Assembly (NCBI GenBank): GCA_036769805.1
Contig: DAIPKK010000001.1
Location: 1 to 55,715 of the forward strand
Reading direction: 5' to 3'
Length of the DNA stretch: 55,715 bases
Source of the DNA: Patescibacteria group bacterium
Lineage (GTDB): Bacteria; Patescibacteriota; Patescibacteriia; DYGC01
In this document: positions 1-55,715 of the stretch, one piece after another
Layout of the letters: the number at the start of each line of letters is the position of its first letter
Position numbering within the stretch: the first letter of the stretch is position 1
The notes under the pieces: generated by a model
The model's database searches: none
The model's input: the letters and a program-made list of their open reading frames with translations, nothing else
What the model was told of the DNA's origin: nothing
Translations under genes and position numbers: made by a program

Positions 1-40
1 TGTTGGAGGACGAGGCTGAATCAGTTTAAGCGTTAAATTT

Positions 41-1237
41 ATGAGTAAATTAAGAAACGTTTATTTGGATTTTGCCGCCACCTCGCCGTTGGATGAACGT
101 GCGTTGGATTTGGCTTTGCCGTATTTGCGCGAAGACTTTGGCAATGCCAATTCTTTGCATACTTTTGGCAGACGAGCGCAGAGTGCTTTGGAAGACGGTC
201 GCAAGAAAATCGCCGAGTTTTTGGATTTGGAAAGTTCCAATATTTATTTCACTTCAGGCGCGACCGAAGCCAATAATTGGGTTTTGCATGGTGTCTATAA
301 AATGATGCGCCAAGCGCGGCCCAATCAGGTTTTGCATTTTGTCATTTCCGCTTTTGAGCATCCGTCCATCATGGAAGCGGCTCGTCATTTTTTGGCCAAG
401 CAGCCGCAAGTGGAAATCACTTATGTGCAGCCGACCGCCGAAGGTATTATTGAAGCGAGCGCGGTGGAAGCGGCTTTGCGTGATGAAACAGTTTTGGTGT
501 CAGTGATGTTTGCCAACAATGAAGTGGGCACCATTCAGCCGATTAAAGAAATCGGCGAAGTTGTGGCGCAACGTAAGGCTAAGGGGCAACAAATTTATTT
601 TCACAGTGATGCCAGTCAAGCGGCCTTGTATTTGCCATTGAATATAAAAGATAATCATTTGGATTTCACGACCGTTTCCGGTCATAAATTATATGGTCCG
701 AAAGGCATTGGTGTTTTGGCGGTTAATGGAAAAACCGTGCCGGCCAATTTGATGTTCGGCGGCCACCAGGAACGTGGCAAGCGCCCGGGAACATCCAATG
801 TCTTTGCGAGCGTGGCGATGGGCGAAGCCTGTCGCGTGGCGCGCGCCGAGCGAGAAGCCAATTATAATGCGGCTAAAGAATTGCAAGATCATTTGTTGAA
901 GTTGTTGGAAAATAATTTGAATAATTACCGTGTCCATGGATCTTTGTCCGCTCGTTTGCCCAATAATTTGAATTTGGGAATTGAGGGCGTGGAAGGTGAA
1001 TCTTTGTTGTTTATTTTGGATGACGCGGGAATCGCTGTGTCCACCGGTTCAGCTTGCGCTTCCGGGTCTTTGCATGGCTCGCCGGTTTTGGCGGCCATGG
1101 GAATTCCGCCGGAGAAAACTCACGGGAGTTTGCGTATTTCGTGGGGGCGGGGCGTGAGCAAAGATGATTTGGATTATTTTGTGTCGGTCTTGGCGCCGGC
1201 CGTGGAGAGATTAAGAGTAATTTCGCCGTTGAAATAA
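41..1237 (+). CDS. iscS: cysteine desulfurase, class V aminotransferase (IscS/NifS-like)
   Basis: 398-aa ORF with PLP-lysine motif SGHKLYGPKGIG and active-site cysteine loop STGSACASGS. Confidence 0.85.
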   Translation: MSKLRNVYLDFAATSPLDERALDLALPYLREDFGNANSLHTFGRRAQSALEDGRKKIAEFLDLESSNIYFTSGATEANNWVLHGVYKMMRQARPNQVLHFVISAFEHPSIMEAARHFLAKQPQVEITYVQPTAEGIIEASAVEAALRDETVLVSVMFANNEVGTIQPIKEIGEVVAQRKAKGQQIYFHSDASQAALYLPLNIKDNHLDFTTVSGHKLYGPKGIGVLAVNGKTVPANLMFGGHQERGKRPGTSNVFASVAMGEACRVARAEREANYNAAKELQDHLLKLLENNLNNYRVHGSLSARLPNNLNLGIEGVEGESLLFILDDAGIAVSTGSACASGSLHGSPVLAAMGIPPEKTHGSLRISWGRGVSKDDLDYFVSVLAPAVERLRVISPLK

Positions 1238-1253
1238 ATTGTCTTGTTTTTTT

Positions 1254-1271
1254 GCCGCCTATTAGCTTGTG
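1254..1271 (+). repeat. 18-nt motif GCCGCCTATTAGCTTGTG (identical second copy at 42528-42545)
   Basis: Exact 18/18 repeat. 14/18 identical to the GCCGCCCATTAGCCCGAG end of the element at 30518. Complementary to an arm of the adjacent structured element. Confidence 0.7.
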
Positions 1272-1272
1272 T

Positions 1273-1409
1273 CACCACCTCTTAATTTTTATTTCACCCT
1301 CCTGGTCCGAACGGAAAATTTTGGGTTCGTTTTTCGTTTACACTTAAACTCACCTCAAAATTTTAACCTTCTCGGCCCAATGGGCGATATAAAAATTAAG
1401 AGGATGGTG
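1273..1409. repeat. structured non-coding element, copy 1 (candidate sRNA or MITE-like element)
   Basis: About nine of ten positions identical by eye to 42366-42498. Bounded by the inverted repeat CTCTTAATTTTT/AAAAATTAAGAG, with nested helices inside. No plausible ORF. Strand undetermined. Confidence 0.6.
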
Positions 1410-1448
1410 TAAATTTAGTTTATGTAAAAATAAGAATAAACAGATTGT

Positions 1449-1502
1449 CTTGTTCTAGCCCTTGTTCTATTTTTAAAAATTTGCTACAATACCAATGTAG
1501 CA
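1449..1502 (+). promoter_or_regulatory. lexA promoter with candidate operators
   Basis: -35 TTGTTC (1462-1467), 17-nt spacer, extended -10 TGcTACAAT (1482-1490). Direct repeat CTTGTTCTA x2 gives GTTC-N8-GTTC over the -35. Palindrome TGCTACA-N7-TGTAGCA (1482-1502) lies over the -10. Confidence 0.5.
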
Positions 1503-1548
1503 TTTTTTTGTTAATAAAACTCATCTAAAAAATAATAAACAAAATCGT

Positions 1549-2160
1549 ATGAGCAGAAAATTACATCCCACCCAAGAGGCGATTTTGCGCTTGTTGGAAG
1601 ACAATGTCACTGATCCGTTGACCATTCGGGAGATGCAGGACATTTTAACTTTATCAACGCCGAGCCTGGTTCATCATCATTTGATGCAGTTGGAAAAGAA
1701 AGGTTACTTGCGTCGCAATCCCAATGATCCGCAGGATTATCAGATTTTGGGTGATTCGCCGGAGCGTCAATTCGCGTATATCAATGTTTACGGTTTGGCG
1801 CATTGTGGTCCGAACGGTAGCATTTTGGATGGTAAACCGATCGATCGCATTCCGATTTCCACCAAAATTTTGGGATTTAAAGCGTCTGAGGCATTTTTCG
1901 TAAAAGCCAAAGGGGATTCCATGGTGGAAAAAATTCATGATGGCGATTTTGTCATTGCGCGTCGGCAGAACGTGGCGCGGGATGGTGAGATTGTAGTCTG
2001 TGTGAATAATGGGGAAGCTTTAATCAAACGTTTGCAAAAACATAAAAACCACGTGATTTTGGTTTCAACCAATGCTTCTTATCCGCCGTTTATTGCCAGT
2101 CACGATTTTCGCGTGGAGGGCGTGGTGAAAGGAATTTACGCTTATTTGCAGGGGATTTAA
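1549..2160 (+). CDS. lexA: LexA-type transcriptional repressor (S24 peptidase)
   Basis: N-terminal winged-helix region. C-terminal S24 domain with the catalytic Ser motif GDSM and Lys in ALIKRL. Confidence 0.85.
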   Translation: MSRKLHPTQEAILRLLEDNVTDPLTIREMQDILTLSTPSLVHHHLMQLEKKGYLRRNPNDPQDYQILGDSPERQFAYINVYGLAHCGPNGSILDGKPIDRIPISTKILGFKASEAFFVKAKGDSMVEKIHDGDFVIARRQNVARDGEIVVCVNNGEALIKRLQKHKNHVILVSTNASYPPFIASHDFRVEGVVKGIYAYLQGI

Positions 2161-2204
2161 AAAATTTGTTATAATAAATTTATTATAATAATAAAATCCT
2201 TCCA

Positions 2205-2822
2205 ATGATTCAAGCGATTGTTTTTGATATGAACGGCGTAATCGCCGACGATGAGCGTTTGCATGAAGAGGCCTATCGCCAGGTGATGACTAATCATGGT
2301 TTAACATTGAGTAAAGAGGAATATCAAAATGAATACATGGGCAGTCCCAACCCCGTAAATTTTAAAAAGATTAAGGAAAAATACGGGCTGGCGGAAGACG
2401 TGGAGACTTTGTTGCGCGAGAAAAGCGCCGCTTATTTGGAATTGGCGAAAAAATATTTAAAGCCGGTGGCGGGGGCGGAGCGGGCGATCAGAATTTTTGC
2501 CAAAAAACATCGATTGGCCTTGGTTTCTTCGTCTCCGTTGGAAGAAGTGCAAATGGTTTTGCAACATTTTCAAGTGGGCCAATATTTTTCCGTGATTGTC
2601 AGTGGGGACGATGTGAAAATCGGTAAGCCCGATCCGGAGCCGTATCTATTGGCGGCCAAGCGTTTAAAATTAAAACCGCATCAGTGCATGGCTTTTGAGG
2701 ATTCCAAGCAGGGAATTATTTCCGCCAAGGCTGCCGGTATGAAAGTGGTGGCGTTGAGCACTAATTTGTCGCCGGAAGATTTGAAATTGGCGGATGTGGT
2801 GGTGGGAGATTTTTTGTTTTAG
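2205..2822 (+). CDS. HAD-superfamily hydrolase, subfamily IA (beta-phosphoglucomutase/phosphatase-like)
   Basis: Motif I FDMNGVI, motif III GKPDPEPY, motif IV FEDSKQG. Confidence 0.75.
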   Translation: MIQAIVFDMNGVIADDERLHEEAYRQVMTNHGLTLSKEEYQNEYMGSPNPVNFKKIKEKYGLAEDVETLLREKSAAYLELAKKYLKPVAGAERAIRIFAKKHRLALVSSSPLEEVQMVLQHFQVGQYFSVIVSGDDVKIGKPDPEPYLLAAKRLKLKPHQCMAFEDSKQGIISAKAAGMKVVALSTNLSPEDLKLADVVVGDFLF

Positions 2823-2880
2823 AGTTTTTGTGGTATAATATTGGTGCAATTAAAATTGATTAAAAATAAGAAAAAAAATT

Positions 2881-3420
2881 ATGAGTTTTGAAAATCCATC
2901 GGTAGCTTCCGGTAACCAAATTGTTCCCGAATCCACAGAGGAAGATTTGAAGATATTTGATAAATTAGCAAGTTCGACAGAGGCAAAAGGTGCGGATTAT
3001 GAGTTGATAGTTGGAGGTTTGAAAGCGGCAGTGGAAGAGTGGAAACAAAAACCTGATAGAGAATGGGTTGAAAATAAATTAAAAAATATTAGACGGGAAA
3101 TCTTTGATGATTTAGTTAATAATGATAAATTGGATCCTCAAAAAATTAGGGAATTTTTAGAATTAGAATCTGATTTAATTCCTAAATCATTTGAATATGC
3201 TAAGGCAGTTTGGGATCAAGATAAAAAGCTTAATGCGGATGCAATAATTCATTTGCGATTTTCGGAAAAAAGAAAAGTTAATCGGAAAATGGCGGGGGAA
3301 AAGTTGTTGGAGGAATTGAATGAACAATTAAGAAATCCATTGACGCAAAAAATCCCATTACGAAAAGCTCGTTTGCAAGGTCAAATAGGTAAATTGAAAG
3401 AAGAATTTTCAAGAATATAA
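2881..3420 (+). CDS. hypothetical protein (Lys/Glu-rich, helical, no signal peptide)
   Basis: 179-aa ORF in the operon-like + strand series. No motif recognised. Confidence 0.5.
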   Translation: MSFENPSVASGNQIVPESTEEDLKIFDKLASSTEAKGADYELIVGGLKAAVEEWKQKPDREWVENKLKNIRREIFDDLVNNDKLDPQKIREFLELESDLIPKSFEYAKAVWDQDKKLNADAIIHLRFSEKRKVNRKMAGEKLLEELNEQLRNPLTQKIPLRKARLQGQIGKLKEEFSRI

Positions 3421-3452
3421 GTTTTTCGTAATTTAAAAAGTAAAATAAAAAT

Positions 3453-4091
3453 ATGTCCAGTGATTCCAAAAAAGCTTTGCTTTTGGATCTTATCAAACAC
3501 ACGGTGGACTTGAATCAGTTGGAGAAAAACCAAAAGCCGCTTTTTGTGATTTCCTTTGTTGGTTTGACCGGCGTAGGAAAAAGCACCGTCGCCCACATAT
3601 TGAAGCAGAAAAGCGATTTACCTTTGTTCTCCCATGATGATATTCGCGCTTTTTTGTATGAAAAAGGGCATGATCATGAGGATCGCGAATTGATTGAGTG
3701 GTTATCGTTGGAACGTGCCAGTTATTTATTGAAGGAGGGGGTCAGTTTTATTTTAGATGGCGACGTGGTGACTTATTATAAGACTTTGGAAAAACGTTTG
3801 GAGCAACTGGGTGGACATTTATTGTTGATTAATGTAATTTGTGATTTAAATATTGTGATGGAGCGCTTGAACAAGCGTCAGTTTGGAGAAAAACAATTTG
3901 TCGGTAATGTTAATTTTTCACCGGCTGATTTCAACACCTATTTCAAACGAAGATTTTTGCATACCCAGGGCAATTATCCGGATAAATTTTTCGCATTGGT
4001 GAATAACAGTCATAATTCTGAAGGACAAGTGGAAGAATTATGGTTTAAAATCAAAATGTGGATGAGAAAACAAGAACTGGGCTTACAGTAA
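3453..4091 (+). CDS. P-loop kinase, polynucleotide-kinase-like (AAA_33-type)
   Basis: Walker A GLTGVGKST, followed by SHDDIR and ILDGD in the spacing seen in the T4 Pnk kinase domain (GSGKST...RDDYR...ISDTN). Confidence 0.6.
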   Translation: MSSDSKKALLLDLIKHTVDLNQLEKNQKPLFVISFVGLTGVGKSTVAHILKQKSDLPLFSHDDIRAFLYEKGHDHEDRELIEWLSLERASYLLKEGVSFILDGDVVTYYKTLEKRLEQLGGHLLLINVICDLNIVMERLNKRQFGEKQFVGNVNFSPADFNTYFKRRFLHTQGNYPDKFFALVNNSHNSEGQVEELWFKIKMWMRKQELGLQ

Positions 4092-4100
4092 TAAGCTATT

Positions 4101-5492
4101 ATGACGGCGGAACAAATTTTTAAAATGATCGGTGAATTGGCCGATTCTTTATCAATGGAAGTTTACGTGATCGGCGGTTATGTCCGCGATCGTTTCTTGA
4201 ATAAGGAATCCCATGATATTGATTTCGTGGTTTTGGGTGATGCTCCGGAATTCGCTAAGAAATTGGCTGATTTTTGGAAAGTGGACACCCTGGTTGTTTA
4301 CGAGAATTTTGGCACGGCGATGATTCCTTATCATGGTTATATTTTGGAATTCGTGACGGCGCGCGCCGAGAGTTACCGCGTGGAATCGCGCAATCCGATT
4401 GTTCAAAAAGCGGATTTAAAAACCGACGTGCTGCGCCGGGATTTTACTGTTAATACTTTGGCCTTTGGTTTGAATAAAGATAATTTTGGGCAATTGGTGG
4501 ATTTATTGGATGGTCGGAAAGATTTGGAAGCGAAAATTTTGCGCACGCCATTGGATCCGGTGCAGACTTTTTATGATGATCCGTTGCGCATTATGCGCGT
4601 GATTCGTTTTTCAGCGCAGTTGGGATTTTCCATTGATCCGTCAGTGTATCAGGCGGTGTTTCAAGTGGTGGACCGTTTGGAAATTATTTCGGTGGAGCGT
4701 ATCAGCGAGGAGTTTTTTAAGCTCATGGGGGCGGCGCAGCCATCAATCGGTTTGCATTTATTGAAAGAAACCGGAATTTTAAAAGTGATTTTGCCGGAAT
4801 TGGATCGTTTGGATATTCAGGATTATGAAGAGCATGGTAGTCATCATAAAAATGTTTGGGAACATACTTTGAAAGTGTTGGATAGGGTCGCCGAGCAGAG
4901 CGGGGATTTGGCTTTGCGTTTGGCTGCCTTGTTTCATGATGTTGGTAAGTTCCCGACTCGCGAGTTTCGCGAGGGTAAGGGTTGGACTTTTTATAATCAT
5001 GAATTGGTGGGCAGTAAAATGATTCCCGCGATTTTCAAGCGCATGCGTTGGCCCAAAGATTTGGGACAAAAAGTGAAAAAATTGGTGTATTTGCATATGC
5101 GTCCGATTGCTTTGACCGAAGAGCAGGTCACGGACAGCGCCATTCGTCGGTTGATTGTTAAAGCTGATGAAGATTTGGATGATTTGTTGCTTTTGACGAG
5201 CAGTGATTTGACTTCGGCCAATCCCAAGCGCGTCGCTGAAAAGAAGGAAAAGTTTCAATTCATCTTGCGTCGCTTGCAGGAGGTGCGTGAGAAAGACCAA
5301 TTGCGCGCTTTTCAATCGCCGGTGCGCGGTGATGAAATTATGGCATTGGCTAATTTGCAGCCGGGCAAGCAAGTCGGTTATTACAAGCATTTGATTGAAG
5401 AAGCGATTTTAGAAGGGGTTATTCCCAACGAGTATGAAGCGGCCAAGGAGTACTTAATCAATTTGTTAAAAAATGGTAAGATAGAAGAGTAA
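4101..5492 (+). CDS. cca: CCA-adding tRNA nucleotidyltransferase / poly(A) polymerase family with HD domain
   Basis: Head motif GGYVRDRFLNKESHDIDFVV, RRDFTVN, and C-terminal HD region LFHDVGK. Confidence 0.8.
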   Translation: MTAEQIFKMIGELADSLSMEVYVIGGYVRDRFLNKESHDIDFVVLGDAPEFAKKLADFWKVDTLVVYENFGTAMIPYHGYILEFVTARAESYRVESRNPIVQKADLKTDVLRRDFTVNTLAFGLNKDNFGQLVDLLDGRKDLEAKILRTPLDPVQTFYDDPLRIMRVIRFSAQLGFSIDPSVYQAVFQVVDRLEIISVERISEEFFKLMGAAQPSIGLHLLKETGILKVILPELDRLDIQDYEEHGSHHKNVWEHTLKVLDRVAEQSGDLALRLAALFHDVGKFPTREFREGKGWTFYNHELVGSKMIPAIFKRMRWPKDLGQKVKKLVYLHMRPIALTEEQVTDSAIRRLIVKADEDLDDLLLLTSSDLTSANPKRVAEKKEKFQFILRRLQEVREKDQLRAFQSPVRGDEIMALANLQPGKQVGYYKHLIEEAILEGVIPNEYEAAKEYLINLLKNGKIEE

Positions 5493-5508
5493 AAAATTTT
5501 GAGAAAGT

Positions 5509-6768
5509 ATGGTTAGTATAGAATCACATCGTACCCTGCATGATTTGGAGGGACAGGCGAAAAGAAACAGTGAACGGAAGCATCCGGAAATTTTTGATTC
5601 TAAGAGTTCATCTGCAGTGGAACTCCAAAAGGGTACGCAAGTTTTTGGTACTGATTTGGAGGCGCGGAGTTTGCGATCGACTGATGAAGAAATCACGGAG
5701 AGACTTCCGGAAGATTTTCAAAATTTTAAAAAAGAGCAGGAGTTTGATTTGGCAGAAGCAAAAAGAAATTTGGATCGTACTAAATCACAGATTGATGATT
5801 TTGTGAAAAATATGGAGAGTGATTGGAAAGAGTGGCGTACTAAAGTGAATGAAACTAAAGATTTTGATTATTTTAAAAAAGATTTTGAAACGTTCAGCCA
5901 AAATGTTTTGGTTAATTATAATGAAACGCGCCAAAGGGTGCGTGATAAATGGCAGGAGTTTTATGATTTGTATCAATCTTTAAATAATTTTGAAGAAAAT
6001 GCTGAAACAGAGTTTGGTGTGACCAGTGAAGCGGGTAAGGCGGCCGCTCGTTATAAGATTAATATGTCATATGGCCCATTGTTGGTTGAATATTTACAAA
6101 CCTTTCAAAATTACGATGAGCGTTTGGCTTCTTTGGAAAAACAATGGCAAAATTTGACGAATTTGTTTAATAAAAATGTAATTGAAAAAAGTAAGGCGGA
6201 ATATCGTGATTACAAAAGAATGGAAAAAATCGAGAAAACCGAGAAAAAGGATTCTGAAGATTTTGATTTGGAAATTAGGACCGTGGATGAACATTTTGAT
6301 TTACGTGCGGATAATGCTAAAAAAGTTGAATCGTTGTGGTCAAAATATAAATACACGGAAAATATTTATCAGTTTTTAAAATCGTTTTTGGCAACTAAAA
6401 ATTTTGGTGTTTCCGAGGGAGATTTATATGAGCACACTGATTTGGAATACGCTTTAATCAGTGATTTGGCTTTGGATAAAAACACTAAATTGTCAGGCTG
6501 GAGTACTGGTCAAATGTTGGAATATTATTATTCTCTGCCGGAGAAATATTCGGTGGCGCATTTGATGGCGGCGTTGGCGGCGTTTCAGCGTGGGGCGATA
6601 AAAAAGCGTTACGAAGATAAAAACTTGCCGATTGACGAGGATATTTTAAATCAAGATTCATATTATTTGAAAATTATTAAAGAATTGGCAGATACGCCTG
6701 AGCCTTTGGAGCGGTTAAGTAAAAAATCCGGAGATACGATTCCGCCGACGCAAGTAAATAAGAAATAA
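5509..6768 (+). CDS. hypothetical protein (419 aa, helical, charged)
   Basis: Long ORF with native codon usage. No recognisable domain, TM helix or signal peptide. Confidence 0.5.
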   Translation: MVSIESHRTLHDLEGQAKRNSERKHPEIFDSKSSSAVELQKGTQVFGTDLEARSLRSTDEEITERLPEDFQNFKKEQEFDLAEAKRNLDRTKSQIDDFVKNMESDWKEWRTKVNETKDFDYFKKDFETFSQNVLVNYNETRQRVRDKWQEFYDLYQSLNNFEENAETEFGVTSEAGKAAARYKINMSYGPLLVEYLQTFQNYDERLASLEKQWQNLTNLFNKNVIEKSKAEYRDYKRMEKIEKTEKKDSEDFDLEIRTVDEHFDLRADNAKKVESLWSKYKYTENIYQFLKSFLATKNFGVSEGDLYEHTDLEYALISDLALDKNTKLSGWSTGQMLEYYYSLPEKYSVAHLMAALAAFQRGAIKKRYEDKNLPIDEDILNQDSYYLKIIKELADTPEPLERLSKKSGDTIPPTQVNKK

Positions 6769-6780
6769 AATCAAAATATT

Positions 6781-8208
6781 ATGGCAGTTAATTTTGAAGA
6801 TCAAATTAAGAAACCACCGCCACTTCCACCCGTAATTGATGATATGACTGAAATCGCAGAGTACGAAGAATCTCCGGAGGAAGATTCGTTGGATGTGTTG
6901 ATTAAAAAAACGGAAGCTTTATTGTCGCCTAGGAGTTTGCGTAAGGATGTTGGTGTGGTGGGGCCGGCGGTAGAAAAATCAAAGGCTGAACCAGTGTCGG
7001 AATATCTTGAACCTTTGGAGAAAGGGGATTATGAAATTGTAGATGATTTGCCTGAACCAAACATAGAAACAGTCAAACAATATCAAGAATTGATGCGTAC
7101 CGGTGGTGTAGTGCATGTTGAAAATGAGGTTTCTTCAATTGGGGAAAACATTGAAACGTGGGGGGAAACCGGTTTAGTGCGTGGCATGAGCCATGTGTAT
7201 TCGGTTTACGAGGGATCAAAAGCCAGAGGAAATATGGATAAATGTGAGGATACGGTGGCTTTTAATCGTCAATCGAACATGATAGCTTTGGGTGATGGTA
7301 TGGGGGGCGTCGGTGATGGTGATTTGGCGGCAAAGGCATTTAAAAAAGGCATGGAAAATTTTGATTTGGGGGATTTTTCCGGGAAAACTGAGGAGGAAAT
7401 TAAGGGTTTGGTTTTTGAAAAATTTAAGCAGGTGGTTGATATGGTCAAAGACTCAGGTGGAAAAATTACCTGTTCGTCTGTTAAGTTTTATAAAGATGCC
7501 GAAGGTAAAAATAAGGCAATTATTGTTAATGTTGGTGATAGTGGTATTGTTCGTTTAGGGTCCAATGGTAAATTTGAGGAGCTAGGGGAATCAGATTCGG
7601 CATGGAATATGATTCAAGATAATTTTGGGAGTTTACAAGAGGTGCCAGCTCGTTGGGGGGAAGTTTTAAATAGTATGGGATATAAGGCAAATGAGGATTA
7701 TAAGAAAGATTGTGAACAAAATGGGGATACAGTGGATGCGAGTAAATTGTTGAAGTTGATTGATTCGGAGGAATTTACTGCATATTTAGAGAAAGTCGGC
7801 AATCAAGTTTTTAAAGATAAAACTGATCCCAAATTTGATTTTCATGCGGTGATGAATTTTGTGGTAGCTGATCAAAGTATTGATGATGAAAAACGTAAAA
7901 ATATTTTAAATCTTTTTAAAAATATTAATCGTCAAACGACTAGTCACTTTGCTAGAATAACTCCTGATCATATAAAAATTATTGATGTTAATGAAGGCGA
8001 TCAGTTTATTCTTGGTTCAGATGGTTTGTTTGATAATATGGATAATAATCAGCTGCAAGAAGTTATGGAGTTCTGTGATTTTTCCACTCCGGAAGGGCAG
8101 GCTAAGGCGGCTGAATATATTAAATCTACACATGGTAATGGTGTTAATAAGAAGAAATATCACAAACCCGATGATGTTTCTTACGCGGCAGTGAAGTTTA
8201 ATGGGTAA
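6781..8208 (+). CDS. PP2C-like protein phosphatase domain protein with acidic/Pro-rich N-terminal extension
   Basis: PP2C motifs DKCEDTV, LGDGMGGVG, VNVGDSGIV, ILGSDGLFDNM, KPDDVSYAAV. About 150-aa low-complexity N-terminus. Confidence 0.65.
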   Translation: MAVNFEDQIKKPPPLPPVIDDMTEIAEYEESPEEDSLDVLIKKTEALLSPRSLRKDVGVVGPAVEKSKAEPVSEYLEPLEKGDYEIVDDLPEPNIETVKQYQELMRTGGVVHVENEVSSIGENIETWGETGLVRGMSHVYSVYEGSKARGNMDKCEDTVAFNRQSNMIALGDGMGGVGDGDLAAKAFKKGMENFDLGDFSGKTEEEIKGLVFEKFKQVVDMVKDSGGKITCSSVKFYKDAEGKNKAIIVNVGDSGIVRLGSNGKFEELGESDSAWNMIQDNFGSLQEVPARWGEVLNSMGYKANEDYKKDCEQNGDTVDASKLLKLIDSEEFTAYLEKVGNQVFKDKTDPKFDFHAVMNFVVADQSIDDEKRKNILNLFKNINRQTTSHFARITPDHIKIIDVNEGDQFILGSDGLFDNMDNNQLQEVMEFCDFSTPEGQAKAAEYIKSTHGNGVNKKKYHKPDDVSYAAVKFNG

Positions 8209-8287
8209 GTTTTTGGAAATTAGGGAAAATAAGATTGACAGAATTCTTGTTTTTTGGTTAATTATGACAGAAGGGAGGGTTTTTCAC

Positions 8288-8695
8288 ATGGACTTTAAAA
8301 AGGCGTATTTATTTAAGGTGATTCCAGCTTTCAATGACAATCCGGCAGTGAAAATTTGTTTGGAGCAGTATGAAAAAGCTGAAGAAATTTCCGAAGAGCA
8401 GGTTCATTTTTCCAAAGAATCTTGGCGGATATTTCGAGCAAGTTGGCAAATCAAATGGTTTTTGGAAGGTGAGGATTGGCCGGAAAAAAACAAATATTTG
8501 CCTCAGTTAGAAGCCGCATTTAAGATGTGGCTTGAAAAGCAGAAGGATTTTCAGCCGGAATCGGAAGAAAGTCTGCGTTGTGCTTTTTACCGCTGGAAGA
8601 TCAGTGATGTTCTGGTGGAAGAATTGGGGCATAAGGTACTTGATGCATGCATCCAAGAATTTGCGAATGCAATCTCGTCTGCTAAGTGCAAATGA
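8288..8695 (+). CDS. hypothetical protein (135 aa) with own promoter and strong SD
   Basis: ATG at 8288 lies 7 nt after GGGAGGG. Upstream promoter TTGACA (8235-8240)-17 nt-TTAATT. The ORF-track start at 8201 overlaps the preceding gene and is unlikely. Confidence 0.5.
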   Translation: MDFKKAYLFKVIPAFNDNPAVKICLEQYEKAEEISEEQVHFSKESWRIFRASWQIKWFLEGEDWPEKNKYLPQLEAAFKMWLEKQKDFQPESEESLRCAFYRWKISDVLVEELGHKVLDACIQEFANAISSAKCK

Positions 8696-8705
8696 GGGTT
8701 TTCAG

Positions 8706-8732
8706 GAATCGATTTTATCGGTTCTTTTTTTG
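8706..8732 (+). terminator. intrinsic terminator
   Basis: GAATCGA/TCGGTTC stem followed by a T8 run. Confidence 0.6.
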
Positions 8733-8738
8733 TTTTTC

Positions 8739-8767
8739 TTGACTTGCCTTTGATAATAAGCTATTAT
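8739..8767 (+). promoter_or_regulatory. sigma70-type promoter for the tRNA-Thr/tRNA-Tyr pair
   Basis: TTGACT, 17-nt spacer, TATTAT, about 35 nt upstream of tRNA-Thr. Confidence 0.6.
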
Positions 8768-8801
8768 TTTTATGTTCTAGAACCTTGAGGTTCGTCAACG
8801 C

Positions 8802-8874
8802 GCCAACATAGCTCAGTTGGTAGAGCAATGGTTTTGTAAACCATAGGTCGTGGGTTCGAATCCCTCTGTTGGCT
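8802..8874 (+). tRNA. tRNA-Thr (anticodon TGT)
   Basis: Acceptor stem GCCAACA/TGTTGGC, anticodon loop TTTGTAA, T-arm GGTTCGAATCC. Confidence 0.9.
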
Positions 8875-8891
8875 CTAGTTTCTTTAAAAAT

Positions 8892-8973
8892 GGGTCGGTT
8901 CCCGAGTGGTCAAAGGGGGCAGACTGTAAATCTGCTGGCTCCGCCTTCGGTGGTTCGAATCCGCCCCGGCCCA
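8892..8973 (+). tRNA. tRNA-Tyr (anticodon GTA), long variable arm
   Basis: Acceptor stem GGGTCGG/CCGGCCC, anticodon loop CTGTAAA, long extra arm, T-arm GGTTCGAATCC. Confidence 0.9.
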
Positions 8974-8983
8974 CAAGTATGAA

Positions 8984-9007
8984 AGACTCGCTAAAGCGGG
9001 TCTTTTT
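8984..9007 (+). terminator. intrinsic terminator after the tRNA pair
   Basis: AGACTCGC-TAAA-GCGGGTCT hairpin followed by a T run. Confidence 0.7.
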
Positions 9008-9245
9008 GATTATATGTGATTGGTTTGGTGTAAGGGCGGATGAGAAGTTTATCCCCGGTCTTGAACTTTGATTCGTCTGATGTCAGCGTTGTTGAAATTT
9101 TGTTGAAAGCTACCAGCTTTAAGTGGTTCTTTTGTCCTGTCTGATGGGCTATGATGTTATTTTTTGTTTTTGTGTGTTTTATAATGTGAAGTGATGTAGT
9201 TTGTTTCAAATAATTGGTTTTTTGTCGCCCCTTGTTTTTTGTCTT

Positions 9246-9350
9246 GTCATCCTGAACTTGTTTCAGGATCTTTAATGTGTGACAGTAAGTTGATTATGAT
9301 AATGGTGATTATTTTTTGTATTAAAGATTCCGAACCAAGTTCGGAATGAC
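9246..9350. repeat. GTCAT-hairpin repeat, inverted pair (type A, copy 1)
   Basis: GTCATCCTGAACTTGTTTCAGGATCTTTAAT ... ATTAAAGATTCCGAACCAAGTTCGGAATGAC. Each arm is its own 8-bp hairpin. Confidence 0.75.
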
Positions 9351-9473
9351 AATAACGACGTTTATTTAGATGAATCAGTGGTTCAAAAGCGTGAATTATC
9401 ACCGAAGCGGCGAGTTGGACTATGATTTTATTTGATGTTAATATAAAAAGACCTTAGTCATCAGGAAAATTTT

Positions 9474-9950
9474 ATGGAAATAAAAGTACAAAAATTAACG
9501 CCGGATTTGCAGGATTTGGCCTATGCCAAGCCCGGTGATGCCGGTTTTGATTTGCGCGCTTCCGGCGTTTGGGGAGAAATCAAAAATGGAGAAATCATTG
9601 ATATGCAAGCGGAGGAATATGTTTTGCCGACCGGCTCCCGCGTTCTGGTGAAATGTGGCATTAAACTCGCCATCCCCGATGGTTACTGGGGAAATATCCG
9701 CGATCGAAGCGGTTTAGCCGTGAAATTCGGGATTCATACCTTGGGGGGCGTGGTTGATTCTTCTTATCGTGGCGAAGTGGGCGTGATTGTAATAAATTTG
9801 GGAAATGAAGCGTTTGTCATCAAAAAAAATGAGCGTATCGCCCAGATGATTATCAGTCCTTGTGTTCAAGGAAATTTGTTGGCGGTGGATGAATTGGGAG
9901 AGGAGACGGTGCGTGGGGGCGGGGGCTTTGGTTCCAGTGGAAGAATTTAA
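9474..9950 (+). CDS. dut: dUTP diphosphatase
   Basis: Motifs GDAGFDLRA, RSGLAVKFGI, GVVDSSYRGEV, ERIAQMII, GGFGSSG. Confidence 0.9.
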   Translation: MEIKVQKLTPDLQDLAYAKPGDAGFDLRASGVWGEIKNGEIIDMQAEEYVLPTGSRVLVKCGIKLAIPDGYWGNIRDRSGLAVKFGIHTLGGVVDSSYRGEVGVIVINLGNEAFVIKKNERIAQMIISPCVQGNLLAVDELGEETVRGGGGFGSSGRI

Positions 9951-9970
9951 TTTATTGTTAGTGTTTATTT

Positions 9971-10834
9971 ATGCCGGAATTACCTGAAGTGGAGAGCGTG
10001 CGCCAAGATTTATTGGCTTGCGTGCGCCATCAAACAATTAAAGATATTGAGTTTACTTGGCCCAATTTGGTGAAAAAAATGTCAGCCGAGGATTTTTCAG
10101 CGCGTTTGAAAAATCAAAAAATTAAGGATATTCAACGGATTGGCAAACTTTTGATTTTGGAAATCAATCATGATGTGTATTGGTTGATTCACTTGAAAAT
10201 GACCGGGCAACTGATTTTTAAAGATAAAAAATGCGTGATTGGCGGCGGGCATACGCAGGAAGAGCGTGATTTGCAAGTCCCGCACCGCCACACCCGCGCT
10301 ACTGTTACTTTTAGCCACGGCGGTGCTTTGTATTTCAATGATTTACGGAAATTCGGTTATTTCACGCTGGTGAACCGGGCGGAATTGGAAGAAATCTTTA
10401 AAAATTACGGTTTGGAGCCCGGCACCCCGACTTGGCAGTGGGCGGATTTTGAAAAATTGATTAGAAAACATCAATCCGCTAAATTAAAAGCGTTTTTGTT
10501 AAATCAAAAATATATTTCCGGTTTGGGCAATATTTACGCCGATGAAGCTTGTTTTTGTGCCGCTTTGCGTCCGCAACGGGTCTTGAAAACTTTGCGTCCG
10601 GCTGATCGTAAACGCTTATTTGACTGTATTTATAAGGTTATTGTGGAGGCGGTGGGCGCGCGTGGCACGACTTTTCGTGATTATCGCGATGGGCGTGGCC
10701 GGCCGGGTAATTATGCGCAAAGATTAAAGGTTTTTCAGCGACAAGGAGAGCCGTGTGGGCGGTGCGGTGAAATAATCGTTAAAAAGAAGTTCGTGGGGCG
10801 GGGGACGCATTTTTGTCCAAATTGCCAGAAATAG
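9971..10834 (+). CDS. mutM: formamidopyrimidine-DNA glycosylase
   Basis: N-terminal MPELPEVE catalytic motif, H2TH region, C-terminal zinc finger CGRCG...HFCPNCQ. Confidence 0.9.
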   Translation: MPELPEVESVRQDLLACVRHQTIKDIEFTWPNLVKKMSAEDFSARLKNQKIKDIQRIGKLLILEINHDVYWLIHLKMTGQLIFKDKKCVIGGGHTQEERDLQVPHRHTRATVTFSHGGALYFNDLRKFGYFTLVNRAELEEIFKNYGLEPGTPTWQWADFEKLIRKHQSAKLKAFLLNQKYISGLGNIYADEACFCAALRPQRVLKTLRPADRKRLFDCIYKVIVEAVGARGTTFRDYRDGRGRPGNYAQRLKVFQRQGEPCGRCGEIIVKKKFVGRGTHFCPNCQK

Positions 10835-10890
10835 CTGTTATTTTTAATTTTTTGTGATAAAATGTAAGGAGTTATGATTCTGTTTGGGGA

Positions 10891-10945
10891 GTCATTCCAG
10901 AATTTTGGTTTTGCCAAAATGTCTGGAATCCCGTGGGCGAAGCTA
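10891..10945 (+). repeat. GTCAT-hairpin repeat with conserved tail (type B, copy 1)
   Basis: GGAGTCATTCCAGA-[palindromic loop]-TCTGGAATCCCGTGGGCGAAGCTA. Same architecture and 17-nt tail as 53720-53780. Confidence 0.7.
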
Positions 10946-10975
10946 TTTTTGCTATTATTAATAATAAAAAACGTT

Positions 10976-11362
10976 ATGACACAATCAAAACAGATTTACA
11001 AATGTGAAATTTGCGGAAACATGGTGGAAGTGATTCACATCGGAGTTGGCACTTTAGTTTGTTGCAATCAAGACATGACTTTAATTCCGGAAAATTCCAC
11101 AGTTGGCGAAGCCAAGAAACATATTCCGATGATCACCGAAGAGTCCACCGGCGGTAGCCGCGTGACCATCGGGGAAATTTTTCATCCGATGACGGAAGAG
11201 CATCACATTGAATGGATTGAGGTGACCACTTTGAACGGTGTTTTCAAACATAAACCGGAAATTGGCACAGAACCGAGCTTGAAATTGCCGGTGCCGGTCA
11301 GTGAGATTAAAGAAGTGCGTGCTTATTGTAATATTCATGGTTTGTACGTGAAGCAGTTATAA
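10976..11362 (+). CDS. dfx: desulfoferrodoxin (2Fe superoxide reductase)
   Basis: N-terminal desulforedoxin CxxC...CC motif (YKCEICGNMVEV...LVCCNQ) and SOR centre EEHHIEWIE ... CNIHGL. ATG at 10976 chosen because upstream codons overlap a repeat. Confidence 0.85.
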   Translation: MTQSKQIYKCEICGNMVEVIHIGVGTLVCCNQDMTLIPENSTVGEAKKHIPMITEESTGGSRVTIGEIFHPMTEEHHIEWIEVTTLNGVFKHKPEIGTEPSLKLPVPVSEIKEVRAYCNIHGLYVKQL

Positions 11363-11377
11363 ATTTAAAGTTAAAAT

Positions 11378-12370
11378 ATGAAAGAAATTATTTTTTCGGG
11401 AACTAAGCCGAGTGGCGATTTACATTTGGGAAATTATTTGGGTGCGATTAGAAATTGGGTTCAGTTACAAAATGAAAATAGCGGAACAAATTATTTTTCC
11501 GTGGTGGATTTGCATGCTATCACTGTTCCGCAAGAACCGATTGAGCTTCGTCGTCGCAGTTTGGAAATCGCCAAATTATTTTTAAGTTTGGGGATTGATC
11601 CTAAAAAATCGGTGGTTTTTTTGCAGTCTGATGTGCGAGAACATGTTGAATTGTCTTGGATTTTAACCTGCATTGCCGGTATGGGCGAATTGGGAAAAAT
11701 GACTCAATTCAAAGAAAAAACCGAAAAACAAGAACATATTGGCGCCGGTTTATTTATGTATCCGGTTTTAATGGCAGCTGATATTTTATTGTATGATACG
11801 ACAAAGGTCCCGGTTGGTGATGACCAAGTGCAACATGTGGAATTAGCCCGAAACTTGGCGGAGCGTTTTAACCATCGTTTTGGCGAAGGATCTTTGGTGG
11901 TGCCGCAATATTCCATCAATAAAATCGGCAGTCGCGTGATGGGCTTGCAAAACCCGGAAAAGAAAATGAGCAAGAGTGATGGCGGTGAAAAGAATTTGAT
12001 TTATATTTTAAAAGACAGTCCGGAAAGTGCTTTTAAGAAAATCAAATCAGCGGTGACTGATAATTTTGCCAAGGTGCGTTATGATTGGGAAAATCAACCC
12101 GGTGTCAGTAACCTCTTGGAAATTTATAGCATTTTGGAAAATATGCCGATTGAAAAAACCGAACAACAATTTGATTCAGCCAGCTATGGTGATTTCAAAC
12201 AAGCGGTTGGTGAGAGCGTTGCCAAGTTTTTGACCGGCGTGCAAGAACGTTATAATCAGTTATCCAATGAATATATGTTGGAAGTTTTGGCACAAGGTGC
12301 GGAAAAAGCACGCGATGTGGCGCGCGCTAAAATGGAAAAAATTTATAGTTTAATTGGAATTATTAAATAA
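11378..12370 (+). CDS. trpS: tryptophan--tRNA ligase
   Basis: HIGH-type motif GDLHLGNYLG and KMSKS motif. About 330 aa, typical of TrpRS. Confidence 0.9.
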   Translation: MKEIIFSGTKPSGDLHLGNYLGAIRNWVQLQNENSGTNYFSVVDLHAITVPQEPIELRRRSLEIAKLFLSLGIDPKKSVVFLQSDVREHVELSWILTCIAGMGELGKMTQFKEKTEKQEHIGAGLFMYPVLMAADILLYDTTKVPVGDDQVQHVELARNLAERFNHRFGEGSLVVPQYSINKIGSRVMGLQNPEKKMSKSDGGEKNLIYILKDSPESAFKKIKSAVTDNFAKVRYDWENQPGVSNLLEIYSILENMPIEKTEQQFDSASYGDFKQAVGESVAKFLTGVQERYNQLSNEYMLEVLAQGAEKARDVARAKMEKIYSLIGIIK

Positions 12371-12382
12371 TCAGTGATATTT

Positions 12383-12925
12383 ATGTTTAAGAAATTTTTA
12401 TTATTGGCGGCGTTTGCAATGACGTTCGTGGCGTTGCCGGCGTTCGCGGCCGAAGAAGAAAAAACCATTGAAGTGTGGTTTTTTAACAGTTTGGGTTGTG
12501 CGCATTGCGCTCAAGCACGTCCGGTTTTGGAACAAATGGCGCAAGATAACTCCATCATAAAGTTGATTGATTTGGAATTAAACGGTTCCACTGATAATCA
12601 GATTTTATTTGGTGAGATGGCCGCCACTTACGGACAAAGCGCCGACGGTGTGCCGAGCGTGGCGATTGGTGATCAATGGATTGTCGGTTATGATCCGGCG
12701 GCCTATCGTAGTGCCGTGCAAAATTGTATTGATAATGGTTGCGAGCAGCCTTCCGCTAAGTTAAAAAAATGGCAATCCGAACATCCGGAAGCGATTAAAG
12801 TGACTGATTGGGAAAATTTAATCAGTGCGGAGAGTAGTGTTACCGGCGAATTGATTTTCGGTTTGGCCTTCATTTTTGGCATCGGTGTAATCAGTTTGTT
12901 GGTTTGGAAATTCACTAAAAATTAA
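12383..12925 (+). CDS. secreted/membrane-anchored thioredoxin-fold protein (CxxC)
   Basis: Signal peptide ending PAFAAEE, CAHC redox motif, C-terminal TM helix. Confidence 0.6.
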   Translation: MFKKFLLLAAFAMTFVALPAFAAEEEKTIEVWFFNSLGCAHCAQARPVLEQMAQDNSIIKLIDLELNGSTDNQILFGEMAATYGQSADGVPSVAIGDQWIVGYDPAAYRSAVQNCIDNGCEQPSAKLKKWQSEHPEAIKVTDWENLISAESSVTGELIFGLAFIFGIGVISLLVWKFTKN

Positions 12926-12942
12926 TTTAACGATAATTATCA

Positions 12943-14472
12943 ATGAAATTTAAACCATTTCCGCTGCAACATTTGCAGCAAAGTTCCCGTTTGTTTCGTT
13001 TCTTGGAAATGATTCCGGGAATTTTATTGTGGGTAACTTTTTTTGGAACTTTGATTTTGTCTTTCATAAAACCGATTTGGGTTATTTATTTTATTATCGT
13101 TTACGCGATATTTTTTATTATTCGTATTTATTATTTTTTGTATAATTTTATCGCGTCATGGTTCCGTTTTAGAGTGGCCATCAAGAAAGATTGGTTTAAA
13201 TTGTTGAAGGAAAAATATCCGCAGTGGAAAGAGTATTACCAGATTATTTATTTACCGATGTATACGGAAACTTATGATGTTTTGAAAAGTACTTTTGAGC
13301 ATTTGAAAAATTGCAATTACGATCAGAAAAAAATGTTGATTGTTTTGGGTGGTGAAGGCCGTGCCGGTGAAAATTTTCGGCAGGTGGCGGCGCAAGTGAA
13401 AGAAAATTTTGAAGGTGATTTTTATCATATTTTGTTTACCGAGCATCCCGATGGTTTAGTCGGGGAAATTAAAGGTAAAGGATCCAATGCCAACTGGATG
13501 GGCAAGCGTTCCAAAGAATTAATTGATGAATTGGGTTTGGATTATGACAAGTTGATTGTTTCGTATTTTGATTGTGATACTTCGGTTCATCCTCAATATT
13601 TCGCGCATTTGACTTATACTTATTTGAGTCACCCCAATCCGACGCGCAGCTCCTATCAGCCGGTGGTTTTATATAACAATAACATGTGGGATTCTCCCGG
13701 CCCGATGCGCGTGGCGGCGTTTTCCACGACCATGTGGTTGTTGGGGGAATTGATGCGTCCGGAAAGATTATATACTTTTTCCTCCCATAGCATGAGTTTT
13801 CGCGCTTTGGTGGACGTGGAATTTTGGGCGCCCGATATTGTGACTGACGACACCCGAATTTTTTTGCATTGTTTTATGCATTATAACGGTGAATACGGCG
13901 TGACGCCGCTGTATATTCCGGTTTCCATGGATACGGTTTTGGGGGAAAATTGGGGACAATCTTTTAAAAATTTATACAAACAACAACGTCGTTGGGCCTG
14001 GGGCGTGGAACATTTTCCGTATATGGTTTGGGAATTTTGGCATCGTCCGAAAATCGCTTTGAGCAGAAAAATTCATTATCTTTTCAATTTGATGGAAGGA
14101 ATGTATTTGTGGGCGACCGGTCCGATTTTGATGTTCATTTTGGGTTATCTCCCGTTATACATTCAAAATACTTGGTACAAAAATGATTTGATGACTTCTT
14201 CCGCCTTCGTTCAAAATGCCCCGTTCGCCTTGGAAAATATTATGTTGGTTGGCATGGTGGGTATTCTGTTGTCGGCGTTTGTCTTTTTGGTTTTATTGCC
14301 GAAACGTCCGGAGCGTTATTCACCTTGGAAATATTTATTTATGCTTTTGCAGTGGGTGTTGTTGCCGTTCGTAATGATTTTCTTCGGATCAATTCCGGCC
14401 GCCGAATCGCAGACGCGTTTGATGTTCGGTAAATATTTGGGGTTTTGGGTGACGCCGAAAGTGCGAAAATAA
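12943..14472 (+). CDS. integral-membrane family-2 glycosyltransferase (processive, cellulose/chitin-synthase-like)
   Basis: N- and C-terminal TM helices flank a GT2 core with DCDT, TDDTR and QQRRW (QxxRW) motifs. Confidence 0.7.
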   Translation: MKFKPFPLQHLQQSSRLFRFLEMIPGILLWVTFFGTLILSFIKPIWVIYFIIVYAIFFIIRIYYFLYNFIASWFRFRVAIKKDWFKLLKEKYPQWKEYYQIIYLPMYTETYDVLKSTFEHLKNCNYDQKKMLIVLGGEGRAGENFRQVAAQVKENFEGDFYHILFTEHPDGLVGEIKGKGSNANWMGKRSKELIDELGLDYDKLIVSYFDCDTSVHPQYFAHLTYTYLSHPNPTRSSYQPVVLYNNNMWDSPGPMRVAAFSTTMWLLGELMRPERLYTFSSHSMSFRALVDVEFWAPDIVTDDTRIFLHCFMHYNGEYGVTPLYIPVSMDTVLGENWGQSFKNLYKQQRRWAWGVEHFPYMVWEFWHRPKIALSRKIHYLFNLMEGMYLWATGPILMFILGYLPLYIQNTWYKNDLMTSSAFVQNAPFALENIMLVGMVGILLSAFVFLVLLPKRPERYSPWKYLFMLLQWVLLPFVMIFFGSIPAAESQTRLMFGKYLGFWVTPKVRK

Positions 14473-14488
14473 TAATCAGTATTAATTT

Positions 14489-15487
14489 ATGGCAAAAGTT
14501 TCCGTGTGTTTGGTGACATGGAATGGCGCCAAATTCATAAAAGAGTGCTTGGATAGTTTGCAAAAACAAACTTATCGTGATTTTGAAATTCAAATTTTGG
14601 ATAATGCTTCTTTGGATGAGACCAAAGAAATTTTACGACGTGATTATCCGCAAATTAATGTGGAATATCAAAACAATAATTTGGGATTTACGCGTGCCGT
14701 CAATAAATTGTTGTTGCGCGCGCGCGGCGAATACGCGTTGGTGGTTAATCAAGATACGGTTTTGGATGAATATTGTTTGGAAGAATTGGTAAAAAGCATG
14801 GATGCCAATCCTAAAGCTGGCGCAGTAGGACCGTTGTTGTATCGTTTGATTGATTTTGAGAAGTCGGCAATGGTTGATAGTTTTGGTTTGGTGATCAAAA
14901 AAAATTATCAAGTTTATGATGATTTGGCCGGTCAATCTTTGGCTGAGAATATTTTACGCGGTGATGATTTGCAGCTTGTCTTACGAGAACGGGGAATTGA
15001 AGTGGATAAGCATGGCAATCGGGAAGTGTTCGGCGTGTCCGGTGCTTTGGTGATGTATAGAAAAAGCGCCTTGGAAAGCGTGCGTTATGAAAATGAATAT
15101 TTTGATAATGATTTTTTCGCTTATCAGGAAGATTTTGATTTGGCTTTACGTTTGCGTTTGGCGGGGTGGGCGGCTTTTGTCGCCACGCGCGCGACCGCTT
15201 GGCATTTTCGAACGCTTAAACCGGAGCAATCCGGATCGTCATTTCATAAAATGTATAATTTCCGGAATTATTTTTTGTTTACCGATAAAACAGCCAATTG
15301 GGGGAAATATTGCTTGCCAATCACCTTTCATCGTTGGGCTAGCTGTTTAAAATGTTTTTTTACTGCGCCGAAAATTTGGTGGCGCGCCACCCGCGAACGT
15401 GCCAGGTTGAAGAAGCGCATCTTGCAAAAACGACAAGTTATATTAAAGTATATTAAGAACAGTGATTTATCAATGTGGATGAAATAA
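14489..15487 (+). CDS. family-2 glycosyltransferase
   Basis: GT2 N-terminus VSVCLVTWNG...LDSLQKQTY, ILDNASLDET, and a DxD-like QED region. Confidence 0.75.
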   Translation: MAKVSVCLVTWNGAKFIKECLDSLQKQTYRDFEIQILDNASLDETKEILRRDYPQINVEYQNNNLGFTRAVNKLLLRARGEYALVVNQDTVLDEYCLEELVKSMDANPKAGAVGPLLYRLIDFEKSAMVDSFGLVIKKNYQVYDDLAGQSLAENILRGDDLQLVLRERGIEVDKHGNREVFGVSGALVMYRKSALESVRYENEYFDNDFFAYQEDFDLALRLRLAGWAAFVATRATAWHFRTLKPEQSGSSFHKMYNFRNYFLFTDKTANWGKYCLPITFHRWASCLKCFFTAPKIWWRATRERARLKKRILQKRQVILKYIKNSDLSMWMK

Positions 15488-15488
15488 T

Positions 15489-16277
15489 ATGGGTTTGTCA
15501 TTTTTGATTCTCAATTACAAGACCAAGGGTTTAACCAGAAATTTGGTGAAAAACATCGGTGAGTTGAAATTACCGTATCAATACGAAATTATCGTCGGTG
15601 ATAATTCCAATGATGGCACCGGTGAAATGTTGGCGGAATTGTACGGCGATTTGCCAAACTTAAAGTTTTTTTCATTTCCCAATCGTGGGTACGGGGCGGG
15701 TAATAATCAATTGGCCAAGCATGCCACCGGTAAATATTTGGTGATTTTAAATCCGGACATTCATGTTTTGCCCGGCACGATTGAAAAATTGTATCAGTAT
15801 TTGGAAGACCATTCGGAAGCGGCTTTAATCAGTCCGCAGTTGGTTTATGGTAATGGGAAAGCGCAGCAGTCGTGTTTCAGATATTATCAAAGAATGACTC
15901 CGGCTTATCGTCGTACTTTCTTGGGAAAGACCGCTGCCGGACAAAAAGATTTGGAGCGGTTTTTAATGAAAGATGTGGATTTAACGCAGCCACAAAATGT
16001 GGATTGGTTGATGGGTTCATTTTGGATGGTGCGGCGCGCGGTTTTTGAAGAGTTGAACGGTTTTGATGAAGAATATTTTATGTATTTTGAAGACACAGAT
16101 TTTTGTCGTCGCGTTCACCGAAAAAATCAGCAAGTTATTTATTATCCTTTGGCGCAGGCGGTGCATTTACACGCCAAAGAATCGGATCGTGGGTCGTTGT
16201 GGAAAAACTTGACCAATCGTTTAACTTGGATTCACATTAAGAGCGCCCGTCGATTTTTCAAAAAATTTAAAGATTAG
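15489..16277 (+). CDS. family-2 glycosyltransferase
   Basis: LILNYKT...VGDNSNDGT and MYFEDTDFCRR motifs typical of GT2 rhamnosyltransferase-like enzymes. Confidence 0.75.
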   Translation: MGLSFLILNYKTKGLTRNLVKNIGELKLPYQYEIIVGDNSNDGTGEMLAELYGDLPNLKFFSFPNRGYGAGNNQLAKHATGKYLVILNPDIHVLPGTIEKLYQYLEDHSEAALISPQLVYGNGKAQQSCFRYYQRMTPAYRRTFLGKTAAGQKDLERFLMKDVDLTQPQNVDWLMGSFWMVRRAVFEELNGFDEEYFMYFEDTDFCRRVHRKNQQVIYYPLAQAVHLHAKESDRGSLWKNLTNRLTWIHIKSARRFFKKFKD

Positions 16278-16297
16278 CGAGTGATTTAAACTCCAAT

Positions 16298-18310
16298 ATG
16301 TTATTAAACAAAAATCAAAAAATAAAAGCCAAACAATATTTACCACCGCTGTCGTCCCCCAAAGACGCCCCTCATTGGTTGTTGGGTGGTTTAATCGCCA
16401 TTTTTAAGGGTGTTACTTATTTGTTGTGGGTTTTGATTGGCGTGGCTTTGTTGGCGTTGATTGCTTTGTTGATTTGGACGGCGCCGCAGTGGCGAGATGG
16501 CGCCAATTTATATTTATCTTTAACCGAGGGACGATATTTTGTCACGCAAACTTTGAACGCTTTAAATGAAAAAGATTACACGGCGGCGGCGGAGTATTCG
16601 GCATCGGCCGGCCAAGCGTGGGAGCGGAGTTACAAAATCGTGGAGGATTTTTCTTTGCCGAAATTTGTGGTTTTGGAAAATTATCGGCGGGTTGGTTTGA
16701 GCGGTTTGCAATCCTTGGAACATTTGACTGACGCTTTGAGTTTGGGTACAAAATTTTTCGCGGACATTTATGCCGGTTATGAAAATTATCAGGAAATTTC
16801 TTTTAATCAAATTCCAACTGAAGATCGCCGACAATTATTGGCAAAATTATCCGCCAGTCCGGAAGTGATTTTGCAAATCCGTGATCATATTAATTTGGCT
16901 TTGTTATCAATGTATCAAATTGATGAAGATAAATTTTTCGGACCATGGGGTGAATATTTGCGTTTCGTAAAAATAAAATTATTGGATGCCAATGAAATTT
17001 TGAATTTCGCTTATCAGGCGGCGCGCGTTTTGCCGAGCGTCGCCGGTTATCCGCAAGAAAAACAGTATTTGTTTTTGTTGCAAAATCCTTGGGAGTTGCG
17101 TCCGACCGGTGGTTTTATCGGCACTTATGGAATTTTAAAAGTGAAAGACGGGGAAATCGTGGAATTTAAAACTCATGATGTTTATTCTTTGGACAATCCC
17201 GCGACCGACGCCGGTTTTAAGGCCGAGCCCCCACAGCCGATCAAGGATTATTTGGTGAATACGTATTTTTTCCGTGACGCCAATTGGTCACCGGATTTTC
17301 CGACCAGTGCTTATACTTTATTGCGTTTTTATGAAGATGAAAAAAAGATTATCGGTGAAACGTCCCCGAATTTTGATGGCGTGATTGCCGTGACGCCGCG
17401 TTTGATTGAAAGTTTATTGTTGCTTTTGGGTGGTTTGGAGGTGGAGGGAGAAAAATATTCGGCGGAAAACTTTACTGAGTTGTTGCAGTATAAAGTGGAA
17501 GTGGATTGGCACCAGCAGGGCTTGCAGGTTGATGAACGCAAGAACGTGGTAGCGGATATTGCCATCGCTTTGAAAGAACGTTTGTTCTCTTTACCATTCA
17601 GTGATTTACAAAAAGTGATTTTGTTGACCGTGGAATTGTTAAATGAAAAAGAAATTTTAATGTATTTTAAAGATCCTTTGGCCATGGATATCGTGCGCAG
17701 CAATGATTGGACCGGTGAAGTGCAGAGTGTTAACGGTGATTATTTGTTCGTGGTGGATACCAATCTCGCCAGTTTGAAAACCGATGAGGTGATGGAAAAA
17801 ACTTTGTCCTATAAGTTAGTGGAGAAGGATGGAAAACTGTTGGCCACCGCCGCCATGACTTACCAAAATAATGGAACGTTCACTTGGAAGCATACGCGTT
17901 TAAATTCATTTACGCGTTTCTATGTGCCAAAGGGCAGTAAATTGATTTCTTCCAGCGGGCAAATGAAGAAGGATCGCTCCAAGGAAATCGGTAAGGTGGA
18001 GACAAGCGAGGAGTTTGGAAAAACCGTGTTTGGCGCGTTTATTTCCATTGAGCCCGGACAAACCAAAACTTTGTCTTTGACTTATGAATTGCCTGATTAT
18101 GTTTATCAACAATATTTAGCGGGTCAATATTCATTATTGATTCAGAAACAACCCGGCACCACCAATCGTTTGAACTTGGAATTCCCCAATACCGATTTGG
18201 GCCGAAGTTTCCAAGCGATCAGTCCGATTATCGTCAATCAAAAAAATGATTCCCAATATTCTTACCAAGCGGTTTTGAATCAAGATTTTGAAGGGATGAT
18301 GGGGCGGTAA
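16298..18310 (+). CDS. DUF4012-like membrane-anchored extracytoplasmic protein
   Basis: N-terminal TM helix. Signature LLQNPWELRPTGGFIGTYG, as I recall for DUF4012. Adjacent to GT genes. Confidence 0.6.
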   Translation: MLLNKNQKIKAKQYLPPLSSPKDAPHWLLGGLIAIFKGVTYLLWVLIGVALLALIALLIWTAPQWRDGANLYLSLTEGRYFVTQTLNALNEKDYTAAAEYSASAGQAWERSYKIVEDFSLPKFVVLENYRRVGLSGLQSLEHLTDALSLGTKFFADIYAGYENYQEISFNQIPTEDRRQLLAKLSASPEVILQIRDHINLALLSMYQIDEDKFFGPWGEYLRFVKIKLLDANEILNFAYQAARVLPSVAGYPQEKQYLFLLQNPWELRPTGGFIGTYGILKVKDGEIVEFKTHDVYSLDNPATDAGFKAEPPQPIKDYLVNTYFFRDANWSPDFPTSAYTLLRFYEDEKKIIGETSPNFDGVIAVTPRLIESLLLLLGGLEVEGEKYSAENFTELLQYKVEVDWHQQGLQVDERKNVVADIAIALKERLFSLPFSDLQKVILLTVELLNEKEILMYFKDPLAMDIVRSNDWTGEVQSVNGDYLFVVDTNLASLKTDEVMEKTLSYKLVEKDGKLLATAAMTYQNNGTFTWKHTRLNSFTRFYVPKGSKLISSSGQMKKDRSKEIGKVETSEEFGKTVFGAFISIEPGQTKTLSLTYELPDYVYQQYLAGQYSLLIQKQPGTTNRLNLEFPNTDLGRSFQAISPIIVNQKNDSQYSYQAVLNQDFEGMMGR

Positions 18311-18326
18311 AAAGATAAAAATATTT

Positions 18327-18355
18327 TTGACAATTTTTTCTCAAAATGATAAATT
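18327..18355 (+). promoter_or_regulatory. sigma70-type promoter
   Basis: TTGACA, 17-nt spacer, extended -10 TGaTAAATT. Confidence 0.55.
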
Positions 18356-18408
18356 ATCTTTAACTGATAATTTAAATCAGTTTGATCTAATTATTAAAAA
18401 ACACGGCA

Positions 18409-18732
18409 ATGACTGATAATGTCATGGATCAAAATTTTTTGGAATTCATTGTGAAGACCATTGTTGCTCATCCGGAAGATGTGCAAATTGATCGCACAGT
18501 TGATGAACGAGGCGTTTTATTGACTTTAAAGATTAATCCGGCCGACATGGGCTTTGTGATTGGTCGTCAAGGACAAACCGCTCGCGCTATTCGAACTTTA
18601 TTGAAGATCGTTGGCGCCCGCAACAACGCTCGCGTTAATTTGAAGATTTATGATCCAAATCGAAGCGAAGGTTCTCATTATGACAATGGGAATGGCATGA
18701 GCCACGATGATATGGATGATTTGAAAATCTAA
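18409..18732 (+). CDS. khpA: KH-domain RNA-binding protein (KhpA/YlqC family) with C-terminal tail
   Basis: HPEDVQID...LTLKINPADMGFVIGRQGQTARAIRTLL matches the UPF0109 KH core. Confidence 0.8.
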   Translation: MTDNVMDQNFLEFIVKTIVAHPEDVQIDRTVDERGVLLTLKINPADMGFVIGRQGQTARAIRTLLKIVGARNNARVNLKIYDPNRSEGSHYDNGNGMSHDDMDDLKI

Positions 18733-18757
18733 GAACAATTTGTTTCTTTGATAGAAA

Positions 18758-18786
18758 ACACCTCGTTTGTGCGGGGTGTTTTTGTT
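18758..18786 (+). terminator. intrinsic terminator
   Basis: ACACCTCG-TTTGTG-CGGGGTGT hairpin followed by TTTTTGTTT. Confidence 0.65.
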
Positions 18787-18789
18787 TAT

Positions 18790-18818
18790 TTGCCAATTCC
18801 CATATTTTTCGCAATAAT
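18790..18818 (+). promoter_or_regulatory. sigma70-type promoter
   Basis: TTGCCA, 17-nt spacer, AATAAT. Confidence 0.45.
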
Positions 18819-18843
18819 AAACAAAACGTTTAATTTTTTTATC

Positions 18844-19416
18844 ATGAAATTTTTCAAGGAAATCTTCAAAGAACACGCTCGGCTTTTCTGGATTTTATTG
18901 GCGGTTTTTGTTTTGGGAATACTTTCCGTGTTCATCATTGGTGAGTCTACAAAGACTGAGTTGCTGAAAGCGGTGGCGCAAAAAATGTTGGAAGAGTTAC
19001 CGGCCGACGCGCGGGGGTGGCCGTTATTTTTGTATATTTGGCAAAACAACATTCAGGTTTTGGCAATCACTTGGTTGTTTTCCTTCTTGTTGTTTGTACC
19101 GTTCTTGATAGAATATCTTAACGGTTTGGTGATTAGCGTGGTGGTCGCTTACAGTTTATCATCAATCACTTGGAGTAAGGCGGCGCTGATGATTTTACCG
19201 CACGGCATTTTTGAATTATTATTCTTTTTTGTAGGGGCGTGGTTGGCATTGTTGTTTTGGTTGAAAATTTATTTGCCGAAAAAATATTTGCCGGAGTTGA
19301 CGCGTTGGCAATTCATCAAGCGAATTTCTTTGGGATTTGTTATAATTATAGTTGGTTTGGGCGTGAGTGCCGCCATCGAAGCGTGGCTGACGCCGTTTTT
19401 AGCGGGAGTAAATTAA
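18844..19416 (+). CDS. SpoIIM/DUF95-family membrane protein
   Basis: Multi-TM protein with the LPHGIFELLFFF signature. Start moved to the ATG at 18844, downstream of the terminator and promoter. Confidence 0.6.
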   Translation: MKFFKEIFKEHARLFWILLAVFVLGILSVFIIGESTKTELLKAVAQKMLEELPADARGWPLFLYIWQNNIQVLAITWLFSFLLFVPFLIEYLNGLVISVVVAYSLSSITWSKAALMILPHGIFELLFFFVGAWLALLFWLKIYLPKKYLPELTRWQFIKRISLGFVIIIVGLGVSAAIEAWLTPFLAGVN

Positions 19417-19426
19417 TTTTAAAAAT

Positions 19427-20092
19427 ATGAAAAAATTACATTTGGTTTTTTTGACGATTTTTCCGGAAAGCTTAAAAGCGTATTTTGATTGCGGAATGAT
19501 GCGCATCGCCCAGGATAAAAAAATCGTTCAGGTTGATTACGTGGATATTCGGGATTTTTCAGCGGACAAGCACCGCCACGTGGACGATACACCTTACGGG
19601 GGCGGAGCGGGCATGGTAATGCAAGTGGGGCCGGTTTATAAAGCCTGGAAGAGTATTCGTAAAAAGAAAAAAACAGCGACCGTTTTGTTGTCCGCCAAGG
19701 GCAAAGTGTGGAAACAAGCGAGCGCCCAAAAATTCAGCAAGCAATACGATCAATTGATTTTTATTTGCGGACGATATGAAGGGATTGATGAACGGGTGAT
19801 GGCTTTCGTGGATGAGGAAATTCGCATCGGCGATTACGTTTTGAGTGGTGGAGAATTGCCGGCGGGCGTGGTGGCCGATAGTATCGTTCGTTTGTTGCCC
19901 GGCGTTTTGGGGGCGTCAGAATCTTTATCCGAGGAATCACATAACGTGGAAGGGGTTTTGGAATATCCGCAATATACCAAGCCGGCTGAAGTAAAAATCG
20001 GGAAGAAAGTTTATACCGTGCCTAAGGTTTTATTGGGCGGAAATCATCAGGAAATCGCTAAGTGGCGCGCCGGCAAGCGGGGGCTGGCCTAG
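19427..20092 (+). CDS. trmD: tRNA (guanine37-N1)-methyltransferase
   Basis: DDTPYGGGAGMVM and ICGRYEGIDERV motifs. Confidence 0.9.
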   Translation: MKKLHLVFLTIFPESLKAYFDCGMMRIAQDKKIVQVDYVDIRDFSADKHRHVDDTPYGGGAGMVMQVGPVYKAWKSIRKKKKTATVLLSAKGKVWKQASAQKFSKQYDQLIFICGRYEGIDERVMAFVDEEIRIGDYVLSGGELPAGVVADSIVRLLPGVLGASESLSEESHNVEGVLEYPQYTKPAEVKIGKKVYTVPKVLLGGNHQEIAKWRAGKRGLA

Positions 20093-20140
20093 TTTTGCTT
20101 CGTCGTCGCTTCGCGCCGTCTCGCAATGACAAGTGGTAGA

Positions 20141-20170
20141 TTGACAGTTTCGCTTTTTACAGCGTAAAAT
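20141..20170 (+). promoter_or_regulatory. sigma70-type promoter for mreB
   Basis: TTGACA, 18-nt spacer, TAAAAT. Confidence 0.5.
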
Positions 20171-20206
20171 AAGCATATTCAGTCATTTTTAAAATTAGAT
20201 AAAAAC

Positions 20207-21214
20207 ATGTTTCAGAAAAAAATAGGCATTGATTTGGGAACAACTTATACTTTGGTATATTTGCCAAAACACGGCATTGTTTTGAATGAGCCGTCCGTGG
20301 TGGCGATTTCTTTGATTGATCGTCAGATTTTGGCGGTCGGCAACGACGCCAAGGAAATGTTGGGCCGCACGCCCGATTCCATTGTCGCTTATCGTCCTTT
20401 AAAAGACGGTGTGATTGCCGATTATCGTACGACTGAGGTAATGTTGCGTTATTTCATCAATAAAGCGATGGGTGGTTTTAGATTGTTTCGTCCGGAAGTG
20501 ATGGTGTCCGTGCCGGCCGGCATTACGTCCGCCGAAAAGCGCGCCGTGATTGATGCCGTGATTGCGGCCGGCGCCAAAGCCGCGTATATCATTAAAGAAC
20601 CGTTGGCGGCGGCGATTGGCGCCAATATTCCGATTGGCGGGGCGAGCGGCCACATGATTGTGAACATCGGGGGCGGTACTTCAGAAATTGCGGTGATTGC
20701 TTTGGGGGGTATTGTTACCAGTGTTTCCGTGCGCATCGGTGGAAATAAATTGGATCAAGCGGTGGTTCGTCATATTAAGAAAAAATATAATTTGGCGGTG
20801 GGGGATCAAACCGCGGAACATATTAAAATTGAAATCGGTTCGGCCATGTATTTGGATGATGAATTGTTTATGGACGTGAACGGACGGGATATGGTGACCG
20901 GTTTGCCGAAAACCGTGCGTTTGAGTTCCAATGACATCACCGACGCTTTGCAACCGGAATTGACCGGAATCGTGCAAGCGGTGAAATCGGTTTTGCAGAA
21001 CACGCCACCGGAATTGGCGGCGGATGTGATGGATAAAGGAATGATTTTATCGGGTGGCAGCAGTCAGTTGCGCAATATGGATAAATTGTTGCATCGCGCC
21101 ACCGGCGTGCCGGCGTATATCGCCGAGGACGCGCCATTGTGCGTGGTGAAGGGAACCGGTTTGACTTTGGATAATTTGGAATTGTATCGTCGCAGTATTT
21201 TGGCGACCAAATAA
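20207..21214 (+). CDS. mreB: rod-shape-determining actin homologue MreB
   Basis: IGIDLGTTYT phosphate-1 motif, NIGGGTSEIAV, and LSGGSSQLRN. Full length, about 335 aa. Confidence 0.9.
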   Translation: MFQKKIGIDLGTTYTLVYLPKHGIVLNEPSVVAISLIDRQILAVGNDAKEMLGRTPDSIVAYRPLKDGVIADYRTTEVMLRYFINKAMGGFRLFRPEVMVSVPAGITSAEKRAVIDAVIAAGAKAAYIIKEPLAAAIGANIPIGGASGHMIVNIGGGTSEIAVIALGGIVTSVSVRIGGNKLDQAVVRHIKKKYNLAVGDQTAEHIKIEIGSAMYLDDELFMDVNGRDMVTGLPKTVRLSSNDITDALQPELTGIVQAVKSVLQNTPPELAADVMDKGMILSGGSSQLRNMDKLLHRATGVPAYIAEDAPLCVVKGTGLTLDNLELYRRSILATK

Positions 21215-21233
21215 TTTTTTGAAAATAAAAATC

Positions 21234-22370
21234 ATGAGAATCGGCATTAACGGGGCCTGTCTGTGGAACACGGCCAAAACCGGCGTGGAGTGGTACGCGG
21301 TGCTCTTGTTGGAAAATTTAAAAGATTTGCCGGAAAGTCAAAATCATCAATTTTTTATTTATTATCCGGAAAAGTTAGGAGAGGGTGATGTCGCCTGGCA
21401 AAAAAAGTTTCCGAGTAATTGGCATTTTGTCGGCGTGAAATGGTGGTTTAAATATTTTTGGACACAGTTGGCCTTGCCTCGTCAGTTGAAAAAAGACAAG
21501 ATTGATTTGTTGTTCGTGCCGGCGCATGTCATTCCTTTTTTGTATAAAGGCAAAGCGGTAATGACCGTGCATGATTTGGCTTTTAAATATTTTACCAGCG
21601 CTTATTCCGCCAAGGAGTTGAAGTATCAAGATTGGGCAGTAAAGTCCGCGATTAAAAAAGGCGCGGATTTTTTAGTGCCATCAAAAACCACGCAAGACGA
21701 TTTGTTGAATTTTTACGGCGTGGCCCAGGAGCGCGTGCATTTGGTTTATCATGGCTTTGATTATCACAATTTCAAAAAGGATGTGAGTGGCTGGGCGGAT
21801 TTACGAGCCAAGCATCAACTGAAAGAGAAATATTTTGTGACTGTCGGTCGCGTGGAAAATAAGAAAAATAATTTGAACATGATTAAGGCGTTTGAGCTTT
21901 TCAAAAAAGAAAGTGGTGATCAGGATTACCAATTGGTGTTTTTGATGGGGAAGCCCGGTTTTGGTTATGAACAAATCAGAGAATACGCCGAGCAAAGTGA
22001 GTTCAAAAATGATATTAAATTTTTGGGGTATTTGAGTCGGGCGGAATTGAAAACCGCTTTGTCCGGGGCGCGTGTCTTTTTGTTTCCGTCTTTGTATGAA
22101 GGTTTTGGTTTTCCGATTTTGGAAGCGATGGCGGTGGAGTTGCCGGTAATTACCAGCAATTACGGGGCGATGGCGGAAATCGCCGGCGATGGCGCGGTTT
22201 TGGTTGATCCGTTAAATATCAATGATTTGGCGAGTGCCATGAAAAATTTGGCATTTGATGAATCATTAAGACAAGCTTTGATTGCCAAAGCCAATTTGAT
22301 TTTACCTAAATTCACTTGGGAAAACGCTGCTGAGTTGACAATGAAGGCGTTTTTAAAAATAAATGATTAG
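21234..22370 (+). CDS. family-4 (GT-B) glycosyltransferase
   Basis: C-terminal PSLYEGFGFPILEAMA (E-x7-E region). Confidence 0.75.
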   Translation: MRIGINGACLWNTAKTGVEWYAVLLLENLKDLPESQNHQFFIYYPEKLGEGDVAWQKKFPSNWHFVGVKWWFKYFWTQLALPRQLKKDKIDLLFVPAHVIPFLYKGKAVMTVHDLAFKYFTSAYSAKELKYQDWAVKSAIKKGADFLVPSKTTQDDLLNFYGVAQERVHLVYHGFDYHNFKKDVSGWADLRAKHQLKEKYFVTVGRVENKKNNLNMIKAFELFKKESGDQDYQLVFLMGKPGFGYEQIREYAEQSEFKNDIKFLGYLSRAELKTALSGARVFLFPSLYEGFGFPILEAMAVELPVITSNYGAMAEIAGDGAVLVDPLNINDLASAMKNLAFDESLRQALIAKANLILPKFTWENAAELTMKAFLKIND

Positions 22371-23391
22371 TATGAAAGCGTGGTCACCGTTCAGTAAATA
22401 TTTTTATCAGGAAATCGTTGATTATTTTGATCGAGTTTTGGCATCGGAAAAATGGCATCACGCTTATTTGTTTACGGGGAAAAGCGAGTCCGGTTTGGGG
22501 CGCGTGGCGCGCGAGGCGGCTTTGACTTTTATTTTGCATGGTTTGGATGACGATTATGGCGCCAAAGTGCAGTGGCAATTTGAAAAAGGTTCTTATGCCG
22601 ATTTTTATGTTTTGGAGCGCGAATATGATCAGAAAAACAAGAAGTTGAATCAAAATATCAGTATTGAGCAAGTGCGTGATTTGCGGGAAAAATTAAGTCA
22701 AAAATCGTTTTTGAGTTTGCCTAAGGTGGTGTTGATTAAGGACGCCGAGCTTTTGAATACCGACTCAGCCAACGCTTTGTTGAAAATTTTGGAAGAACCG
22801 CCGGCTCGCACCATGTTTTTCATGTTGGCCAATAATCGCGAGCAGGTTTTGCCGACTTTACTATCGCGCAGCCAGTCTTTTTCTTTTAAAAGCCGTCCTT
22901 TGCCGTTGATTAAAAAATATTTATTGGATGTTTATCAAATCAATAATGAATTGGCGGAAAACATCGCCCACTTGTCAGCCGGTTTGCCGGAGCGGGCCTT
23001 GCGTTATTGCGAAAATCGGGAAATTTATGAGCATTACTTGGAAAAAGTTGATCAGGCTTTGAATTTATTTGAGAATTTTTATGCTGATCGTTTTGCCGCC
23101 ATGCAGTCCATGATTATGGAAAAAGCCAAGGATTATAACAGCCAAAAAGCGCTGGCTTTAGAGCTTTTGGATTTGTTAGAAATCATATTTCGTGATATGC
23201 TATTAATTAAGAATGATTTGAAATCTTTGATTTATTTGATGCCGCGCGTCACCCGTTTGCGCGATTTGGCGCAGAAATACGAGACGGCGGCGCTGCACCT
23301 GTTTTTAAAGAAAATTCAGGACGCGCGGCTCAGTTTGACCAAAAATGTTAATTTGGCGCTAACTTTGGAAAATTTATTGATTAATTTTTAA
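22363..23391 (+). CDS. holB: DNA polymerase III delta-prime subunit
   Basis: HAYLFTG, NALLKILEEPP and LPTLLSRSQ motifs of clamp-loader AAA+ subunits, with a degenerate Walker A. Confidence 0.75.
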   Translation: MISMKAWSPFSKYFYQEIVDYFDRVLASEKWHHAYLFTGKSESGLGRVAREAALTFILHGLDDDYGAKVQWQFEKGSYADFYVLEREYDQKNKKLNQNISIEQVRDLREKLSQKSFLSLPKVVLIKDAELLNTDSANALLKILEEPPARTMFFMLANNREQVLPTLLSRSQSFSFKSRPLPLIKKYLLDVYQINNELAENIAHLSAGLPERALRYCENREIYEHYLEKVDQALNLFENFYADRFAAMQSMIMEKAKDYNSQKALALELLDLLEIIFRDMLLIKNDLKSLIYLMPRVTRLRDLAQKYETAALHLFLKKIQDARLSLTKNVNLALTLENLLINF

Positions 23392-23405
23392 TAAGCAAAA
23401 CAAAT

Positions 23406-24503
23406 ATGAAACTGCAAAAAAGTTTGTTTATCGCGCTGATCGTGGCTTTGCCGATGTTTTTAAGTGCCTGTATCGGTGGTGGGAGCAATACCAGTACCGC
23501 CGTTTTGGGGGGTATTTTTAAAACCGCAGATTTTGGTAAGACTTGGCAGGTGAAAAGTTCGGTTGCCACCGTTAAAACCGAATCGGTAAACATTAGCGGT
23601 TTGGATATTTATTCTTTGGTAAATGATCCGCAAGATGTTAATACTTTGTATATCGGGACTTCCATGGGGATGTTTTATTCCTATGATTTCGGTGAATCCT
23701 GGAACCAAACGCGCGGTTTGAAAACCGGTAAAGTTAACGGCGTGGCGGTGCATCCGAAAGAAAAATGTACTTTATTTGCCACCACCGGTCGTTATGTTTA
23801 CAAGAGTGAAGACTGCGGGCGTAGTTTTGAAAGTATTCATTATAATGATTCCCCGAGCGCCGAAGTGGATGCCATCGCGGTGGACAATTTTAACCCGGAT
23901 ATTATCTACATTGGCACCATGGATGGTGATTTGATTAAAACCATTGATGGTGGGAAAACCTGGAAAACCATGTATCGCTTTAAAAAACCGGTGCATCGCA
24001 TTGTTTTGGGTAAAGATACCAGAATCGTTTGGGCCGGTGTTTACGGTACGGGCGCGGTTTTGAGCGAAGATGGTGGTGAATCCTGGTCCGAGGATAGTGT
24101 TAAGCCGCAAAAAGAATTTAACGGGGCGCGCGACGTTCGTGATTTGGCCTATGATCCGAATAGCAATACTTTGATTACCGCCAGTAAATATGGTTTGATT
24201 AAAACTTCCGATAACGGGAAAACTTGGGAATCTTTGCCGATTTTGAGCGCTCCCGGAGAATTGGTGGTTTATTCCGTCGCTTTTAATCCGAGTAATCCGC
24301 AACAAATTGTCTATGGTACCGATCGTTCTTTCAATTACAGTAATGACGGCGGTCAAAATTGGGCGGCTTTCAAGATTCCGGCAGCCAGTTGGGTTTATTG
24401 TATTTTAGTGCAAGGTTCAGCGATAAAAGAAGGCAGTGCCGCCAGCACCGCCCCTGCCAACGCGCAAATTTTGATCGGTTTGCGCAAACCGCCGCAACAG
24501 TAG
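23406..24503 (+). CDS. lipoprotein with BNR/Ycf48-like beta-propeller repeats
   Basis: Lipobox FLSAC. Repeated D-G-G-x-[TS]-W motifs (DFGKTW, DFGESW, DGGKTW, DGGESW, DNGKTW, DGGQNW). Confidence 0.65.
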   Translation: MKLQKSLFIALIVALPMFLSACIGGGSNTSTAVLGGIFKTADFGKTWQVKSSVATVKTESVNISGLDIYSLVNDPQDVNTLYIGTSMGMFYSYDFGESWNQTRGLKTGKVNGVAVHPKEKCTLFATTGRYVYKSEDCGRSFESIHYNDSPSAEVDAIAVDNFNPDIIYIGTMDGDLIKTIDGGKTWKTMYRFKKPVHRIVLGKDTRIVWAGVYGTGAVLSEDGGESWSEDSVKPQKEFNGARDVRDLAYDPNSNTLITASKYGLIKTSDNGKTWESLPILSAPGELVVYSVAFNPSNPQQIVYGTDRSFNYSNDGGQNWAAFKIPAASWVYCILVQGSAIKEGSAASTAPANAQILIGLRKPPQQ

Positions 24504-24573
24504 TTTTTCCCTTGATTTGTCAACAAAACTTTTATAAGATAGTTTTAGATTTTAATAATAAAATTTAATATTT

Positions 24574-25119
24574 ATGTTGGAACCTTATCGACCGGAATTG
24601 GAAAAAATTCTTGAATTTACTAAGAAAAATATCAGTGTTTTGCGTACCGGACGCGCCAACGCTCAAATGTTAAACGGCGTGATGGTCAACGTTTATGGCT
24701 CTTTAATGCCGTTGGAACACGTGGCGACCATTGGCGTCCCGGAACCGCGTTTGATTACCGTCACTCCTTGGGATAAAGGCAATATGCGCGCGGTTGAAGA
24801 AGCTTTGAATAAAGCCGAATTAAACATCAATCCGGTTAATGACGGACAGATGATTCGTTTGAATATTCCCGCTTTAACCGAGGAAACTCGTAAAGATTTG
24901 GTTAAGCAGTTAAAGCAAAAGATGGAAGAATCAAAAGTGCAAGTGCGTAAGGTGCGTGAAAAAATGCGTGAAGATATCAATGAATTGGAAAAAAACAAAG
25001 AAATCAGCCAAGATGATAAATTCAGCACTTTTGACAAAATAGATAAACTGACCGGTGATTATACCAAAAAAATTGAGGAGATGGGTGAGGAAAAAGAAAA
25101 AGAAATCATGACGATTTAA
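24574..25119 (+). CDS. frr: ribosome recycling factor
   Basis: LRTGRANAQMLNGVMVNVYG...ITVTPWDK, 181 aa. Confidence 0.9.
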   Translation: MLEPYRPELEKILEFTKKNISVLRTGRANAQMLNGVMVNVYGSLMPLEHVATIGVPEPRLITVTPWDKGNMRAVEEALNKAELNINPVNDGQMIRLNIPALTEETRKDLVKQLKQKMEESKVQVRKVREKMREDINELEKNKEISQDDKFSTFDKIDKLTGDYTKKIEEMGEEKEKEIMTI

Positions 25120-25136
25120 TTCTTAAAAATAATTTC

Positions 25137-25505
25137 ATGTCCGAAGATCAACAAAAAAAAATCAAAGAAGTTTATCAACGCATTCAAGAGAATAAAGGCA
25201 AATTGAAAGAGTTAAAAAATTCCGCCAAGGATGTTTTGACCAATGATTTCAGTTATTCCAAAATGAAAGCGGAGGTGGATGAAAAACGTAAAGAATTGAA
25301 AATTTTGGAAAAGCAATTGATTACCAGCAATATGATCAATTATGATCAGATGGAAAATTTTAAAATTGACATTAAAACCGATGAGGAATTGTTGAAGGAT
25401 ATTGCTTTGTCATTGTTGATGAAAAATGAACAGGTGGAGTTGGTGGATAAGTATGAAAATAAATATATTCCCGAATTGAAAGTGGCTTTTAAGAGAATTA
25501 ACTAA
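25137..25505 (+). CDS. hypothetical coiled-coil protein
   Basis: 122-aa Lys/Glu-rich ORF between frr and glyQS. No motif recognised. Confidence 0.45.
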   Translation: MSEDQQKKIKEVYQRIQENKGKLKELKNSAKDVLTNDFSYSKMKAEVDEKRKELKILEKQLITSNMINYDQMENFKIDIKTDEELLKDIALSLLMKNEQVELVDKYENKYIPELKVAFKRIN

Positions 25506-25512
25506 TATTTTT

Positions 25513-26874
25513 ATGGCGGATTCAATGGAAAAATTGGTAGCTTTGTGTAAGCGCAGGGGTTTTGCTTATTTGGCGTCGGAGATTTATGGTGGTTTGGCCA
25601 ATTCTTATACTTATGGTCCTTATGGCGTGGAATTGAAGAATAATATTAAGCAATTGTGGTGGAAAACTTTTGTTCATAATCGCGTCGACATGGTTGGGAT
25701 TGATGGACCTATTTTATTGCATCCGAAATTGTGGGAAGCCTCCGGCCACGTTGGTGGTTTCAATGACGCGATGGTGGATTGTAAAAATTGTAAAAAGCGT
25801 TATCGCGCCGATCATTTGATTGAAAAAGCAACCGGTAAAGATTTGGAAGGTAATTTGGAGGAAATGAGCGCCGAGTTGGCGAAAAATGAAATTAAGTGTC
25901 CGAATTGTGGCAAGGCTGATTGGACCGAAGCGCGTTTTTTCAACATGATGTTCAAAACTGAAATGAACGGTTTGGATGGTGCCATTTATCTGCGCCCGGA
26001 AACCGCCGGTGCGATTTTCATTGAATTTAAAAATGTTTTGGATACCAATCGCGTGAAGATTCCTTTTGGTATCGCGCAGATCGGTAAAGCTTTTCGTAAT
26101 GAAATCGTGGCCGGAAATTTTATTTTCCGTCTGCGTGAATTTGAACAAATGGAAATTGAATACTTCATTGATCCGGAAAAAGCTTGGGAAGATATTTTTG
26201 AACAATGGTTTAACGACCAGATGTCATTCTTCTTAAAATTGGGTGCCAAAGAAGAATCATTACGTCGTTATGAACATCCGAAAGAAAAATTATCTCATTA
26301 TTCTCGTAAAACTGTGGATGTGGAATTTTTATATCCGTTTGGTTGGGGAGAGTTATGTGGTTTGGCGAACCGCGGCGATTTTGATTTGACGCAACATAGT
26401 GATGCTTCCGGTCAGAAATTGGAATATTTTGATGCTACTAATAATCGTCGTTTTGTGCCGCACGTTATTGAACCATCTTTCGGTTTGGATCGCGCAATTT
26501 TGATGACTTTGTTGTCCGCTTATACCGAGGAAGGCGAGGGCGAAGAGCAACGCGTGGTAATGAAATTCCCGAAAGTGGTGGCGCCGGTGAAAATCGCGGT
26601 GTTCCCGTTGTTGCGCAACAAGCCGGAATTGATTGCCAAGGCGGAAGAAGTTTTCAAACAATTGAATACTCGTTGGCATTGTGAATTTGACGACAATGGT
26701 AATATCGGAAAACGCTACCGCCGTCAGGATGAAATCGGCACGCCTTATTGCGTGACCGTTGATTTTGACAGTTTGGAAGATGATAGTGTGACGGTGCGCG
26801 ATCGTGATACCATGGAGCAGTCACGCATTCCAATCAGCGAATTAGTTAACTATTTTACAAATAATTTAGTTTAA
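25513..26874 (+). CDS. glyQS: glycine--tRNA ligase (dimeric class II type)
   Basis: Class II motifs YLRPETAGAIF and GKAFRNEI, plus a C-terminal anticodon-binding domain. Confidence 0.9.
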   Translation: MADSMEKLVALCKRRGFAYLASEIYGGLANSYTYGPYGVELKNNIKQLWWKTFVHNRVDMVGIDGPILLHPKLWEASGHVGGFNDAMVDCKNCKKRYRADHLIEKATGKDLEGNLEEMSAELAKNEIKCPNCGKADWTEARFFNMMFKTEMNGLDGAIYLRPETAGAIFIEFKNVLDTNRVKIPFGIAQIGKAFRNEIVAGNFIFRLREFEQMEIEYFIDPEKAWEDIFEQWFNDQMSFFLKLGAKEESLRRYEHPKEKLSHYSRKTVDVEFLYPFGWGELCGLANRGDFDLTQHSDASGQKLEYFDATNNRRFVPHVIEPSFGLDRAILMTLLSAYTEEGEGEEQRVVMKFPKVVAPVKIAVFPLLRNKPELIAKAEEVFKQLNTRWHCEFDDNGNIGKRYRRQDEIGTPYCVTVDFDSLEDDSVTVRDRDTMEQSRIPISELVNYFTNNLV

Positions 26875-26879
26875 TACTT

Positions 26880-28151
26880 ATGGACAAATATCAGCTGATA
26901 AAATTAAGCAACGGTATTCCGGTTTTATTGTTGCCACAAGATCATACCCGAGCGGTATCTTTGTTTGTGACCGCCAAAGTCGGCTCACGTTATGAAAATC
27001 CGAAAATCAGTGGTATTTCCCATTTTATTGAGCATTTGATGTTTAAGGGGACAAAAAAACGTCCTGACAAGGAAATGTTGGCCAAAGAATTGGATGGCAT
27101 CGGTGCTAATTTTAACGCCTTTACCGGTAAAGATCGCACTGTTTATTTTATTACTGCCAATCACAAACACTTGGCGCAAATTCAGGATATTTTGGCCGAT
27201 ATGGTGCAGGCCAGTTTATTTCCGGAAAAAGAATTGGCTCCGGAGAAAAAAGTGGTGATTGAAGAAATCAACATGTATGAAGATAATCCCATGATGAGTA
27301 TTGAAGACTTTTTGGAAAATTTGGTTTTCGGGGATAATGCTTTGGGACGTGATATCGCCGGTACGGTTGAAACCGTTTCCGGGATTACGCATAAAGATAT
27401 TTTGAATTATTATCGAAAATATTATCAGTCCGGTAATTATTTGTTGGTTTTAACTGGTAATTTTAAAATGGCCGAAGCCAAGAAAGTTTTGGAAGAATAT
27501 TGGGGACATTTGCCGGCCAAGCCTCGTCAAAATTACAGTAAAATCGCCGTGAAGAGTGTTAAGCCGCAATTTGCCGTTAAACATAAAGACACGCAACAGA
27601 TTCAATTGGCCTTGGGTTTTCCGGGGATTGATTACAATCACAAGGATGCGGTGGCGGCGCAAATTTTGTCTTTGATTTTAGGTGGTAATATGAGTTCTCG
27701 TTTGTTCTTGGAGATTCGGGAGAAGCGTGGCTTGTGTTATTTGGTGCGCGCTTATCATAATTTTTATGAAGATAACGGGATGTTGGTGGTGCATGCCGGT
27801 TTGGATAAGAGTCGTTTGGAAGAGGCGGTTAAAGCGATTTTGGGTGAATTAAAGAAAATCGCCACGGTCAAAGTATCCGCTGAAGAATTGAACAAAGCTA
27901 AAAGTTTTTTGGAAGGAAAATTTTCCATTGAAACCGAAAGCGCTCGTCAATTAGCCAGTTGGTACAGCACGCAAATCACTTTCATGAAAAAAGTGGTGAC
28001 GCCCGATGAATATTTGAAAATGGTCAACAAAGTGAGCGCCGATGATATCAAACGCGTGGCTACTTCCTTTTTTAAGAATAATAAGCTAAATTTAGCAATG
28101 ATCGGTGATGTGCCGAAATTGCCTTGGAAAAATATTTTAAAATTTGATTAA
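26880..28151 (+). CDS. M16-family zinc peptidase (insulinase/pitrilysin-like)
   Basis: Inverted zinc motif HFIEH followed by LMFKGT. Confidence 0.8.
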   Translation: MDKYQLIKLSNGIPVLLLPQDHTRAVSLFVTAKVGSRYENPKISGISHFIEHLMFKGTKKRPDKEMLAKELDGIGANFNAFTGKDRTVYFITANHKHLAQIQDILADMVQASLFPEKELAPEKKVVIEEINMYEDNPMMSIEDFLENLVFGDNALGRDIAGTVETVSGITHKDILNYYRKYYQSGNYLLVLTGNFKMAEAKKVLEEYWGHLPAKPRQNYSKIAVKSVKPQFAVKHKDTQQIQLALGFPGIDYNHKDAVAAQILSLILGGNMSSRLFLEIREKRGLCYLVRAYHNFYEDNGMLVVHAGLDKSRLEEAVKAILGELKKIATVKVSAEELNKAKSFLEGKFSIETESARQLASWYSTQITFMKKVVTPDEYLKMVNKVSADDIKRVATSFFKNNKLNLAMIGDVPKLPWKNILKFD

Positions 28152-28156
28152 ACCTT

Positions 28157-29002
28157 ATGACATTTGACTGGAATTGGGTTGCTCCATTGTCGGTGTTGGT
28201 TCTAAGCTTAATTATTTTAGTGATTATTTTTATTCGTAAATTTCCGGATTTGGTTTTGGTTGATGTGAACAGCATTCCGGAGGAGCGTGAAAAACAACTG
28301 AAAGATAAGCTCTTGGCCGATCGTTTGCAACGTCGCGCCGGCGGTTTTTTCGGACGTTTTTTGAGAGTGTTTGAAATCATTGGAGGATTTTTCGGGGCGA
28401 TTTTGAAAACTCTTCGTCACAAAATTCAAGAATGGGAACATCGTTATCGTTTTCGATATAAACCGGTGGTCAAAGACGCTGATATGAAAGATAAAATCAA
28501 GGTTTTGTTGGAAAAGGGCGGTCAATTATTTGATAATGACAAACATGAAGAATCGGAAAGAGTGTTTTTGGAAGTTATTAATTTGGATAAGTATAATGTT
28601 GAGGCCTATCGTGGCTTGGGGCGTTTGTATTATCGTTTGAAAGAATATCAGCAAGCCAAAGATATTTTTCAATTTGCCTTGAAGTTGTGTCTGGAGAATA
28701 AGAAAAATTCGGTTTCCGTTGATGATTGTGATATCGCGCAAATCGCTTATCATTTGGGTTTGGTTTGCAAGTCATTGGATGATATTCGCGGGGCTATCAA
28801 TTATTTTAAACAAGCTTTGGAAAAAGAAGAAAATAGTCCTAAGTATTTGGATGCTTTGTTGGAAGTAGCGCTTTTGGCGGAAAATAAAAAATTGGCGCAA
28901 GAAACTTTTGATAAGTTAAAAGAAGTTAATCCGCAAAATACCAAGTTGGAAGAACTGCAAGCACAAATCAATGACTTGGCGGATTCTGATGAGGAGATTT
29001 AG
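28157..29002 (+). CDS. membrane-anchored TPR-repeat protein
   Basis: N-terminal TM helix. TPR-like repeats (AYRGLGRLYYRLKEYQQA, YHLGLVCKSLDDIRGAINYFKQAL). Confidence 0.6.
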   Translation: MTFDWNWVAPLSVLVLSLIILVIIFIRKFPDLVLVDVNSIPEEREKQLKDKLLADRLQRRAGGFFGRFLRVFEIIGGFFGAILKTLRHKIQEWEHRYRFRYKPVVKDADMKDKIKVLLEKGGQLFDNDKHEESERVFLEVINLDKYNVEAYRGLGRLYYRLKEYQQAKDIFQFALKLCLENKKNSVSVDDCDIAQIAYHLGLVCKSLDDIRGAINYFKQALEKEENSPKYLDALLEVALLAENKKLAQETFDKLKEVNPQNTKLEELQAQINDLADSDEEI

Positions 29003-29007
29003 ATTTT

Positions 29008-29451
29008 ATGCGTTTATTGATACAGCGTGTTAATAAAGCCAGTGTCAATTGTGAGGGAAAACTCGTTTCCGAAATCGGGGCGGGTTTTTTAATTTTAGTG
29101 GGTTTTAAAAAAGATGATACATCGGTGGGTTTTCCAAAAATTGTTCATCGCTTGCTGAATGTCGCGTTGTTTAATGATGAGCGTGGCAGGATGGGGAAGT
29201 CTTTATTGGAGACCCAGGGAGAATTGTTGGTCGTTTCACAATTTACCTTGTATGGACAAATGGAAAAAGGCCGAAAAGTGAATTGGGACGAGGCCATGCC
29301 CTACGCCGACGCGGAGCTGCTTTATAATCAGTTTTTAGCTTATTTAAAAGAAAATTATTCCAGTGATAAAATAAAGTTCGGGGTTTTCGGGGGAGAAATG
29401 GTGGTGGATTTACAAAACGACGGCCCAGTGACGGTGATGTTGGAGCTTTGA
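29008..29451 (+). CDS. dtd: D-aminoacyl-tRNA deacylase
   Basis: MRLLIQRV...ASV N-terminus, SQFTLYG motif, 147 aa. Confidence 0.9.
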   Translation: MRLLIQRVNKASVNCEGKLVSEIGAGFLILVGFKKDDTSVGFPKIVHRLLNVALFNDERGRMGKSLLETQGELLVVSQFTLYGQMEKGRKVNWDEAMPYADAELLYNQFLAYLKENYSSDKIKFGVFGGEMVVDLQNDGPVTVMLEL

Positions 29452-29489
29452 TAAAAAGTAAAAATTTTTTAAACTAAAAAAATTTATTT

Positions 29490-30473
29490 ATGCAAACCAT
29501 TGGTTTATTTTTTGGCGGTCCGAGCAATGAACATGAAGTTTCAATCAGTTCTGCCAAAAATATTGTTGCTAATTTTCCCGATAAAAAATATAAGTTGCTT
29601 TTAGTTTTTTGGGATAAACAGGGAAAATTTTATCTTGTCAAAAATATTGATGATTTGCGAAAAAATCGCCAAGCGATTGTTGAGGAAAAATTAAAAGAAA
29701 AGATTGATATTGCTTTATTGATGACCCATGGAAAAAACGGCGAGGATGGGGGTTTGCAAAGTTTGTTGGAATCACAAAAGATAAAATATTGTGGTTGCCG
29801 ACCGTTGAGTTCAGCGTTGTGTATGGATAAAGGTTTGTTTAAACAGTTTTTGGCGGGGCAAGGCATTAAACAAGTGAAATTTTCCGTACTTGATTATAAT
29901 TTGCACACTGATCGGGAATTATCAGCGATTAAGGATAGCATTAGGAAAACTTTTAAATTGCCGATTTATGTAAAGCCTGCCAATTCCGGTTCTTCAGTGG
30001 GAATTACTAAAGTTGTAAAATTTTCTCAGTTGCCGGAGGCGCTTACGGAGGCTTTAAAGCATGATAATAAAATCGTCGTGGAGGAGGGTTTGCTTAATCC
30101 CAGAGAAATTGAAGTGGCGGTTTTGGGTAATAAGGAATTAAAAATTTCCAGCCCGGGAGAGTTGCAGTTGGCCAAGGATTTTTACAGTTATGATGATAAA
30201 TACAACTTGGGGCAGGCGACGGTGCAAATTCCAGCGAAATTATCTTTGAAACAAAAGAACGAAATCGCAAAGTTGGCGGAACGTGTTTATAAGTTGTGTC
30301 TTTGCTCAGGGTTTGCTCGAATCGATTTTTTTATTAGTGATAACCAGGTTTATTTGAATGAAATTAACACCTTACCGGGATTTACCAATATTTCCATGTA
30401 CCCAATGTTAATGATGAATACCGGTATGACTTATCAAGATTTGATTATCGCCATTTTGCAATTAGCATATTAG
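29490..30473 (+). CDS. ddl: D-alanine--D-alanine ligase
   Basis: FGGPSNEHEVSISS, HGKNGEDGGLQSLLE, an ATP-grasp core, and C-terminal NEINTLPGFT. Confidence 0.9.
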   Translation: MQTIGLFFGGPSNEHEVSISSAKNIVANFPDKKYKLLLVFWDKQGKFYLVKNIDDLRKNRQAIVEEKLKEKIDIALLMTHGKNGEDGGLQSLLESQKIKYCGCRPLSSALCMDKGLFKQFLAGQGIKQVKFSVLDYNLHTDRELSAIKDSIRKTFKLPIYVKPANSGSSVGITKVVKFSQLPEALTEALKHDNKIVVEEGLLNPREIEVAVLGNKELKISSPGELQLAKDFYSYDDKYNLGQATVQIPAKLSLKQKNEIAKLAERVYKLCLCSGFARIDFFISDNQVYLNEINTLPGFTNISMYPMLMMNTGMTYQDLIIAILQLAY

Positions 30474-30517
30474 TTTTTGGTGTAATGTTAATTTTGTTTT
30501 TTGTATTGATTTTTAAT

Positions 30518-30699
30518 GCCGCCCATTAGCCCGAGGAGGTAAAAATTTGAAGGTGAGTTGGCTTGGTTTTGGCAAAGCCAAAATCCGAGCAGTTTGTTCG
30601 AGTCAACCGTTTTGGCTTTAAGAAAGACAAAACGGTGACGAGTTTGCGAGGAAAAGCCGGCGAACCTTATAAATTTTCCGTTCGGGCTAGCAGGGCGGC
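30518..30699. repeat. structured non-coding element, copy 3 (longer, inverted relative to copies 1 and 2; candidate sRNA)
   Basis: The reverse complement aligns with copies 1/2 at both arms, the CGAAC..GTTCG hairpin and the CTCACCT..AAATTTT..ACCT..CTCGG strand. Arm helices change sequence but keep pairing. A T6 tract follows on the + strand. I tentatively favour + here. Confidence 0.6.
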
Positions 30700-30817
30700 G
30701 TTTTTTGGTGCCACCTTTTGTACACACAAAAGGTGGCAAAGGGATTGTTTACAAACCCCAAATCAAAATGCTACAATCATTTAATACGATTATAATTTTT
30801 TAATTGAATAAAATCCT

Positions 30818-32635
30818 ATGGAATTGGAACAAATCAGACATTCTTTGTCTCATGTCATGGCGCAAGCGGTGACGGAATTGTACCCGGGCGTGAAAGTGGC
30901 TATCGGTCCGGCCATTGATACCGGTTTTTATTATGATTTTGAATTTCCGACCGGCGTCACTTTGTCCACTGATGATTTGCCGAAAATTGAAGAAAAAATG
31001 AAGGAAATTTTGAAGAGCAAGCAGACTTTTGTTCGTGAAGAATTATCCATTGAAGAAGCTAAGAAAATGTTTGCCGATCAAAAATATAAAGTGGAATTGA
31101 TTGAAGATTTGGCTAAAAACGGTGAAACCAAGGTTTCCATTTATAAAAATGAAGCTAACGGTGAATTGAAGTTCGTAGATTTGTGTCGTGGGCCACACGT
31201 TGACAGTACTGATGAATTGCCGAGCGATGCTTTTAAATTGAATAAGGTGGCCGGTGCTTATTGGCGCGGTGATGAAAATCGTGAAATGTTGACTCGTATT
31301 TACGCTTTGGCTTTTGCCGATAAAGTGGCTTTGGACGAACATTTAAATTTTTTGGTGGAAGCGGAAAAGCGCGATCATCGAAAATTGGGTAAAGAATTGG
31401 AATTGTTTCATATTGATGAGATGGTTGGTAAAGGTTTGGTTTTGTGGATGCCCAAAGGGGCGTTGTTGTGGCGCGTGATGGAAGAATATTGGTATAAAAA
31501 ACATTTGCGTAGCGGTTATGAATTGGTGCGCACTCCGCATATTGGTAATCGTAAATTATGGGAAACTTCCGGTCATTGGGGATTTTACAATGATAGCATG
31601 TATCCAACGATGGAAGTTGGGCAGAGTTTAGGTTCTGCGCAAAAAGGTGAAAAAGCTAAAGTGAAAGAAGAATATTTGATCAAGCCGATGAATTGTCCGT
31701 TCCATGTGGTTATGTACGGCTCCAAATTGCGCAGCTATCGTGAATTGCCGATTCGTTGGGCGGAAATGGGCACGGTTTATCGTTATGAGCAATCCGGTGA
31801 ATTGTCCGGTTTAACCCGCGTTCGTGGTTTTACTCAGGATGATGCTCACATCATTTGTACTAAAGAACAAGTGAAAGAAGAGTTGTTGCGAGTTGCCAAG
31901 TTTATCATTGAAATGTTGACTGATTTTGGTTTTAAAGATTATAAGATTTCTTTATCGGTGCGTGATCCGGAAAATACCGTCAAATATGCCGGCAATGATG
32001 AGGGTTGGGCGCATACGGAAAAAGTTTTGGAAGAAGTCGCTACCGAATTAAATTTGGATTACAGCAAGGAAGTGGGCGAAGCGGCGTTTTATGGTCCGAA
32101 GTTGGATTTTAAATTAAAAGATGCCATTGGTCGCACCTGGCAATGTTCCACTTTGCAATTTGATTTCAATTTGCCGGAACGTTTTGATTTAACTTTCATC
32201 AATGATAAGGGAGAGACCGAACGTCCGTACATGTTGCATCGTGCTTTGCTTGGTTCTTTTGAACGTTTTATAGGCGTGATGATTGAAAACTTTGCCGGAG
32301 CTTTGCCGTTTTGGGTGGCGCCGGAGCAAGTGCGTTTGATTTCCGTGGCTGATAAACATATTGATAAAGTCAAAGAATTGCAAGCGGAATTGGCGGCGAT
32401 TGACGTGCGTGCCAAAGTCGATAGCAGTAGTGAAACCATCGGCAATAAGATTCGTAAAGCGGCCGGTGACAAAGTGCCTTACACCGTGGTAATTGGTGAT
32501 AAAGAAATTGAAAATTTGAATGAATTGAATATTAAGGTTTTCGGTTCCAAGGATAATGTTTTGTTGTCTTGGGATGATTTCAAGGAAAAATTGGTGGGGA
32601 AGAATCAAGATAAGGCGATTGGCTACGAGATTTAG
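30818..32635 (+). CDS. thrS: threonine--tRNA ligase (no N-terminal TGS domain)
   Basis: Starts in the editing domain (IRHSLSHVMAQAV). Class II core with RVRGFTQDDAHI and an anticodon-binding C-terminus. Confidence 0.9.
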   Translation: MELEQIRHSLSHVMAQAVTELYPGVKVAIGPAIDTGFYYDFEFPTGVTLSTDDLPKIEEKMKEILKSKQTFVREELSIEEAKKMFADQKYKVELIEDLAKNGETKVSIYKNEANGELKFVDLCRGPHVDSTDELPSDAFKLNKVAGAYWRGDENREMLTRIYALAFADKVALDEHLNFLVEAEKRDHRKLGKELELFHIDEMVGKGLVLWMPKGALLWRVMEEYWYKKHLRSGYELVRTPHIGNRKLWETSGHWGFYNDSMYPTMEVGQSLGSAQKGEKAKVKEEYLIKPMNCPFHVVMYGSKLRSYRELPIRWAEMGTVYRYEQSGELSGLTRVRGFTQDDAHIICTKEQVKEELLRVAKFIIEMLTDFGFKDYKISLSVRDPENTVKYAGNDEGWAHTEKVLEEVATELNLDYSKEVGEAAFYGPKLDFKLKDAIGRTWQCSTLQFDFNLPERFDLTFINDKGETERPYMLHRALLGSFERFIGVMIENFAGALPFWVAPEQVRLISVADKHIDKVKELQAELAAIDVRAKVDSSSETIGNKIRKAAGDKVPYTVVIGDKEIENLNELNIKVFGSKDNVLLSWDDFKEKLVGKNQDKAIGYEI

Positions 32636-32689
32636 GATTGTTTTAAAATTAATGCGAACGTGATTAGAGTTAGACCAATTGTGACCGGT

Positions 32690-32771
32690 GTCATGCCGAA
32701 CTTGTTTCGGCATCTTTAATACGTTGGAGGCTGGTCTTATATTAAAGATCCTGAAACAAGTTCAGGATGAC
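32690..32771. repeat. GTCAT-hairpin repeat, inverted pair (type A, copy 2)
   Basis: GTCATGCCGAACTTGTTTCGGCATCTTTAAT ... ATTAAAGATCCTGAAACAAGTTCAGGATGAC. An extra GGATGACAGA half-site lies at 32807-32816. Confidence 0.75.
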
Positions 32772-32843
32772 AGAATCGTCGTTTGGCATTATATAAATGC
32801 CATATCGGATGACAGACAGCCATTTTATCATTAAATCTTTCGC

Positions 32844-34220
32844 ATGGAAGAGTTGAGCGTTAAAATTGAAAAAGCGATATTTGAAGGACGATACCTGAGC
32901 CATTTGCCCAATGGCCAGGTTTTGTTATTGGAGGGCTTTGCTCAACCCGGTGAAATCGTGAAAGTGGGTATTTACAAGAAAAAGAAGGATTATTGTGAAG
33001 GCCGTATTTTGGAAGTGGAAACGGTCGGTGAGGGGAGTGTCACGCCGCCTTGCCCGTATTTTGGGCGTTGTGGTGGCTGTCAGTATCAACATTTGGAATA
33101 TGAACGACAATTAGCTTTAAAAACGGCGATTTTAGCGGAAAATTTACGTCAGGGGGCGAAGATTCAGGCTTGGCCTGGCTTGAACGTGGTGGGGGCACCG
33201 GAAATTTGGCGTTATCGCAATAAAATAGAGTTGAATTTCGTGGATGATGATTTTGGTTTTGCTTTAGGACAGTGTTATAAAGGGAGTTTTTATAAAATCG
33301 TCGATTTGGATGATTGTTTGTTGTTTCCTGAGCCAGTGGCGGCAATTATTAAAGCGGCCAAAGAATGGCGTCATAAATACGCTTTAAGTTGTTTTGATCG
33401 TCATGATTTTGTGGGATTTCTGCGTCATTTGGTGATTCGTCACGCCCACCACACTAATCAATGGATGATTATAATCGTCACCAGCGACGATTATCCTTCC
33501 GGTTATGGCGATAATGCCGGTCTACAAAAATTGTTCAAGGATTTTTTGAAATTTTTACCGAAAGGTTTGGCCGTGACTTCTTTTTATCATCGTTTGATTC
33601 GTTTACAGCGTCGCAAGGGTGAGTCCTACTCTGATACTTTGTTGGCCGGTGAGGCGCATATCACGGAAAAATTGTTGGATTTGGATTATCAAATCAGTTC
33701 TGATGCTTTTTTTCAAAATAATACCGTTCAGGCGGAGCGTTTAATTGAGGAATTATTAGGACATTGCGGGCAGTTGGATCAGCGTCCGATTTTGGATTTA
33801 TATTGTGGTGTTGGGACTTTTACGTTGCCGTTGGCGCGTTTGAATCCGCAACGTAAAATCTACGGATTGGAGTTGGTGGCGAGCGCGGTGGCGGCGGCGC
33901 AGGCTAATGCGCGTTTGAACAATTTGGATAATTTGGAATTTTTAGTGGGCGACGCTTCCAGGATGGTCAAGCAATTGCGCGATCATGATTTTGGAGCGAT
34001 TGTCGTTGATCCGCCCCGTTCCGGTTTGGATCCGGCTGTGGTGGCGTTCTTGTTGGCAATGAAAACTCCTCATATATTTTACATTTCTTGCAATCCGGTG
34101 ACGCTTAGCCGTGATTTGGCCCTGTTAAGCCCATTGTATGAAGCCAAAGTCATTAAAGGCTTTGATTTATTTCCTCAAACTTATCATTTGGAGGGTTTTG
34201 TAAGGTTGGATTTGCGGTAA
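32844..34220 (+). CDS. rlmD: 23S rRNA (uracil-5)-methyltransferase, RumA/RlmD family
   Basis: TRAM domain, Fe-S cysteines CPYFGRCGGCQYQH, SAM motif DLYCGVGTF, catalytic ISCNP. Confidence 0.8.
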   Translation: MEELSVKIEKAIFEGRYLSHLPNGQVLLLEGFAQPGEIVKVGIYKKKKDYCEGRILEVETVGEGSVTPPCPYFGRCGGCQYQHLEYERQLALKTAILAENLRQGAKIQAWPGLNVVGAPEIWRYRNKIELNFVDDDFGFALGQCYKGSFYKIVDLDDCLLFPEPVAAIIKAAKEWRHKYALSCFDRHDFVGFLRHLVIRHAHHTNQWMIIIVTSDDYPSGYGDNAGLQKLFKDFLKFLPKGLAVTSFYHRLIRLQRRKGESYSDTLLAGEAHITEKLLDLDYQISSDAFFQNNTVQAERLIEELLGHCGQLDQRPILDLYCGVGTFTLPLARLNPQRKIYGLELVASAVAAAQANARLNNLDNLEFLVGDASRMVKQLRDHDFGAIVVDPPRSGLDPAVVAFLLAMKTPHIFYISCNPVTLSRDLALLSPLYEAKVIKGFDLFPQTYHLEGFVRLDLR

Positions 34221-34269
34221 TTTTTTTGTTATAATAAAAGTTGTAGGACCGAAAAAATCCTAAACAAAA

Positions 34270-36837
34270 ATGAAACACAAAGGTTTGAGCACGAGCGAGG
34301 CGCAGCGCCGTTTATGGCGTGATGGCCGGAATTTGCTTCCGCGGGAAAAAACCAAGTCCCGTTGGCAAGTTTTTTTTAGTCAATTCAATAATGTTTTAAT
34401 TTATATTTTGTTGGTGGCGGTGGTGATTTCCGTGGTTTTGGGAGAAATTAAAGATTCTTTGATTATCATTGCGGCGATTTTAATCAATACCGTGGTTGGT
34501 TATATTCAGGAGTATAAGGCTTATAATATTTTGGCGAAATTGACAGCCTTGGTGCCTTGGGAAACTTTGGTAATCAGGGACGGAGTGGAAAAATTGATTC
34601 CGGCGGCGGACGTGGTGGCGGGAGATTTGTTGGTAATCCAAGCCGGTGATAAAATCCCGGCGGACGCGAAACTGATAGAAAGCACCGACGTCCTTACTGA
34701 CGAAGCAATTCTCACGGGCGAGTCCGAGAGTATTCCCAAAGACGTGAATGGCCGTGATAAACGTGAGCATCTTTTATTTATGGGGACGACGATGGTGCGC
34801 GGTACATCCGTCGCGGAAGTGTTGCGCGTCGGCGCTAACACCAAGTTTGGGCAAATCGCTCATTTATTGCAAAAACAAAGTGATGTTTTAACGCCTTTGC
34901 AATTGGAATTGAAATCTTTAAGTTATTATATTTCTTTGGCGGTAATTTTTTTCGCCTTGATTATTTGGATTGCCGGTATTTCGCATGGTTATTCAATTGG
35001 GGAAATGTTAATCATCTCGGTGGCGGTGGCGATTTCAGCGGTGCCGGAAGGTTTGGTGGTGGCGATGACCGCACTGTTGGCCTTGGGCATGCAAAAACTT
35101 TTGAAAAAACAGGCCTTGGTGCAACGCTTGGTCTCGGTGGAAACGTTGGGTAGTGTGGACGTGATTTGTACCGATAAAACCGGCACGCTTACCGAAGGCA
35201 ACGCTTCAGTGTTGAAAATCGTGACTGCTGATGGTGACTATGAAGTGCAAAATAACGTGCCGATTTTGCAAGATGACTTGATGAAATTTATCGTGGAGGT
35301 GGCTTCGTTATCCAATACCGCCAAGTTCGTCAATGGACGATTAATCGGTGGTTCAATCAATCAAGCTTTGTTTAAATTAGGAGTGAATTACAATATTTTC
35401 CGGCCAAATTTAGAGGATGGAAAATATGCTTTTTTGGACAGTTTGCCTTTTCATTCGCGTGACAAATTTGCTTTATATCTTTACAAAAATAATGAGCGTC
35501 GCGAAAATCAGTTGTTTTATATGGGCTCACCGGAGCAGGCTTTGAATTTATCCACGCATTATTTGGACAAACATTTGTTGGAGCATAAATTGAGTCCGGA
35601 AAAACGTCAAAAATTAAAAGAGCAGCATTTGTATTGGGCGAAAAAAGGTTATTATTTGTTGGGCGTGGCCCTGCGACGCGTCTCCGATAAATCATTGGTT
35701 TTTAATAATGGTACGTTTTTGGGATATTTGTTGTTGAAAGATCCTTTACGTCCCGGGGTTGCTAAGTTTATTAAAATCGCCAAAGACGGTGGTATTAAAG
35801 CGGTGATGATTACCGGCGATCACCCGGAAACCGCCAAAGCGGTGGCCGATCAGTTGAATTTGTTAAAGCCCGGCGATTTGATTTTGACCGGTAATGATAT
35901 TCAAGCGATGAGCGATCGGGAATTGTTGGCTAAAATCAATAAAGTAACAATTTTGGCGCGCGTTCATCCGGAAGATAAATGGCGGATTGTTCGTTTATTC
36001 CAAGAGGCCGGACATAAAGTCGCCATGACCGGTGATGGCATCAATGACGCGCCGGCAGTGAAAGCGGCGGATATCGGATTGGCGGTGCATAGCGGTACCG
36101 AAGTCACCAAAGAAGCGGCGGATTTGATTATGTTGGATAATGATTTTCACGTTATTGTTGACGCCATTGAGGAAGGTAGAAGTATTTTCTTGAATTTAAA
36201 AAAGATTTTGGTATATTTGCTTTCCGATTCTTTTGCGGAAATCGTTTTAATTACCGGTGCCTTGTTAATTGGTCTACCTTTACCTTTAACAGCCATTCAA
36301 ATTCTGTGGATTAATTTAATCGTTGATGGTTTTCCCGGGATCGCTCTTATAATGGAAAAAAATCCACAGGAACAAACCATGGACAAGAAATATCTGAAAT
36401 TAAGAAACAAATTATTGGATGGCCAGATGAAATTTTTGATTTTAGTTGTTGGTCTGATATTTGATTTTATATTATTATGGTTTTTTTATTATTTTAATCA
36501 AATTTACGGCTTGGCTTTGGCAAACACTTTTATTTTTGCGGCGATTATCGTCAGTTCATTGTTTTATTCTTTTAGTTGCAAGAATTTAAAAAAGAACATT
36601 TGGAGGATGGATATGTTTGATAACAAATCTTTATGGGCGGCGGTTTTGATCAGTTTTTGGATTGCCGCTTTTGTGTTTTTTACGGCTCCCGGGCAGAAAA
36701 TTTTTGAGATTGTAGGTTTGCCTTTACATATGTTGTTCATCGTTTTTGGATTGGCGATCTTTAAATTGGTGGCCACTGAATTGGTGAAATATTTTACCAT
36801 TGTTCGTGAAAATCGTCAGTTGGAAAAAAAGTCTTAA
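34270..36837 (+). CDS. P-type cation-transporting ATPase (type II, Ca2+/Mg2+-like)
   Basis: TGES, PEGL, the DKTGTLT phosphorylation site, MTGDGINDAPA, and about 10 TM helices. Confidence 0.85.
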   Translation: MKHKGLSTSEAQRRLWRDGRNLLPREKTKSRWQVFFSQFNNVLIYILLVAVVISVVLGEIKDSLIIIAAILINTVVGYIQEYKAYNILAKLTALVPWETLVIRDGVEKLIPAADVVAGDLLVIQAGDKIPADAKLIESTDVLTDEAILTGESESIPKDVNGRDKREHLLFMGTTMVRGTSVAEVLRVGANTKFGQIAHLLQKQSDVLTPLQLELKSLSYYISLAVIFFALIIWIAGISHGYSIGEMLIISVAVAISAVPEGLVVAMTALLALGMQKLLKKQALVQRLVSVETLGSVDVICTDKTGTLTEGNASVLKIVTADGDYEVQNNVPILQDDLMKFIVEVASLSNTAKFVNGRLIGGSINQALFKLGVNYNIFRPNLEDGKYAFLDSLPFHSRDKFALYLYKNNERRENQLFYMGSPEQALNLSTHYLDKHLLEHKLSPEKRQKLKEQHLYWAKKGYYLLGVALRRVSDKSLVFNNGTFLGYLLLKDPLRPGVAKFIKIAKDGGIKAVMITGDHPETAKAVADQLNLLKPGDLILTGNDIQAMSDRELLAKINKVTILARVHPEDKWRIVRLFQEAGHKVAMTGDGINDAPAVKAADIGLAVHSGTEVTKEAADLIMLDNDFHVIVDAIEEGRSIFLNLKKILVYLLSDSFAEIVLITGALLIGLPLPLTAIQILWINLIVDGFPGIALIMEKNPQEQTMDKKYLKLRNKLLDGQMKFLILVVGLIFDFILLWFFYYFNQIYGLALANTFIFAAIIVSSLFYSFSCKNLKKNIWRMDMFDNKSLWAAVLISFWIAAFVFFTAPGQKIFEIVGLPLHMLFIVFGLAIFKLVATELVKYFTIVRENRQLEKKS

Positions 36838-36908
36838 TTTGCATATTTGTTAAAGTTTTTGTTAAGATTGAGTTAAGCCAGTCATTTAAATTTTGAGAGC
36901 ATAATCGT

Positions 36909-38024
36909 ATGAATCTTATCAACAATGATGATTTGAAATTTTTGAAGCAGTTGATTCGCGTGGAGAGCACCGCCGCTCGCCCGGATGATTTATTTTTGGT
37001 TTTGCAAATGGTCTGGGATTATTTTAAAGCTTCCGGGGCAAAGGCCGCTTTGGAAAAAATATATGAGAAAAACGGTAAATATTCTTTGGTTTTAAGTAAT
37101 AACAATGATTTGAAACAAGACGTGATTTTACTCGGTCATTTGGACGTTGCCGAGGGCGAGGGCGGTTTCGCGCCCCACCTGGAAGGTGATTGGCTGTACG
37201 GACGGGGCGCCGGCGACATGAAGGGACCGTCTTTGGCGTTACTGAGAATTTTTATAACCGCATTGCAAGAAAATTTTGATTTGAATATTGCTTTGATTTT
37301 AACTACGGATGAAGAGTTGGGCGGTGAAAACGGCTCCAATTATATTGTCAATGAATTGGGTTATCGCGCTAAAGTGGTTTTTGTTCCCAATAATGGAAAA
37401 AATATCAATACCATTTGCGTGCAAGAAAAAGGTTTTTTGCAGTGTCGCGTGCGAGCACAGGGGAAGGCGGCGCACGGGGCGCGTCCTTGGAAAGGCGAAA
37501 ACGCGGTTTTGAAATTGTTGGAATTTTATTATCAACTGGCCAAATTTTATCCGCAGCCGAAAGATGATAATCAATGGAAAAAATCCATTAATTTAGGATA
37601 TATTAAAGGCGGCAGTGCTTTGAATAGCGTGCCGGAAACAGCGGAAATCGGTTTGGATATTCGTTTTACCGAAAAAGAAGATCGGCAAGAATTGGCGGAG
37701 CAATTGCAGGGATTGGCCAATGATTATGATTTGGAAGTGGAGATATTGAGTGGTGGGGATGTGGTGGAAATTCCCGAAGACGATTTGTATTTGTTACGTT
37801 TGGCGGAAATCATTGAGGAGTATACTAAAAAGCCGGTGGATTTTATCCCCTCCAGTATGGCCAGCGATGCGCGGTTTTTTACGTCACATGGGGTATCGGC
37901 GTTGTGTTTTCGTCCGGAAACCAAACATTTGCACGCGGCCGATGAGTCTTTGAAAATCGCGTCTTTGGAAGATTACGCTTTTATCGTCTATCAGTTTTTA
38001 AAAAATTTTAAAAATATCACTTAA
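36909..38024 (+). CDS. M20-family metallopeptidase (ArgE/DapE-like)
   Basis: LGHLDV metal ligand, GRGAGDMKG, TTDEELGG, HGARPW. Confidence 0.75.
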   Translation: MNLINNDDLKFLKQLIRVESTAARPDDLFLVLQMVWDYFKASGAKAALEKIYEKNGKYSLVLSNNNDLKQDVILLGHLDVAEGEGGFAPHLEGDWLYGRGAGDMKGPSLALLRIFITALQENFDLNIALILTTDEELGGENGSNYIVNELGYRAKVVFVPNNGKNINTICVQEKGFLQCRVRAQGKAAHGARPWKGENAVLKLLEFYYQLAKFYPQPKDDNQWKKSINLGYIKGGSALNSVPETAEIGLDIRFTEKEDRQELAEQLQGLANDYDLEVEILSGGDVVEIPEDDLYLLRLAEIIEEYTKKPVDFIPSSMASDARFFTSHGVSALCFRPETKHLHAADESLKIASLEDYAFIVYQFLKNFKNIT

Positions 38025-38093
38025 GATTTTATTTGCATTTTACTTGATTTTTTTATAAAATATCTAAGCATTTATAATTAAACAAAAGCGTTT

Positions 38094-38660
38094 ATGAAAA
38101 ATTGGTTAAAAGTTTTGGCTTTGGTGATTGTGATCACTTTACCGTTGGGCGGTTGTTTTAAGAGCCCGGAAGAAAAAGCGGCTGAACAAGCGGCTGAAGA
38201 GTTAAGTAAAGTGTTCGGTGATTTGGCTAAAGTGGCCGAAGACGGTGAACTTAATCCGGAAGAAAGTTTACAAGGTTTTATGGAATTGGGCATGGAAATG
38301 GAAAAGAGCGAGTTTGAAAAACAAGAAAGTTTGGATGTGCCGAGTAAATTTCCTTCAGAATTGCTGTATAATTCCAATGCTAAAGTGACCAGTGTCAGTG
38401 ATTCTTCTTCTGATGATTATATTTACATTGATTTGACCATTAAAACCACAGATAGCGTTGATCAAGTTAAAAGTTTTTATAAAGCTTTGTTAAAAGATGG
38501 TGGTAATTGGAAAGTTACCGGAGAAAGCACCAGCGCCGGTTATTACAGCTTAGACGCGCAAACCCCGGATGACGTGGAAGATTATCGTTCCGTGGATTTG
38601 GACATTTATAACAATGAATACAGCAAATTGGTAGAAATCAGCTTGTATTACAGCAATTAA
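38094..38660 (+). CDS. hypothetical lipoprotein
   Basis: Lipobox LPLGGC, acidic mature region, no recognised domain. Confidence 0.55.
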   Translation: MKNWLKVLALVIVITLPLGGCFKSPEEKAAEQAAEELSKVFGDLAKVAEDGELNPEESLQGFMELGMEMEKSEFEKQESLDVPSKFPSELLYNSNAKVTSVSDSSSDDYIYIDLTIKTTDSVDQVKSFYKALLKDGGNWKVTGESTSAGYYSLDAQTPDDVEDYRSVDLDIYNNEYSKLVEISLYYSN

Positions 38661-38690
38661 TCGTTCGGTTTTATTAGGGTTCTTTTGTAG

Positions 38691-38716
38691 GGGCGTTGCA
38701 CTGCAACGCCCTTTTC
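38691..38716 (+). terminator. intrinsic terminator
   Basis: GGGCGTTGCA/TGCAACGCCC stem followed by TTTTC. Confidence 0.6.
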
Positions 38717-38846
38717 ATGTTATCGTTTTGTGTTTATTTTTGTTTTTATTAAAATGAAAATTTTTTACTGAAATTGTCAAAATTGTTTTTTGAAAATGGG
38801 CGTGTTAAGATTATTTTAGAGATTAAGTCATAAAGTAAAAACAACT

Positions 38847-39212
38847 ATGAAAATTAATATCAGAACGAGAGAGATTGATTTGACCGACTCCATTCGCGCT
38901 TATGCCGAAAAGAAAATGTTGGCTTTAATCAAGTTTTTTCCGAATATCACCTTAGTGGAAGTGGAGTTGTCAAAATTAAGCAAGCATCATAAAAAAGGCG
39001 ATGTCTTTTCCGCGAAAATCACTTTAACCGTTCCGAATAAAGTGTATCGCGTTGATGAGGTTGAGCCGGTTTTGTATAAAGCGATTGATAAAGCCAAAGA
39101 CGATTTGAAACGCAGTTTAACCAGAATGCGTTCCAAGAATCGTGATATGTCTCGTCAGGGACGTGATGGCGTGATTGATCGATTGGCGGTTGACGCAGTT
39201 AATGAAATCTAA
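38847..39212 (+). CDS. hpf: ribosome hibernation promoting factor (short HPF/RaiA family)
   Basis: MKINIRTREIDLTDSIRAYAEKK N-terminus typical of the sigma54-modulation/HPF family. Confidence 0.8.
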   Translation: MKINIRTREIDLTDSIRAYAEKKMLALIKFFPNITLVEVELSKLSKHHKKGDVFSAKITLTVPNKVYRVDEVEPVLYKAIDKAKDDLKRSLTRMRSKNRDMSRQGRDGVIDRLAVDAVNEI

Positions 39213-39218
39213 AATAAA

Positions 39219-39809
39219 ATGGTTATGAGTCAATTTTTGATGGTGCCGGTGGAGTATTCCGCCCGCCATATTCATTTGTCCAAAGAGACAATCAATCTTT
39301 TGTTTGGGGAAAATTATTCACTGACAGTAAAGAAAAATTTATCGCAGCCCGGGCATTTCGCGGCAGAAGAAACCGTGACTCTCGTGGGACCGAAAAATTC
39401 TTTAAAATTGCGTATTTTGGGGCCGGAGCGCGATCATGATCAGGTGGAATTGGCGAAAAGTGATTGTTTGTTCGTGGGGATTGATGCGCCTTTGCGTTTG
39501 TCTGGTGATGTTCATGGCTCAGCCGGTGGAAAATTGATTGGTCCGGCCGGTGAAGTGGAATTGAAAGAAGGTGTTATTATTGCCAAACGTCATTGGCATT
39601 GCAGCGCCGTTTCAGCGGAAAAATATCAATTGAAAAATGGTGATAAAGTCAGTGTGGTGATGGAGGGTGAGCGCGCTTTACTTTTTGATGAGGTGATTAT
39701 TCGCGTTCATGAAAGCTCTGATGATACTATTCATTTGGATACCGATGAGGCCAACGCCGCCGGCTTGCAAGAACAAGGAAAACTCTGTAAGGTGTTTATA
39801 AATCGTTAG
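39219..39809 (+). CDS. pduL: phosphate acyltransferase PduL
   Basis: Duplicated PduL motifs SARHIHLS and IHLDTDEANAAG. Confidence 0.8.
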   Translation: MVMSQFLMVPVEYSARHIHLSKETINLLFGENYSLTVKKNLSQPGHFAAEETVTLVGPKNSLKLRILGPERDHDQVELAKSDCLFVGIDAPLRLSGDVHGSAGGKLIGPAGEVELKEGVIIAKRHWHCSAVSAEKYQLKNGDKVSVVMEGERALLFDEVIIRVHESSDDTIHLDTDEANAAGLQEQGKLCKVFINR

Positions 39810-39832
39810 AAATAAAAATTAAATTTTGACAG

Positions 39833-41494
39833 ATGGCATTAGCTTTATATCGCAAATATCGGCCGAGTGATTTTAGTCAGGTGTCCGGACAGGAACACAT
39901 TAAAATCACTTTGAAAAATGAGCTGGCGCAGAATAAAATCGCCCATGCTTATTTGTTCAGCGGCCCGCGTGGCACCGGGAAAACCACTTTGGCGCGTATT
40001 TTAGCCAAGGCGGTTAATTGCGAAAATCGTAAACCGGGCGATAGCGAGCCTTGCAATCAGTGCCCTTCTTGTAAAGCAATCAATGAGAATAGCGCTTTGG
40101 ATGTGATTGAAATTGACGCCGCTTCCAATCGTGGAGTGGAGAATGTGCAAAACAATATTATTAATTTTGTGAGAATTCGTCCGTCAAATGCCAAATATAA
40201 GGTTTTCATCATTGATGAAGTGCACATGTTAACGTCTTACGCTTTTAACGCGTTGTTGAAAACTTTGGAAGAGCCGCCGGAATACGCGATGTTTATTTTG
40301 GCGACCACGGAGGCGCAGAAAATTTTGCCAACCATTATTTCTCGTTGCCAACGTTTTGATTTTAAAAAAATTGAAGCGATTGCCATGAAGCAACGTTTGT
40401 TAAATTTAGCGAGTACCGAAGGTGTTCAGATTGACGACGCGGTGCTGGATTTGTTGATTCATTATTCCGAAGGGTGCATGCGTGACGCCGAAAGTTTGTT
40501 GAGTCAATTGTTGAGTTTGGATGAAAAAGTGATCGGTTTGGATCAAGCTCATTTGATTTTGCCTCGTTCTCACTGGGCGGAAAGTTATAAATTATTATCA
40601 TTTTTGTTTAATAAAAAATTATCAGACGCTTTGTTGATGGTTAATGAATTGTTGGCCGACGGTTTGGATTTGGATGCGTTTTTAAAGGATTTTGTTTTGC
40701 TATTGCGTCAGCTTTTATTGGTGAAATTGGGGGTCGGTCAGATTGTCGCTTTGGATGCCAAGCGTTTGGCGGATATTGAAAAATTATTGGAATTCGTGAG
40801 CGTGCCGCAATTGTTAAAAATAATCAATTCGTTTATTTTGGTCAGTCAGCAGGGGAAGAGCGGTTTTATTCCGCAGTTGCCTTTGGAAATGGCTTTAATT
40901 TCCGCCATGGCCGAAGATGATTTCGGGAGTCCGCCACGGAGCGTGGTGAGTGAGCCAAAAGCGGCGGCGGTTACACCGGCAGCGAGCATGGAAAAAGCGG
41001 CGCCGGCGGAGGCGGTGGTTGAAGATGTGCCAAAAGAAGAAGCGGCGGTGGCTGAAGAGCAAATCCAGACTGAACAAGTAATCGACAATACAAAACCGCT
41101 TGATGAAGTTGTAGTAAGCGTCGATAATAAAATTTGCCCCGTTAATGTTGAAGCTTTGCGTAGTCGTTGGGCAGAAGTGAAAAATTTATTGAAAAAAGAA
41201 AATATTTCTTTGGCTTCGTTGATGAGCGTGGCCGGTTTGAAACAAGAAAATGATAAATTATTGGTGATTTTTAAACATCAATTTAATTATGATCAAGTGT
41301 TTAACAGTCGGGAATTACAAGATATGGTTTGTCGAGCGATTGAGAAAGTGGTTGGGCATAGTTGCAAAGTGGGTTTCGCGGTTGATCCGAATATTGTGTC
41401 TTGCGAGTCACGCAGCAATTCCGGGGATGCGGTTAAAGATGAAAAAAAAGATAACAATTTTTTGGAAATTTTGGGCGTGGAAAACGCATTTTAA
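39833..41494 (+). CDS. dnaX: DNA polymerase III subunit gamma/tau
   Basis: Walker A GPRGTGKTT, zinc module CNQCPSC, DEVHML, LLKTLEEPP, SRCQRF. Ala/Glu-rich linker. Confidence 0.9.
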   Translation: MALALYRKYRPSDFSQVSGQEHIKITLKNELAQNKIAHAYLFSGPRGTGKTTLARILAKAVNCENRKPGDSEPCNQCPSCKAINENSALDVIEIDAASNRGVENVQNNIINFVRIRPSNAKYKVFIIDEVHMLTSYAFNALLKTLEEPPEYAMFILATTEAQKILPTIISRCQRFDFKKIEAIAMKQRLLNLASTEGVQIDDAVLDLLIHYSEGCMRDAESLLSQLLSLDEKVIGLDQAHLILPRSHWAESYKLLSFLFNKKLSDALLMVNELLADGLDLDAFLKDFVLLLRQLLLVKLGVGQIVALDAKRLADIEKLLEFVSVPQLLKIINSFILVSQQGKSGFIPQLPLEMALISAMAEDDFGSPPRSVVSEPKAAAVTPAASMEKAAPAEAVVEDVPKEEAAVAEEQIQTEQVIDNTKPLDEVVVSVDNKICPVNVEALRSRWAEVKNLLKKENISLASLMSVAGLKQENDKLLVIFKHQFNYDQVFNSRELQDMVCRAIEKVVGHSCKVGFAVDPNIVSCESRSNSGDAVKDEKKDNNFLEILGVENAF

Positions 41495-41560
41495 TTGGAA
41501 AGATTTTGTGCTATAATGATATTTAAATAATTTTTCACTAATAATTAATAGAAAAAAGTT

Positions 41561-42223
41561 ATGCCTCAAGAGAAAAATCAAGGAATGGGCGCGGTGGTCT
41601 TATTATTGTTGGTCATCGCTGTCTTGCAAGCAATCAGCTTGTATTTGCAATTCCGACCGGTTTATCATCCGGTGTACCAAGTTTTGTCACCGACTCAAGA
41701 AAAAACCTTGAAGGAAAACAATGCTTTGTTGAAGGAAGTCAGCGCTTTAACCACTTTGCCAAGCACTGAACCGGCGATTGCCGAGGTTTTGGATGTGGAG
41801 TTGTTAAAGAATGAACATCAAATCAACGCCGAAGTGTATAAAGATGCCCAAGATGGCGATAAGGTGATTGGTTATGAAGATCGTTTGATTATTTATCGTC
41901 CGTCTGAAAAGAAAATTGTTTATGACGGCAAGAACCCCAACCAAATTTTAAATGAACAATATTTGGCCGCTTTGCAGGATGTCTTGGGTAAAGTTTCCGC
42001 TTTGACCACTTTGGATTCCAAGGCGGTTCCGCAATTCAGCGTAATCGGTGATGTCACTCAATTGCAAGCCCAAAATCCGACGGTTTTCGCCAAAGCGCAA
42101 AACGGTGATAGCTTGTTGTTGTATGAAAATCGTTTCTTGATTTATCGCGCCAGCAGCAATCAATTGATTTTTGACGCTGACGTGGTGGACGGCGTGATTG
42201 GCACGAATAAGATTAGTGAATAA
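41561..42223 (+). CDS. membrane-anchored hypothetical protein with an internal duplication
   Basis: N-terminal TM helix. Two modules of about 65 aa both begin VSALTTL and end in ...LIIYRPSEKKIVYDG / ...FLIYRASSNQLIFDA. Confidence 0.55.
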   Translation: MPQEKNQGMGAVVLLLLVIAVLQAISLYLQFRPVYHPVYQVLSPTQEKTLKENNALLKEVSALTTLPSTEPAIAEVLDVELLKNEHQINAEVYKDAQDGDKVIGYEDRLIIYRPSEKKIVYDGKNPNQILNEQYLAALQDVLGKVSALTTLDSKAVPQFSVIGDVTQLQAQNPTVFAKAQNGDSLLLYENRFLIYRASSNQLIFDADVVDGVIGTNKISE

Positions 42224-42244
42224 TATTGACTTGAATGATAAAAA

Positions 42245-42274
42245 AAGAAGCTCTAAATCGGGCTTCTTTTTTGT
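42245..42274 (+). terminator. intrinsic terminator
   Basis: AAGAAGC/GCTTCTT stem followed by a T run. Confidence 0.6.
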
Positions 42275-42365
42275 TTTTTAATTTTTGTTACGCCTACTAC
42301 GTTTATTCGCGATAATATTTTTGAACTGACAAATATGACAAAATTTTTGTGTCGTCCATTGGTAG

Positions 42366-42498
42366 TGCAACTCTTAATTTTTCTTTCGCCCTCCTGGTCC
42401 GAACGGAAAATTTTGGGTTCGTTTTCGTGTTAACTCAAACTCACCTCAAAATTTTAACCTTCTCGGACCAATGGGCGGCATAAAAATTAAGAGTCGCA
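42366..42498. repeat. structured non-coding element, copy 2
   Basis: Near-identical to 1273-1409. Same CTCTTAATTTTT/AAAAATTAAGAG inverted repeat, here extended by TGCAA/TCGCA. Confidence 0.6.
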
Positions 42499-42527
42499 AG
42501 AATGTACGGTGAAACACATTTTTTATG

Positions 42528-42545
42528 GCCGCCTATTAGCTTGTG
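42528..42545 (+). repeat. 18-nt motif GCCGCCTATTAGCTTGTG (second copy)
   Basis: Exact match to 1254-1271. Confidence 0.7.
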
Positions 42546-42609
42546 GACAACTTAAAAAAAGTTTACGTTAATTTAACGTTCACTATGCTATAATGAGTAA
42601 AAATAAATT

Positions 42610-44094
42610 ATGTGGTGGCAAAAATTGCACGTATCCCAAAAATTTTCAATTTTTATGGGCATGTTTTTGCTTGGCGTAGCGAGTGGGCGCTGGGGAGCGG
42701 TGAATGGCCGATGGCTGTTTTACGTGATTTTTCTAGCGTCCTTCGCCGCGTTGTTTTGGGGCAAAAAAATCTTATGGATTTTGATCTTATTAGCGGTGTT
42801 TTTGTTGTCAAATGTTTATTTTCACTGGCGTGGCTACAGTGAATTATCGTTGTATTACGATAAAACGGTGTTTCTGCGCGGTTTAATCATTAAGGATGTG
42901 GAAAACAATGGTTTAGAGCAAAAAGTGACTTTAAAAACCGAAAAAGTTTGTTTGGCTGATGACAAATGTCTGGAAGTGTCAGCGCGGGTTTTATTGACCT
43001 TGCCTTTATATCCGCAGTACCAATATGGTCAAATTTTGGAATTGCGTGGCAAATTGGATTGGCCGGATGATGGCACCTATGATGATTATTTATTAAGCCA
43101 AGGAATTTTCGCGGTGCTTTACAATCCAAAAAGTGTGGCGGCGCCGGCAAGCGGCCAAGGAAGTTTTTTTTGGGAAAAATTGTATCAAGTGAAATATTTT
43201 ATTTTGCGCCGGTTGAATATGATCTTGCCGGCGCCGCATTCATCATTTATGGCAGCTTTACTTTTGGGAATCAGACAGGGGATGCCTGACAATATCAATG
43301 ATGATTTTCGGCGGGCGGGGATTAGTCATATCGTGGCGGTAAGCGGTTACAATATTTCATTGTTAGCGAATTTTTCTTTGTTGGTTTTACCTTATTTTCG
43401 TTTGCGCCGCCGCCACGCTCTGGTGTTTTCCATTGTTTTAATCGCGCTGTTCGTGTTATTGACCGGCGCCAGCGCGTCGGTGGTGCGGGCGGGTATTATG
43501 GGTATTTTATTGTTGTTGGGACGGCTGGCCGCCCGCCCCAGCCAAATTTTTAATGTTTTGTTGTTAACCGCTTGTTTGATGACATTATATAATCCGGCGG
43601 TTTTATTGGGGGATTTGGGTTTTCAGTTGTCATTTATGGCGACCATTGCTTTGATTTACTTTTTGCCATTGCTGACGACTTATTGTCCTTTTTACAATGA
43701 GAATTCTTGGTGGCAAGAAAATTTTTTTACAACCTTGGCCGCCACCATCGCCACCTTACCGTTGATTTTGTATAATTTTGGTATGCTTAGTTGGCTGGCG
43801 ATTCCCGTTAATTTGGTGGTTTTGCCGTTTATCCCATATTTGATGACTTTCGGTTTCATGGCCTTTCTTTTGTCACTGTTTTGGCTGGGAGCGGCAAAAA
43901 TCGTGGGTGTGATTTTGTTGTACGGTTTGTTGCAAGCGATTTTAACGGTGGCGCGGACTGTTGGGGGATGGTCGTGGGCGGTTTGGGAAGTGAGTTCTTG
44001 GCACCTTGGTTTTGTATTTCTTTTTTACTTAATATTTTTTATAATGATTATAAGATTTCATTCGCGAAAACATAAATATGAAAAACCTTTATAA
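42610..44094 (+). CDS. comEC: DNA internalisation channel protein ComEC/Rec2 (DUF4131 + competence domains only)
   Basis: Multi-TM protein with the GISHIVAVSGYNIS signature. Lacks the C-terminal metallo-beta-lactamase domain. Confidence 0.8.
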   Translation: MWWQKLHVSQKFSIFMGMFLLGVASGRWGAVNGRWLFYVIFLASFAALFWGKKILWILILLAVFLLSNVYFHWRGYSELSLYYDKTVFLRGLIIKDVENNGLEQKVTLKTEKVCLADDKCLEVSARVLLTLPLYPQYQYGQILELRGKLDWPDDGTYDDYLLSQGIFAVLYNPKSVAAPASGQGSFFWEKLYQVKYFILRRLNMILPAPHSSFMAALLLGIRQGMPDNINDDFRRAGISHIVAVSGYNISLLANFSLLVLPYFRLRRRHALVFSIVLIALFVLLTGASASVVRAGIMGILLLLGRLAARPSQIFNVLLLTACLMTLYNPAVLLGDLGFQLSFMATIALIYFLPLLTTYCPFYNENSWWQENFFTTLAATIATLPLILYNFGMLSWLAIPVNLVVLPFIPYLMTFGFMAFLLSLFWLGAAKIVGVILLYGLLQAILTVARTVGGWSWAVWEVSSWHLGFVFLFYLIFFIMIIRFHSRKHKYEKPL

Positions 44095-44989
44095 GAATTT
44101 GTTGAAGTCAGCAGTGGTTTTACTTTTGGGCGTTATTTTATTTTTGGCTGATTATTATGGCTTCGGCGCGGTGCGTGGTTTGGAATTTAATGATTCGCCG
44201 ACCGCCCTCCACGTTTATCTTTTGAATGTCGGTCAGGGTGATGCGATTTTGTTAAAAACTCCGGAAAATCAATATTTGTTGTTTGACGGTGGGGAGAATA
44301 ATATGATTTTAAATGAATTGGGACGAGTATTGCCAGCCAATCAACGCCTTTTGGATTATGTTTTTTTGACGCATCCGCACTCCGACCACGTTGGCGGTTT
44401 GCCGGCTGTTTTGGAAAACTACGATGTCGGTGAGGTTTATCAGACCGGAGTTTTACACACCAGCGCCGATTATTTGCGATTTTTGGAATTGTTGAAAGAA
44501 AAAAATATTCCTTCTAATGTCGTGAAGGGTGCCGAGAGCTTTGAGCTTAGTGGGGGCGTGGGGGTGGAAATTTTGTTTCCGTTGTCGGATTTTTCCGGTC
44601 AGAAAGTTGATAATTTGAATTTAACATCAATCGTGGCGCGCGTTTTTTATCAAGGACAAAGCCTTGTGTTGATGGGGGATGCGGAAATCCCGGTGGAAGG
44701 CGAAATTTTAGATGACAAGAAAGATTATTTGGAATCTTTGGCTGCCGGTTTGATAAAAATCGGGCATCATGGCAGTAAAACCGCCACCGGCTTTGAGTGG
44801 TTAAACGCCGTAAAACCGACGCAAGCCCTGATTTCTTGTGGGGTTGATAATTCTTTTAATCACCCGCATGCCGAATTGCTTAAAAAATTGAATTACCGTA
44901 ATTTGACGATTTGGCGCAGCGATCAACAGGGAATGATTCATTGTTGGACCGAAGCGGGTGCGGCTTGGCAATGTGAAAGTGAAAAATAG
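44078..44989 (+). CDS. metallo-beta-lactamase domain protein (ComEC C-terminal nuclease-like domain as a separate ORF)
   Basis: TM helix, then LNVGQGDAILL and THPHSDHVGG motifs. Overlaps comEC by 17 nt in another frame. Confidence 0.75.
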   Translation: MKNLYKNLLKSAVVLLLGVILFLADYYGFGAVRGLEFNDSPTALHVYLLNVGQGDAILLKTPENQYLLFDGGENNMILNELGRVLPANQRLLDYVFLTHPHSDHVGGLPAVLENYDVGEVYQTGVLHTSADYLRFLELLKEKNIPSNVVKGAESFELSGGVGVEILFPLSDFSGQKVDNLNLTSIVARVFYQGQSLVLMGDAEIPVEGEILDDKKDYLESLAAGLIKIGHHGSKTATGFEWLNAVKPTQALISCGVDNSFNHPHAELLKKLNYRNLTIWRSDQQGMIHCWTEAGAAWQCESEK

Positions 44990-45050
44990 GCGTTTGTTTT
45001 TTCGCGCTAAAAATTGTATAATATTTTTATAATTGTTTTATGCTAAGTTT

Positions 45051-46610
45051 ATGAAATATTGGCGGTTTATCGGTTTAACGGTGCTGGCGCTGGGATTGCT
45101 TTTCGGCGGGGCGCGTGGGGGGCGGGCGGCTTACGGTGATTATCGTAATGTCAAAAGTGCGATTGTTAAAATTTTGTGTACCATTAAAAGTGGGAATGAT
45201 TATTATCAATCAAACGGTTCGGCGGTTTTGGTGTCGCCGAATGGAAAACTGTTGACCAATGCCCATGTCGTGAAAATTCTTCCCAACGATGAAGCCTATT
45301 GTCAGGGTTCAATTATTTCCGATCCTAATTCTTATGATCCGGCCATAAGTTTCAACATTGATTTTTTCTATTTTGATTATGAGGCGGACGTGGCTTTCGG
45401 GCAGGTTGATTCCTCCAAAGACGGTTTGGATTATTATTTGCCGCAATCGGTTTATATTCCGGTTTATCCTTATTTGAATTTGGAATTTCAAAATTATCGT
45501 GGAGAAAAAATTTGGCTTTTGGGTTTTCCGTCATTGAGTAATGGTTCCTTGAATATTACGGAGGGGACGGTTTTGTATAAAGACACTGATGACGGACAGA
45601 ATGTTTTGTTTACCGATGCCGTGGTGTTTGCTGGTAATTCCGGGGGCGCGGGGATTAATGATCAAGACAAATTATTGGGTTTGGTCACCAGTTTGGAAGA
45701 AAAAAATCAGGTGGCGCATATTTTGGATATTGATTTTTTGTATCGTCAGCGCGAGAAATTATTACAAATTTCCGGGGTGGACGTGGCTCGGGCGCGTAGT
45801 TTCATTGATGAAATTTTGACTTTAAATAACGCCTTCAGCGAAGCGGTTGATCAATATCCGGATACGCAGGGACGTTGCATGGAAAATGCTTATCGTGTTG
45901 GTGAAAATTCTTGTCAATGTAACGATGGCTACATTTTGTATAATTATCAGTGTATCACTTACGAACAAGCTTGTCGTAATTGGTATGGTGATTACAGTAC
46001 ATTTTCCGAATCAACGCAGATTGACAGTAAAGAAGTAAAATTGACTTGTTCCTGCCAAGCCGGCAGTCATTTTAATGAAAGTTATACCGCTTGCGTGTTG
46101 GATGCCACGACCGCCCCCCCTGCTTGGTTGTTGGCTAACGTGAAGGGGCGCCTGCTCTTACAGGTGGAGAATCGTGGTCGCATTTGGTATGTTTATCCGG
46201 TCAATAACTTGCGCTATGAAGTGACCAAAGAAAATATTTTGCCATTGTTCCGTTCTTTGTCGTTGGGAATTTCCAATTCGGATTTGGCGCGCATTCCTTT
46301 GGCTTGTTCGTCATTGAGCGCCGGTCAGGACTCGGACAAAGATGGTTTTAATGATCAAACAGAATGTCAAAATGGTTACAATATTTTTGGTAGTGGCAAG
46401 AAAATAAATGACAAAACCTTGGCGGCGCGCGTGAAGGGGCGTTTGTTGTTGCAAGTGGAAGATCGCGGTCGCATTTGGTATGTTCATCCGGTGTCTTTAA
46501 CCGCTTATGAAGTGCGTTTGGATAATTTTATGGATTTATTCCGTTCTTTATCGTTGGGAATCAGTAATGCCAATTTGGGTTTGTTGGGGCAAGGAATTTT
46601 TGATAAATAA
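45051..46610 (+). CDS. secreted trypsin-like serine protease with a Cys-rich region and two C-terminal repeat modules
   Basis: Signal peptide. LLTNAHV (His) and GNSGGA (Ser) motifs. CxC-rich segment. Duplicated VKGRLLLQVE-RGRIWYV-P...LFRSLSLGIS module. Confidence 0.65.
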   Translation: MKYWRFIGLTVLALGLLFGGARGGRAAYGDYRNVKSAIVKILCTIKSGNDYYQSNGSAVLVSPNGKLLTNAHVVKILPNDEAYCQGSIISDPNSYDPAISFNIDFFYFDYEADVAFGQVDSSKDGLDYYLPQSVYIPVYPYLNLEFQNYRGEKIWLLGFPSLSNGSLNITEGTVLYKDTDDGQNVLFTDAVVFAGNSGGAGINDQDKLLGLVTSLEEKNQVAHILDIDFLYRQREKLLQISGVDVARARSFIDEILTLNNAFSEAVDQYPDTQGRCMENAYRVGENSCQCNDGYILYNYQCITYEQACRNWYGDYSTFSESTQIDSKEVKLTCSCQAGSHFNESYTACVLDATTAPPAWLLANVKGRLLLQVENRGRIWYVYPVNNLRYEVTKENILPLFRSLSLGISNSDLARIPLACSSLSAGQDSDKDGFNDQTECQNGYNIFGSGKKINDKTLAARVKGRLLLQVEDRGRIWYVHPVSLTAYEVRLDNFMDLFRSLSLGISNANLGLLGQGIFDK

Positions 46611-46618
46611 ATTTTTAT

Positions 46619-47320
46619 ATGAAAGTTTTAAATTTTTTTCGAGAGGGAATGAATTGGGATGAAAAAATCCATGGTGGTTTGGTGCGTGCTTTAAATCAGG
46701 GAAATATTGCCAAGGCGGTTGATATTTTTCAGCAAAATTTTAAAAATGCTGATGATTTGGTAAAATTTCCATCCATTTTGGCAGCATTGGAAAAAACTAT
46801 GATTGCTTGTTTTCAACCGGTTGAGCAGAGCAGCGGTGGCAAGGATTTTCATATTTTGGCCATCCCCCGCGCCACGCAATTGCGCCAGGTCTTTTTGAAC
46901 GGCACGCGCCCTGAATTTAAGAAAATATTAGCTTCGCCGGAATTGGCGGCGGCGGTGCGATCTTTCATTGTTCGGCAGTTAAAACAAGGCGATTATGATT
47001 CCATTGAACGAGCCATTCGGGCAAAGTCATTTTTAGTGGAGCATATGGATGTACTTGGCGATCGTGAGTTGCGTCGTTCTTTGTTAATCGCGTTGATGAA
47101 AAATTTTACCAATTCTGAAAGACTTTACAAACAAAATATTGATAAAATAGGCCGTGGCTTTTTATCCGGGCATGAGGAATTTTTTGAGAGTGTGGCTGCT
47201 AAAGTCGTTGAATTTTTCAGAAAGCGTGGAGACGAAATCCGTGCTAGGGAAATAGAGCAAGTTTATTTGGGAAATCCTGATGTCGCTTCCAAGAAATCAT
47301 CGAGTAAAAATATCGCTTAA
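46619..47320 (+). CDS. hypothetical protein
   Basis: 233-aa ORF with no recognised motif. Confidence 0.45.
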   Translation: MKVLNFFREGMNWDEKIHGGLVRALNQGNIAKAVDIFQQNFKNADDLVKFPSILAALEKTMIACFQPVEQSSGGKDFHILAIPRATQLRQVFLNGTRPEFKKILASPELAAAVRSFIVRQLKQGDYDSIERAIRAKSFLVEHMDVLGDRELRRSLLIALMKNFTNSERLYKQNIDKIGRGFLSGHEEFFESVAAKVVEFFRKRGDEIRAREIEQVYLGNPDVASKKSSSKNIA

Positions 47321-47322
47321 AC

Positions 47323-47356
47323 AAAAAAGCCCTGACAAAACGCCGGGGCTTTTTTT
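47323..47356. terminator. bidirectional intrinsic terminator
   Basis: A6-AGCCCT...GGGGCT-T7 between convergent genes. Confidence 0.6.
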
Positions 47357-47370
47357 ATAGAATACAAAAT

Positions 47371-47967
47371 TTACTCTTTGATTCCGTCCAAGCTGACATC
47401 AGTCAACAAAACTTCATCAACCACCTTGTAATTGCAAACATCATTTTTATCAAACCAGACTTGCAATTCACGTTCCGCTTCAGCCGGAGATTCGGAGCCG
47501 TGCACCAAATTGCGCACCGCGCGGCCGTCGTTATTGGCTAAAGAATAAGAATCAATGGTGAAATCACCGCGAATGGTGCCGACATCGGAAGTGGTCGGTT
47601 CGGTGCCACCAATCAGTTTGCGGCAAACCGCCACGGAATGATTGCCTTGCCAAATCATGGCAACAATCGGACCGGCGGTTAAGAATTTCACTAAACCATC
47701 TTTCACTTTTTGCGCGGCTTCAATAAATTTTTCTTCAGCTACTTCTTCACCTCGGGCCAATTCTTCTTTAAAGAATTTCTTGCCGACATTGGTAAACCAT
47801 TCTTTGGTGCTGGGGTAGTGTTCGGTGGCTTGTTCGGCGGTCGGGATGACCAATTTCATGGCGGTCAATTTCAAGCCGGCTCGTTCAAATCGGCCGATAA
47901 TTTCTCCGATTAAGCGGCGTTGCACGCCATCCGGTTTGATTAAAATCAGGGATCGTTCTTGTTGCAT
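47371..47967 (-). CDS. ndk: nucleoside-diphosphate kinase (long form with insertions)
   Basis: LILIKPDGVQRRLIGEII, GTIRGDF, and NLVHGSES (catalytic His). About 50 aa longer than canonical NDK. Confidence 0.85.
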   Translation of the reverse strand: MQQERSLILIKPDGVQRRLIGEIIGRFERAGLKLTAMKLVIPTAEQATEHYPSTKEWFTNVGKKFFKEELARGEEVAEEKFIEAAQKVKDGLVKFLTAGPIVAMIWQGNHSVAVCRKLIGGTEPTTSDVGTIRGDFTIDSYSLANNDGRAVRNLVHGSESPAEAERELQVWFDKNDVCNYKVVDEVLLTDVSLDGIKE

Positions 47968-48103
47968 AATGTTTTTATTAAATATTAGGCTTTTAGATTT
48001 GTAAGCATTGTAATATATAATTTGATTTCAAGCAATTCTTGTTTATTTGGGGGCTATTTGTTAAAATAAATATGGCTTATTTTTGATTATTAAGGATAAT
48101 TTT

Positions 48104-48589
48104 ATGGAAAATTCCGCTCCGATTGTGATGTCTTGGGATGAAGTTTTTATGCAAATGGCTCATTTGATGGCCAAGCGTTCCAAAGATCCTAATACGCAAG
48201 CCGGTTCAATTATTGTGGACGACTCGCATGTGGTTTTGGGTTTGGGATACAATGGCTGGCCGCGTGGCATCGCCAATGATGATTTGCCATGGGAGCGTCA
48301 GGGCGGTTTTTTAGATACTAAATATGCTTATGTGGTGCACGCTGAGGTTAATTCCATTTATAATTCCCATAAGGATTTGCGGGGTGCGACCTTGTATTGC
48401 ACTTTGTTTCCGTGTAATGAATGCGCCAAAACGATTATTCAGGTTGGCATTAAAGAAGTGGTTTTCGCCAGTGATAAATACCATGATGATGAAATTTGGG
48501 TGGCGTCGCGTCGTTTATTTGACTTGGCCGGCGTCAAATATCGTCAATATGTGCCGGAATATGAGATGGGGTTTGAAGCGAAGGAATAA
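48104..48589 (+). CDS. dCMP deaminase (ComEB-type)
   Basis: Zinc motifs HAEVNS and PCNECAKTI. Confidence 0.85.
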   Translation: MENSAPIVMSWDEVFMQMAHLMAKRSKDPNTQAGSIIVDDSHVVLGLGYNGWPRGIANDDLPWERQGGFLDTKYAYVVHAEVNSIYNSHKDLRGATLYCTLFPCNECAKTIIQVGIKEVVFASDKYHDDEIWVASRRLFDLAGVKYRQYVPEYEMGFEAKE

Positions 48590-48623
48590 AAAACAGTCGG
48601 TTTTAGCCGACTGTTTTTTTTTT
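48588..48623. terminator. bidirectional intrinsic terminator
   Basis: A-run, ACAGTCGG/CCGACTGT stem, T10 run, between convergent genes. Confidence 0.7.
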
Positions 48624-48638
48624 ATCGTAAATTTTCTA

Positions 48639-49319
48639 TTAAACGCTGATTTTAACACCAGGGCCCATGGAGGAGGTGATCACGGCATTCTTAATGAAAG
48701 TGCCCTTTGATCCGGACGGTTTGGCCTTTTGAATGGCATCGATAAAGGCTTTGGCGTTTTCCACCAATTTTTCATTGTCAAAAGACAATTTCCCAACCGC
48801 TTGGTGAATATTGGCGGTATCATCATTACGGAAATCAATTTTACCTTTACGGATATCTTCAAGCGCCTTAACCACGTTCGTGGTGACGGTATCTTTCTTT
48901 GGGTTAGGCATAATACCTTTGGTACCCAAGATACGGGCGATCGGCCCCAATTTTTTCATCATATCCGGAGTGGCGATGGCCGCTTCATAAGGAGCGTCAC
49001 CGTTTTTCATGATTTCATTGATCAAATCATCACTACCAACCGCTTCAGCGCCGGCATTTTTGGCGTCTTGCGCAGCTTCACCTTCGGCGAAGACGGCAAC
49101 GCGCACTTTTTTACCGGTTCCATTTGGCAAAACGACGGTACCACGGACCAATTGGTCGGATTTACGGGAATCAATGCCCAAGTTCATGTGGATTTCCACG
49201 CTTTGGTCAAATTTCACGTAATTGGCATCCTTTAAGATTTTAATCGCTTCTTCCAAGGAATAAGCTTTGTTCTTGTCAAACTTGCTGTAAGCTTCCGCTA
49301 ACTTTTTTGATGTAGCCAT
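48639..49319 (-). CDS. rplA: 50S ribosomal protein L1
   Basis: L1 family sequence (GTVVLPNGTGK, RILGTKGIMPNPK). ATG at 49319 preferred over the upstream TTG. Confidence 0.9.
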   Translation of the reverse strand: MATSKKLAEAYSKFDKNKAYSLEEAIKILKDANYVKFDQSVEIHMNLGIDSRKSDQLVRGTVVLPNGTGKKVRVAVFAEGEAAQDAKNAGAEAVGSDDLINEIMKNGDAPYEAAIATPDMMKKLGPIARILGTKGIMPNPKKDTVTTNVVKALEDIRKGKIDFRNDDTANIHQAVGKLSFDNEKLVENAKAFIDAIQKAKPSGSKGTFIKNAVITSSMGPGVKISV

Positions 49320-49375
49320 AAAATTGTTATTAGTGGTCAAGTGGCTTTTGTTAAGCCTCCCACGTTTATTAAATA

Positions 49376-49804
49376 TTAATCAACGACTTCCACGCCCATT
49401 TGACGAGCGGTTCCGGCCAAGGTATTCATGGCCATTTCCACGTCATTGGTGTTTAAGTCATTTAATTTCACTTGCGCGATTTCTCGCAATTGCGCTTTGG
49501 TGATCTTTCCGACTTTTTCAGTCTTCGGATTCTTGGCGCCTTTTTCCACCTTGATGGCCTTTAAAATCATTTCGCTGGCCGGAGGAGTCTTTAAGATGAA
49601 ATCAAAAGTACGATCTTCATAAATCGTCAACAAACAAGGAATAGTATTTCCCATTTTGTCGCGAGTCGCTTCATTAAATTTGGAGCAGAAATCCTGAATG
49701 TTCAAGCCATGAGGCCCAAGCGCGGTACCAACTGGAGGAGCGGGAGTCGCTTTTCCGGCCGGAATCTGCAATTTCACCATCGCTTTAACTGGTTTTTTCG
49801 CCAT
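49376..49804 (-). CDS. rplK: 50S ribosomal protein L11
   Basis: KLQIPAGKATPAPPVGTALGPHG N-terminal L11 signature. Confidence 0.95.
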   Translation of the reverse strand: MAKKPVKAMVKLQIPAGKATPAPPVGTALGPHGLNIQDFCSKFNEATRDKMGNTIPCLLTIYEDRTFDFILKTPPASEMILKAIKVEKGAKNPKTEKVGKITKAQLREIAQVKLNDLNTNDVEMAMNTLAGTARQMGVEVVD

Positions 49805-49831
49805 AAGATTCGGTTTAACTATTAATAATTA

Positions 49832-50377
49832 TTAAATTTTCTTGATTTGCAAGAAGTCCAGTTCCACCGGCGTTTCCCGGCCGAACATTGACACTAACAC
49901 TTTAACTTTTCCTTGCGCGTTGTCAACATCTGTGATGACGCCTTCCATCCCTTTGAACGGACCGTCATTGATGGCAACCGTGTCACCTTCGTTAATATCC
50001 AATTGATATTTCGGTTCTTCCACTTTGGTGCGGCTCAACAAATTATCAATTTCTTCTTGAGACATCGGGGTGGGGGTGTTGCCGATACCAATGAAACCGG
50101 TGACGTTCGGGGTGTTGCGCACCACGTACCATGATTCATCGTTAACGGTCATTTCCACCAAGACATATCCGGAAAAAATTTTTTCAGTAACCACTTTTTT
50201 CTTGCCGTTACGGATTTTAATCTGTTTTTCCACCGGCACTAAAACGTTAAAGATTTGATCCTGCATGTTAAATGCTTCGATTCTTTGCAGAAGATTTTCC
50301 GCCACCATTTCTTCATAACCGGCATAGGTGTGAATGGCGTACCATCTTCGGCCAAGATTTGCGACTTGCCGTGCCAT
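49832..50377 (-). CDS. nusG: transcription termination/antitermination factor NusG
   Basis: NGN domain (WYAIHTYAGYE) and KOW motif (GDTVAINDGPFKGMEGVI). Lies in secE-nusG-rplK-rplA synteny. Confidence 0.9.
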   Translation of the reverse strand: MARQVANLGRRWYAIHTYAGYEEMVAENLLQRIEAFNMQDQIFNVLVPVEKQIKIRNGKKKVVTEKIFSGYVLVEMTVNDESWYVVRNTPNVTGFIGIGNTPTPMSQEEIDNLLSRTKVEEPKYQLDINEGDTVAINDGPFKGMEGVITDVDNAQGKVKVLVSMFGRETPVELDFLQIKKI

Positions 50378-50383
50378 AAATTT

Positions 50384-50599
50384 TTATTTTAAAGAAATTA
50401 ATTGGCTTAAGCCGAAATTGAACACATAGTCCAAAACAGCAATGAAAGCGGCCATCGCCACGCTCATCGCCAATACCAACAAGGTGTCGTTGATGGTCTG
50501 TTTCTTGGTTGGCCAAGTCACTTTTTTCAACTCAGACTTTGTCTCTTGTAAATACTTGGAAACCGGATTTTGATCTGCCATAAAAGTTAAAATTATCAA
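50384..50599 (-). CDS. secE: preprotein translocase subunit SecE
   Basis: 71-aa protein with ELKKVTWPTKK followed by one TM helix, directly upstream of nusG. Confidence 0.8.
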   Translation of the reverse strand: MIILTFMADQNPVSKYLQETKSELKKVTWPTKKQTINDTLLVLAMSVAMAAFIAVLDYVFNFGLSQLISLK

Positions 50600-50663
50600 A
50601 TAAAAAAATCGCTAAATTTTGTTATATATTATAGAAAAGATTGGAAAAAGTCAATTGTTTTGG

Positions 50664-51086
50664 CTATTTGTCGCGATTTAAAAGCTTTTCATCGCGAATT
50701 TTCAAGTAATCTTCGTAGTTTTCAATGTAATCGCTGCGGTCCGGACTATAATTGGTAGAGGATAAAGCCAGGATAATTGTGTCTTTGCTAATGTCTTTAA
50801 AGTGATGCCAAATATAACTATCAATAAAAACCGATTGATTGGCATTTAAAGTAATTTCTTCCAAACCTTGTCCGCGATCCAAAACCAATGTAGCACTACC
50901 ATTAATAACAATAAATAATTCTTTTTCATTGTGATGACAATGGGCACCGGTAAAAACACCATCATCGTTAACTTGATTAAGATAATAAATTCTTTTTACT
51001 TCAAAATCAATGAAATCTTTTAATTCTATGGGCGTAAGATAATAGTTCTTGGTTTGTCCCAAAAAGCTTTTTAGATCAAATAACAT
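50664..51086 (-). CDS. WxcM/FdtA-like cupin (dTDP-4-keto-6-deoxy-sugar 3,4-isomerase family)
   Basis: Cupin core KRIYYL...GAHCHHNEKELFIVINGS. Sits 2 nt downstream of rfbB. Confidence 0.6.
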   Translation of the reverse strand: MLFDLKSFLGQTKNYYLTPIELKDFIDFEVKRIYYLNQVNDDGVFTGAHCHHNEKELFIVINGSATLVLDRGQGLEEITLNANQSVFIDSYIWHHFKDISKDTIILALSSTNYSPDRSDYIENYEDYLKIRDEKLLNRDK

Positions 51087-51088
51087 AT

Positions 51089-52108
51089 TTATTTGTTTAA
51101 ATGGGCGTTAAATTCATCTTTGCGTTTCCATAATTTTTCCACCCATTCGGTATTGTTTTTATACCATTCCACAGTTTCGGTTAAACCTTGTTCAAATTTG
51201 TCCGCAGTGTATTTTGGTGTCCATCCTAGATTTGTGATTTTGGTAGCATCAATGGCGTAGCGGCGGTCATGGCCGGGACGATCGGCAACATATTCAATCA
51301 TTGATTCATCTTTACCCAAAACTTTCAGCATCATTTTAGTTAATTCCAAATTGTTGCGTTCGTTGTCAGCACCGATATTGTAAACTTCTCCCGGGGCGCC
51401 TTTTTGCAATAATAAATCCAAGGCACTGGCGTGGTCGCGGACGTGAATCCAATCACGCACATTCAAACCATCACCGTACATCGGCACCTTTTCATTTTTT
51501 AATAATTTAAAAGTAAAAAAGGGAATCAGTTTTTCCGGAAATTGAAATGGCCCGTAATTGTTGGAGCAGTGAGTTACCACTACCGGCACTTTATGAGTGA
51601 CAAAATAAGCATGACACATCAAATCACCACCGGCTTTGGCAGCCGCATAAGGCATGTTCGGCATAATCGGGGTTTCTTCGGTGAATTTTTCATCCATATT
51701 TTCCAATTCCAAGGCTCCATAAACTTCATCGGTGGAGACATTAACCATTTTTTGAATTTTATTGGTGCGAGCCGCGTCCAGCAACATTTGCGTGCCCAAA
51801 GTGTTGGTCAAAACAAAATCTTTGCAACCGCCGTGAATGGAACGATCAACGTGGGTTTCAGCGGCAAAGTTGATGATATGGTCCAATTGATGTTCTTGGA
51901 TGGTTTTGTTTAATAATTCCAAATCAGTAATATCACCTTGCACAAAATGATAACGCGGGTCATTGGCAATGTCTGCCAAATTATCCAAATTTCCGGCATA
52001 GGTCAGTTTATCAAAATTCACCAAATAAATGTCAGGATGATTTTCCAACATGTGATGAATAAAATTTGAGCCGATAAAACCGGCGCCTCCGGTTACAAGT
52101 AAGCGCAT
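51089..52108 (-). CDS. rfbB: dTDP-glucose 4,6-dehydratase
   Basis: Rossmann motif VTGGAGFIGSNF, catalytic YAAAK, and overall RmlB length. Confidence 0.9.
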   Translation of the reverse strand: MRLLVTGGAGFIGSNFIHHMLENHPDIYLVNFDKLTYAGNLDNLADIANDPRYHFVQGDITDLELLNKTIQEHQLDHIINFAAETHVDRSIHGGCKDFVLTNTLGTQMLLDAARTNKIQKMVNVSTDEVYGALELENMDEKFTEETPIMPNMPYAAAKAGGDLMCHAYFVTHKVPVVVTHCSNNYGPFQFPEKLIPFFTFKLLKNEKVPMYGDGLNVRDWIHVRDHASALDLLLQKGAPGEVYNIGADNERNNLELTKMMLKVLGKDESMIEYVADRPGHDRRYAIDATKITNLGWTPKYTADKFEQGLTETVEWYKNNTEWVEKLWKRKDEFNAHLNK

Positions 52109-52243
52109 ATTTTTTTATTGTTAAAAATTATTTTTTGCTTAACATAAGGGTATAAAAAAAAGCGATAACTGTCAATTTGTAGATTTTTTTGACACCCCGC
52201 CTTATTTTTGCGATGATATTAGTCTGTGGAAAAGGAGGGGACC

Positions 52244-52498
52244 ATGGATATTCAAGAATTGACCGATAAGCAGATGCTTTGGTTGAGAAATAATGCTGAA
52301 GAAGGGAAGGGTTTTTTTGTTGTTAAAGAGATGTTTTTAAAAGGTAGTCATTTCTGCAAGTTGGCTGATGACACTTCACAGCTGTTTACTTGCCAGTTTC
52401 ATTGCCGGAGCAAATTAAAATGTGCCGCTGAAAAGCGACATCTGAAGTTTGCCAATGGGCAATGCGGTCTTTATGAGGGGCCGCGTGATAAGAAGTGA
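52244..52498 (+). CDS. small Cys-rich hypothetical protein (84 aa)
   Basis: ATG preceded by the canonical SD AAGGAGGGG. Five cysteines (FCK, TCQFHC, KC, QCG). Followed by a strong terminator. Confidence 0.5.
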   Translation: MDIQELTDKQMLWLRNNAEEGKGFFVVKEMFLKGSHFCKLADDTSQLFTCQFHCRSKLKCAAEKRHLKFANGQCGLYEGPRDKK

Positions 52499-52508
52499 TT
52501 TTTTCAGT

Positions 52509-52534
52509 GAGGATGTGAACATCCTCTTTTTTTT
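52509..52534 (+). terminator. intrinsic terminator
   Basis: GAGGATG-TGAA-CATCCTC stem followed by a T8 run. Confidence 0.75.
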
Positions 52535-52536
52535 AT

Positions 52537-52563
52537 AAAAAAAAAGCCACGTTGCGACGTGGC
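52537..52563 (-). terminator. terminator-like hairpin oriented for the minus strand
   Basis: A9 run then GCCACGT-TGCG-ACGTGGC. Read on the minus strand, the hairpin is followed by T9. Confidence 0.45.
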
Positions 52564-52615
52564 GGATGTAGCGTGGTTCGTCCATGGTTTTCCCCCCTGT
52601 TTTGTGTTGTTATTG

Positions 52616-52645
52616 TTGACAGGGAGAGGCTTGATTGTGTAAATT
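52616..52645 (+). promoter_or_regulatory. sigma70-type promoter for the IMPase-fold gene
   Basis: TTGACA, 18-nt spacer, TAAATT. Confidence 0.5.
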
Positions 52646-52679
52646 ATGGGTTGCGTTTTTCACACGCAAGGAGGGTGAC

Positions 52680-53588
52680 ATGTTACTAACCGATTGTCTG
52701 AAAGGTGTTGAAAAGGTTTTGAAAGTATTGGGCGATACCGGTCGTGAAATTCTTCGGCAGGGTGACAATTTCGGTGATCTGAAAAATGACACCGAATTGC
52801 GCGCCGACCACGAAGTCGGCCGAGTCCTGCTGGAGTATTTCCAGTCGCGCCGGGAAGTCGGTCGCATCACCATTGAAGGTGGGGCTGACATGATTTGCTT
52901 GGAAGGCAAGTGGCTGATCTACGAGGCTGGAATGGAAGAACAAATTCCGGACGACGCCAAGTGGGTCTGCATTGACCCGATTGACGGTTCGCTCAACTAC
53001 CGGAACAGCCTGCCGGAGTTTGGGGTTTATTTGCCTCACGCCGTCTGCATAACGGTGCTGAGCACGACCAAGCGCCCGACGTTCAATCAGGTGCGTCAGT
53101 CCATGGTTTACAATCTGGGCGGTCGCGTCAGCGTCCTGGCCAATACTGACGAGTATCTGGACCTGAGCCGCCAGCAGTTGTTGGTGAATGGCACATCTTG
53201 GGATCCCAAGTTGCGCCGTGCCAAGGCGGATTTTAACCTTGGTAAAATGATTATGCTCATGGATTTCTATTATCCCGAGAATCGCGATTTGGCCCACGAC
53301 ATTTTCAAGAACGAGAAAGGCTATTTCCGTTCTTATGGATCGGCATCGTGGGAGATGGCGTTGGTGGCGATGGGGGATGCTGATCTCTATGTCAGTCTCA
53401 GTCAGAAACAGCATGAGCTGGGTGCCGGCTATCGGATGATCAAGGCGGTCGGCGGTGCTTGCTGCGACTTCAGCGGCAATGACATCGGTCTTCGCCCGTA
53501 CGATTTCCAGACGCCGGTGCCGGTGGTCATGTCGGCCTATCCCAATTTGGTGGAAGAGTTCCTTTCACTGGTGAGGCGCTGTCGCTAA
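52680..53588 (+). CDS. inositol monophosphatase/FBPase-superfamily protein (divergent)
   Basis: ATG preceded by SD AAGGAGGG. Signature WVCIDPIDGSLNY (DPIDGT-N type) and GSASWEMALVAMGDADLYV. GC-richer with CTG-biased codons. Confidence 0.65.
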   Translation: MLLTDCLKGVEKVLKVLGDTGREILRQGDNFGDLKNDTELRADHEVGRVLLEYFQSRREVGRITIEGGADMICLEGKWLIYEAGMEEQIPDDAKWVCIDPIDGSLNYRNSLPEFGVYLPHAVCITVLSTTKRPTFNQVRQSMVYNLGGRVSVLANTDEYLDLSRQQLLVNGTSWDPKLRRAKADFNLGKMIMLMDFYYPENRDLAHDIFKNEKGYFRSYGSASWEMALVAMGDADLYVSLSQKQHELGAGYRMIKAVGGACCDFSGNDIGLRPYDFQTPVPVVMSAYPNLVEEFLSLVRRCR

Positions 53589-53613
53589 GCAGCGTTACGC
53601 AGAAAAATTCATT

Positions 53614-53642
53614 CCCCGAACACACGTTCGGGGGTTTTTTTT
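53614..53642 (+). terminator. intrinsic terminator
   Basis: CCCCGAAC-ACAC-GTTCGGGG stem followed by a T8 run. Confidence 0.8.
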
Positions 53643-53719
53643 GCCATTGTTTACGCAGATTAAGATGATAGCGATAATGCGGGAAATTGTTTTGACCCAG
53701 GATTCCCCGGCTGTATGGA

Positions 53720-53780
53720 GTCATCCCAGAAAAAATTTTTATTTAAAAAATTTTTGTCTGGGATCCCGTGGGCGAAGCTA
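53720..53780 (+). repeat. GTCAT-hairpin repeat with conserved tail (type B, copy 2)
   Basis: GGAGTCATCCCAGA-[AT palindromic loop]-TCTGGGATCCCGTGGGCGAAGCTA. Confidence 0.7.
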
Positions 53781-53783
53781 CGT

Positions 53784-54812
53784 TTATTTTCCCGCTAAAT
53801 ATGGAGTCATCAATTTAACAGTATTCTCCAAATTCTTCCTCACCGCCCCGTGTCCGACAAAATCACGTCCGCTTAAATTTAATTGATATTCACTTTGTGT
53901 AATAATTAAATTGATCAGTTTTTCTGCAATTTTTTGAGCGACAGCCGTTTTATCCGGTGATTGTTTATCCTTTAACCATGTCACCACGGCGCTGATTTCC
54001 GTCGGTTGAATACTCAAACAAAAATTGGGAACATTTTGAATGGCCCCCAAACGCAATTGTTTTGTTTCAGGATGGAGTTGTAATCCATATTTTACTTGAT
54101 TACCACCACGTTGCGCGATTTTCACCGAAGTGTTCAGTTTTTCCAGGGCGCGTTTTTGGTCCGGACGGTCACTGTATAAATCATCAAAAGAACAGATTGC
54201 TTGTCCGGTAGTTTTATGAAATAAAACCTGATCGGTTTTATGAAAATAATCATCATAGTCAGAGGAGCGAGCGACAATAAATTCATCACCTAAAAAATGA
54301 TTGAGCAATATCGTGATGGCCATTTCCGCCTGCGCGCCCGGTCGCTCATTTTGACTTTGTTTCCATTTTGCAAGCGTGTCCTCCAAAGTCGTTGTGCGAT
54401 ATTCTTCTTTTTTGAAAGCTAAAATTTTTTCATCTTGCAAACCACTAAATTCCAGTTCTTGTTCGTGAATTTTCTTTTTGTCTTGTTCAATTGCTGCGGC
54501 ATCATAAACAATCTCTTGGTAATTATCCATTTGAATTTTCCCTTCCGTATTGAGGAGATTATTCAGCTCGGGATTTTTTAGATTTTTCATTTCGGCGTTG
54601 CGTGTTTCCGCTAATTGTTTGAGCGTGCTTGTTAAAATTTTTTGTTGAAATTTTTTATCGGGTTTTTCTTTCTGCCCACCGGCGGCATTGCTTTCCATCA
54701 ATTGTAAAATTTTCACCCGAAGCATCTCCGGAGTTGTTGTTCGTTCTGTGTCCACTGAATAGGGTGGGCGGGTGCTTACCTTTTCAAATTGTCGAGCGGG
54801 ATTAAAAACCAT
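53784..54812 (-). CDS. hypothetical protein (342 aa)
   Basis: Long ORF with native AT-rich codon usage. No motif, TM helix or signal peptide recognised. Confidence 0.5.
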   Translation of the reverse strand: MVFNPARQFEKVSTRPPYSVDTERTTTPEMLRVKILQLMESNAAGGQKEKPDKKFQQKILTSTLKQLAETRNAEMKNLKNPELNNLLNTEGKIQMDNYQEIVYDAAAIEQDKKKIHEQELEFSGLQDEKILAFKKEEYRTTTLEDTLAKWKQSQNERPGAQAEMAITILLNHFLGDEFIVARSSDYDDYFHKTDQVLFHKTTGQAICSFDDLYSDRPDQKRALEKLNTSVKIAQRGGNQVKYGLQLHPETKQLRLGAIQNVPNFCLSIQPTEISAVVTWLKDKQSPDKTAVAQKIAEKLINLIITQSEYQLNLSGRDFVGHGAVRKNLENTVKLMTPYLAGK

Positions 54813-54888
54813 AATAAAAAAAGAGAATTAAGATTGAGTTTATTTTATCAGAAATCGTCCAAGCGGACAATTTTTCTGTGGTGCTTCC

Positions 54889-54917
54889 TTGATTTCTCTC
54901 AAAAATATCTCTATAAT
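54889..54917 (+). promoter_or_regulatory. sigma70-type promoter for tRNA-Ala (and possibly gyrB)
   Basis: TTGATT, 17-nt spacer, TATAAT, 12 nt upstream of the tRNA. Confidence 0.6.
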
Positions 54918-54928
54918 AAAAACACTTT

Positions 54929-55001
54929 GGGCCTGTAGCTCATCTGGTAGAGCGCAGCATTCGCATTGCTGAGGTAAGGGGTTCGAGTCCCCTCAGGTCC
55001 A
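54929..55001 (+). tRNA. tRNA-Ala (anticodon CGC)
   Basis: Acceptor stem GGGCCTG/CAGGTCC with the G3:U70 identity pair, anticodon loop TTCGCAT, T-arm GGTTCGAGTCC. Confidence 0.9.
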
Positions 55002-55028
55002 CAAACTAAACCAAATTATCAGTTTTAT

Positions 55029-55715
55029 ATGGCAAAAACAAATGTAAAAAGTGATTATGACGCTAGTAAGATTACGATTTTAGAAGGTTTGGAAGCGGTG
55101 CGTCGTCGTCCCGGGATGTATATCGGTAATACCGCCGGTGAAGGTTTGCATCATTTAATTTGGGAAGTGGTTGATAACTCTTTTGATGAAGCGATGGCCG
55201 GTCAATGTGATCAGGTTGTTTTGCGTTTGTTACCGGGAGAAATCATTGAGGTTTTTGATAACGGACGTGGTATTCCGGTGGACATTCATCCGGTGACCAA
55301 AGTGTCCGCTTTGGAAACAGTGTTAACCAAGTTGCATGCCGGTGGTAAATTCGGGGAAGGCGGTTATGATAAGTCCGGTGGTTTGCACGGGGTGGGCGTG
55401 TCTGTGGTGAACGCTTTGTCCGAGTGGTTGCGCGTGGAAGTGCGTCGTAATGGCCATACTTATTTTCAGGAATATCATACCGGTAAGCCGGTGGCGCCGG
55501 TTAAAGACATGGGGAAATTTAAAAAATCGGATAAGGATTTATATAACTCGCCGGAAGAGGACTTTGAAACCGGTACCAAAGTTAGTTTTAAAGCCGATGC
55601 CAGTATTTTTACGGTTACCACCTATAAATGGGATAAAATCATTACCCATTTGCGCCAACAAGCTTATTTGAATCGTTCCGTTAAGCTGACAATTTTTGAT
55701 AAGCGTGATGAAGCC
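55029..55715 (+). CDS. gyrB: DNA gyrase subunit B (5' partial, runs off the window)
   Basis: My own translation gives MAKTNVKSDYDASKITILEGLEAVRRRPGMYIG...LHHLIWEVVDNSFDEAMAG. The frame stays open to the window end, and the ORF track omits it for lack of a stop codon. Confidence 0.9.
   Translation, partial: MAKTNVKSDYDASKITILEGLEAVRRRPGMYIGNTAGEGLHHLIWEVVDNSFDEAMAGQCDQVVLRLLPGEIIEVFDNGRGIPVDIHPVTKVSALETVLTKLHAGGKFGEGGYDKSGGLHGVGVSVVNALSEWLRVEVRRNGHTYFQEYHTGKPVAPVKDMGKFKKSDKDLYNSPEEDFETGTKVSFKADASIFTVTTYKWDKIITHLRQQAYLNRSVKLTIFDKRDEA

Follow-up and report, generated by a model that had tools for sequence, protein, structure and literature searches.

The enterobacterial repeats ERIC or IRU are imperfect palindromes of about 127 bp that occur in either orientation, fall into size classes and vary among strains. 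Correia elements have terminal inverted repeats (TIRs) of 26 bp, are associated with a TA target duplication and reach hundreds of copies. Patescibacteria have small, streamlined genomes whose non-coding part has hardly been studied; searching the literature for MITEs or hairpin repeats from this group yielded nothing relevant. We analysed a stretch of 55,715 nucleotides from a Patescibacteria group bacterium (contig DAIPKK010000001.1, forward strand), hereafter the window, in which a structured repeat occurs between genes. The family is new; the kind of genomic object is already known. With moderate confidence we regard it as a lineage-restricted, non-coding, hairpin-forming intergenic repeat, a non-autonomous palindromic element resembling MITE, ERIC and Correia elements. 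Its interest is moderate: descriptions of such elements from CPR bacteria are scarce, the structure is well supported and the strain dynamics are clear.

Short copies in the window

Each of the three copies in the window follows the stop codon of one gene and precedes the promoter of the next gene in the same direction. The flanking genes have housekeeping functions (IscS, LexA, Ddl, ThrRS, DnaX, ComEC), and the nearest named homologues of the flanking proteins were from Patescibacteria or Parcubacteria. Two copies represent a short form. Copy 1 (1279-1402, plus strand, F orientation) has iscS (41-1237) on one side and the lexA promoter on the other and is bounded by CTCTTAATTTTT and AAAAATTAAGAG. 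Copy 2 (42371-42493, plus strand) is situated 3' of the canonical terminator (42241-42272) of a gene for 220 amino acids and 5' of the comEC promoter. Covariance model scores were 81.4 bits for copy 1 and 87.5 bits for copy 2. A sequence-only reading of this DNA had described two copies agreeing at about nine of ten positions within unrelated flanks and bounded by a perfect 12-bp inverted repeat. Both observations were borne out: copies 1 and 2 are 91 % identical across 127 nt with unrelated flanks, and in a scan of the whole window the 12-mer CTCTTAATTTTT was present without mismatch solely at the four ends of the short copies. The core 32-mer occurs exactly twice in the window, with an expectation of 0. 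The 123-nt core is more strongly conserved than the adjoining arm-like flanks.

Each of the two short copies forms one long imperfect hairpin with a minimum free energy of -52 to -65 kcal/mol; the folding z-scores against dinucleotide shuffles were -8.3 to -10.5. The inverted repeat reaches 4-7 bp past the 12-mer, into flanks that are non-homologous between the loci. This locus-specific extension of the stem consists of CACCAC / G(A)TGGTG at copy 1, giving a hairpin of 1273-1409, and of TGCAA / TCGCA at copy 2, giving a hairpin of 42366-42498. The nested helices CGCCC/GGGCG and GGTC(CGA)/(TCG)GACC proposed earlier hold for copy 2, in which the helices are best preserved (CGCCC/GGGCG and TGGTCCGA/TCGGACCA are perfect), but copy 1 has a single mismatch in each of them (CACCC; TCGGCCCA). 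These mismatches, A.C in the helix P1 and T.C in the helix P2, make copy 1 the most degenerate short copy.

Long form and common scaffold

A third member had been claimed as well, within a family whose unit was taken to be about 135 nt. It is real and located on the minus strand, but it is a long form of about 240 nt without the 12-bp terminal repeat. Copy 3 (30505-30745, F orientation on the minus strand) lies between ddl and the thrS promoter and comprises, on the minus strand, a small hairpin H0, a linker ACCAAAAAAC, a multi-branched hairpin of 182 nt (30518-30699) and a tail (30505-30517). It is 91 % identical to a long form in the related DNA L041 over 231 nt and 80 % identical to one in L038. 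The plus strand of copy 3 folds with -91 kcal/mol. Read in F orientation, the long form begins with H0 (GCCACCTTTT-gtgtgtac-AAAAGGTGGC) and the linker, continues with the 5' strands of P1 (GCCGCCC), P2 (CTAGCCCGA) and P3 (GG-AAAATTT), passes through the tip into the 3' strands of P3 (AAATTTT-NN-CC), P2 (TCGGGCTA) and P1 (GGGCGGC) and ends with the tail ATTAAAAAYYAA.

H0 (30710-30737, minus strand) is a perfect 10-bp hairpin of 28 nt, which as duplex DNA has an 11-6-11 arrangement. It was present solely alongside long and medium forms, and the linker is identical in all four H0-bearing long or medium copies. On the plus strand, the R strand of this copy, the 3' arm of P1 (GGGCGGC) is followed by GTTTTTTGGT (30693-30709); this arrangement is terminator-like and co-directional with ddl. 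The large hairpin of copy 3 is flanked by a direct repeat of the junction between linker and H0: GTTTTTGGTG (30473-30482, plus strand) is a short copy of the junction GTTTTTTGGTG (30700-30710). Partial direct copies of this junction were also seen at the far end of the L038 unit, near position 12320. TIRs are missing from long and medium forms alike.

All members share a scaffold of P1 (GCCGCCC/GGGCGGC), P2 and P3 (AAAATTT/AAATTTT) that encloses a variable tip. Added to this in the long forms are the 28-nt H0 and the A6 linker, and an A-rich short tail belongs to the parent unit. Three types of tip were distinguished: a branched domain with two hairpins in the long form, a medium tip (L042, L029) and a tip of about 30 nt in the short form.

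The scaffold was examined by a covariation test on an alignment of nine sequences, covering 34 pairs of H0, P1, P2 and P3, of which 93 % were paired. Double-sided compensatory changes were found in 10 of the 34 pairs; column shuffles gave 3.7±1.3, with 0 of 500 reaching 10, and a control in which the 3' partners were shifted by 1-3 columns gave 2-3 such changes. H0 occurs as GCTACC/GGTAGC in L038 and as GCCCCC/GGGGGC in L041 versus GCCACC/GGTGGC, and the variants of P2 are TAGCCCGA/TCGGGCTA, TGGTCCGC/GCGGACCA and TAGCCCAA/TTGGGCTA. The claim of a structured element thus gained support from compensatory changes once the relatives were added, next to the folding z-scores. The R strand folds 6-20 kcal/mol better than the F strand and has more G.U pairs in 8 of 8 members. 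In DNA palindromes, paired changes can also arise by template switching from arm to arm (quasi-palindrome correction), therefore covariation alone is no proof of selection at the RNA level.

Two structural details of the sequence-only reading had to be revised. A pseudoknot had been suggested between the loop of a local hairpin, CGAAC-N13-GTTCG, and a strand further downstream. P3 reads ATAATTT/AAATTAT in L038 versus AAAATTT/AAATTTT; on account of this compensatory change the pairing of loop and downstream strand is genuine, but it forms a nested helix within one long hairpin, and the local hairpin that a pseudoknot needs is disrupted in L038, L042 and L029. The local hairpin is retained in L041, where the substitution that keeps it also preserves P2. 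As a feature of the family it is not conserved.

Origin of the short form

The short form of 123-124 nt is, judged from the alignment, a derivative of the parent unit of about 240 nt, so that the earlier description of the unit applies to a real short form but not to the family as a whole. L038 reads GGGCTCGTTTTTCGTTT-CCTCGCAAACTCG...CACTCAAACTCACC where copy 1 reads GGGTTCGTTTTTCGTTT-ACACTTAAACTCACC. The short form aligns with L038 on either side of a gap, and since the gap ends within a direct repeat, CGCAAACTCG / CTCAAACTCA, the short form is an internal-deletion derivative. About 85 nt of the tip were probably deleted between AAACTC(G/A) direct repeats, and H0 and the linker have disappeared as well. 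The left end of the short form is the inverted complement of the tail, and this gives rise to the 12-bp TIR. The extension of the palindrome into the flanks may be due either to fold-back or template-switch growth or to insertion into pre-existing short palindromes.

Members in related strains

One additional locus (L015/L022) came from exact-pattern scans, and further members were obtained via the orthologous regions of relatives and with a spurious ORF as handle. The family was found at 6 or more distinct unrelated loci, with unit sizes of 123-245 nt. A short form lies 3' of lepA in L015/L022, with the flanks CCCGCC/G(G)GGCGGG, and the same lepA slot holds a long form in L038/L039. A further long form is present in L041. 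Medium forms were identified between lexA and a HAD hydrolase gene in L042 and in L029/L031/L033, where the slot is orthologous to the iscS-lexA spacer of the window and the copy is in R orientation (L029).

Searches beyond these regions yielded little. The spurious ORF of copy 3 as query against 1.84 billion representative proteins retrieved 2 relatives only, and a protein-cluster look-up gave no further copies. An exact pattern of the 5' hairpin had 8 chance matches and 0 true homologues in the GTDB genomes, whereas 11 matches of an exact pattern of the 3' motif in JGI metagenomes included as real ones only L015 and L022. Three pattern scans of viral contigs gave 0, 0 and 16 chance matches, and the covariance model found no member there; among plasmids and phages, blastn returned no match to the long form. 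A covariance-model search had been proposed with the sequence-only reading. The model that was built (R1, the common scaffold) covered 415 kb of related and control DNA and returned known members only. Long forms score poorly with R1 because of the 100-nt insertion in the tip. The copy number is low, with 3 copies in 55.7 kb and a handful across all DNA searched. The short copies diverge by 6-10 % from each other, thus their spread was not very recent.

Strain-level occupancy

At three of the loci (loci 2, 3 and 4), filled, empty or alternatively occupied slots were observed among strains with flanking proteins 91-98 % identical. The ddl-thrS slot holds copy 3 in the window. In L028, with a ThrRS 97 % identical, ddl is present and the spacer is 66 nt long, contains ..GTGGCAAA.. 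and has no element; this spacer looks like a deletion scar, which would indicate element loss by deletion. L059/L060/L061 (ThrRS 97 %) and L025/L026 (91 %) are without ddl and without copy 3. Upstream of comEC, copy 2 occupies the slot in the window and in L028, within a segment of about 245 nt; L025 has about 11 nt in its place and L059 an unrelated palindrome, TTCTGCCGTAGGGGCGTTGCA...TGCAACGCCCCTACGGCAGAA; the ancestral flank TGTGGA is the common point of resumption in the window, L025 and L059. In the lepA slot, L022 carries a short form and L038 a long one, with LepA proteins 98 % identical. The iscS-lexA slot is occupied by an 18-mer and copy 1 in the window, by the R-oriented medium form in L029 and by another palindrome in L042. 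These spacers, iscS-lexA, ddl-thrS, upstream of comEC and downstream of lepA, are hot spots in which several families of long hairpins are inserted, swapped or deleted. Contigs ended repeatedly inside or beside the element (L002, L028, L039).

The orientation with respect to the genes is mixed. The R strand is co-directional with the genes at copy 3, L029 and L042, the F strand at L038, L041 and the short copies. No target-site duplication flanks the three short copies, whether boundaries are set at the TIR or at the extended stem; the flanks are inverted-complementary instead. The bases at the flanks are only loosely alike (CTTT, TCTT, TTTT, TTCC, TTTC), the left flanks merely YTTY.

Probable remnant arms lie close to the copies. 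A T-run with the 18-mer GCCGCCTATTAGCTTGTG (1247-1271, plus strand) resembles the tail, P1 and the start of P2 in R orientation. The 18-mer itself (1254-1271) ends 7 nt 5' of copy 1, and an exact repeat is found at 42528-42545, 34 nt 3' of copy 2, again with a T-run (42521-42545, plus strand), at the right edge of the segment of about 245 nt that is absent from L025. The 18-mer equals the core in its conservation between the two loci but is placed on opposite sides of the element. At locus 1 it falls within the range of the sequence-only reading, which starts at 1254 but does not mention it. The segment 1247-1271 can be aligned to the 5' arm that the R-oriented member of L029 has at the orthologous iscS-lexA site, and also to 30510-30535 of the long form; it is probably the remnant 5' arm of an older family copy. 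Directly 5' of copy 2, AATTTTTGTGTCGTCCATTGGT (42342-42363, plus strand) is a degenerate R-type tail with P1 and the start of P2; with the 3' arm and the tail of this copy it forms a 22-nt inverted repeat (I7) of 86 % complementarity. Such degenerate R-type motifs (GCCGCCTATTAG, GTCGTCCATTGG, GTTGTTTATTGG) precede 3 of 3 short copies at a distance of 6-13 nt. They may be left over from older copies or mark a site where the element preferentially lands. A T-run with GTCGCCCCTTG also precedes a member of another palindrome family (9215-9240). A separate family of the window (9241-9353, 32689-32773) looks much more REPIN-like.

Coding potential and known RNA classes

The sequence-only reading had seen neither an ORF nor a match to known RNA classes, and both statements held. 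No ORF of the element is conserved among the copies: the 83-aa ORFs that overlap it in the window and in L029 are mutually unrelated, and L038 has stops in all frames, so a coding reading was rejected. Rfam retrieved 3 tRNAs only from the whole window at the gathering threshold and noise at E<=10 for loci 1 and 3, the best being MIR837 with 22.9 bits versus a threshold of 117. Several further candidates were discarded. A T-box leader of thrS has no Rfam match, and the thrS promoter is downstream of the element and conserved in strains without it. An integron attC site does not fit the base of GCCGCCC...GGGCGGC, and reading of the sequences revealed no RYYYAAC/GTTRRRY pair. For a tRNA-like or SINE origin, for attC and for a retron msr/msd the architecture is wrong, and neither a reverse transcriptase nor an integrase context was seen in the annotated parts of the window and the loci.

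Interpretation

The element comes and goes between genes in close strains and therefore behaves like a miniature mobile element, not like an RNA gene. Among the three options offered by the sequence-only reading, a small RNA gene, a MITE-like mobile element or a protein-bound DNA structure, the MITE-like element fits best. The features in common with ERIC, Correia and MITE families are the non-coding nature, several loci, both orientations, size classes by deletion, gain, loss and replacement at strain level and remnant arms. Measured against MITEs, the family stays below about 500 bp in unit length, is non-coding and multi-copy at unrelated loci and shows insertion polymorphism; a target-site duplication is absent, and an exact 12-bp TIR is a property of the short form, with none in long and medium forms. 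In the proposed mechanism, gain, loss and replacement of copies would take place at the DNA level, recognition or selection would act on the folded single strand, be it replicating or transposing DNA or read-through RNA, and the palindrome would grow into its flanks by template switching. Where the R strand is co-directional with the upstream gene, as for copy 3 after ddl, hairpin and U6 would very probably act as intrinsic terminator; on this strand the long form ends in a U-tract and has the look of a terminator. Copy 1 is then probably inert, an insertion 5' of the lexA promoter that has decayed slightly, and its transcription would probably come solely via read-through from iscS. Against mobility stand the missing target-site duplication, the long and medium forms without TIR and the low copy number. 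Presence and absence may partly reflect the deletion of unstable palindromes or homologous recombination of whole spacers, and the conservation of the core together with the consistent strand asymmetry hints at a selected function rather than at purely selfish spread. In the DNA examined we found neither a transposase nor another mobilising enzyme whose ends match.

Such a function could be that of a domesticated cis-acting RNA module, a large intrinsic terminator or stabilising hairpin of the 3'-UTR, or both, on the R strand, with mobility being incidental; we consider this rather unlikely. The signature of an intrinsic terminator, a stem with a U-tract, is present on the plus strand of copy 3 (30693-30709) and in L029. 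In every long or medium form P1 ends with a U-tract on the R strand (GGGCGGC-GUUUUUUGGU; GGGCG-U8 in L029), this strand is the better-folding, G.U-containing one in all members, and in copy 3, L029 and L042 it has the direction of the upstream gene; for copy 3 and L029 no other terminator was seen by eye between stop codon and element. Termination is not the general role, because half of the copies are opposite, namely L038, L041 and all three short copies, two of them (copy 2 and L041) follow an ordinary short terminator, and the short forms have wholly lost the U-tract. The element is also dispensable in near-identical strains, and stems of 140-180 nt far exceed the needs of termination.

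Mobility and an active R strand may also be combined in one module. It would be either a transposable terminator cassette by which the ends of operons are rewired in a streamlined CPR genome, or a hairpin of single-stranded DNA moved by an unrecognised HUH-type enzyme or recombinase, homing to remnants of its own arms (GYCGYCYATTRG precedes 3 of 3 short copies), with the palindrome extending into the flanks. We put this forward tentatively, as a scenario of low probability.

Less probable still is a small RNA transcribed on its own, with a scaffold that is conserved and a tip that varies and acts in trans. The structure supported by covariation, the strand-specific pattern of G.U pairs and a core more conserved than its adjoining sequence would suit a small RNA, and C-rich single-stranded motifs of the F strand (CCUCC, CUCACCUC) might conceivably pair with a Shine-Dalgarno sequence. 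On the other hand, neither a sigma-70-like promoter nor a canonical terminator belonging to the elements was found: no promoter-like site is located upstream on either strand, the loci have no upstream sequence in common and the F strand has no terminator. The compensatory changes are explicable by template switching without RNA selection, there was no Rfam family match and an internal deletion of 85 nt is tolerated. With both orientations, and with presence and absence between strains whose flanking proteins are 97-98 % identical, the discrete small RNA gene considered by the sequence-only reading is not supported.

We find it very unlikely that the element is a protein-bound DNA site, either a site for site-specific recombination (H0) or a LexA operator. 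The arm-spacer-arm organisation of H0, 11-6-11 with a TGTGTA/TATATA centre, is like that of the core sites of tyrosine recombinases (dif/lox), and some units carry partial direct copies of the 3' arm of H0 and the linker at their far end (30473-30482; near 12320 in L038). The arms of H0 covary in a way that keeps the pairing, which argues for the need of a hairpin and not for protein half-sites; these arms are not known to resemble the dif consensus arms, and the short forms are entirely without H0. For LexA speaks the position of copy 1 beside lexA, a link that had been raised on account of CGAAC and GTTCG. The Gram-positive LexA (Cheo) box is CGAAC-N4-GTTCG, the spacing here is N13, and these motifs lie inside P2/P4 of all copies, including those far from lexA. 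The short element is about 80 nt 5' of the lexA promoter, upstream of a promoter region that is conserved in relatives without the short form; a conserved direct repeat TTGTTCTA nearer to the promoter is the likelier operator. The link to LexA is not supported.

A reading of the copies as passive relics, in which an old palindrome was duplicated segmentally and now decays without mobility or function, is highly improbable: stem mismatches in copy 1 and the L022 copy and the remnant arms (18-mers) in the same spacers would agree with decay, but members occur at 6 or more unrelated loci and in both orientations, near-identical strains differ in the form present in a given slot and 10 double-sided changes maintain the helices.

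Read as a miniature palindromic element, the family has practical consequences. The elements break metagenome assemblies, yield spurious ORF calls of 67-83 aa and could pass for genes of non-coding RNA. They may supply or remove terminators and thereby alter the coupling of neighbouring genes. The covariation-supported family structure could enter RNA or repeat libraries.

Comparison with known systems

Rho-independent terminators share with the R strand of the long forms a G+C-rich basal stem followed by U6-U8. They differ from the family in that its stem-loop has 140-180 nt, conserved internal loops and a branched tip, and copies 1 and 2 are without U-tract on either strand. REP/BIME/REPIN sequences, mobilised by RAYT, and the PATEs of IS200/IS605 are, like the family, defined by hairpins, without target duplication, intergenic and often located just 3' of genes; a single-stranded intermediate would agree with the strand asymmetry. 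The family consists of one long asymmetric hairpin and not, as REP/REPIN, of paired short REP palindromes; with regard to PATEs, which have subterminal hairpins at both ends, H0 occupies one end of the long forms and the big hairpin lies close to the opposite end, while instead of a conserved target of 4-5 nt the ends have flanks that are only loosely alike. RAYT, TnpA or TnpB were not seen in the DNA examined. Similar, too, are the Correia elements of Neisseria, which are MITEs with TIRs, two size classes by internal deletion and presence or absence among strains; RNA co-transcribed from them folds into hairpins, and they may serve as terminators. In contrast to these, no target duplication was found here, and TIRs are confined to the derived short form. 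ERIC/IRU elements resemble the family in that both are imperfectly palindromic, non-coding sequences between genes, measure about 125 nt, form one long hairpin, occur in either orientation and vary in presence; size classes originate from internal insertion or deletion at fixed points, and neither has an identified transposase. The two are without sequence relation, and the present family differs by its CPR host, a far lower copy number, H0 and the A6/U6 linker in the long forms and the perfect 12-bp termini of the short form.

The lexA upstream region and its promoters

Immediately 5' of the -35 region of lexA lies the direct repeat TTGTTCTAgcccTTGTTCTA (window 1441-1460), which is also present upstream of lexA in the related-strain loci L029, L034 and L042 and is kept in relatives down to a LexA identity of 72 %. 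As candidate operator of LexA this direct repeat is to be preferred to the CGAAC/GTTCG half-sites of the hairpin-forming intergenic element, which the sequence-only reading had noted as those of the Gram-positive LexA box, though wrongly spaced. At window 1482-1502, in L029 and in L038, the locus with a long form of the element at the lepA slot, promoters read TTTGCTAYAAT and have a complementary TAGCA behind them; an example is TGCTACAATACCAATGTAGCA, then a T-run. The promoter palindrome was retained in L029 with altered inner bases (TGCTATATTGTTTATATAGCA) and may act as 5'-leader hairpin or as operator. Four contigs of a relative with 72 % LexA identity (L034-L037), obtained in different sequencing runs, start at the identical base 241 nt upstream of lexA, which suggests another assembly-breaking repeat at that point.

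Gene content and gene predictions

Downstream of lexA the gene content differs between strains (L029:7541-9575; L004; L042:1861-2772). Two additional genes, one with a faint match to N6-methylases, are inserted there in L029-L033, and L042 carries a different gene of 303 aa in this region. According to the gene calls alone, a 179-aa gene follows lexA in L004 instead of the HAD hydrolase, the contig ending inside this gene. Only the window and L028 have the gene for the D-Ala-D-Ala ligase, ddl (window 29490-30473), in the interval from dtd to thrS; the related loci L025, L026, L027 and L059-L061 lack it at this position. Since strains with a 97 % identical ThrRS run from dtd directly into the thrS promoter, ddl and the repeat at its 3' end have to be seen as a variable insertion or deletion.

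Gene calls in the public assemblies place 'proteins' of 67-83 aa over the repeats (window 30488-30739 (-); L029:6590-6841 (-); L041:1186-1407; L042:3495-3698). These predictions are spurious, because they are mutually unrelated or broken by stops in homologous copies. The ORF at window 45033-46610 contains an internal tandem duplication (46128-46578; unit of about 291 nt, 71-80 % identical), presumably encoding a repeated protein domain.

Other palindromic repeat families

A third palindrome family, GGGATTCTGCCGTAGGGGCGTTGCA ... TGCAACGCCCCTACGGCAGAATC, was present at L059:21330-21450 and L038:~12215-12300. In one strain (L059) it fills the slot upstream of comEC that is occupied in the window by copy 2 of the element (42371-42493), and in L038 it adjoins the long form. 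The second family, unrelated to that of the element, comprises window 9241-9353 and 32689-32773: the short hairpin TGTCATCCTGAACttgtTTCAGGATCTTTAAT ... ATTAAAGATTCCGAACcaaGTTCGGAATGACA occurs twice in inverted orientation, separated by a spacer of 18-43 nt. Motifs similar to it were observed in the dtd-thrS spacer of L027 (GTCATCCTGAGCG) and in L042 (GTAGTCATTCCGGAA). The architecture of this second family is REPIN-like.

Follow-up and report, generated by a model that had tools for sequence, protein, structure and literature searches.

A dispersed palindromic repeat family with covarying structure in Falkowbacteria-like Patescibacteria, and a putative terminator-like copy downstream of ddl

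CPR bacteria have very small genomes, and to our knowledge almost nothing has been described of their non-coding repertoire; our literature search on CPR turned up no paper dealing with repeat elements or with structured RNAs of intergenic regions. Among the dispersed repeats of other bacteria, Correia elements carry 26-bp terminal repeats, a TA duplication and an IHF site and are present in hundreds of copies. ERIC sequences, according to what Wilson and Sharp are said to have reported in 2006, are patchy at orthologous sites and show both size variants produced by internal insertion or deletion and compensatory changes.

Dispersed elements of this kind have been described (PMC3184786). ERIC, or IRU, is a 127-bp MITE of the Enterobacteriaceae that forms a long imperfect palindrome, shares the transcript of the upstream gene and can influence mRNA stability, with terminal inverted repeats and TA target duplications (PMC3184786). 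Correia elements, MITEs of Neisseria of about 104–157 bp, come in a long and a short version, distinguished by an internal segment, give rise to long RNA hairpins and vary in location among closely related strains, whereas SPRITE is a dispersed intergenic repeat with an intrinsic-terminator-like fold located near gene 3' ends (PMC3184786). BOX of S. pneumoniae is built of modules, conserved at its ends and variable between them; it is transcribed and occurs close to competence genes (PMC3184786). Finally, REP, BIME and REPIN sequences are palindromic units of 3' UTRs that form mosaics of alternating orientation, with proposed roles in termination and mRNA stabilisation (PMC3733652).

Here, we analysed a 55,715-nucleotide stretch of a Patescibacteria genome (hereafter the window), in which an original prediction made from the sequence alone had proposed three related structured copies. 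The one between ddl and thrS, copy 3, is best explained as a long (L) member of a family of imperfect palindromes that are dispersed in intergenic regions and restricted to a lineage of Falkowbacteria-like Patescibacteria, and most likely as a terminator-like 3' end of ddl; we assign this reading a probability of about 0.55. The family appears to be previously undescribed and narrowly distributed, and of a general kind that is already known (ERIC-, Correia- or SPRITE-like).

Anatomy and fold of the ddl–thrS element

Copy 3 occupies positions 30518–30699 (182 bases) in the spacer between ddl (29490–30473, +) and thrS (30818–32635, +). The closest named Ddl proteins belong to Candidatus Falkowbacteria and Patescibacteria, and the same strain, with an identical ddl–thrS spacer, occurs in several metagenomes; digester samples that contain it are JGI 3300009780, 3300010355 and 3300025871 and SRR5007225. 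The + strand at 30510–30745 showed a minimum free energy (MFE) of -112.9 kcal/mol (z -10.5), compared with -89.3 for the minus strand. The fold of copy 3 is a single nested irregular stem of about 45 bp (P1–P5), which encloses three hairpins and a 14-nt single strand. Its helices pair as GCCGCCC/GGGCGGC (P1), UUAGCCCGAG/UUCGGGCUAG (P2), GG/CC (P3), AAAAUUUGAAGGU/ACCUU-A-UAAAUUUU (P4) and GUUGGCUU/AAGCCGGC (P5), and an nhmmer profile of the arms matched all copies with E values of 1e-11 to 1e-14. The features of the spacer are as follows.

30474–30517, +: U-rich leader between the ddl stop codon (30471–30473) and the element
30518–30564, +: 5' arm, from the MFE fold, the nhmmer arm profile and pair counts; P1 30518–30524, bulged A 30525, P2 30526–30535, GA loop 30536–30537, P3 30538–30539, UA 30540–30541, P4 30542–30554, GA 30555–30556, P5 30557–30564
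30565–30653, +: exchangeable apical module, from folds; hairpins at 30565–30585, 30586–30600 and 30602–30639, then single-stranded GAGUUUGCGAGGAA at 30640–30653
30654–30699, +: 3' arm, from the MFE fold, the nhmmer arm profile and pair counts; P5 30654–30661, GA 30662–30663, P4 30664–30677 with bulged A 30669, P3 30678–30679, G 30680, P2 30681–30690, CA 30691–30692, P1 30693–30699
30700–30706, +: GUUUUUU tract right after the GC-rich closing helix, with terminator-like geometry
30709–30738, +: hp2, a second conserved hairpin of 13 bp with an ACAC loop, from the MFE fold
30748–30777, +: thrS promoter-like site, TTTACA, 18 nt, TGcTACAAT (-10 TACAAT with a TG extension)

The homology that had been proposed between the reverse complement of 30518–30699 and copies 1 and 2 was recovered, with 85% identity to 42438–42490 and 81% to 1347–1399 for the 5' arm, in addition to the 3' arm, and CCGAACGGAAAATTT occurs exactly three times in the window. 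The predicted T6 tract is located at 30701–30706, right after the closing stem. The extra segment of about 100 nt is closed, as proposed, by P5 with two U-G pairs on the + strand, but it holds three hairpins and not two; likewise, the separate downstream hairpin exists, but spans 13 bp at 30709–30738 instead of 10 bp at 30710–30737. In contrast, the loop–strand pseudoknot had been drawn from pairs that belong to the nested helix P4 (30542–30554 with 30664–30677), so in the modelled fold a pseudoknot is not needed. Nor is the CGAAC/GTTCG hairpin needed: enforcing it costs 21–27 kcal/mol in every copy tested. It shares nucleotides with P2, and P4 is incompatible with this hairpin when P2 also forms in its inner part. 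Among the other L copies, those at loci L016 and L017 keep four of the five pairs of the hairpin, and that at L031 has it broken. A LexA (Cheo) box reading of CGAAC...GTTCG was also dropped, as the spacing is 12–14 nt and not 4, and the motif is not conserved.

A U tract followed all four L copies found (GUUUUUU, GUUUUUU, GUCUUUU and UUUUUUUU) and none of the S copies described below. The hairpin hp2 also follows the L copies of L016 and L017, and a weaker counterpart was seen by eye in L031, where the hp2 profile gave no detection. In addition, TTTTTGGTG at 30474–30482 is a direct repeat of 30702–30710; similar U-rich direct repeats flank the L copies of L016 and L031. As they are seen at each locus, they may either belong to the repeat unit or represent a target duplication.

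We infer that the element, lacking a promoter of its own, would form the 3' end of the ddl mRNA, where its + strand would fold and most likely stop and/or protect the ddl transcript in the manner of an oversized intrinsic terminator, and that thrS would restart from its own promoter about 45 nt downstream. A GC clamp plus a U tract is found after all four L copies, and no other terminator was found for ddl. The L copy at L017 starts only 22 nt past the ddl stop codon (45 nt in the case of copy 3), which leaves no room for a promoter of its own. Against the terminator-like reading, intrinsic terminators are usually much smaller than a stem–loop of 182 nt.

The promoter-like site of thrS is located 3' of the element; its -10 box is kept in relatives without the element, whereas only filled alleles have the -35 block. 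An element with a terminator-like hairpin and a -35 box splits ddl from thrS, two genes that in sister strains are adjacent with no terminator between them. Its location upstream of thrS would also suit a cis-regulatory leader (T-box, operator or attenuator), as structured leaders are common on aminoacyl-tRNA synthetase genes. We regard this as very improbable: the promoter-like site is 3' of the element, in two close relatives thrS is retained behind a spacer of only 66 nt that lacks the element, the same element is also found after iscS and before comFC and comEC, and no T-box or other Rfam match was detected.

Covariation and strand polarity

The conserved structure of the repeat family is real. 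Along P1–P4 in seven copies, 94% of the arm cells pair, and changes on both sides were observed in nine of the 27 pairs, in agreement with the proposal that pairing in the arm helices is preserved despite their sequence differences. None of 500 shuffles reached the observed percentage of paired cells, the double-change pairs or cells, or the covariation score, although the count of further pair types did not exceed that of the shuffles (451/500); sliding the registers lowered pairing to 32–58%. Addition of homologues, a check named in the original prediction, strengthened the covariation rather than removing it, and the search for an Rfam match that would explain the family returned none.

The comparison of copy 3 with the L copy at L016 revealed 42 differing columns, 96.7% pairing and eight double changes, which are distributed among the main stem, hp2 and two of the apical hairpins (of three). 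The apical module showed four double compensatory changes, and hp2 a compensatory A-U to C-G change. Five further one-sided changes still pair, four of them involving wobble, and pairing was lost at five pairs, three of them in the core.

A possible coding origin bears on these substitutions. ORFs of 73–83 aa run across the element on both strands, and automated gene calls include a minus-strand ORF of 83 aa that covers the L031 copy and an ORF of 77 aa, truncated by the contig end, over the copy-3 region of L009. Nevertheless, the copies do not share reading frames, start sites or encoded sequences, and the substitutions are pairwise compensatory and not synonymous, so that a small protein gene has a practically negligible probability.

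The structure is also polar. There are 24 G-U cells on the element-sense strand versus two on the other, and the gene-sense strand of the L copies always folds better. Copies 1 and 2 gave -64.2 and -65.0 kcal/mol on the minus strand versus -53.1 and -55.0 on the + strand, and a third S copy gave -67.9 in the sense of the window's minus strand versus -59.5. Because the S copies fold better on the minus strand, the element-sense strand is the same one in all copies, and the orientation formerly put forward as tentative (+ for copy 3, minus for copies 1 and 2) agrees with the folding energies.

Several features that are not Watson-Crick pairs were kept even in the most divergent copy, namely the bulged A and the two wobble pairs (U-G and G-U) that close P2. 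Within the GA/G loop, the unpaired G and the A of the 5'-side GA are also invariant, and the tandem GA/GA between P4 and P5 is present in all copies but that of L031, with AA on its 5' strand. In addition, the single strand GAGUUUGCGAGGAAA (about 15 nt) is identical in copy 3 and L016 although the surrounding stems changed. Together, these features hint at specific recognition, or a partner, beyond simple termination.

Such constraints would be expected from a family of trans-acting or protein-binding small RNAs, in which stable L RNAs of about 185 nt are released from 3' UTRs, the stem acting as a protein-binding platform and the tip or single strand as the working part. The strong covariation, the one-strand G-U bias, the invariance of unpaired and wobble positions across divergent copies and the retention of GAGUUUGCGAGGAAA while neighbouring stems changed all fit it, and the U tract would define the 3' end. 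However, no conserved promoter was found 5' of the L copies, the tips are unrelated between copies and no partner protein was identified. We consider such RNAs an unlikely explanation, although one with some claim to attention, and come back to them with the S copies.

Short copies, relics and distribution in relatives

BLAST, motif and arm-profile searches showed three full copies and three relics in the window. Copy 3 is the L form, and copies 1 and 2 are short (S), inverted forms, that is, the reverse complement of the arms with a tip of only a loop of about 15 nt. The relics, of around 18–19 nt, were absent from the original prediction.

1254–1271, +: L-form 5'-arm relic GCCGCCTATTAGCTTGTG, adjoining copy 1 on the left
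1273–1409, minus: copy 1, tip-less S form with P0 and outer stem CACCAC/GATGGTG; covariance model score 95.4 bits on the minus strand
42351–42367, +: degenerate 5'-arm relic GTCGTCCATTGGTAGTG, left of copy 2
42366–42498, minus: copy 2, S form carrying P0, outer stem TGCAA/TCGCA; covariance model score 100 bits on the minus strand
42528–42546, +: 5'-arm relic GCCGCCTATTAGCTTGTGG fused to the comEC promoter block; arm profile E 0.04

The S copies carry an added 12-bp helix, P0 (CTCTTAATTTTT/AAAAATTAAGAG), plus an outer stem that differs per copy; identity over the full element among the S copies of four loci is about 90–97%. Their copy-specific inverted flanks (CACCAC/GATGGTG, TGCAA/TCGCA and CCCGCC/GGGCGGG) suggest either insertion into small palindromes or snap-back copying. 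No clear target-site duplication was found, S copies having these inverted flanks instead. At all sites, S copies adjoin L copies or L relics in opposite orientation: L copies are always gene-sense relative to the upstream gene and directly follow its stop codon, and S copies are always opposite. The relic at 42528–42546 looks like what remains of an L copy of the L016 type that was deleted between two TTGTGGA repeats.

Around eight loci of the family were found in all. An exact-pattern scan of a metagenome collection recovered seven stretches, three of them real (L011, L014 and L016); as the window's own JGI contigs are not among the matches, the collection gives no copy number. These three come from the same metagenome as the window and represent unrelated loci: L011 and L014 presented an S copy at another locus, and in L016 half of an S copy (its left part) is joined to a second, complete L copy, 3' of type IV secretion-like genes and 5' of comFC. 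No further copies were detected by the arm covariance model in 215,677 bases of related loci. When 185,579 species genomes were scanned for the exact pattern, the only two matches were due to chance and fell in genomes of high GC content; at that stringency, the family is not present in representative genomes. Three scans of viral contigs returned nothing or chance hits in phage contigs of about 67–69% G+C, and BLAST against phage and plasmid records gave no match.

Orthologous loci of relatives were reached through the flanking proteins. L017, whose Ddl is 91% identical, showed at ddl–thrS an L copy with homologous arms and an unrelated, GC-rich tip of 62 nt, whereas in L019 (Ddl 91%) and L024 (86%) the ddl–thrS spacer measures just 66 nt and has no element. 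These empty spacers keep TTTCTGG..GTGGCAAA, which resembles the edges of hp2. In L031 (IscS 86%), a full but divergent and poorly folding L copy (z -0.9), which is decaying, was found in the orthologous iscS–lexA spacer, at the same position where the window has only the 18-nt relic at 1254–1271 followed by S copy 1. The spacer upstream of comEC, occupied in the window by S copy 2, is empty in L025 and L027 and holds a different palindromic element in L030. The distribution of the element does not follow the ddl tree. The apical module of copy 3 is common only to the L016 copy (86% identity), the L copies of L017 and L031 carry unrelated modules, and none of the apical modules was found elsewhere as an independent repeat.

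The family behaves as a dispersed repeat because it occupies unrelated loci, differs in presence or absence among strains 86–91% identical in Ddl, swaps its tips, leaves relics and has S copies of about 90–97% identity; in addition, other palindromic repeat families occupy equivalent sites in the same clade and genomes. The original prediction implied a defined RNA gene of 182 nt, or a dedicated regulator linked with ddl and thrS, and this was not supported: the spacer is empty in two close relatives, the element appears at unrelated loci with swapped apical domains and truncated relics, and an inverted derivative has recently multiplied, all of which is the behaviour of a dispersed repeat. 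The family would spread and rearrange as DNA, the S form being probably an inverted, tip-less derivative with an added closing helix that multiplied recently, and L copies would be gained, lost, truncated or re-tipped between close strains.

The same data bear on the small RNAs considered above. The S copies in other 3' UTRs, with perfect complementarity of up to 15 nt to the L arms, could act as targets or decoys, and the opposite polarity of L and S would accord with this. On the other hand, both partners are locked in very stable hairpins, and the loss from close relatives together with the decay of L031 argues against an essential RNA.

Alternatively, the hairpin could be the single-stranded DNA substrate of a strand-specific recombinase or transposase (a HUH/Y1 enzyme, as in REP/REPIN or IS200/IS605 ends, or an attC-like system), with the RNA fold as an incidental outcome. 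Elements of 105–190 nt do not match the 20–40 nt of such units, and neither a GTAG/CGTC end tag nor attC R boxes were found, nor a Y1, RAYT or IntI gene among the genes examined, even though the absence of terminal direct repeats or target-site duplications recalls Y1 elements. G-T pairs are tolerated on one strand only, the elements keep a fixed orientation with respect to co-directional genes, insertion of S copies is next to or within L copies and REP-like doublets exist in the same genome, all as such a substrate would have it; the conserved U tract, however, is explained more easily at the RNA level, and opposite L and S orientations are not predicted by a simple replication-strand bias. 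We judge a DNA substrate to be decidedly unlikely. In the window and the annotated loci (all but L011 and L014), no transposase, integrase or reverse transcriptase was found; in the window, this check covered Pfam-scanned genes, the rest being assigned from orthologues, and the genes of L016 were included.

A combined scheme, which we offer as a long shot, would make the irregular stem the recognition platform of an undescribed CPR system for RNA or single-stranded nucleic acid, with the tips as swappable cargo or effectors and the S form arising by snap-back (self-primed) copying of the 5' leader. Such copying would explain the copy-specific, perfectly matched outer stem of every S copy without target duplication. 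If true, it would represent hairpin-primed or RNA-mediated spread, which is not known for bacterial repeats.

Other features were observed around these loci. A second, smaller palindromic family, GTCAT(C/G)C(T/C)GAACTTGTTTC(A/G)G(G/C)ATCTTTAAT, is located at 9244–9277, 9322–9350, 32690–32722 and 32741–32772 of the window, at 6175–6195 of L035 and at 27–45 of L025. Covariation is seen in its stems (CCTGAA/TTCAGG, GCCGAA/TTCGGC, TCCGAAC/GTTCGGA). The pair of copies located after thrS is an inverted, REPIN-like doublet, and the same hairpin lies at the end of contig L035. The 500-nt non-coding stretch between a tRNA pair and the dUTPase gene (window 8975–9473) holds copies of this smaller family and, at about 9219–9232, a P1-like fragment, TTTTTTGTCGCCCC; it gave no Rfam match at threshold. 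In L030, an unrelated 84-nt palindrome containing GTAG is present upstream of comEC (7126–7209), and L017 showed two GGGCGAATAATTATTCGCCC units where dtd is missing (9833–9946) and a GC-rich structured block plus T7 after its L copy (about 11210–11350).

A near-identical block of 50 nt precedes comEC (window 42541–42595) and comFC (L016 1660–1712, minus strand), with a DnaA-box-like TGTGGA(T/C)AA and the palindrome ACGTTAA-T-TTAACGT between a TTTACG -35 and a TGCTATAAT -10, which suggests a shared competence-gene regulator or a promoter duplicated together with the repeat. A palindrome, GCTACAATACCAATGTAGC, overlaps the -10 of the lexA promoter (window about 1483–1503), with GCTATATTGTTTATATAGC at the same place in L031, and is probably the LexA operator of the lineage. 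Compared with window positions 2160–2205, L031 has in its 7501–9535 region, where lexA is followed by the HAD hydrolase gene in the window, two intervening genes that the window lacks, of 383 aa (with a faint N6_Mtase match) and 305 aa. Finally, hypothetical ORFs of 77–83 aa from public gene calls lie over the element at 30488–30739 (-) and 30563–30784 (+) of the window, 4188–4421 of L009 and 6550–6801 of L031; not being conserved between copies, they are repeat artefacts.

Comparison with known systems

Rfam 15, which includes T-box, 6S, Y RNA, SRP, ribozymes and IS605-associated RNAs, was searched against the window, and only tRNAs reached threshold; permissive scans of copies 3 and 2 gave only weak chance matches, such as miRNA-precursor hairpins, and L011, L016, L017 and L019 gave nothing. 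Two candidate likenesses were dropped. The UUGGUCCGAG of the S copies resembles what we take to be the 5' strand of human Y5 RNA, but this helix covaries freely in the L copies and no Rfam Y RNA match was obtained. An integron attC was discarded as well, given that R''/R' ends (RYYYAAC...GTTRRRY) are missing and the neighbours are housekeeping genes with their own promoters.

The family shares with MITEs its terminal inverted repeats around a short non-coding core (complementary arms of about 45 nt, no conserved ORF) and its dispersed copies with strain-variable presence (about eight loci, empty sites in L019, L024, L025 and L027). In contrast to MITEs, no direct target-site duplication was found to flank the S copies. 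Its ends, GCCGCCC/GGGCGGC, are untagged and no RAYT was seen in this incomplete genome, which separates it from REP and REPIN sequences. A SPRITE-type or intrinsic terminator geometry was observed in all four L copies but not in the S copies.

The window shows that such a small genome still carries several structured palindromic repeat families that remodel operon boundaries, and the one described here provides a clean, small test case in which RNA-level constraint (covariation and one-strand G-U bias) is combined with DNA-level spread. For annotation, the element explains spurious ORF calls of 73–83 aa.

With respect to each of the described systems, the L copies resemble SPRITE in having a GC clamp and a U tract right after stop codons, but there is no sequence relation, the stem is of about 45 bp with an exchangeable tip of up to 100 nt and a second hairpin, and the S form has no U tract. 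The long imperfect palindrome in intergenic regions recalls ERIC, from which the family differs in phylum and in sequence, and also in that no target duplication was seen. As in Correia elements, there are long and short forms, long hairpins and a location that differs among close strains; however, the short form is here inverted with respect to the long one and has an added outer helix, and none of the terminal repeats, TA duplication, IHF site and copy number of Correia has a counterpart shown here. S and L copies adjoin in opposite orientation as in REP and BIME mosaics, although REPs are of 20–40 bp, usually GTAG/CGTC-tagged and tied to RAYT, in contrast to an untagged element of 105–190 nt with no RAYT seen. 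Finally, the family resembles BOX in its variable middle between conserved ends and its proximity to competence genes, but BOX varies by tandem boxB units, whereas here the middle is replaced by unrelated modules.

Follow-up and report, generated by a model that had tools for sequence, protein, structure and literature searches.

A mosaic long-hairpin intergenic repeat family and its short form upstream of comEC in a Paceibacter-like Patescibacteria genome

The window analysed here is a stretch of 55,715 nucleotides, contig C51 of a Paceibacter-like Patescibacteria genome (G000; 820 kb in 79 contigs, 89% complete). Upstream of comEC it carries a hairpin, copy 2, built on a 12-bp inverted repeat (CTCTTAATTTTT at 42371-42382 and its complement at 42482-42493). 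A reading made from the sequence alone had located this repeat in two copies, copy 1 and copy 2, and both are where it put them. It had also noticed that the bases flanking the repeat are unlike in sequence yet complementary, and the same holds for a third copy, on contig C79. This arrangement raises two questions. First, do the private complementary bases belong to the repeat or to the DNA that it entered? Second, what is the exact 18-mer (GCCGCCTATTAGCTTGTG) that lies near copies 1 and 2, and does it act together with them?

The class of the object is a mosaic, hairpin-forming interspersed repeat of an ordinary kind (BIME, BOX, ERIC or MITE-like). As a whole, copy 2 is probably best explained as a compound, internally deleted short form (S form) of a mosaic long-hairpin intergenic repeat family. 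The features of the window that bear on this explanation are collected in Table 1.

Table 1. Coordinates of the repeat copies and neighbouring features in the window
Feature	Position	Strand	Details
11-nt direct repeat ATTGTCTTGTT	left 1238-1248, right 1444-1454	+	bounds copy-1 composite
18-mer beside copy 1	1254-1271	+	stands in place of outer terminal motif
Copy 1 (S form)	1272-1409	+	private helix TCACCAC/GATGGTG around 12-bp repeat (1279-1290, 1391-1402)
Copy 3 (full L form)	30518-30737	-	body 30518-30699, spacer 30700-30709, hp1 30710-30737
Decayed outer terminal motif GTCGTCCATTGGT, copy 2	42351-42363	+	family motif GCCGCCCATTGGT; T-rich run 42344-42350 precedes
Left private helix half AGTGCAA, copy 2	42364-42370	+	TGCAA (42366-42370) pairs with 42494-42498
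S-form core, copy 2	42371-42493	+	12-bp inverted repeat, both arms, short centre; conserved interior deleted
Right private helix half TCGCAAG, copy 2	42494-42500	+	TCGCA = 42494-42498
18-mer near copy 2, truncated terminal arm of inverted L	42528-42545	+	T-run 42519-42524 precedes, as in intact copies
comEC promoter cassette	42542-42594	+	TGTGGACAA; GTTTACG 42561-42567; TATAAT 42589-42594

The long form and its distribution

The family was searched for in G000 and in its sister genome G001 (the MAG Candidatus Paceibacter sp. BE2012_3_39_12, the sole congener compared, giving two species of the genus) by BLAST, pattern scan and a covariance model of the core (R1). The core model found 13 matches in the 820-kb G000 and 11 in G001, and it matches copy 2 through the arms only. 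Across 401 genomes of the class it gave weak multi-copy matches in four. An exact-pattern scan of public genome contigs for the core word returned matches in the sister species only, and the hp1 pattern had no match among the viral contigs scanned.

The long form (L form) is an element of ~220 nt consisting of a leader hairpin (hp1), an A-rich spacer, a terminal stem, a variable helix, A/T-rich arms and a conserved three-way core. The leader hairpin has the form GCCACCTTTTGT-nnnn-ACAAAAGGTGGC and its outer pairs covary; the spacer between it and the terminal stem reads ACCAAAAAAC; and the terminal motif spans 13 nt on each side (GCCGCCC.../...GGGCGGC). In L copies these GCCGCCC.../...GGGCGGC arms are the terminal inverted repeats; in S copies the 12-bp CTCTTAATTTTT is. 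Some L copies carry an additional small hairpin, hp0, and others (C50, C5 and G001:C16), designated type B, have a different interior. The type-B element at C50:3156-3348 is orthologous to that in G001:C25, with which it is 96.2% identical (176/183), against 85-89% for the flanking genes, and so evolves more slowly than its neighbours; among its seven differences there is one pair of the terminal stem that has changed with compensation.

Two diverged members, C34:2199-2406 and C35:12757-12978, lack both hp1 and the GCCGCCC stem and have private outer inverted repeats instead, of 26 bp without mismatch in C34 and of 28 bp with one mismatch in C35. The idea that the 5′ outer arm of C34 is a decayed hp1 was rejected, as the alignment gives it no support. 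The weak core-model matches elsewhere in the class, those in G121, G370 and G383 among them, keep the unpaired AAACTCG and CTCAAACA with unrelated hairpin sequences, and sit within conserved non-coding units of ~400 nt that have a leader hairpin of their own. An Rfam search with these distant matches returned no family.

Occupancy differs between G000 and G001, and the indels are rarely element-precise. G001 has no element at the sites of copy 1, copy 2, C56 and C35, where either other repeats or nothing is found. In the comparison of orthologous sites that the sequence-only reading had proposed, presence and absence do differ, the C35 element being absent at the corresponding site G001:C31. 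For copies 1 and 2 the comparison yields no clean empty site, their counterparts in G001 being remodelled and occupied by inverted pairs of the GTAGGGGCGTTGCAGTGCAACGCCCC repeat. Where C79 has its S copy, G001 has an L copy, identically oriented, and a type-B copy stands downstream of lexA in G001 only, the window being without it. At the C56 site, which holds an L-plus-X composite in G000, G001:C11:1566-1763 carries clustered hairpin repeats of the GTCATTGCGAGG type; some intergenic sites thus attract repeats of more than one family. In other assemblies of the same population, checked for empty sites at the strain level, either the copies are identical or the assembly breaks inside the copy.

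No ORF adjoins any copy, and a search for TnpB and Y1 transposases yielded no autonomous partner; no TnpB was found, G000 being 89% complete. A TnpB or IS200-type omega-RNA origin was rejected, as no TnpB was found and no ORF lies upstream of hp1. The sole Y1 transposase found is an interrupted RAYT-like gene (G001:C29:19100-19549) flanked by GTAGGGGCGTTGCAGTGCAACGCCCC palindromes. It belongs to that other repeat, the GTAGGGGCGTTGCAGTGCAACGCCCC REP family, and a RAYT/REP origin was rejected as well.

The short form, the 18-mer and the comEC promoter

In the S form the core and hp1 are lost, and an extra outer tier is present, made up of the 12-bp CTCTTAATTTTT and a private helix of 7-8 bp. The three S copies (1, 2 and C79) align with L copies, G001:C5 for example, but without the core, and have the 12-mer tier in place of hp1. 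This alignment, together with the site and orientation that the C79 copy shares with an L copy in G001, suggests that the S form is a deletion derivative of the L form. S-type ends are confined to the G000 lineage, none being found in G001. The S core of copy 2 is 92.8-96.7% identical to those of copy 1 and C79, and its predicted fold is a single rod. On one side of it is a gene that has a terminator of its own (42241-42272), on the other the comEC promoter, and no promoter was found inside the element.

The S copies differ in what surrounds the 12-bp repeat. The extension of copy 2 (TGCAA/TCGCA) forms four Watson-Crick pairs and one A-C, which is a G-T on the minus strand; that of copy 1 (CACCAC/GATGGTG) is paired with a 1-nt bulge; and that of C79 (16914-17036; TCCCGCC/GGCGGGA) likewise has a 1-nt bulge. 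The chance of a complementary flank of 5-7 bp is ~1e-3 for each copy, and with three independent S-copy flanks the complementarity is not due to chance. A further outer tier on both sides of the S copies was considered and rejected, palindromy beyond the private helix not being significant on the right side.

Around copy 1 the unit is larger than the hairpin. The two occurrences of ATTGTCTTGTT enclose 195 nt (1249-1443) comprising a T-run, the 18-mer, the private helix, the S core and a 41-nt tail, and ATTGTCTTGTT has no further occurrence in other intergenic DNA. G001 contains a single homologue of it, just before the lexA promoter; the right-hand occurrence in the window is native lexA-promoter sequence. 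The duplication looks like a target duplication of the whole copy-1 composite, that is, a MITE-like insertion of a larger unit. The sequence-only reading had seen no target-site duplication. This stands for copy 2, where no direct duplication of at least 8 nt was found (nor was one at C79 or copy 3), and fails for copy 1, whose composite is bracketed by the 11-bp pair.

The second question concerns the 18-mer. Both exact occurrences in the window lie at the positions first read for them, where shuffled sequences give an expectation of 0.03 matches, 1 nt from CACCAC in copy 1 and 29 nt from TCGCA in copy 2. Their identity to the arm of copy 3 (30518-30535) is 14/18, in agreement with the first count. 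Genome-wide there are six occurrences, five exact and one with a single mismatch. In C2, C56, C72 and C14 the 18-mer opens an intact L element, making up its first 18 nt from the 3′ arm, and continues GAGG(T/C)AAAAATTTGAAGGTGAG. This identifies the 18-mer as the terminal arm of L elements belonging to the TAGCTTGT subfamily, and bears out the suggestion that a second, inverted element left it behind. The two window occurrences both stop after ...TTGTG and are preceded by a T-run as at intact ends, and are therefore truncated L ends. Far from being scattered, as the sequence-only reading had recognised might be the case, the 18-mer is tied to the element: each of the six occurrences has an S-type 12-mer end at a distance of 8-163 nt, and 8 of the 10 S-type ends are near an 18-mer. 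Since the TAGCTTGT subfamily always adjoins S-type ends, the 18-mer and the S end travel as a single composite, as in copy 1, where both sit in the one unit bounded by the 11-bp duplication.

How the remainder of the L element near copy 2 came to be missing can be proposed from C72, where an intact inverted L is followed by hp1, hp0, ~45 nt and then a TTGTGGATAAC cassette, the same cassette that contains the comEC promoter. The word TTGTGGA is common to the L arm (GCTTGTGGAGG) and to the comEC promoter cassette (GTTGTGGATAAC), and removing the DNA between the two TTGTGGA words from the C72 layout gives the exact copy 2 junction. The rest of the L element would thus have been lost by deletion between the TTGTGGA of its arm and that of the cassette, and at copy 2 the 18-mer and the cassette have the TGTG of TTGTGGA in common, so that they overlap.

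The cassette follows the pattern TGTGGAyAA, 7 nt, AAAAGTTTACG ... TGCTATAAT and occurs at at least 14 loci of the genome. A near-identical arrangement (TGTGGATAA, 7 nt, AAAAGTTTACGTTAATTTAACGTTCA, then TGCTATAAT) precedes many unrelated genes, comEC included; loci besides the window include C20, C22, C25, C35, C37, C52, C66, C71, C72, C75 and C77. Read in reverse complement, TGTGGATAA is a perfect DnaA-box word, TTATCCACA. The cassette suggests that these genes share a site for a regulator, ~15 nt upstream of the -35 element.

The private helix and the level of pairing

Pairing was analysed over 63 predicted pairs in 14 L copies with slid controls. Across the 63 pairs 97.2% of cells are paired, compared with 35-52% in the slid controls, and 28 of the pairs show double changes, amounting to 102 cells, with G-U in 4 cells and A-C in about 7. 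As G-U is as rare as the A-C mismatch, neither strand is favoured, and the scarcity of wobble pairs together with the lack of strand bias argues against an RNA working on one strand. The earlier proposal of selection on a helix is upheld in that the helices are kept paired by compensated changes, and not in so far as it meant an RNA-specific helix. Because the pairing is strictly Watson-Crick and strand-symmetric, it is probably maintained at the DNA level, whether by selection for a hairpin or cruciform in the DNA, by replication switching template from one arm to the other, or by both. The conserved internal loops, and the words of the core that are conserved and unpaired, speak for a measure of selection in addition. 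Coding potential was discarded as an explanation: small ORFs across the element are not conserved, since hairpin indels shift the frame.

We propose that the private complementary bases are probably part of the repeat unit and not host target DNA. Four observations point this way. First, the left side is bracketed by a terminal motif; a 13-nt terminal motif ending in ATTGGT, with its T-run, is found 7-8 nt outside the 12-mer at 4 of the 10 S-type ends, being intact at two (C56 and C2) and decayed at the other two (copy 2 and C79), while in copy 1 the 18-mer takes its place. Second, in copy 1 the 11-bp duplication lies outside the private bases. Third, the private 24-bp outer helix of C35 is absent from the empty site in G001, which shows no palindrome. 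Fourth, no helix of the L copies varies more than the one adjoining the terminal motif, with double changes at 7 of its 7 pairs in the 14 copies. The private bases would accordingly act as the hypervariable helix of the family beside the terminal motif. Against their being such an internal helix is that the private helices of 7-8 bp share almost nothing although the S cores are near-identical. Point mutation and repair cannot account for such unlike helices between such cores, and no donor copy was found for any of the private helices. The lack of significant palindromy farther out on the right side and the palindrome at the C34 site, taken up below, count against it too.

A different answer, which we consider unlikely but the strongest of the alternatives, is that the S core (CTCTTAATTTTT...AAAAATTAAGAG) alone is mobile and enters the apex or centre of a palindrome or hairpin, directed by structure and not by sequence. 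The private bases would then be the two halves of a host palindrome, old copies of the family might serve as targets, and the comEC site would once have held an uninterrupted palindrome in which ...GGTAGTGCAA was joined directly to TCGCAAGAATG.... The three S copies with unrelated but complementary flanks fit this answer, as does the lack of a direct duplication at copy 2 and C79; moreover, at the site of C34 its outer 7-10 bp (CTTTTTA/TAAAAAG(CGC)) form a palindrome without interruption in G001, and the terminal motifs on the left of copy 2 and C79, being decayed, give the impression of a greater age than that of the cores. However, the palindrome-free empty site of C35 and the position of the 11-bp duplication outside the private helix of copy 1 both speak against it; empty minimal hairpins (terminal motif plus short stem) were looked for in the genome and none was found; and the one-sided S ends (C56, C2 and C14) have a private 7-mer without a partner.

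A related reading, which we hold to be doubtful, takes the family for a conserved functional element of this Patescibacteria class, acting at the DNA level as a single-strand hairpin or cruciform, which may grow and spread via a structure-directed step into the apices of existing hairpins. Private complementary flanks would result from such a step, which would imply a novel hairpin-specific nuclease or recombinase. The reading draws on the unpaired AAACTCG ... CTCAAACA kept across families of the class, on the slow change of the orthologous type-B copy and on the Watson-Crick pairing of both strands.

The private helix could also have grown in place. Template switching creates and repairs perfect stems in a single event (PMC8794818), and such a switch at the hairpin base, after the arrival of the S core, would have rewritten a few bases on one side to match those opposite, giving each locus an extension of its own. 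There is precedent for such a mechanism (PMC8794818, PMC13100816); the extensions, peculiar to each copy, are short, nearly perfect and placed at the hairpin base; and the changes within the family are almost all Watson-Crick doubles with no G-U intermediates. Even so, we judge this quite improbable: the left private bases are sandwiched between two conserved segments of the repeat, the terminal motif and the 12-mer; the conserved internal loops of the arms have never been corrected to perfect pairing in any copy; and private 7-mers are present at one-sided ends too.

We regard as very improbable a structured regulatory RNA, in which the transcribed element would toggle between the rod and a conformer whose 18-mer captures the ...CCAATGGGCGGC arm and so act on the neighbouring gene. 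The pairing with the adjacent arm foreseen by the sequence-only reading is indeed possible, with 11 pairs (one G-U) in copy 2 and 10 pairs (two G-U) in copy 1, the helices covary, and copy 2 lies upstream of comEC; but forcing the 18-mer onto the arm raises the predicted energy from -68.7 to -51.6 kcal/mol in copy 2 (+17.1) and from -53.5 to -26.2 kcal/mol in copy 1 (+27.3), so that the alternative conformer is not sustained, and the unconstrained folds of both copies keep the full rod and never use the 18-mer as a switch partner. The 18-mer is furthermore on opposite sides of the two copies and at unequal distances from them, is elsewhere the end of an L element, and lies upstream of the comEC promoter. 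Neither strand shows an excess of G-U, no promoter lies inside the element, and an Rfam covariance search with all three window copies gave no family at the gathering score and only noise at E up to 10. The 18-mer is thus predicted by folding to have no switching role.

Comparison with known repeats and significance

While the palindromic target and the in-place template switch are kept as live rivals, we return to copy 2 as probably the compound, deleted S form of a mosaic family. The family is newly found, while its kind is already known. Like the BIMEs and REP mosaics of enterobacteria, it forms intergenic mosaics of palindromic units and short motifs that vary in order and orientation, fold into hairpins and differ in occupancy between relatives. 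Different from them, it has no GTAG-type REP signature, and its units are much longer and contain a conserved three-way core; with respect to REP/REPIN elements served by a RAYT, the GTAG head is absent, and the RAYT-like gene of G001 is flanked by an unrelated REP family. With BOX of pneumococcus, ERIC/IRU and Correia elements it shares a non-coding, modular build of 100-220 nt with long imperfect inverted arms, a location between genes, deletion derivatives and, sometimes, terminator-like hairpins. It has no sequence relation to these, and is set apart by its private hypervariable helices, its asymmetric leader hairpin and the lack of a consistent target duplication (11 bp at one copy, none at two).

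Quasipalindrome template-switch mutation (PMC8794818; PMC13100816) resembles what is seen here in its multi-base complementary stem changes without G-U intermediates and in the growth of inverted repeats. It is, however, a mutational process and not a family of elements; its part here would be an inferred one, and private bases lying between conserved segments are left unexplained by it.

The analysis corrects the boundaries of the unit, the repeat being larger and more mosaic than first read, and clears a false lead, since there is no riboswitch-like toggle upstream of comEC. In reduced genomes with few mobile genes, hairpins kept by strand-symmetric Watson-Crick changes make the family a test case for selection versus template switching as the source of compensated stems, and likewise a test case for the mobilisation of repeats without a visible transposase.

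Follow-up and report, generated by a model that had tools for sequence, protein, structure and literature searches.

Replacement-type flexible genomic islands are variable slots between core genes, often near tRNA or surface-polysaccharide genes, and phage morons are autonomous promoter-gene-terminator units. A small locus in the window (the whole 55,715-nt stretch of patescibacterial DNA analyzed here) resembles both in part. Like the islands, it has conserved flanks around gene sets that are divergent or unrelated in close relatives, and it adjoins dTDP-sugar genes and a tRNA. Unlike them, it is tiny, spanning 1.5-3 kb with 2-4 genes, has no integrase or other mobility genes, and each of its genes forms its own transcription unit with a Shine-Dalgarno (SD) site in an SD-less genome. 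As in morons, each slot cassette sits between unrelated genes and has a promoter-like site, an SD and an intrinsic terminator to itself, but the cassettes have no phage context, meaningful PHROG matches or relatives on viral contigs.

For the translational setting, the closest precedent is initiation of the Bacteroidia type, which is SD-independent with an SD-led rpsU (Jha et al. 2021, PMC7797042; McNutt et al. 2023, PMC9976891; Naeem et al. 2026, PMC13000453). An SD-led rpsU is a reported hallmark of the Flavobacteriales (PMC9976891, PMC13000453), and the mechanism in F. johnsoniae needs a much longer, 'extended' rpsU SD, with control limited to rpsU. The window genome is similar in being mostly SD-less with A-rich leaders and in having rpsU as a strong-SD exception, and a same-class relative retains the anti-SD. 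It differs in belonging to another phylum, in its shorter rpsU SD and in having ~34 further SD-led genes, mostly stand-alone accessory orphans with raised GC3. A search of the available literature found no paper on SD usage classes in Patescibacteria or on the IMPase-Nudix pair described below.

Anatomy of the slot and its occupants in relatives

The interval from rfbB to tRNA-Ala/gyrB is a cassette-swapping hotspot (Table 1). Gene order is common to the window and related loci L001 and L002, running rplA-rplK-nusG-secE-fdtA-rfbB and then the slot; amino acid identities to the window are 92% (IMPase-like protein) and 98.5% (RfbB) for L002, and 79% and 89% for L001. The IMPase-like gene lies at the same place in L001, L002 and L003, with the same promoter-like site, SD and terminator. 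L001 and L002 retain its 5'-UTR hairpin, L003 has it with a changed stem, and SD, spacing and hairpin are conserved while the non-coding DNA around them diverges.

Table 1. Features of the slot and its borders, in positions of the 55,715-nt window.
Feature	Position	Strand	Remarks
rfbB (dTDP-glucose 4,6-dehydratase)	51089..52108	-	left border of slot, conserved; Pfam
Small-gene promoter-like site, TTGACA-17-GATGAT (TG-GATGAT)	52189..52217	+	10/12 matches; kept upstream in L002, L003, L089, L091
Small-gene SD AAGGAGGGG	52232..52240	+	5 nt to ATG 52244; AGGAGG = 52233-38
84-aa Cys/His-rich small protein gene	52244..52498	+	orphan, lineage-restricted; immediately after rfbB in every case
Small-gene intrinsic terminator, 7-bp stem + T8	52509..52534	+	kept in L001, L002, L003
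hyp104 relic: first 8 codons MDEPRYIR (52585..52562) fused to own terminator (52563..52546)	52546..52585	-	
IMPase-like gene promoter-like site, TTGACA-18-TAAATT	52616..52645	+	-35/-10 identical in L001, L002, L003
5'-UTR hairpin TTGCGT/ACGCAA abutting SD AAGGAGGG	52651..52675	+	SD 5 nt to ATG 52680; AGGAGG = 52669-74
302-aa IMPase-fold phosphatase gene (putative; rare subfamily)	52680..53588	+	Pfam PF00459, AF2, Foldseek
Antisense shadow ORF, 242 aa	52686-53414	opposite to IMPase-like gene	
IMPase-like gene intrinsic terminator, 9-bp stem + T8	53613..53642	+	kept in L001, L002, L003
~140-nt lineage-specific insertion with 'type B' GGAGTCAT hairpin repeat	53642..53782		
342-aa orphan protein gene (hyp342)	53784..54812	-	SD-less, fast-evolving; right-hand slot occupant
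tRNA-Ala(CGC), then gyrB	54929..55002	+	right border of slot, conserved; at border in all six related loci

Other relatives fill the slot differently. Locus L091 (RfbB 94% identical) carries the small gene, hyp342, tRNA-Ala and gyrB, and L089 and L090 (RfbB 97-98%) carry a small gene merely 45% identical plus three unrelated cassettes; none of the three has an IMPase-like gene. The gyrB flank is 93-95% identical at the amino acid level across the related loci, and the tRNA-Ala is found at the far border of the slot only. In L001 the enzyme is accompanied by a mere remnant of the small gene. The hyp104 gene is intact (104 aa, own SD) in L001 and L003, partly deleted in the window and fully deleted in L002; hyp342 is 41-83% identical in L001, L002, L003 and L091 and missing from L089 and L090. 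A check of the slot junctions for signs of a recent island showed the same elements in L001, L002 and L003 as in the window, and no enzyme in L089, L090 and L091.

The preliminary description had proposed a compositionally foreign, recently acquired two-gene phosphatase module, each gene with its own TTGACA-type promoter and terminator, followed by a type B repeat. Both ORFs and the antisense shadow ORF were recovered. The two promoter-like sites are the top two of the region, and they and the T8-tailed terminators of both genes (at 52509-26 and 53613-34) are all conserved among relatives. The predicted monocistronic transcripts would begin some 7 nt past 52217 and 52645 and finish at 52534 and 53642. 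The islet is indeed variable, with other cassettes in relatives of 94-98% RfbB identity, but it is no module: the enzyme occurs with only a small-gene remnant in L001 and the small gene without the enzyme in L089, L090 and L091, so that the two are separable across genomes. The type B repeat is present, but within the ~140-nt insertion, which is missing at the same junction in L001, L002 and L003 and is outside the ancestral locus. A 12-nt direct repeat, TATGGAGTCATC, occurs at 53714 and 53800, and on contig C66 a leader nearly identical to that of the IMPase-like gene lies upstream of an unrelated gene.

The 51.9-55.1 kb region contains no integrase or transposase ORF, no direct repeats flank the two genes, and the slot gave no plasmid signal. 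A phage origin was rejected: the enzyme has no relative on the 2.9 million viral contigs of IMG/VR, and the slot proteins have no meaningful PHROG match (one was marginal, L089 p306, E = 0.0045). A defence island was likewise set aside for want of a credible PADLOC match, and hyp342 matched nothing in Pfam, PHROG or PADLOC. Among leaders and spacers searched against Rfam, tRNA-Ala was the only passing match, with no other known RNA element. Scanning metagenomes for further slot variants yielded none beyond the loci already compared. One same-genus genome (G001) without the enzyme is uninformative as an absence: it is also without rfbB, hyp342 and nusG, the region being missing from an assembly that is 80% complete.

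The IMPase-like enzyme and the small protein

The 302-aa protein matched Pfam Inositol_P (PF00459, gathering threshold 27 bits) over residues 35-296 with 58.6 bits (E = 8.9e-16). Its AF2 model (pLDDT 90.9, pTM 0.91) predicts the five-layer alpha/beta sandwich fold of the inositol monophosphatase (IMPase) superfamily. The top 50 Foldseek matches in the PDB were all IMPase, SuhB or FBPase structures (E down to 1e-16; 2p3n, TM 0.69/0.80), and the fold matched T. maritima TM1415 (2p3n), E. coli SuhB (2qfl) and A. fulgidus AF2372 (1lbv) over its full length (TM 0.64-0.80). Unlike this agreement in fold, sequence identity to any solved structure is 13-19%, in keeping with the divergence noted in the preliminary description. 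Assignment to a known equivalog was rejected, all scores falling below the NCBIfam cut-offs (bits/cut-off: SuhB/IMPase 35.8/264, archaeal FBPase/IMPase 35.5/332, HisN 26.9/275, CysQ 26.4/493, NADP phosphatase 17.0/229).

The recognizable motifs are E66, D99-P-I-D102-G-S104, YYPENR and QKQ-H245-E246-LGAG. E66 and D99-P-I-D102-G-S104 (metal site 1) do not vary among 35 members and correspond to EE/DPLDGT of SuhB; in a profile-PDB alignment, SuhB is also matched by the D-x-x-D/E loop near the N-terminus, by the Glu that precedes the first strand and by DPIDG(S/T). In canonical IMPases, a C-terminal W-D-x-A-A-G motif supplies the metal ligand equivalent to Asp220. All 35 sequences instead read H245-E246-L-G-A-G, so that the subfamily differs from the canonical superfamily in having H-E for W-D, as well as in its own YYPENR and QKQHELGAG blocks. 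At the second metal site, Glu246 may stand in for Asp as ligand, and activity could be changed or lost through this substitution; judging from its residues, the protein most likely works as a Mg2+-dependent phosphomonoesterase.

Among 5.8 billion proteins, the subfamily amounts to 35 clusters at 90% identity. It is present in 2 of 59 same-class genomes and is patchy across several CPR classes (Uhrbacteria, Peribacteria and Gracilibacteria); a separate 270-aa paralogue of the IMPase family is encoded on contig C17 of the same genome. Judged by sequence, the enzyme defines a rare, uncharacterised IMPase-fold subfamily with an altered metal motif.

Its neighborhood carries functional information. 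An ADP-ribose-pyrophosphatase-like Nudix gene adjoins the enzyme gene in seven of nine lineages (L003, L005, L006, L009, L010, L011 and L012), with ADP-ribose or ADP-sugar pyrophosphatases as best PDB profile matches, and further neighbors of the enzyme family are rfbB-like, RmlC-like, NTP-transferase and NDP-hexose 2,3-dehydratase genes. These Nudix and nucleotide-sugar neighbors suggest that the enzyme may follow the hydrolysis of an NDP-sugar or ADP-ribose and would dephosphorylate the sugar phosphate released. The Nudix partner was not found by tblastn in the window's genome (89% complete), so that in this organism the putative NDP-sugar/ADP-ribose pathway may lack a step or run differently. 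A Nudix-like SD-led gene on contig C47 was considered as the partner and discarded as not homologous.

The 84-aa protein is Cys/His-rich and probably binds metal; its invariant residues are H36, C38, C50, C54, C60 and C74. Its gene has a dN/dS of 0.12-0.30, and an identical SD lies upstream of all five orthologues. A profile search of 1.84 billion representatives returned only four small relatives; a 3261-aa match (P0048), an FN3-type repeat protein in which only the Cys-rich core was matched, eight times over, was regarded as compositional. Profile search of the PDB gave no match, and an AF2 model built from five sequences was unusable (pLDDT 47).

Composition, age and the genome-wide SD-led class

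AAGGAGGG stands five bases upstream of the ATG in both genes, which are the only SD-led ORFs among the 56 of the window (crude gene set). The claim of canonical SD sites in an SD-poor genome holds: no SD-like motif precedes 730 of 786 ORFs (~93%) in the 0.82-Mb genome, gene calls being crude longest ORFs and counts such as 34 and 93% approximate. In SD-less ORFs, the -20..-1 region is 79.5% A+T.

Composition sets the two genes apart. The IMPase-like gene has a GC of 0.536 (ORF mean 0.416; z = 2.4, rank 15/786) and a GC3 of 0.657 (mean 0.443; z = 2.5, rank 11/786), and the suggested sliding-window check placed it within the top 0.4% of 909-bp windows, whereas the small gene is ordinary (GC 0.412, GC3 0.424). 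The label 'compositionally foreign' thus fits the former gene alone. Of the codons said to be enriched in the enzyme gene, CTG (0.38 versus 0.08) and CGC (0.52 versus 0.27) are raised, and GGC is only 0.35 versus 0.28; GTC stands at 0.43 versus 0.16, and the codon-usage likelihood at just z = -1.5.

Divergence between relatives speaks to age. For the IMPase-like gene, dS is 0.37 against L002, 1.1 against L003 and 2.8 against L001, comparable to 0.67-1.2 for the flanking rfbB, and with a dN/dS of 0.05-0.12 it is under purifying selection. Three lineages have a GC3 of 0.63-0.66 in this gene; the AT-richer L001 has 0.48, against 0.31-0.40 in neighboring genes. Since both members of a pair that differ by a dS of more than 1 hold values around 0.65, GC3 appears to be maintained rather than decaying. 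Gene GC equals or exceeds locus GC in 10 of 10 distant loci of the family, and distant orthologues in GC-rich genomes (L010, L011 and L012) are also SD-led. The nearest homologues outside the window clade are 37-40% identical, with no donor visible, and the phylogeny, suggested as a way to find the donor lineage, places the clade on a long stem (1.74) with no supported sister group. Patchy presence, long stem and missing sister group leave room for an old transfer of the gene between lineages.

SD sites with high GC3 are not peculiar to this locus, which does not support reading the SD as a foreign scar. About 34 of 786 ORFs, rpsU among them, make up a class of SD-led genes that are GC3-rich and mostly stand alone. 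The 34 AGGAGG-led ORFs have a GC3 of 0.575 versus 0.437 (Mann-Whitney p = 1.4e-10), with 22 of them in the top GC3 decile, upstream gaps of 151 versus 41 nt and a terminator after 38% versus 7%. AGGAGG sites lie before a start codon in 37% of cases, compared with 13-22% for control hexamers. The link between SD and GC3 is statistical and not absolute, since the small gene and hyp104 are SD-led without being GC-rich.

The rpsU gene (bS21; contig C52, 7589-7825) has the SD AAAGGAGG, 6 nt before its ATG, unlike rplK and rplA, which have none. This SD is kept in three divergent relatives (L095, L097/98 and L099), where the neighboring genes are SD-less. The window genome's 16S is missing from the assembly; in the same class, the 16S 3' end of genome G019 reads ...GGATCACCTCCTTTC, and a canonical anti-SD is retained in the ending GGAUCACCUCCUUUC.

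Competing readings and significance

The two genes are probably cassettes that have long been resident in a hotspot of gene swapping and are expressed independently, with SD sites and GC3 as a maintained minority-class signature. The rfbB to tRNA-Ala/gyrB interval would have been a variable slot for a long time in this cluster of close patescibacterial relatives, filled by self-contained monocistronic cassettes of promoter, SD, ORF and terminator that would be gained, lost or swapped among relatives, presumably as the conserved flanks recombine. In the window, the slot would comprise an 84-aa Cys/His-rich orphan, the stump of a deleted 104-aa cassette and a 302-aa IMPase-fold enzyme with putative metal ligands E66/D99/D102/S104 kept and Glu246 replacing the canonical Asp. 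The SD of each gene and the enzyme gene's high GC3 would then mark a class rather than scar a fresh transfer, and this minority class (~34/786 ORFs, rpsU included) would use SD-dependent initiation while other genes start from A/T-rich SD-less leaders. The account originally proposed, in which a two-gene phosphatase module came recently from a GC-richer, SD-using donor and retains un-ameliorated donor features, is very improbable and already contradicted because synteny is conserved in L001, L002 and L003, an outcome that the preliminary description had itself named as refuting. It can draw on the 302-aa gene's place in the top 2% of ORFs for GC and GC3, on canonical SD sites in an SD-poor genome, on the absence of the enzyme gene from two close relatives and 57 of 59 same-class genomes, and on the SD sites of distant orthologues in GC-rich genomes. 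Against this, insertion context and regulatory DNA are shared with three relatives at 92% and 79% amino acid identity (L002 and L001) and dS from 0.37 to above 1, GC3 is undecayed across saturated synonymous divergence, the small gene is compositionally native and separable, no integrase, transposase, flanking direct repeat, phage or plasmid signal was found, and homologues of 37-40% identity reveal no donor.

An older event is unlikely: the cassette could have entered the ancestor of the species cluster from another CPR lineage, leaving SD and GC3 as slowly decaying, unselected scars with no special translation class. The patchiness of the family over several CPR classes, the clade's long stem and the lower GC3 in AT-richer L001, as partial amelioration predicts, agree with it, but GC3 is near 0.65 in both window and L003 at dS ~1.1, the SD, its spacing and the UTR hairpin persist amid diverging non-coding DNA, the same signature marks ~34 genes of no common kinship, the core gene rpsU among them, and family genes are at least as GC-rich as their loci in all ten distant cases. 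By analogy with Flavobacteriia, one might instead suppose that the 16S 3' tail is sequestered bS21-dependently and that SD-led mRNAs are translated mainly by bS21-free ribosomes, the SD serving as a regulatory address. We regard this as doubtful. An rpsU that is SD-led here and in divergent relatives with SD-less neighbors, as in Flavobacteriales, would fit, as would the ~93% of SD-less genes and the canonical anti-SD of a same-class genome; however, the 8-nt rpsU SD (AAAGGAGG) is not the 'extended' SD of the F. johnsoniae mechanism, ~34 SD-led genes contrast with rpsU-only control there, and, more simply, the SD could offset the effect of 5' ends that are richer in GC and more structured. It is a long shot that SD-poor Patescibacteria reserve SD/anti-SD pairing for a translational channel, possibly bS21-gated, serving rpsU and portable stand-alone GC3-rich cassettes, both genes included; if true, a bS21-gated channel would switch cassette expression as a group via ribosome composition.

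Read as resident cassettes, the two genes illustrate how an SD and raised GC in an SD-less genome, here a resident-class signature, are easily misread as foreign DNA, and caution is due in composition-based calls of horizontal transfer in Patescibacteria. Through the parallel of the SD-led rpsU with Flavobacteriia, control by specialised ribosomes can be tested in a further phylum, the second. Ultra-small genomes are usually regarded as only shrinking; this locus is a compact, well-delimited case of cassette turnover between their core genes. The enzyme subfamily combines an altered metal motif with a conserved ADP-ribose-pyrophosphatase-like Nudix partner, and the Nudix and IMPase-like pair would constitute a testable two-step route of NDP-sugar/ADP-ribose turnover in salvage-dependent organisms.

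Two flagged genes within a class of Shine-Dalgarno-led genes

The sequence features reported for the two flagged genes, which encode an 84-aa Cys/His-rich protein (small gene) and a 302-aa IMPase-like enzyme, were confirmed. On this contig (C51 of a 0.82-Mb, 79-contig assembly with 40.8% GC), we found both ORFs, AGGAGG exactly 5 nt upstream of each ATG, the region's two best promoter-like sites, both terminators, the long antisense ORF and a match of the 302-aa product to Pfam Inositol_P (E = 8.9e-16). The interpretation placed on them in the preliminary description was partly supported: the islet proved genuinely variable and the phosphatase divergent, but recent acquisition, a two-gene module and a transfer scar in the Shine-Dalgarno (SD) and GC signals were not upheld.

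Coordinates of features in the window and at related loci (positions without a prefix refer to the window)
Feature	Position	Strand	Remark
Small gene, ORF	52244-52498	+	84 aa
Small-gene allele	L089:1376-1630		
IMPase-like gene, ORF	52680-53588	+	302 aa
Sigma-70-like site, small gene	from 52189	+	TTGACA-17-GATGAT
Sigma-70-like site, enzyme gene	from 52616	+	TTGACA-18-TAAATT
Terminator, small gene	52509-26	+	GC-rich hairpin, T8 tail
Terminator, enzyme gene	53613-34	+	GC-rich hairpin, T8 tail
hyp104 relic	52585..52546	-	First eight codons (MDEPRYIR) fused to own terminator
hyp104, intact	L001:7544-7858; L003:1164-1478		
Private insertion	53642-53782		Hairpin repeat GGAGTCAT...
12-nt direct repeat	53714; 53800		TATGGAGTCATC, perfect
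hyp342	53784-54812	-	342 aa
rpsU (bS21)	C52:7589-7825	-	78 aa; SD AAAGGAGG 6 nt upstream of ATG
rpsU in divergent relatives	L095:3001-3222; L097:3001-3243; L099:3001-3237		SD kept
Nudix neighbours of the enzyme family	L003:3-653; L006:2334-3128; L011:4951-5688; L012:5096-5767; L010:5084-5797; L009:840-1568		

Compared with a crude genome-wide set of non-overlapping ORFs (n = 786, covering 87% of the sequence), the description of the islet as compositionally foreign held for the enzyme gene but not for the small gene. GC and GC3 of the enzyme gene were 0.536 and 0.657 against ORF means of 0.416 and 0.443 (z ~2.4-2.5; ranks 15 and 11), and among 909-bp sliding windows it also falls in the top 0.4%, while the small gene was ordinary (GC 0.412, GC3 0.424, z = 0.02). 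The codon bias claimed for the enzyme gene was likewise borne out in part, with CTG, CGC and GTC strongly over-used but GGC barely so (0.35 versus 0.28); its overall synonymous-usage likelihood deviated by z = -1.5 only. The reported near-absence of SD sites elsewhere in the window was correct: these two genes were the only SD-led ORFs among 56, and genome-wide 730 of the 786 ORFs lacked an SD-like motif, their leaders being 79.5% A+T.

Of the 156 AGGAGG occurrences in the genome, 37% are followed by a start codon that opens an ORF of 50 codons or more, compared with 13-22% for control hexamers. The 34 confidently AGGAGG-led ORFs had a GC3 of 0.575 versus 0.437 for others (Mann-Whitney p = 1.4e-10), and 22 of them fell in the top GC3 decile. 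They mostly stand alone (median upstream gap 151 versus 41 nt, p = 9e-5) and more often carry a TTGACA-type promoter motif (15% versus 3%) and a downstream perfect-stem terminator (38% versus 7%, p = 3e-7). The combination of SD and raised GC is thus a property of a gene class and not of the flagged locus. Pfam matches among 22 scanned members included CofD, ROK, HD, hexapeptide transferase, CDP-alcohol phosphatidyltransferase, treble-clef zinc finger and, weakly, Nudix; the majority had no match.

Individual SD-led genes reach extreme GC3 against the genome mean of 0.44: 0.95 for a 114-aa orphan protein (C79:3698-4042), 0.81 for a Nudix-like protein (C47:1342-2208) and 0.80 for a polytopic membrane protein (C50:9924-10886). 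The enzyme-gene leader (52651-52675) is nearly identical to one near position 13571 (minus strand) of contig C66, the two SD-led genes being unrelated. This common leader, GCGTTTT(T)CAC(A)CGCAA(A)GGAGGGTG, forms a short hairpin whose 3' arm enters the SD and may be a portable 5'-UTR module.

Age of the enzyme gene and contents of the slot

The closest enzyme homologues (92%, 79% and 79% aa identity) lie on metagenomic contigs of relatives. Two of these loci, L001 and L002, share the window's left flank (rplA-rplK-nusG-secE-fdtA-rfbB) and, on the right, a gene homologous to that of the 342-aa orphan hyp342. The promoter, SD and terminator of the enzyme gene, together with the 5'-UTR hairpin that adjoins its SD, align with the relatives position by position, while other spacer DNA is divergent. 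The enzyme gene has a dN/dS of 0.05-0.12 and a dS of 0.37 (L002), 1.1 (L003) and 2.8 (L001); rfbB has a dS of 0.67-1.2. The gene has therefore been inherited along with its flank across these divergences, and its acquisition is not recent. The copies in the window, L002 and L003 have a GC3 of 0.63-0.66; the one in the AT-richer L001 has 0.48, against 0.31-0.40 for its neighbours. Since this excess outlasts more than one substitution per synonymous site, GC3 is maintained and is no transient scar of transfer. Enzyme-family genes equalled or exceeded the GC of their locus in 10 of 10 distant orthologous loci.

The islet is variable, and its two genes do not form a module. L001 has the enzyme but no more of the small gene than a 3' remnant; L091 (rfbB 94%, gyrB 95% aa identical) has the small gene, hyp342, tRNA-Ala and gyrB without the enzyme; and in L089 and L090 (rfbB 97-98%) the small gene is an allele of only 45% identity, after which come three unrelated genes (two SD-led, with GC3 ~0.6), and neither the enzyme nor hyp342 is present. 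A third SD-led cassette, hyp104 (104 aa, minus strand), is intact in L001 and L003, absent from L002 and a relic in the window, where its surviving terminator explains the back-to-back terminators between the small gene and the enzyme gene. Given these separable and differing contents, the interval from rfbB to tRNA-Ala/gyrB is a small replacement-type hotspot whose most constant occupant is the small gene; the enzyme is optional. We detected neither an integrase nor flanking repeats, and no sign of a phage, a plasmid or a defence system.

The ~140-nt segment that contains the 'type B repeat' was inserted in the window lineage only, being absent at the junction in L001, L002 and L003; the direct repeat at 53714 and 53800 may be a target-site-like duplication. 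The SD-less hyp342 evolves very fast (41-83% aa identity where rfbB is 89-98% identical), has no Pfam, PHROG or PADLOC match and gives way to other genes in L089 and L090. That the small-gene allele of L089 has diverged next to a conserved promoter and SD and a 97% identical rfbB suggests that the allele was replaced or that the small protein evolves very rapidly.

Probable roles of the two products

The AF2 model of the enzyme is confident (pLDDT 90.9), and its top PDB matches are all IMPase, SuhB or FBPase (TM 0.64-0.80, 13-19% identity). A 35-sequence subfamily alignment and a profile alignment to SuhB show that the subfamily keeps the Glu and DPIDG(S) metal ligands, that its second metal site reads H-E instead of the canonical W-D in 35/35 members, and that the YYPENR and QKQHELGAG blocks are its own. 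The enzyme falls far under every NCBIfam equivalog cut-off, in agreement with its description as a divergent member of the superfamily, and a separate IMPase-family paralogue is encoded on contig C17. The subfamily is rare and patchily distributed (35 clusters at 90% identity in 5.8 billion proteins; 2 of 59 same-class genomes), its species representatives being labelled Uhrbacteria, Peribacteria, Gracilibacteria and Gammaproteobacteria (the last label unverified).

A Nudix gene of one family adjoins the enzyme gene in 7 of 9 independent lineages. Its profile matches ADP-ribose/ADP-sugar pyrophosphatases in PDB, although in several members the Nudix box is degenerate and Pfam gives no match; the partner was not found in the window's genome. 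Genes for dTDP-sugars (rfbB-like, RmlC-like, NTP-transferase and NDP-hexose 2,3-dehydratase) lie nearby in four lineages. From this gene neighbourhood alone, we infer that the enzyme is a phosphomonoesterase that strips phosphate from the sugar phosphate of the Nudix step.

The small protein has an invariant H-x-C...C-x3-C-x5-C...C pattern, is under purifying selection and has only four small relatives in 1.84 billion representatives, all at the slot. Our best guess is a small protein that binds metal.

rpsU and the parallel with SD-blind ribosomes of Bacteroidia

The SD-led genes include rpsU: its product matches bS21 weakly in PDB and NCBIfam, and relatives at 44-51% identity carry the annotation ribosomal protein S21. 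Annotated relatives of this bS21 assign the genome to the Patescibacteria/CPR. The rpsU SD is kept in three divergent Patescibacteria, where its neighbours (hisS, yqeY, signal peptidase and pilin) start from A/T leaders that lack an SD. One same-class genome retains the canonical 16S tail GGAUCACCUCCUUUC; the window genome's own 16S was not found in the assembly. An SD-led rpsU beside SD-less genes is also a hallmark of Flavobacteriales, and the class-level pattern has a parallel in the SD-blind Bacteroidia ribosomes (PMC7797042, PMC9976891, PMC13000453). This pattern, taking in rpsU, is the most interesting residue of the analysis and, speculatively, suggests that accessory cassettes may be translated through a channel with its own gating.
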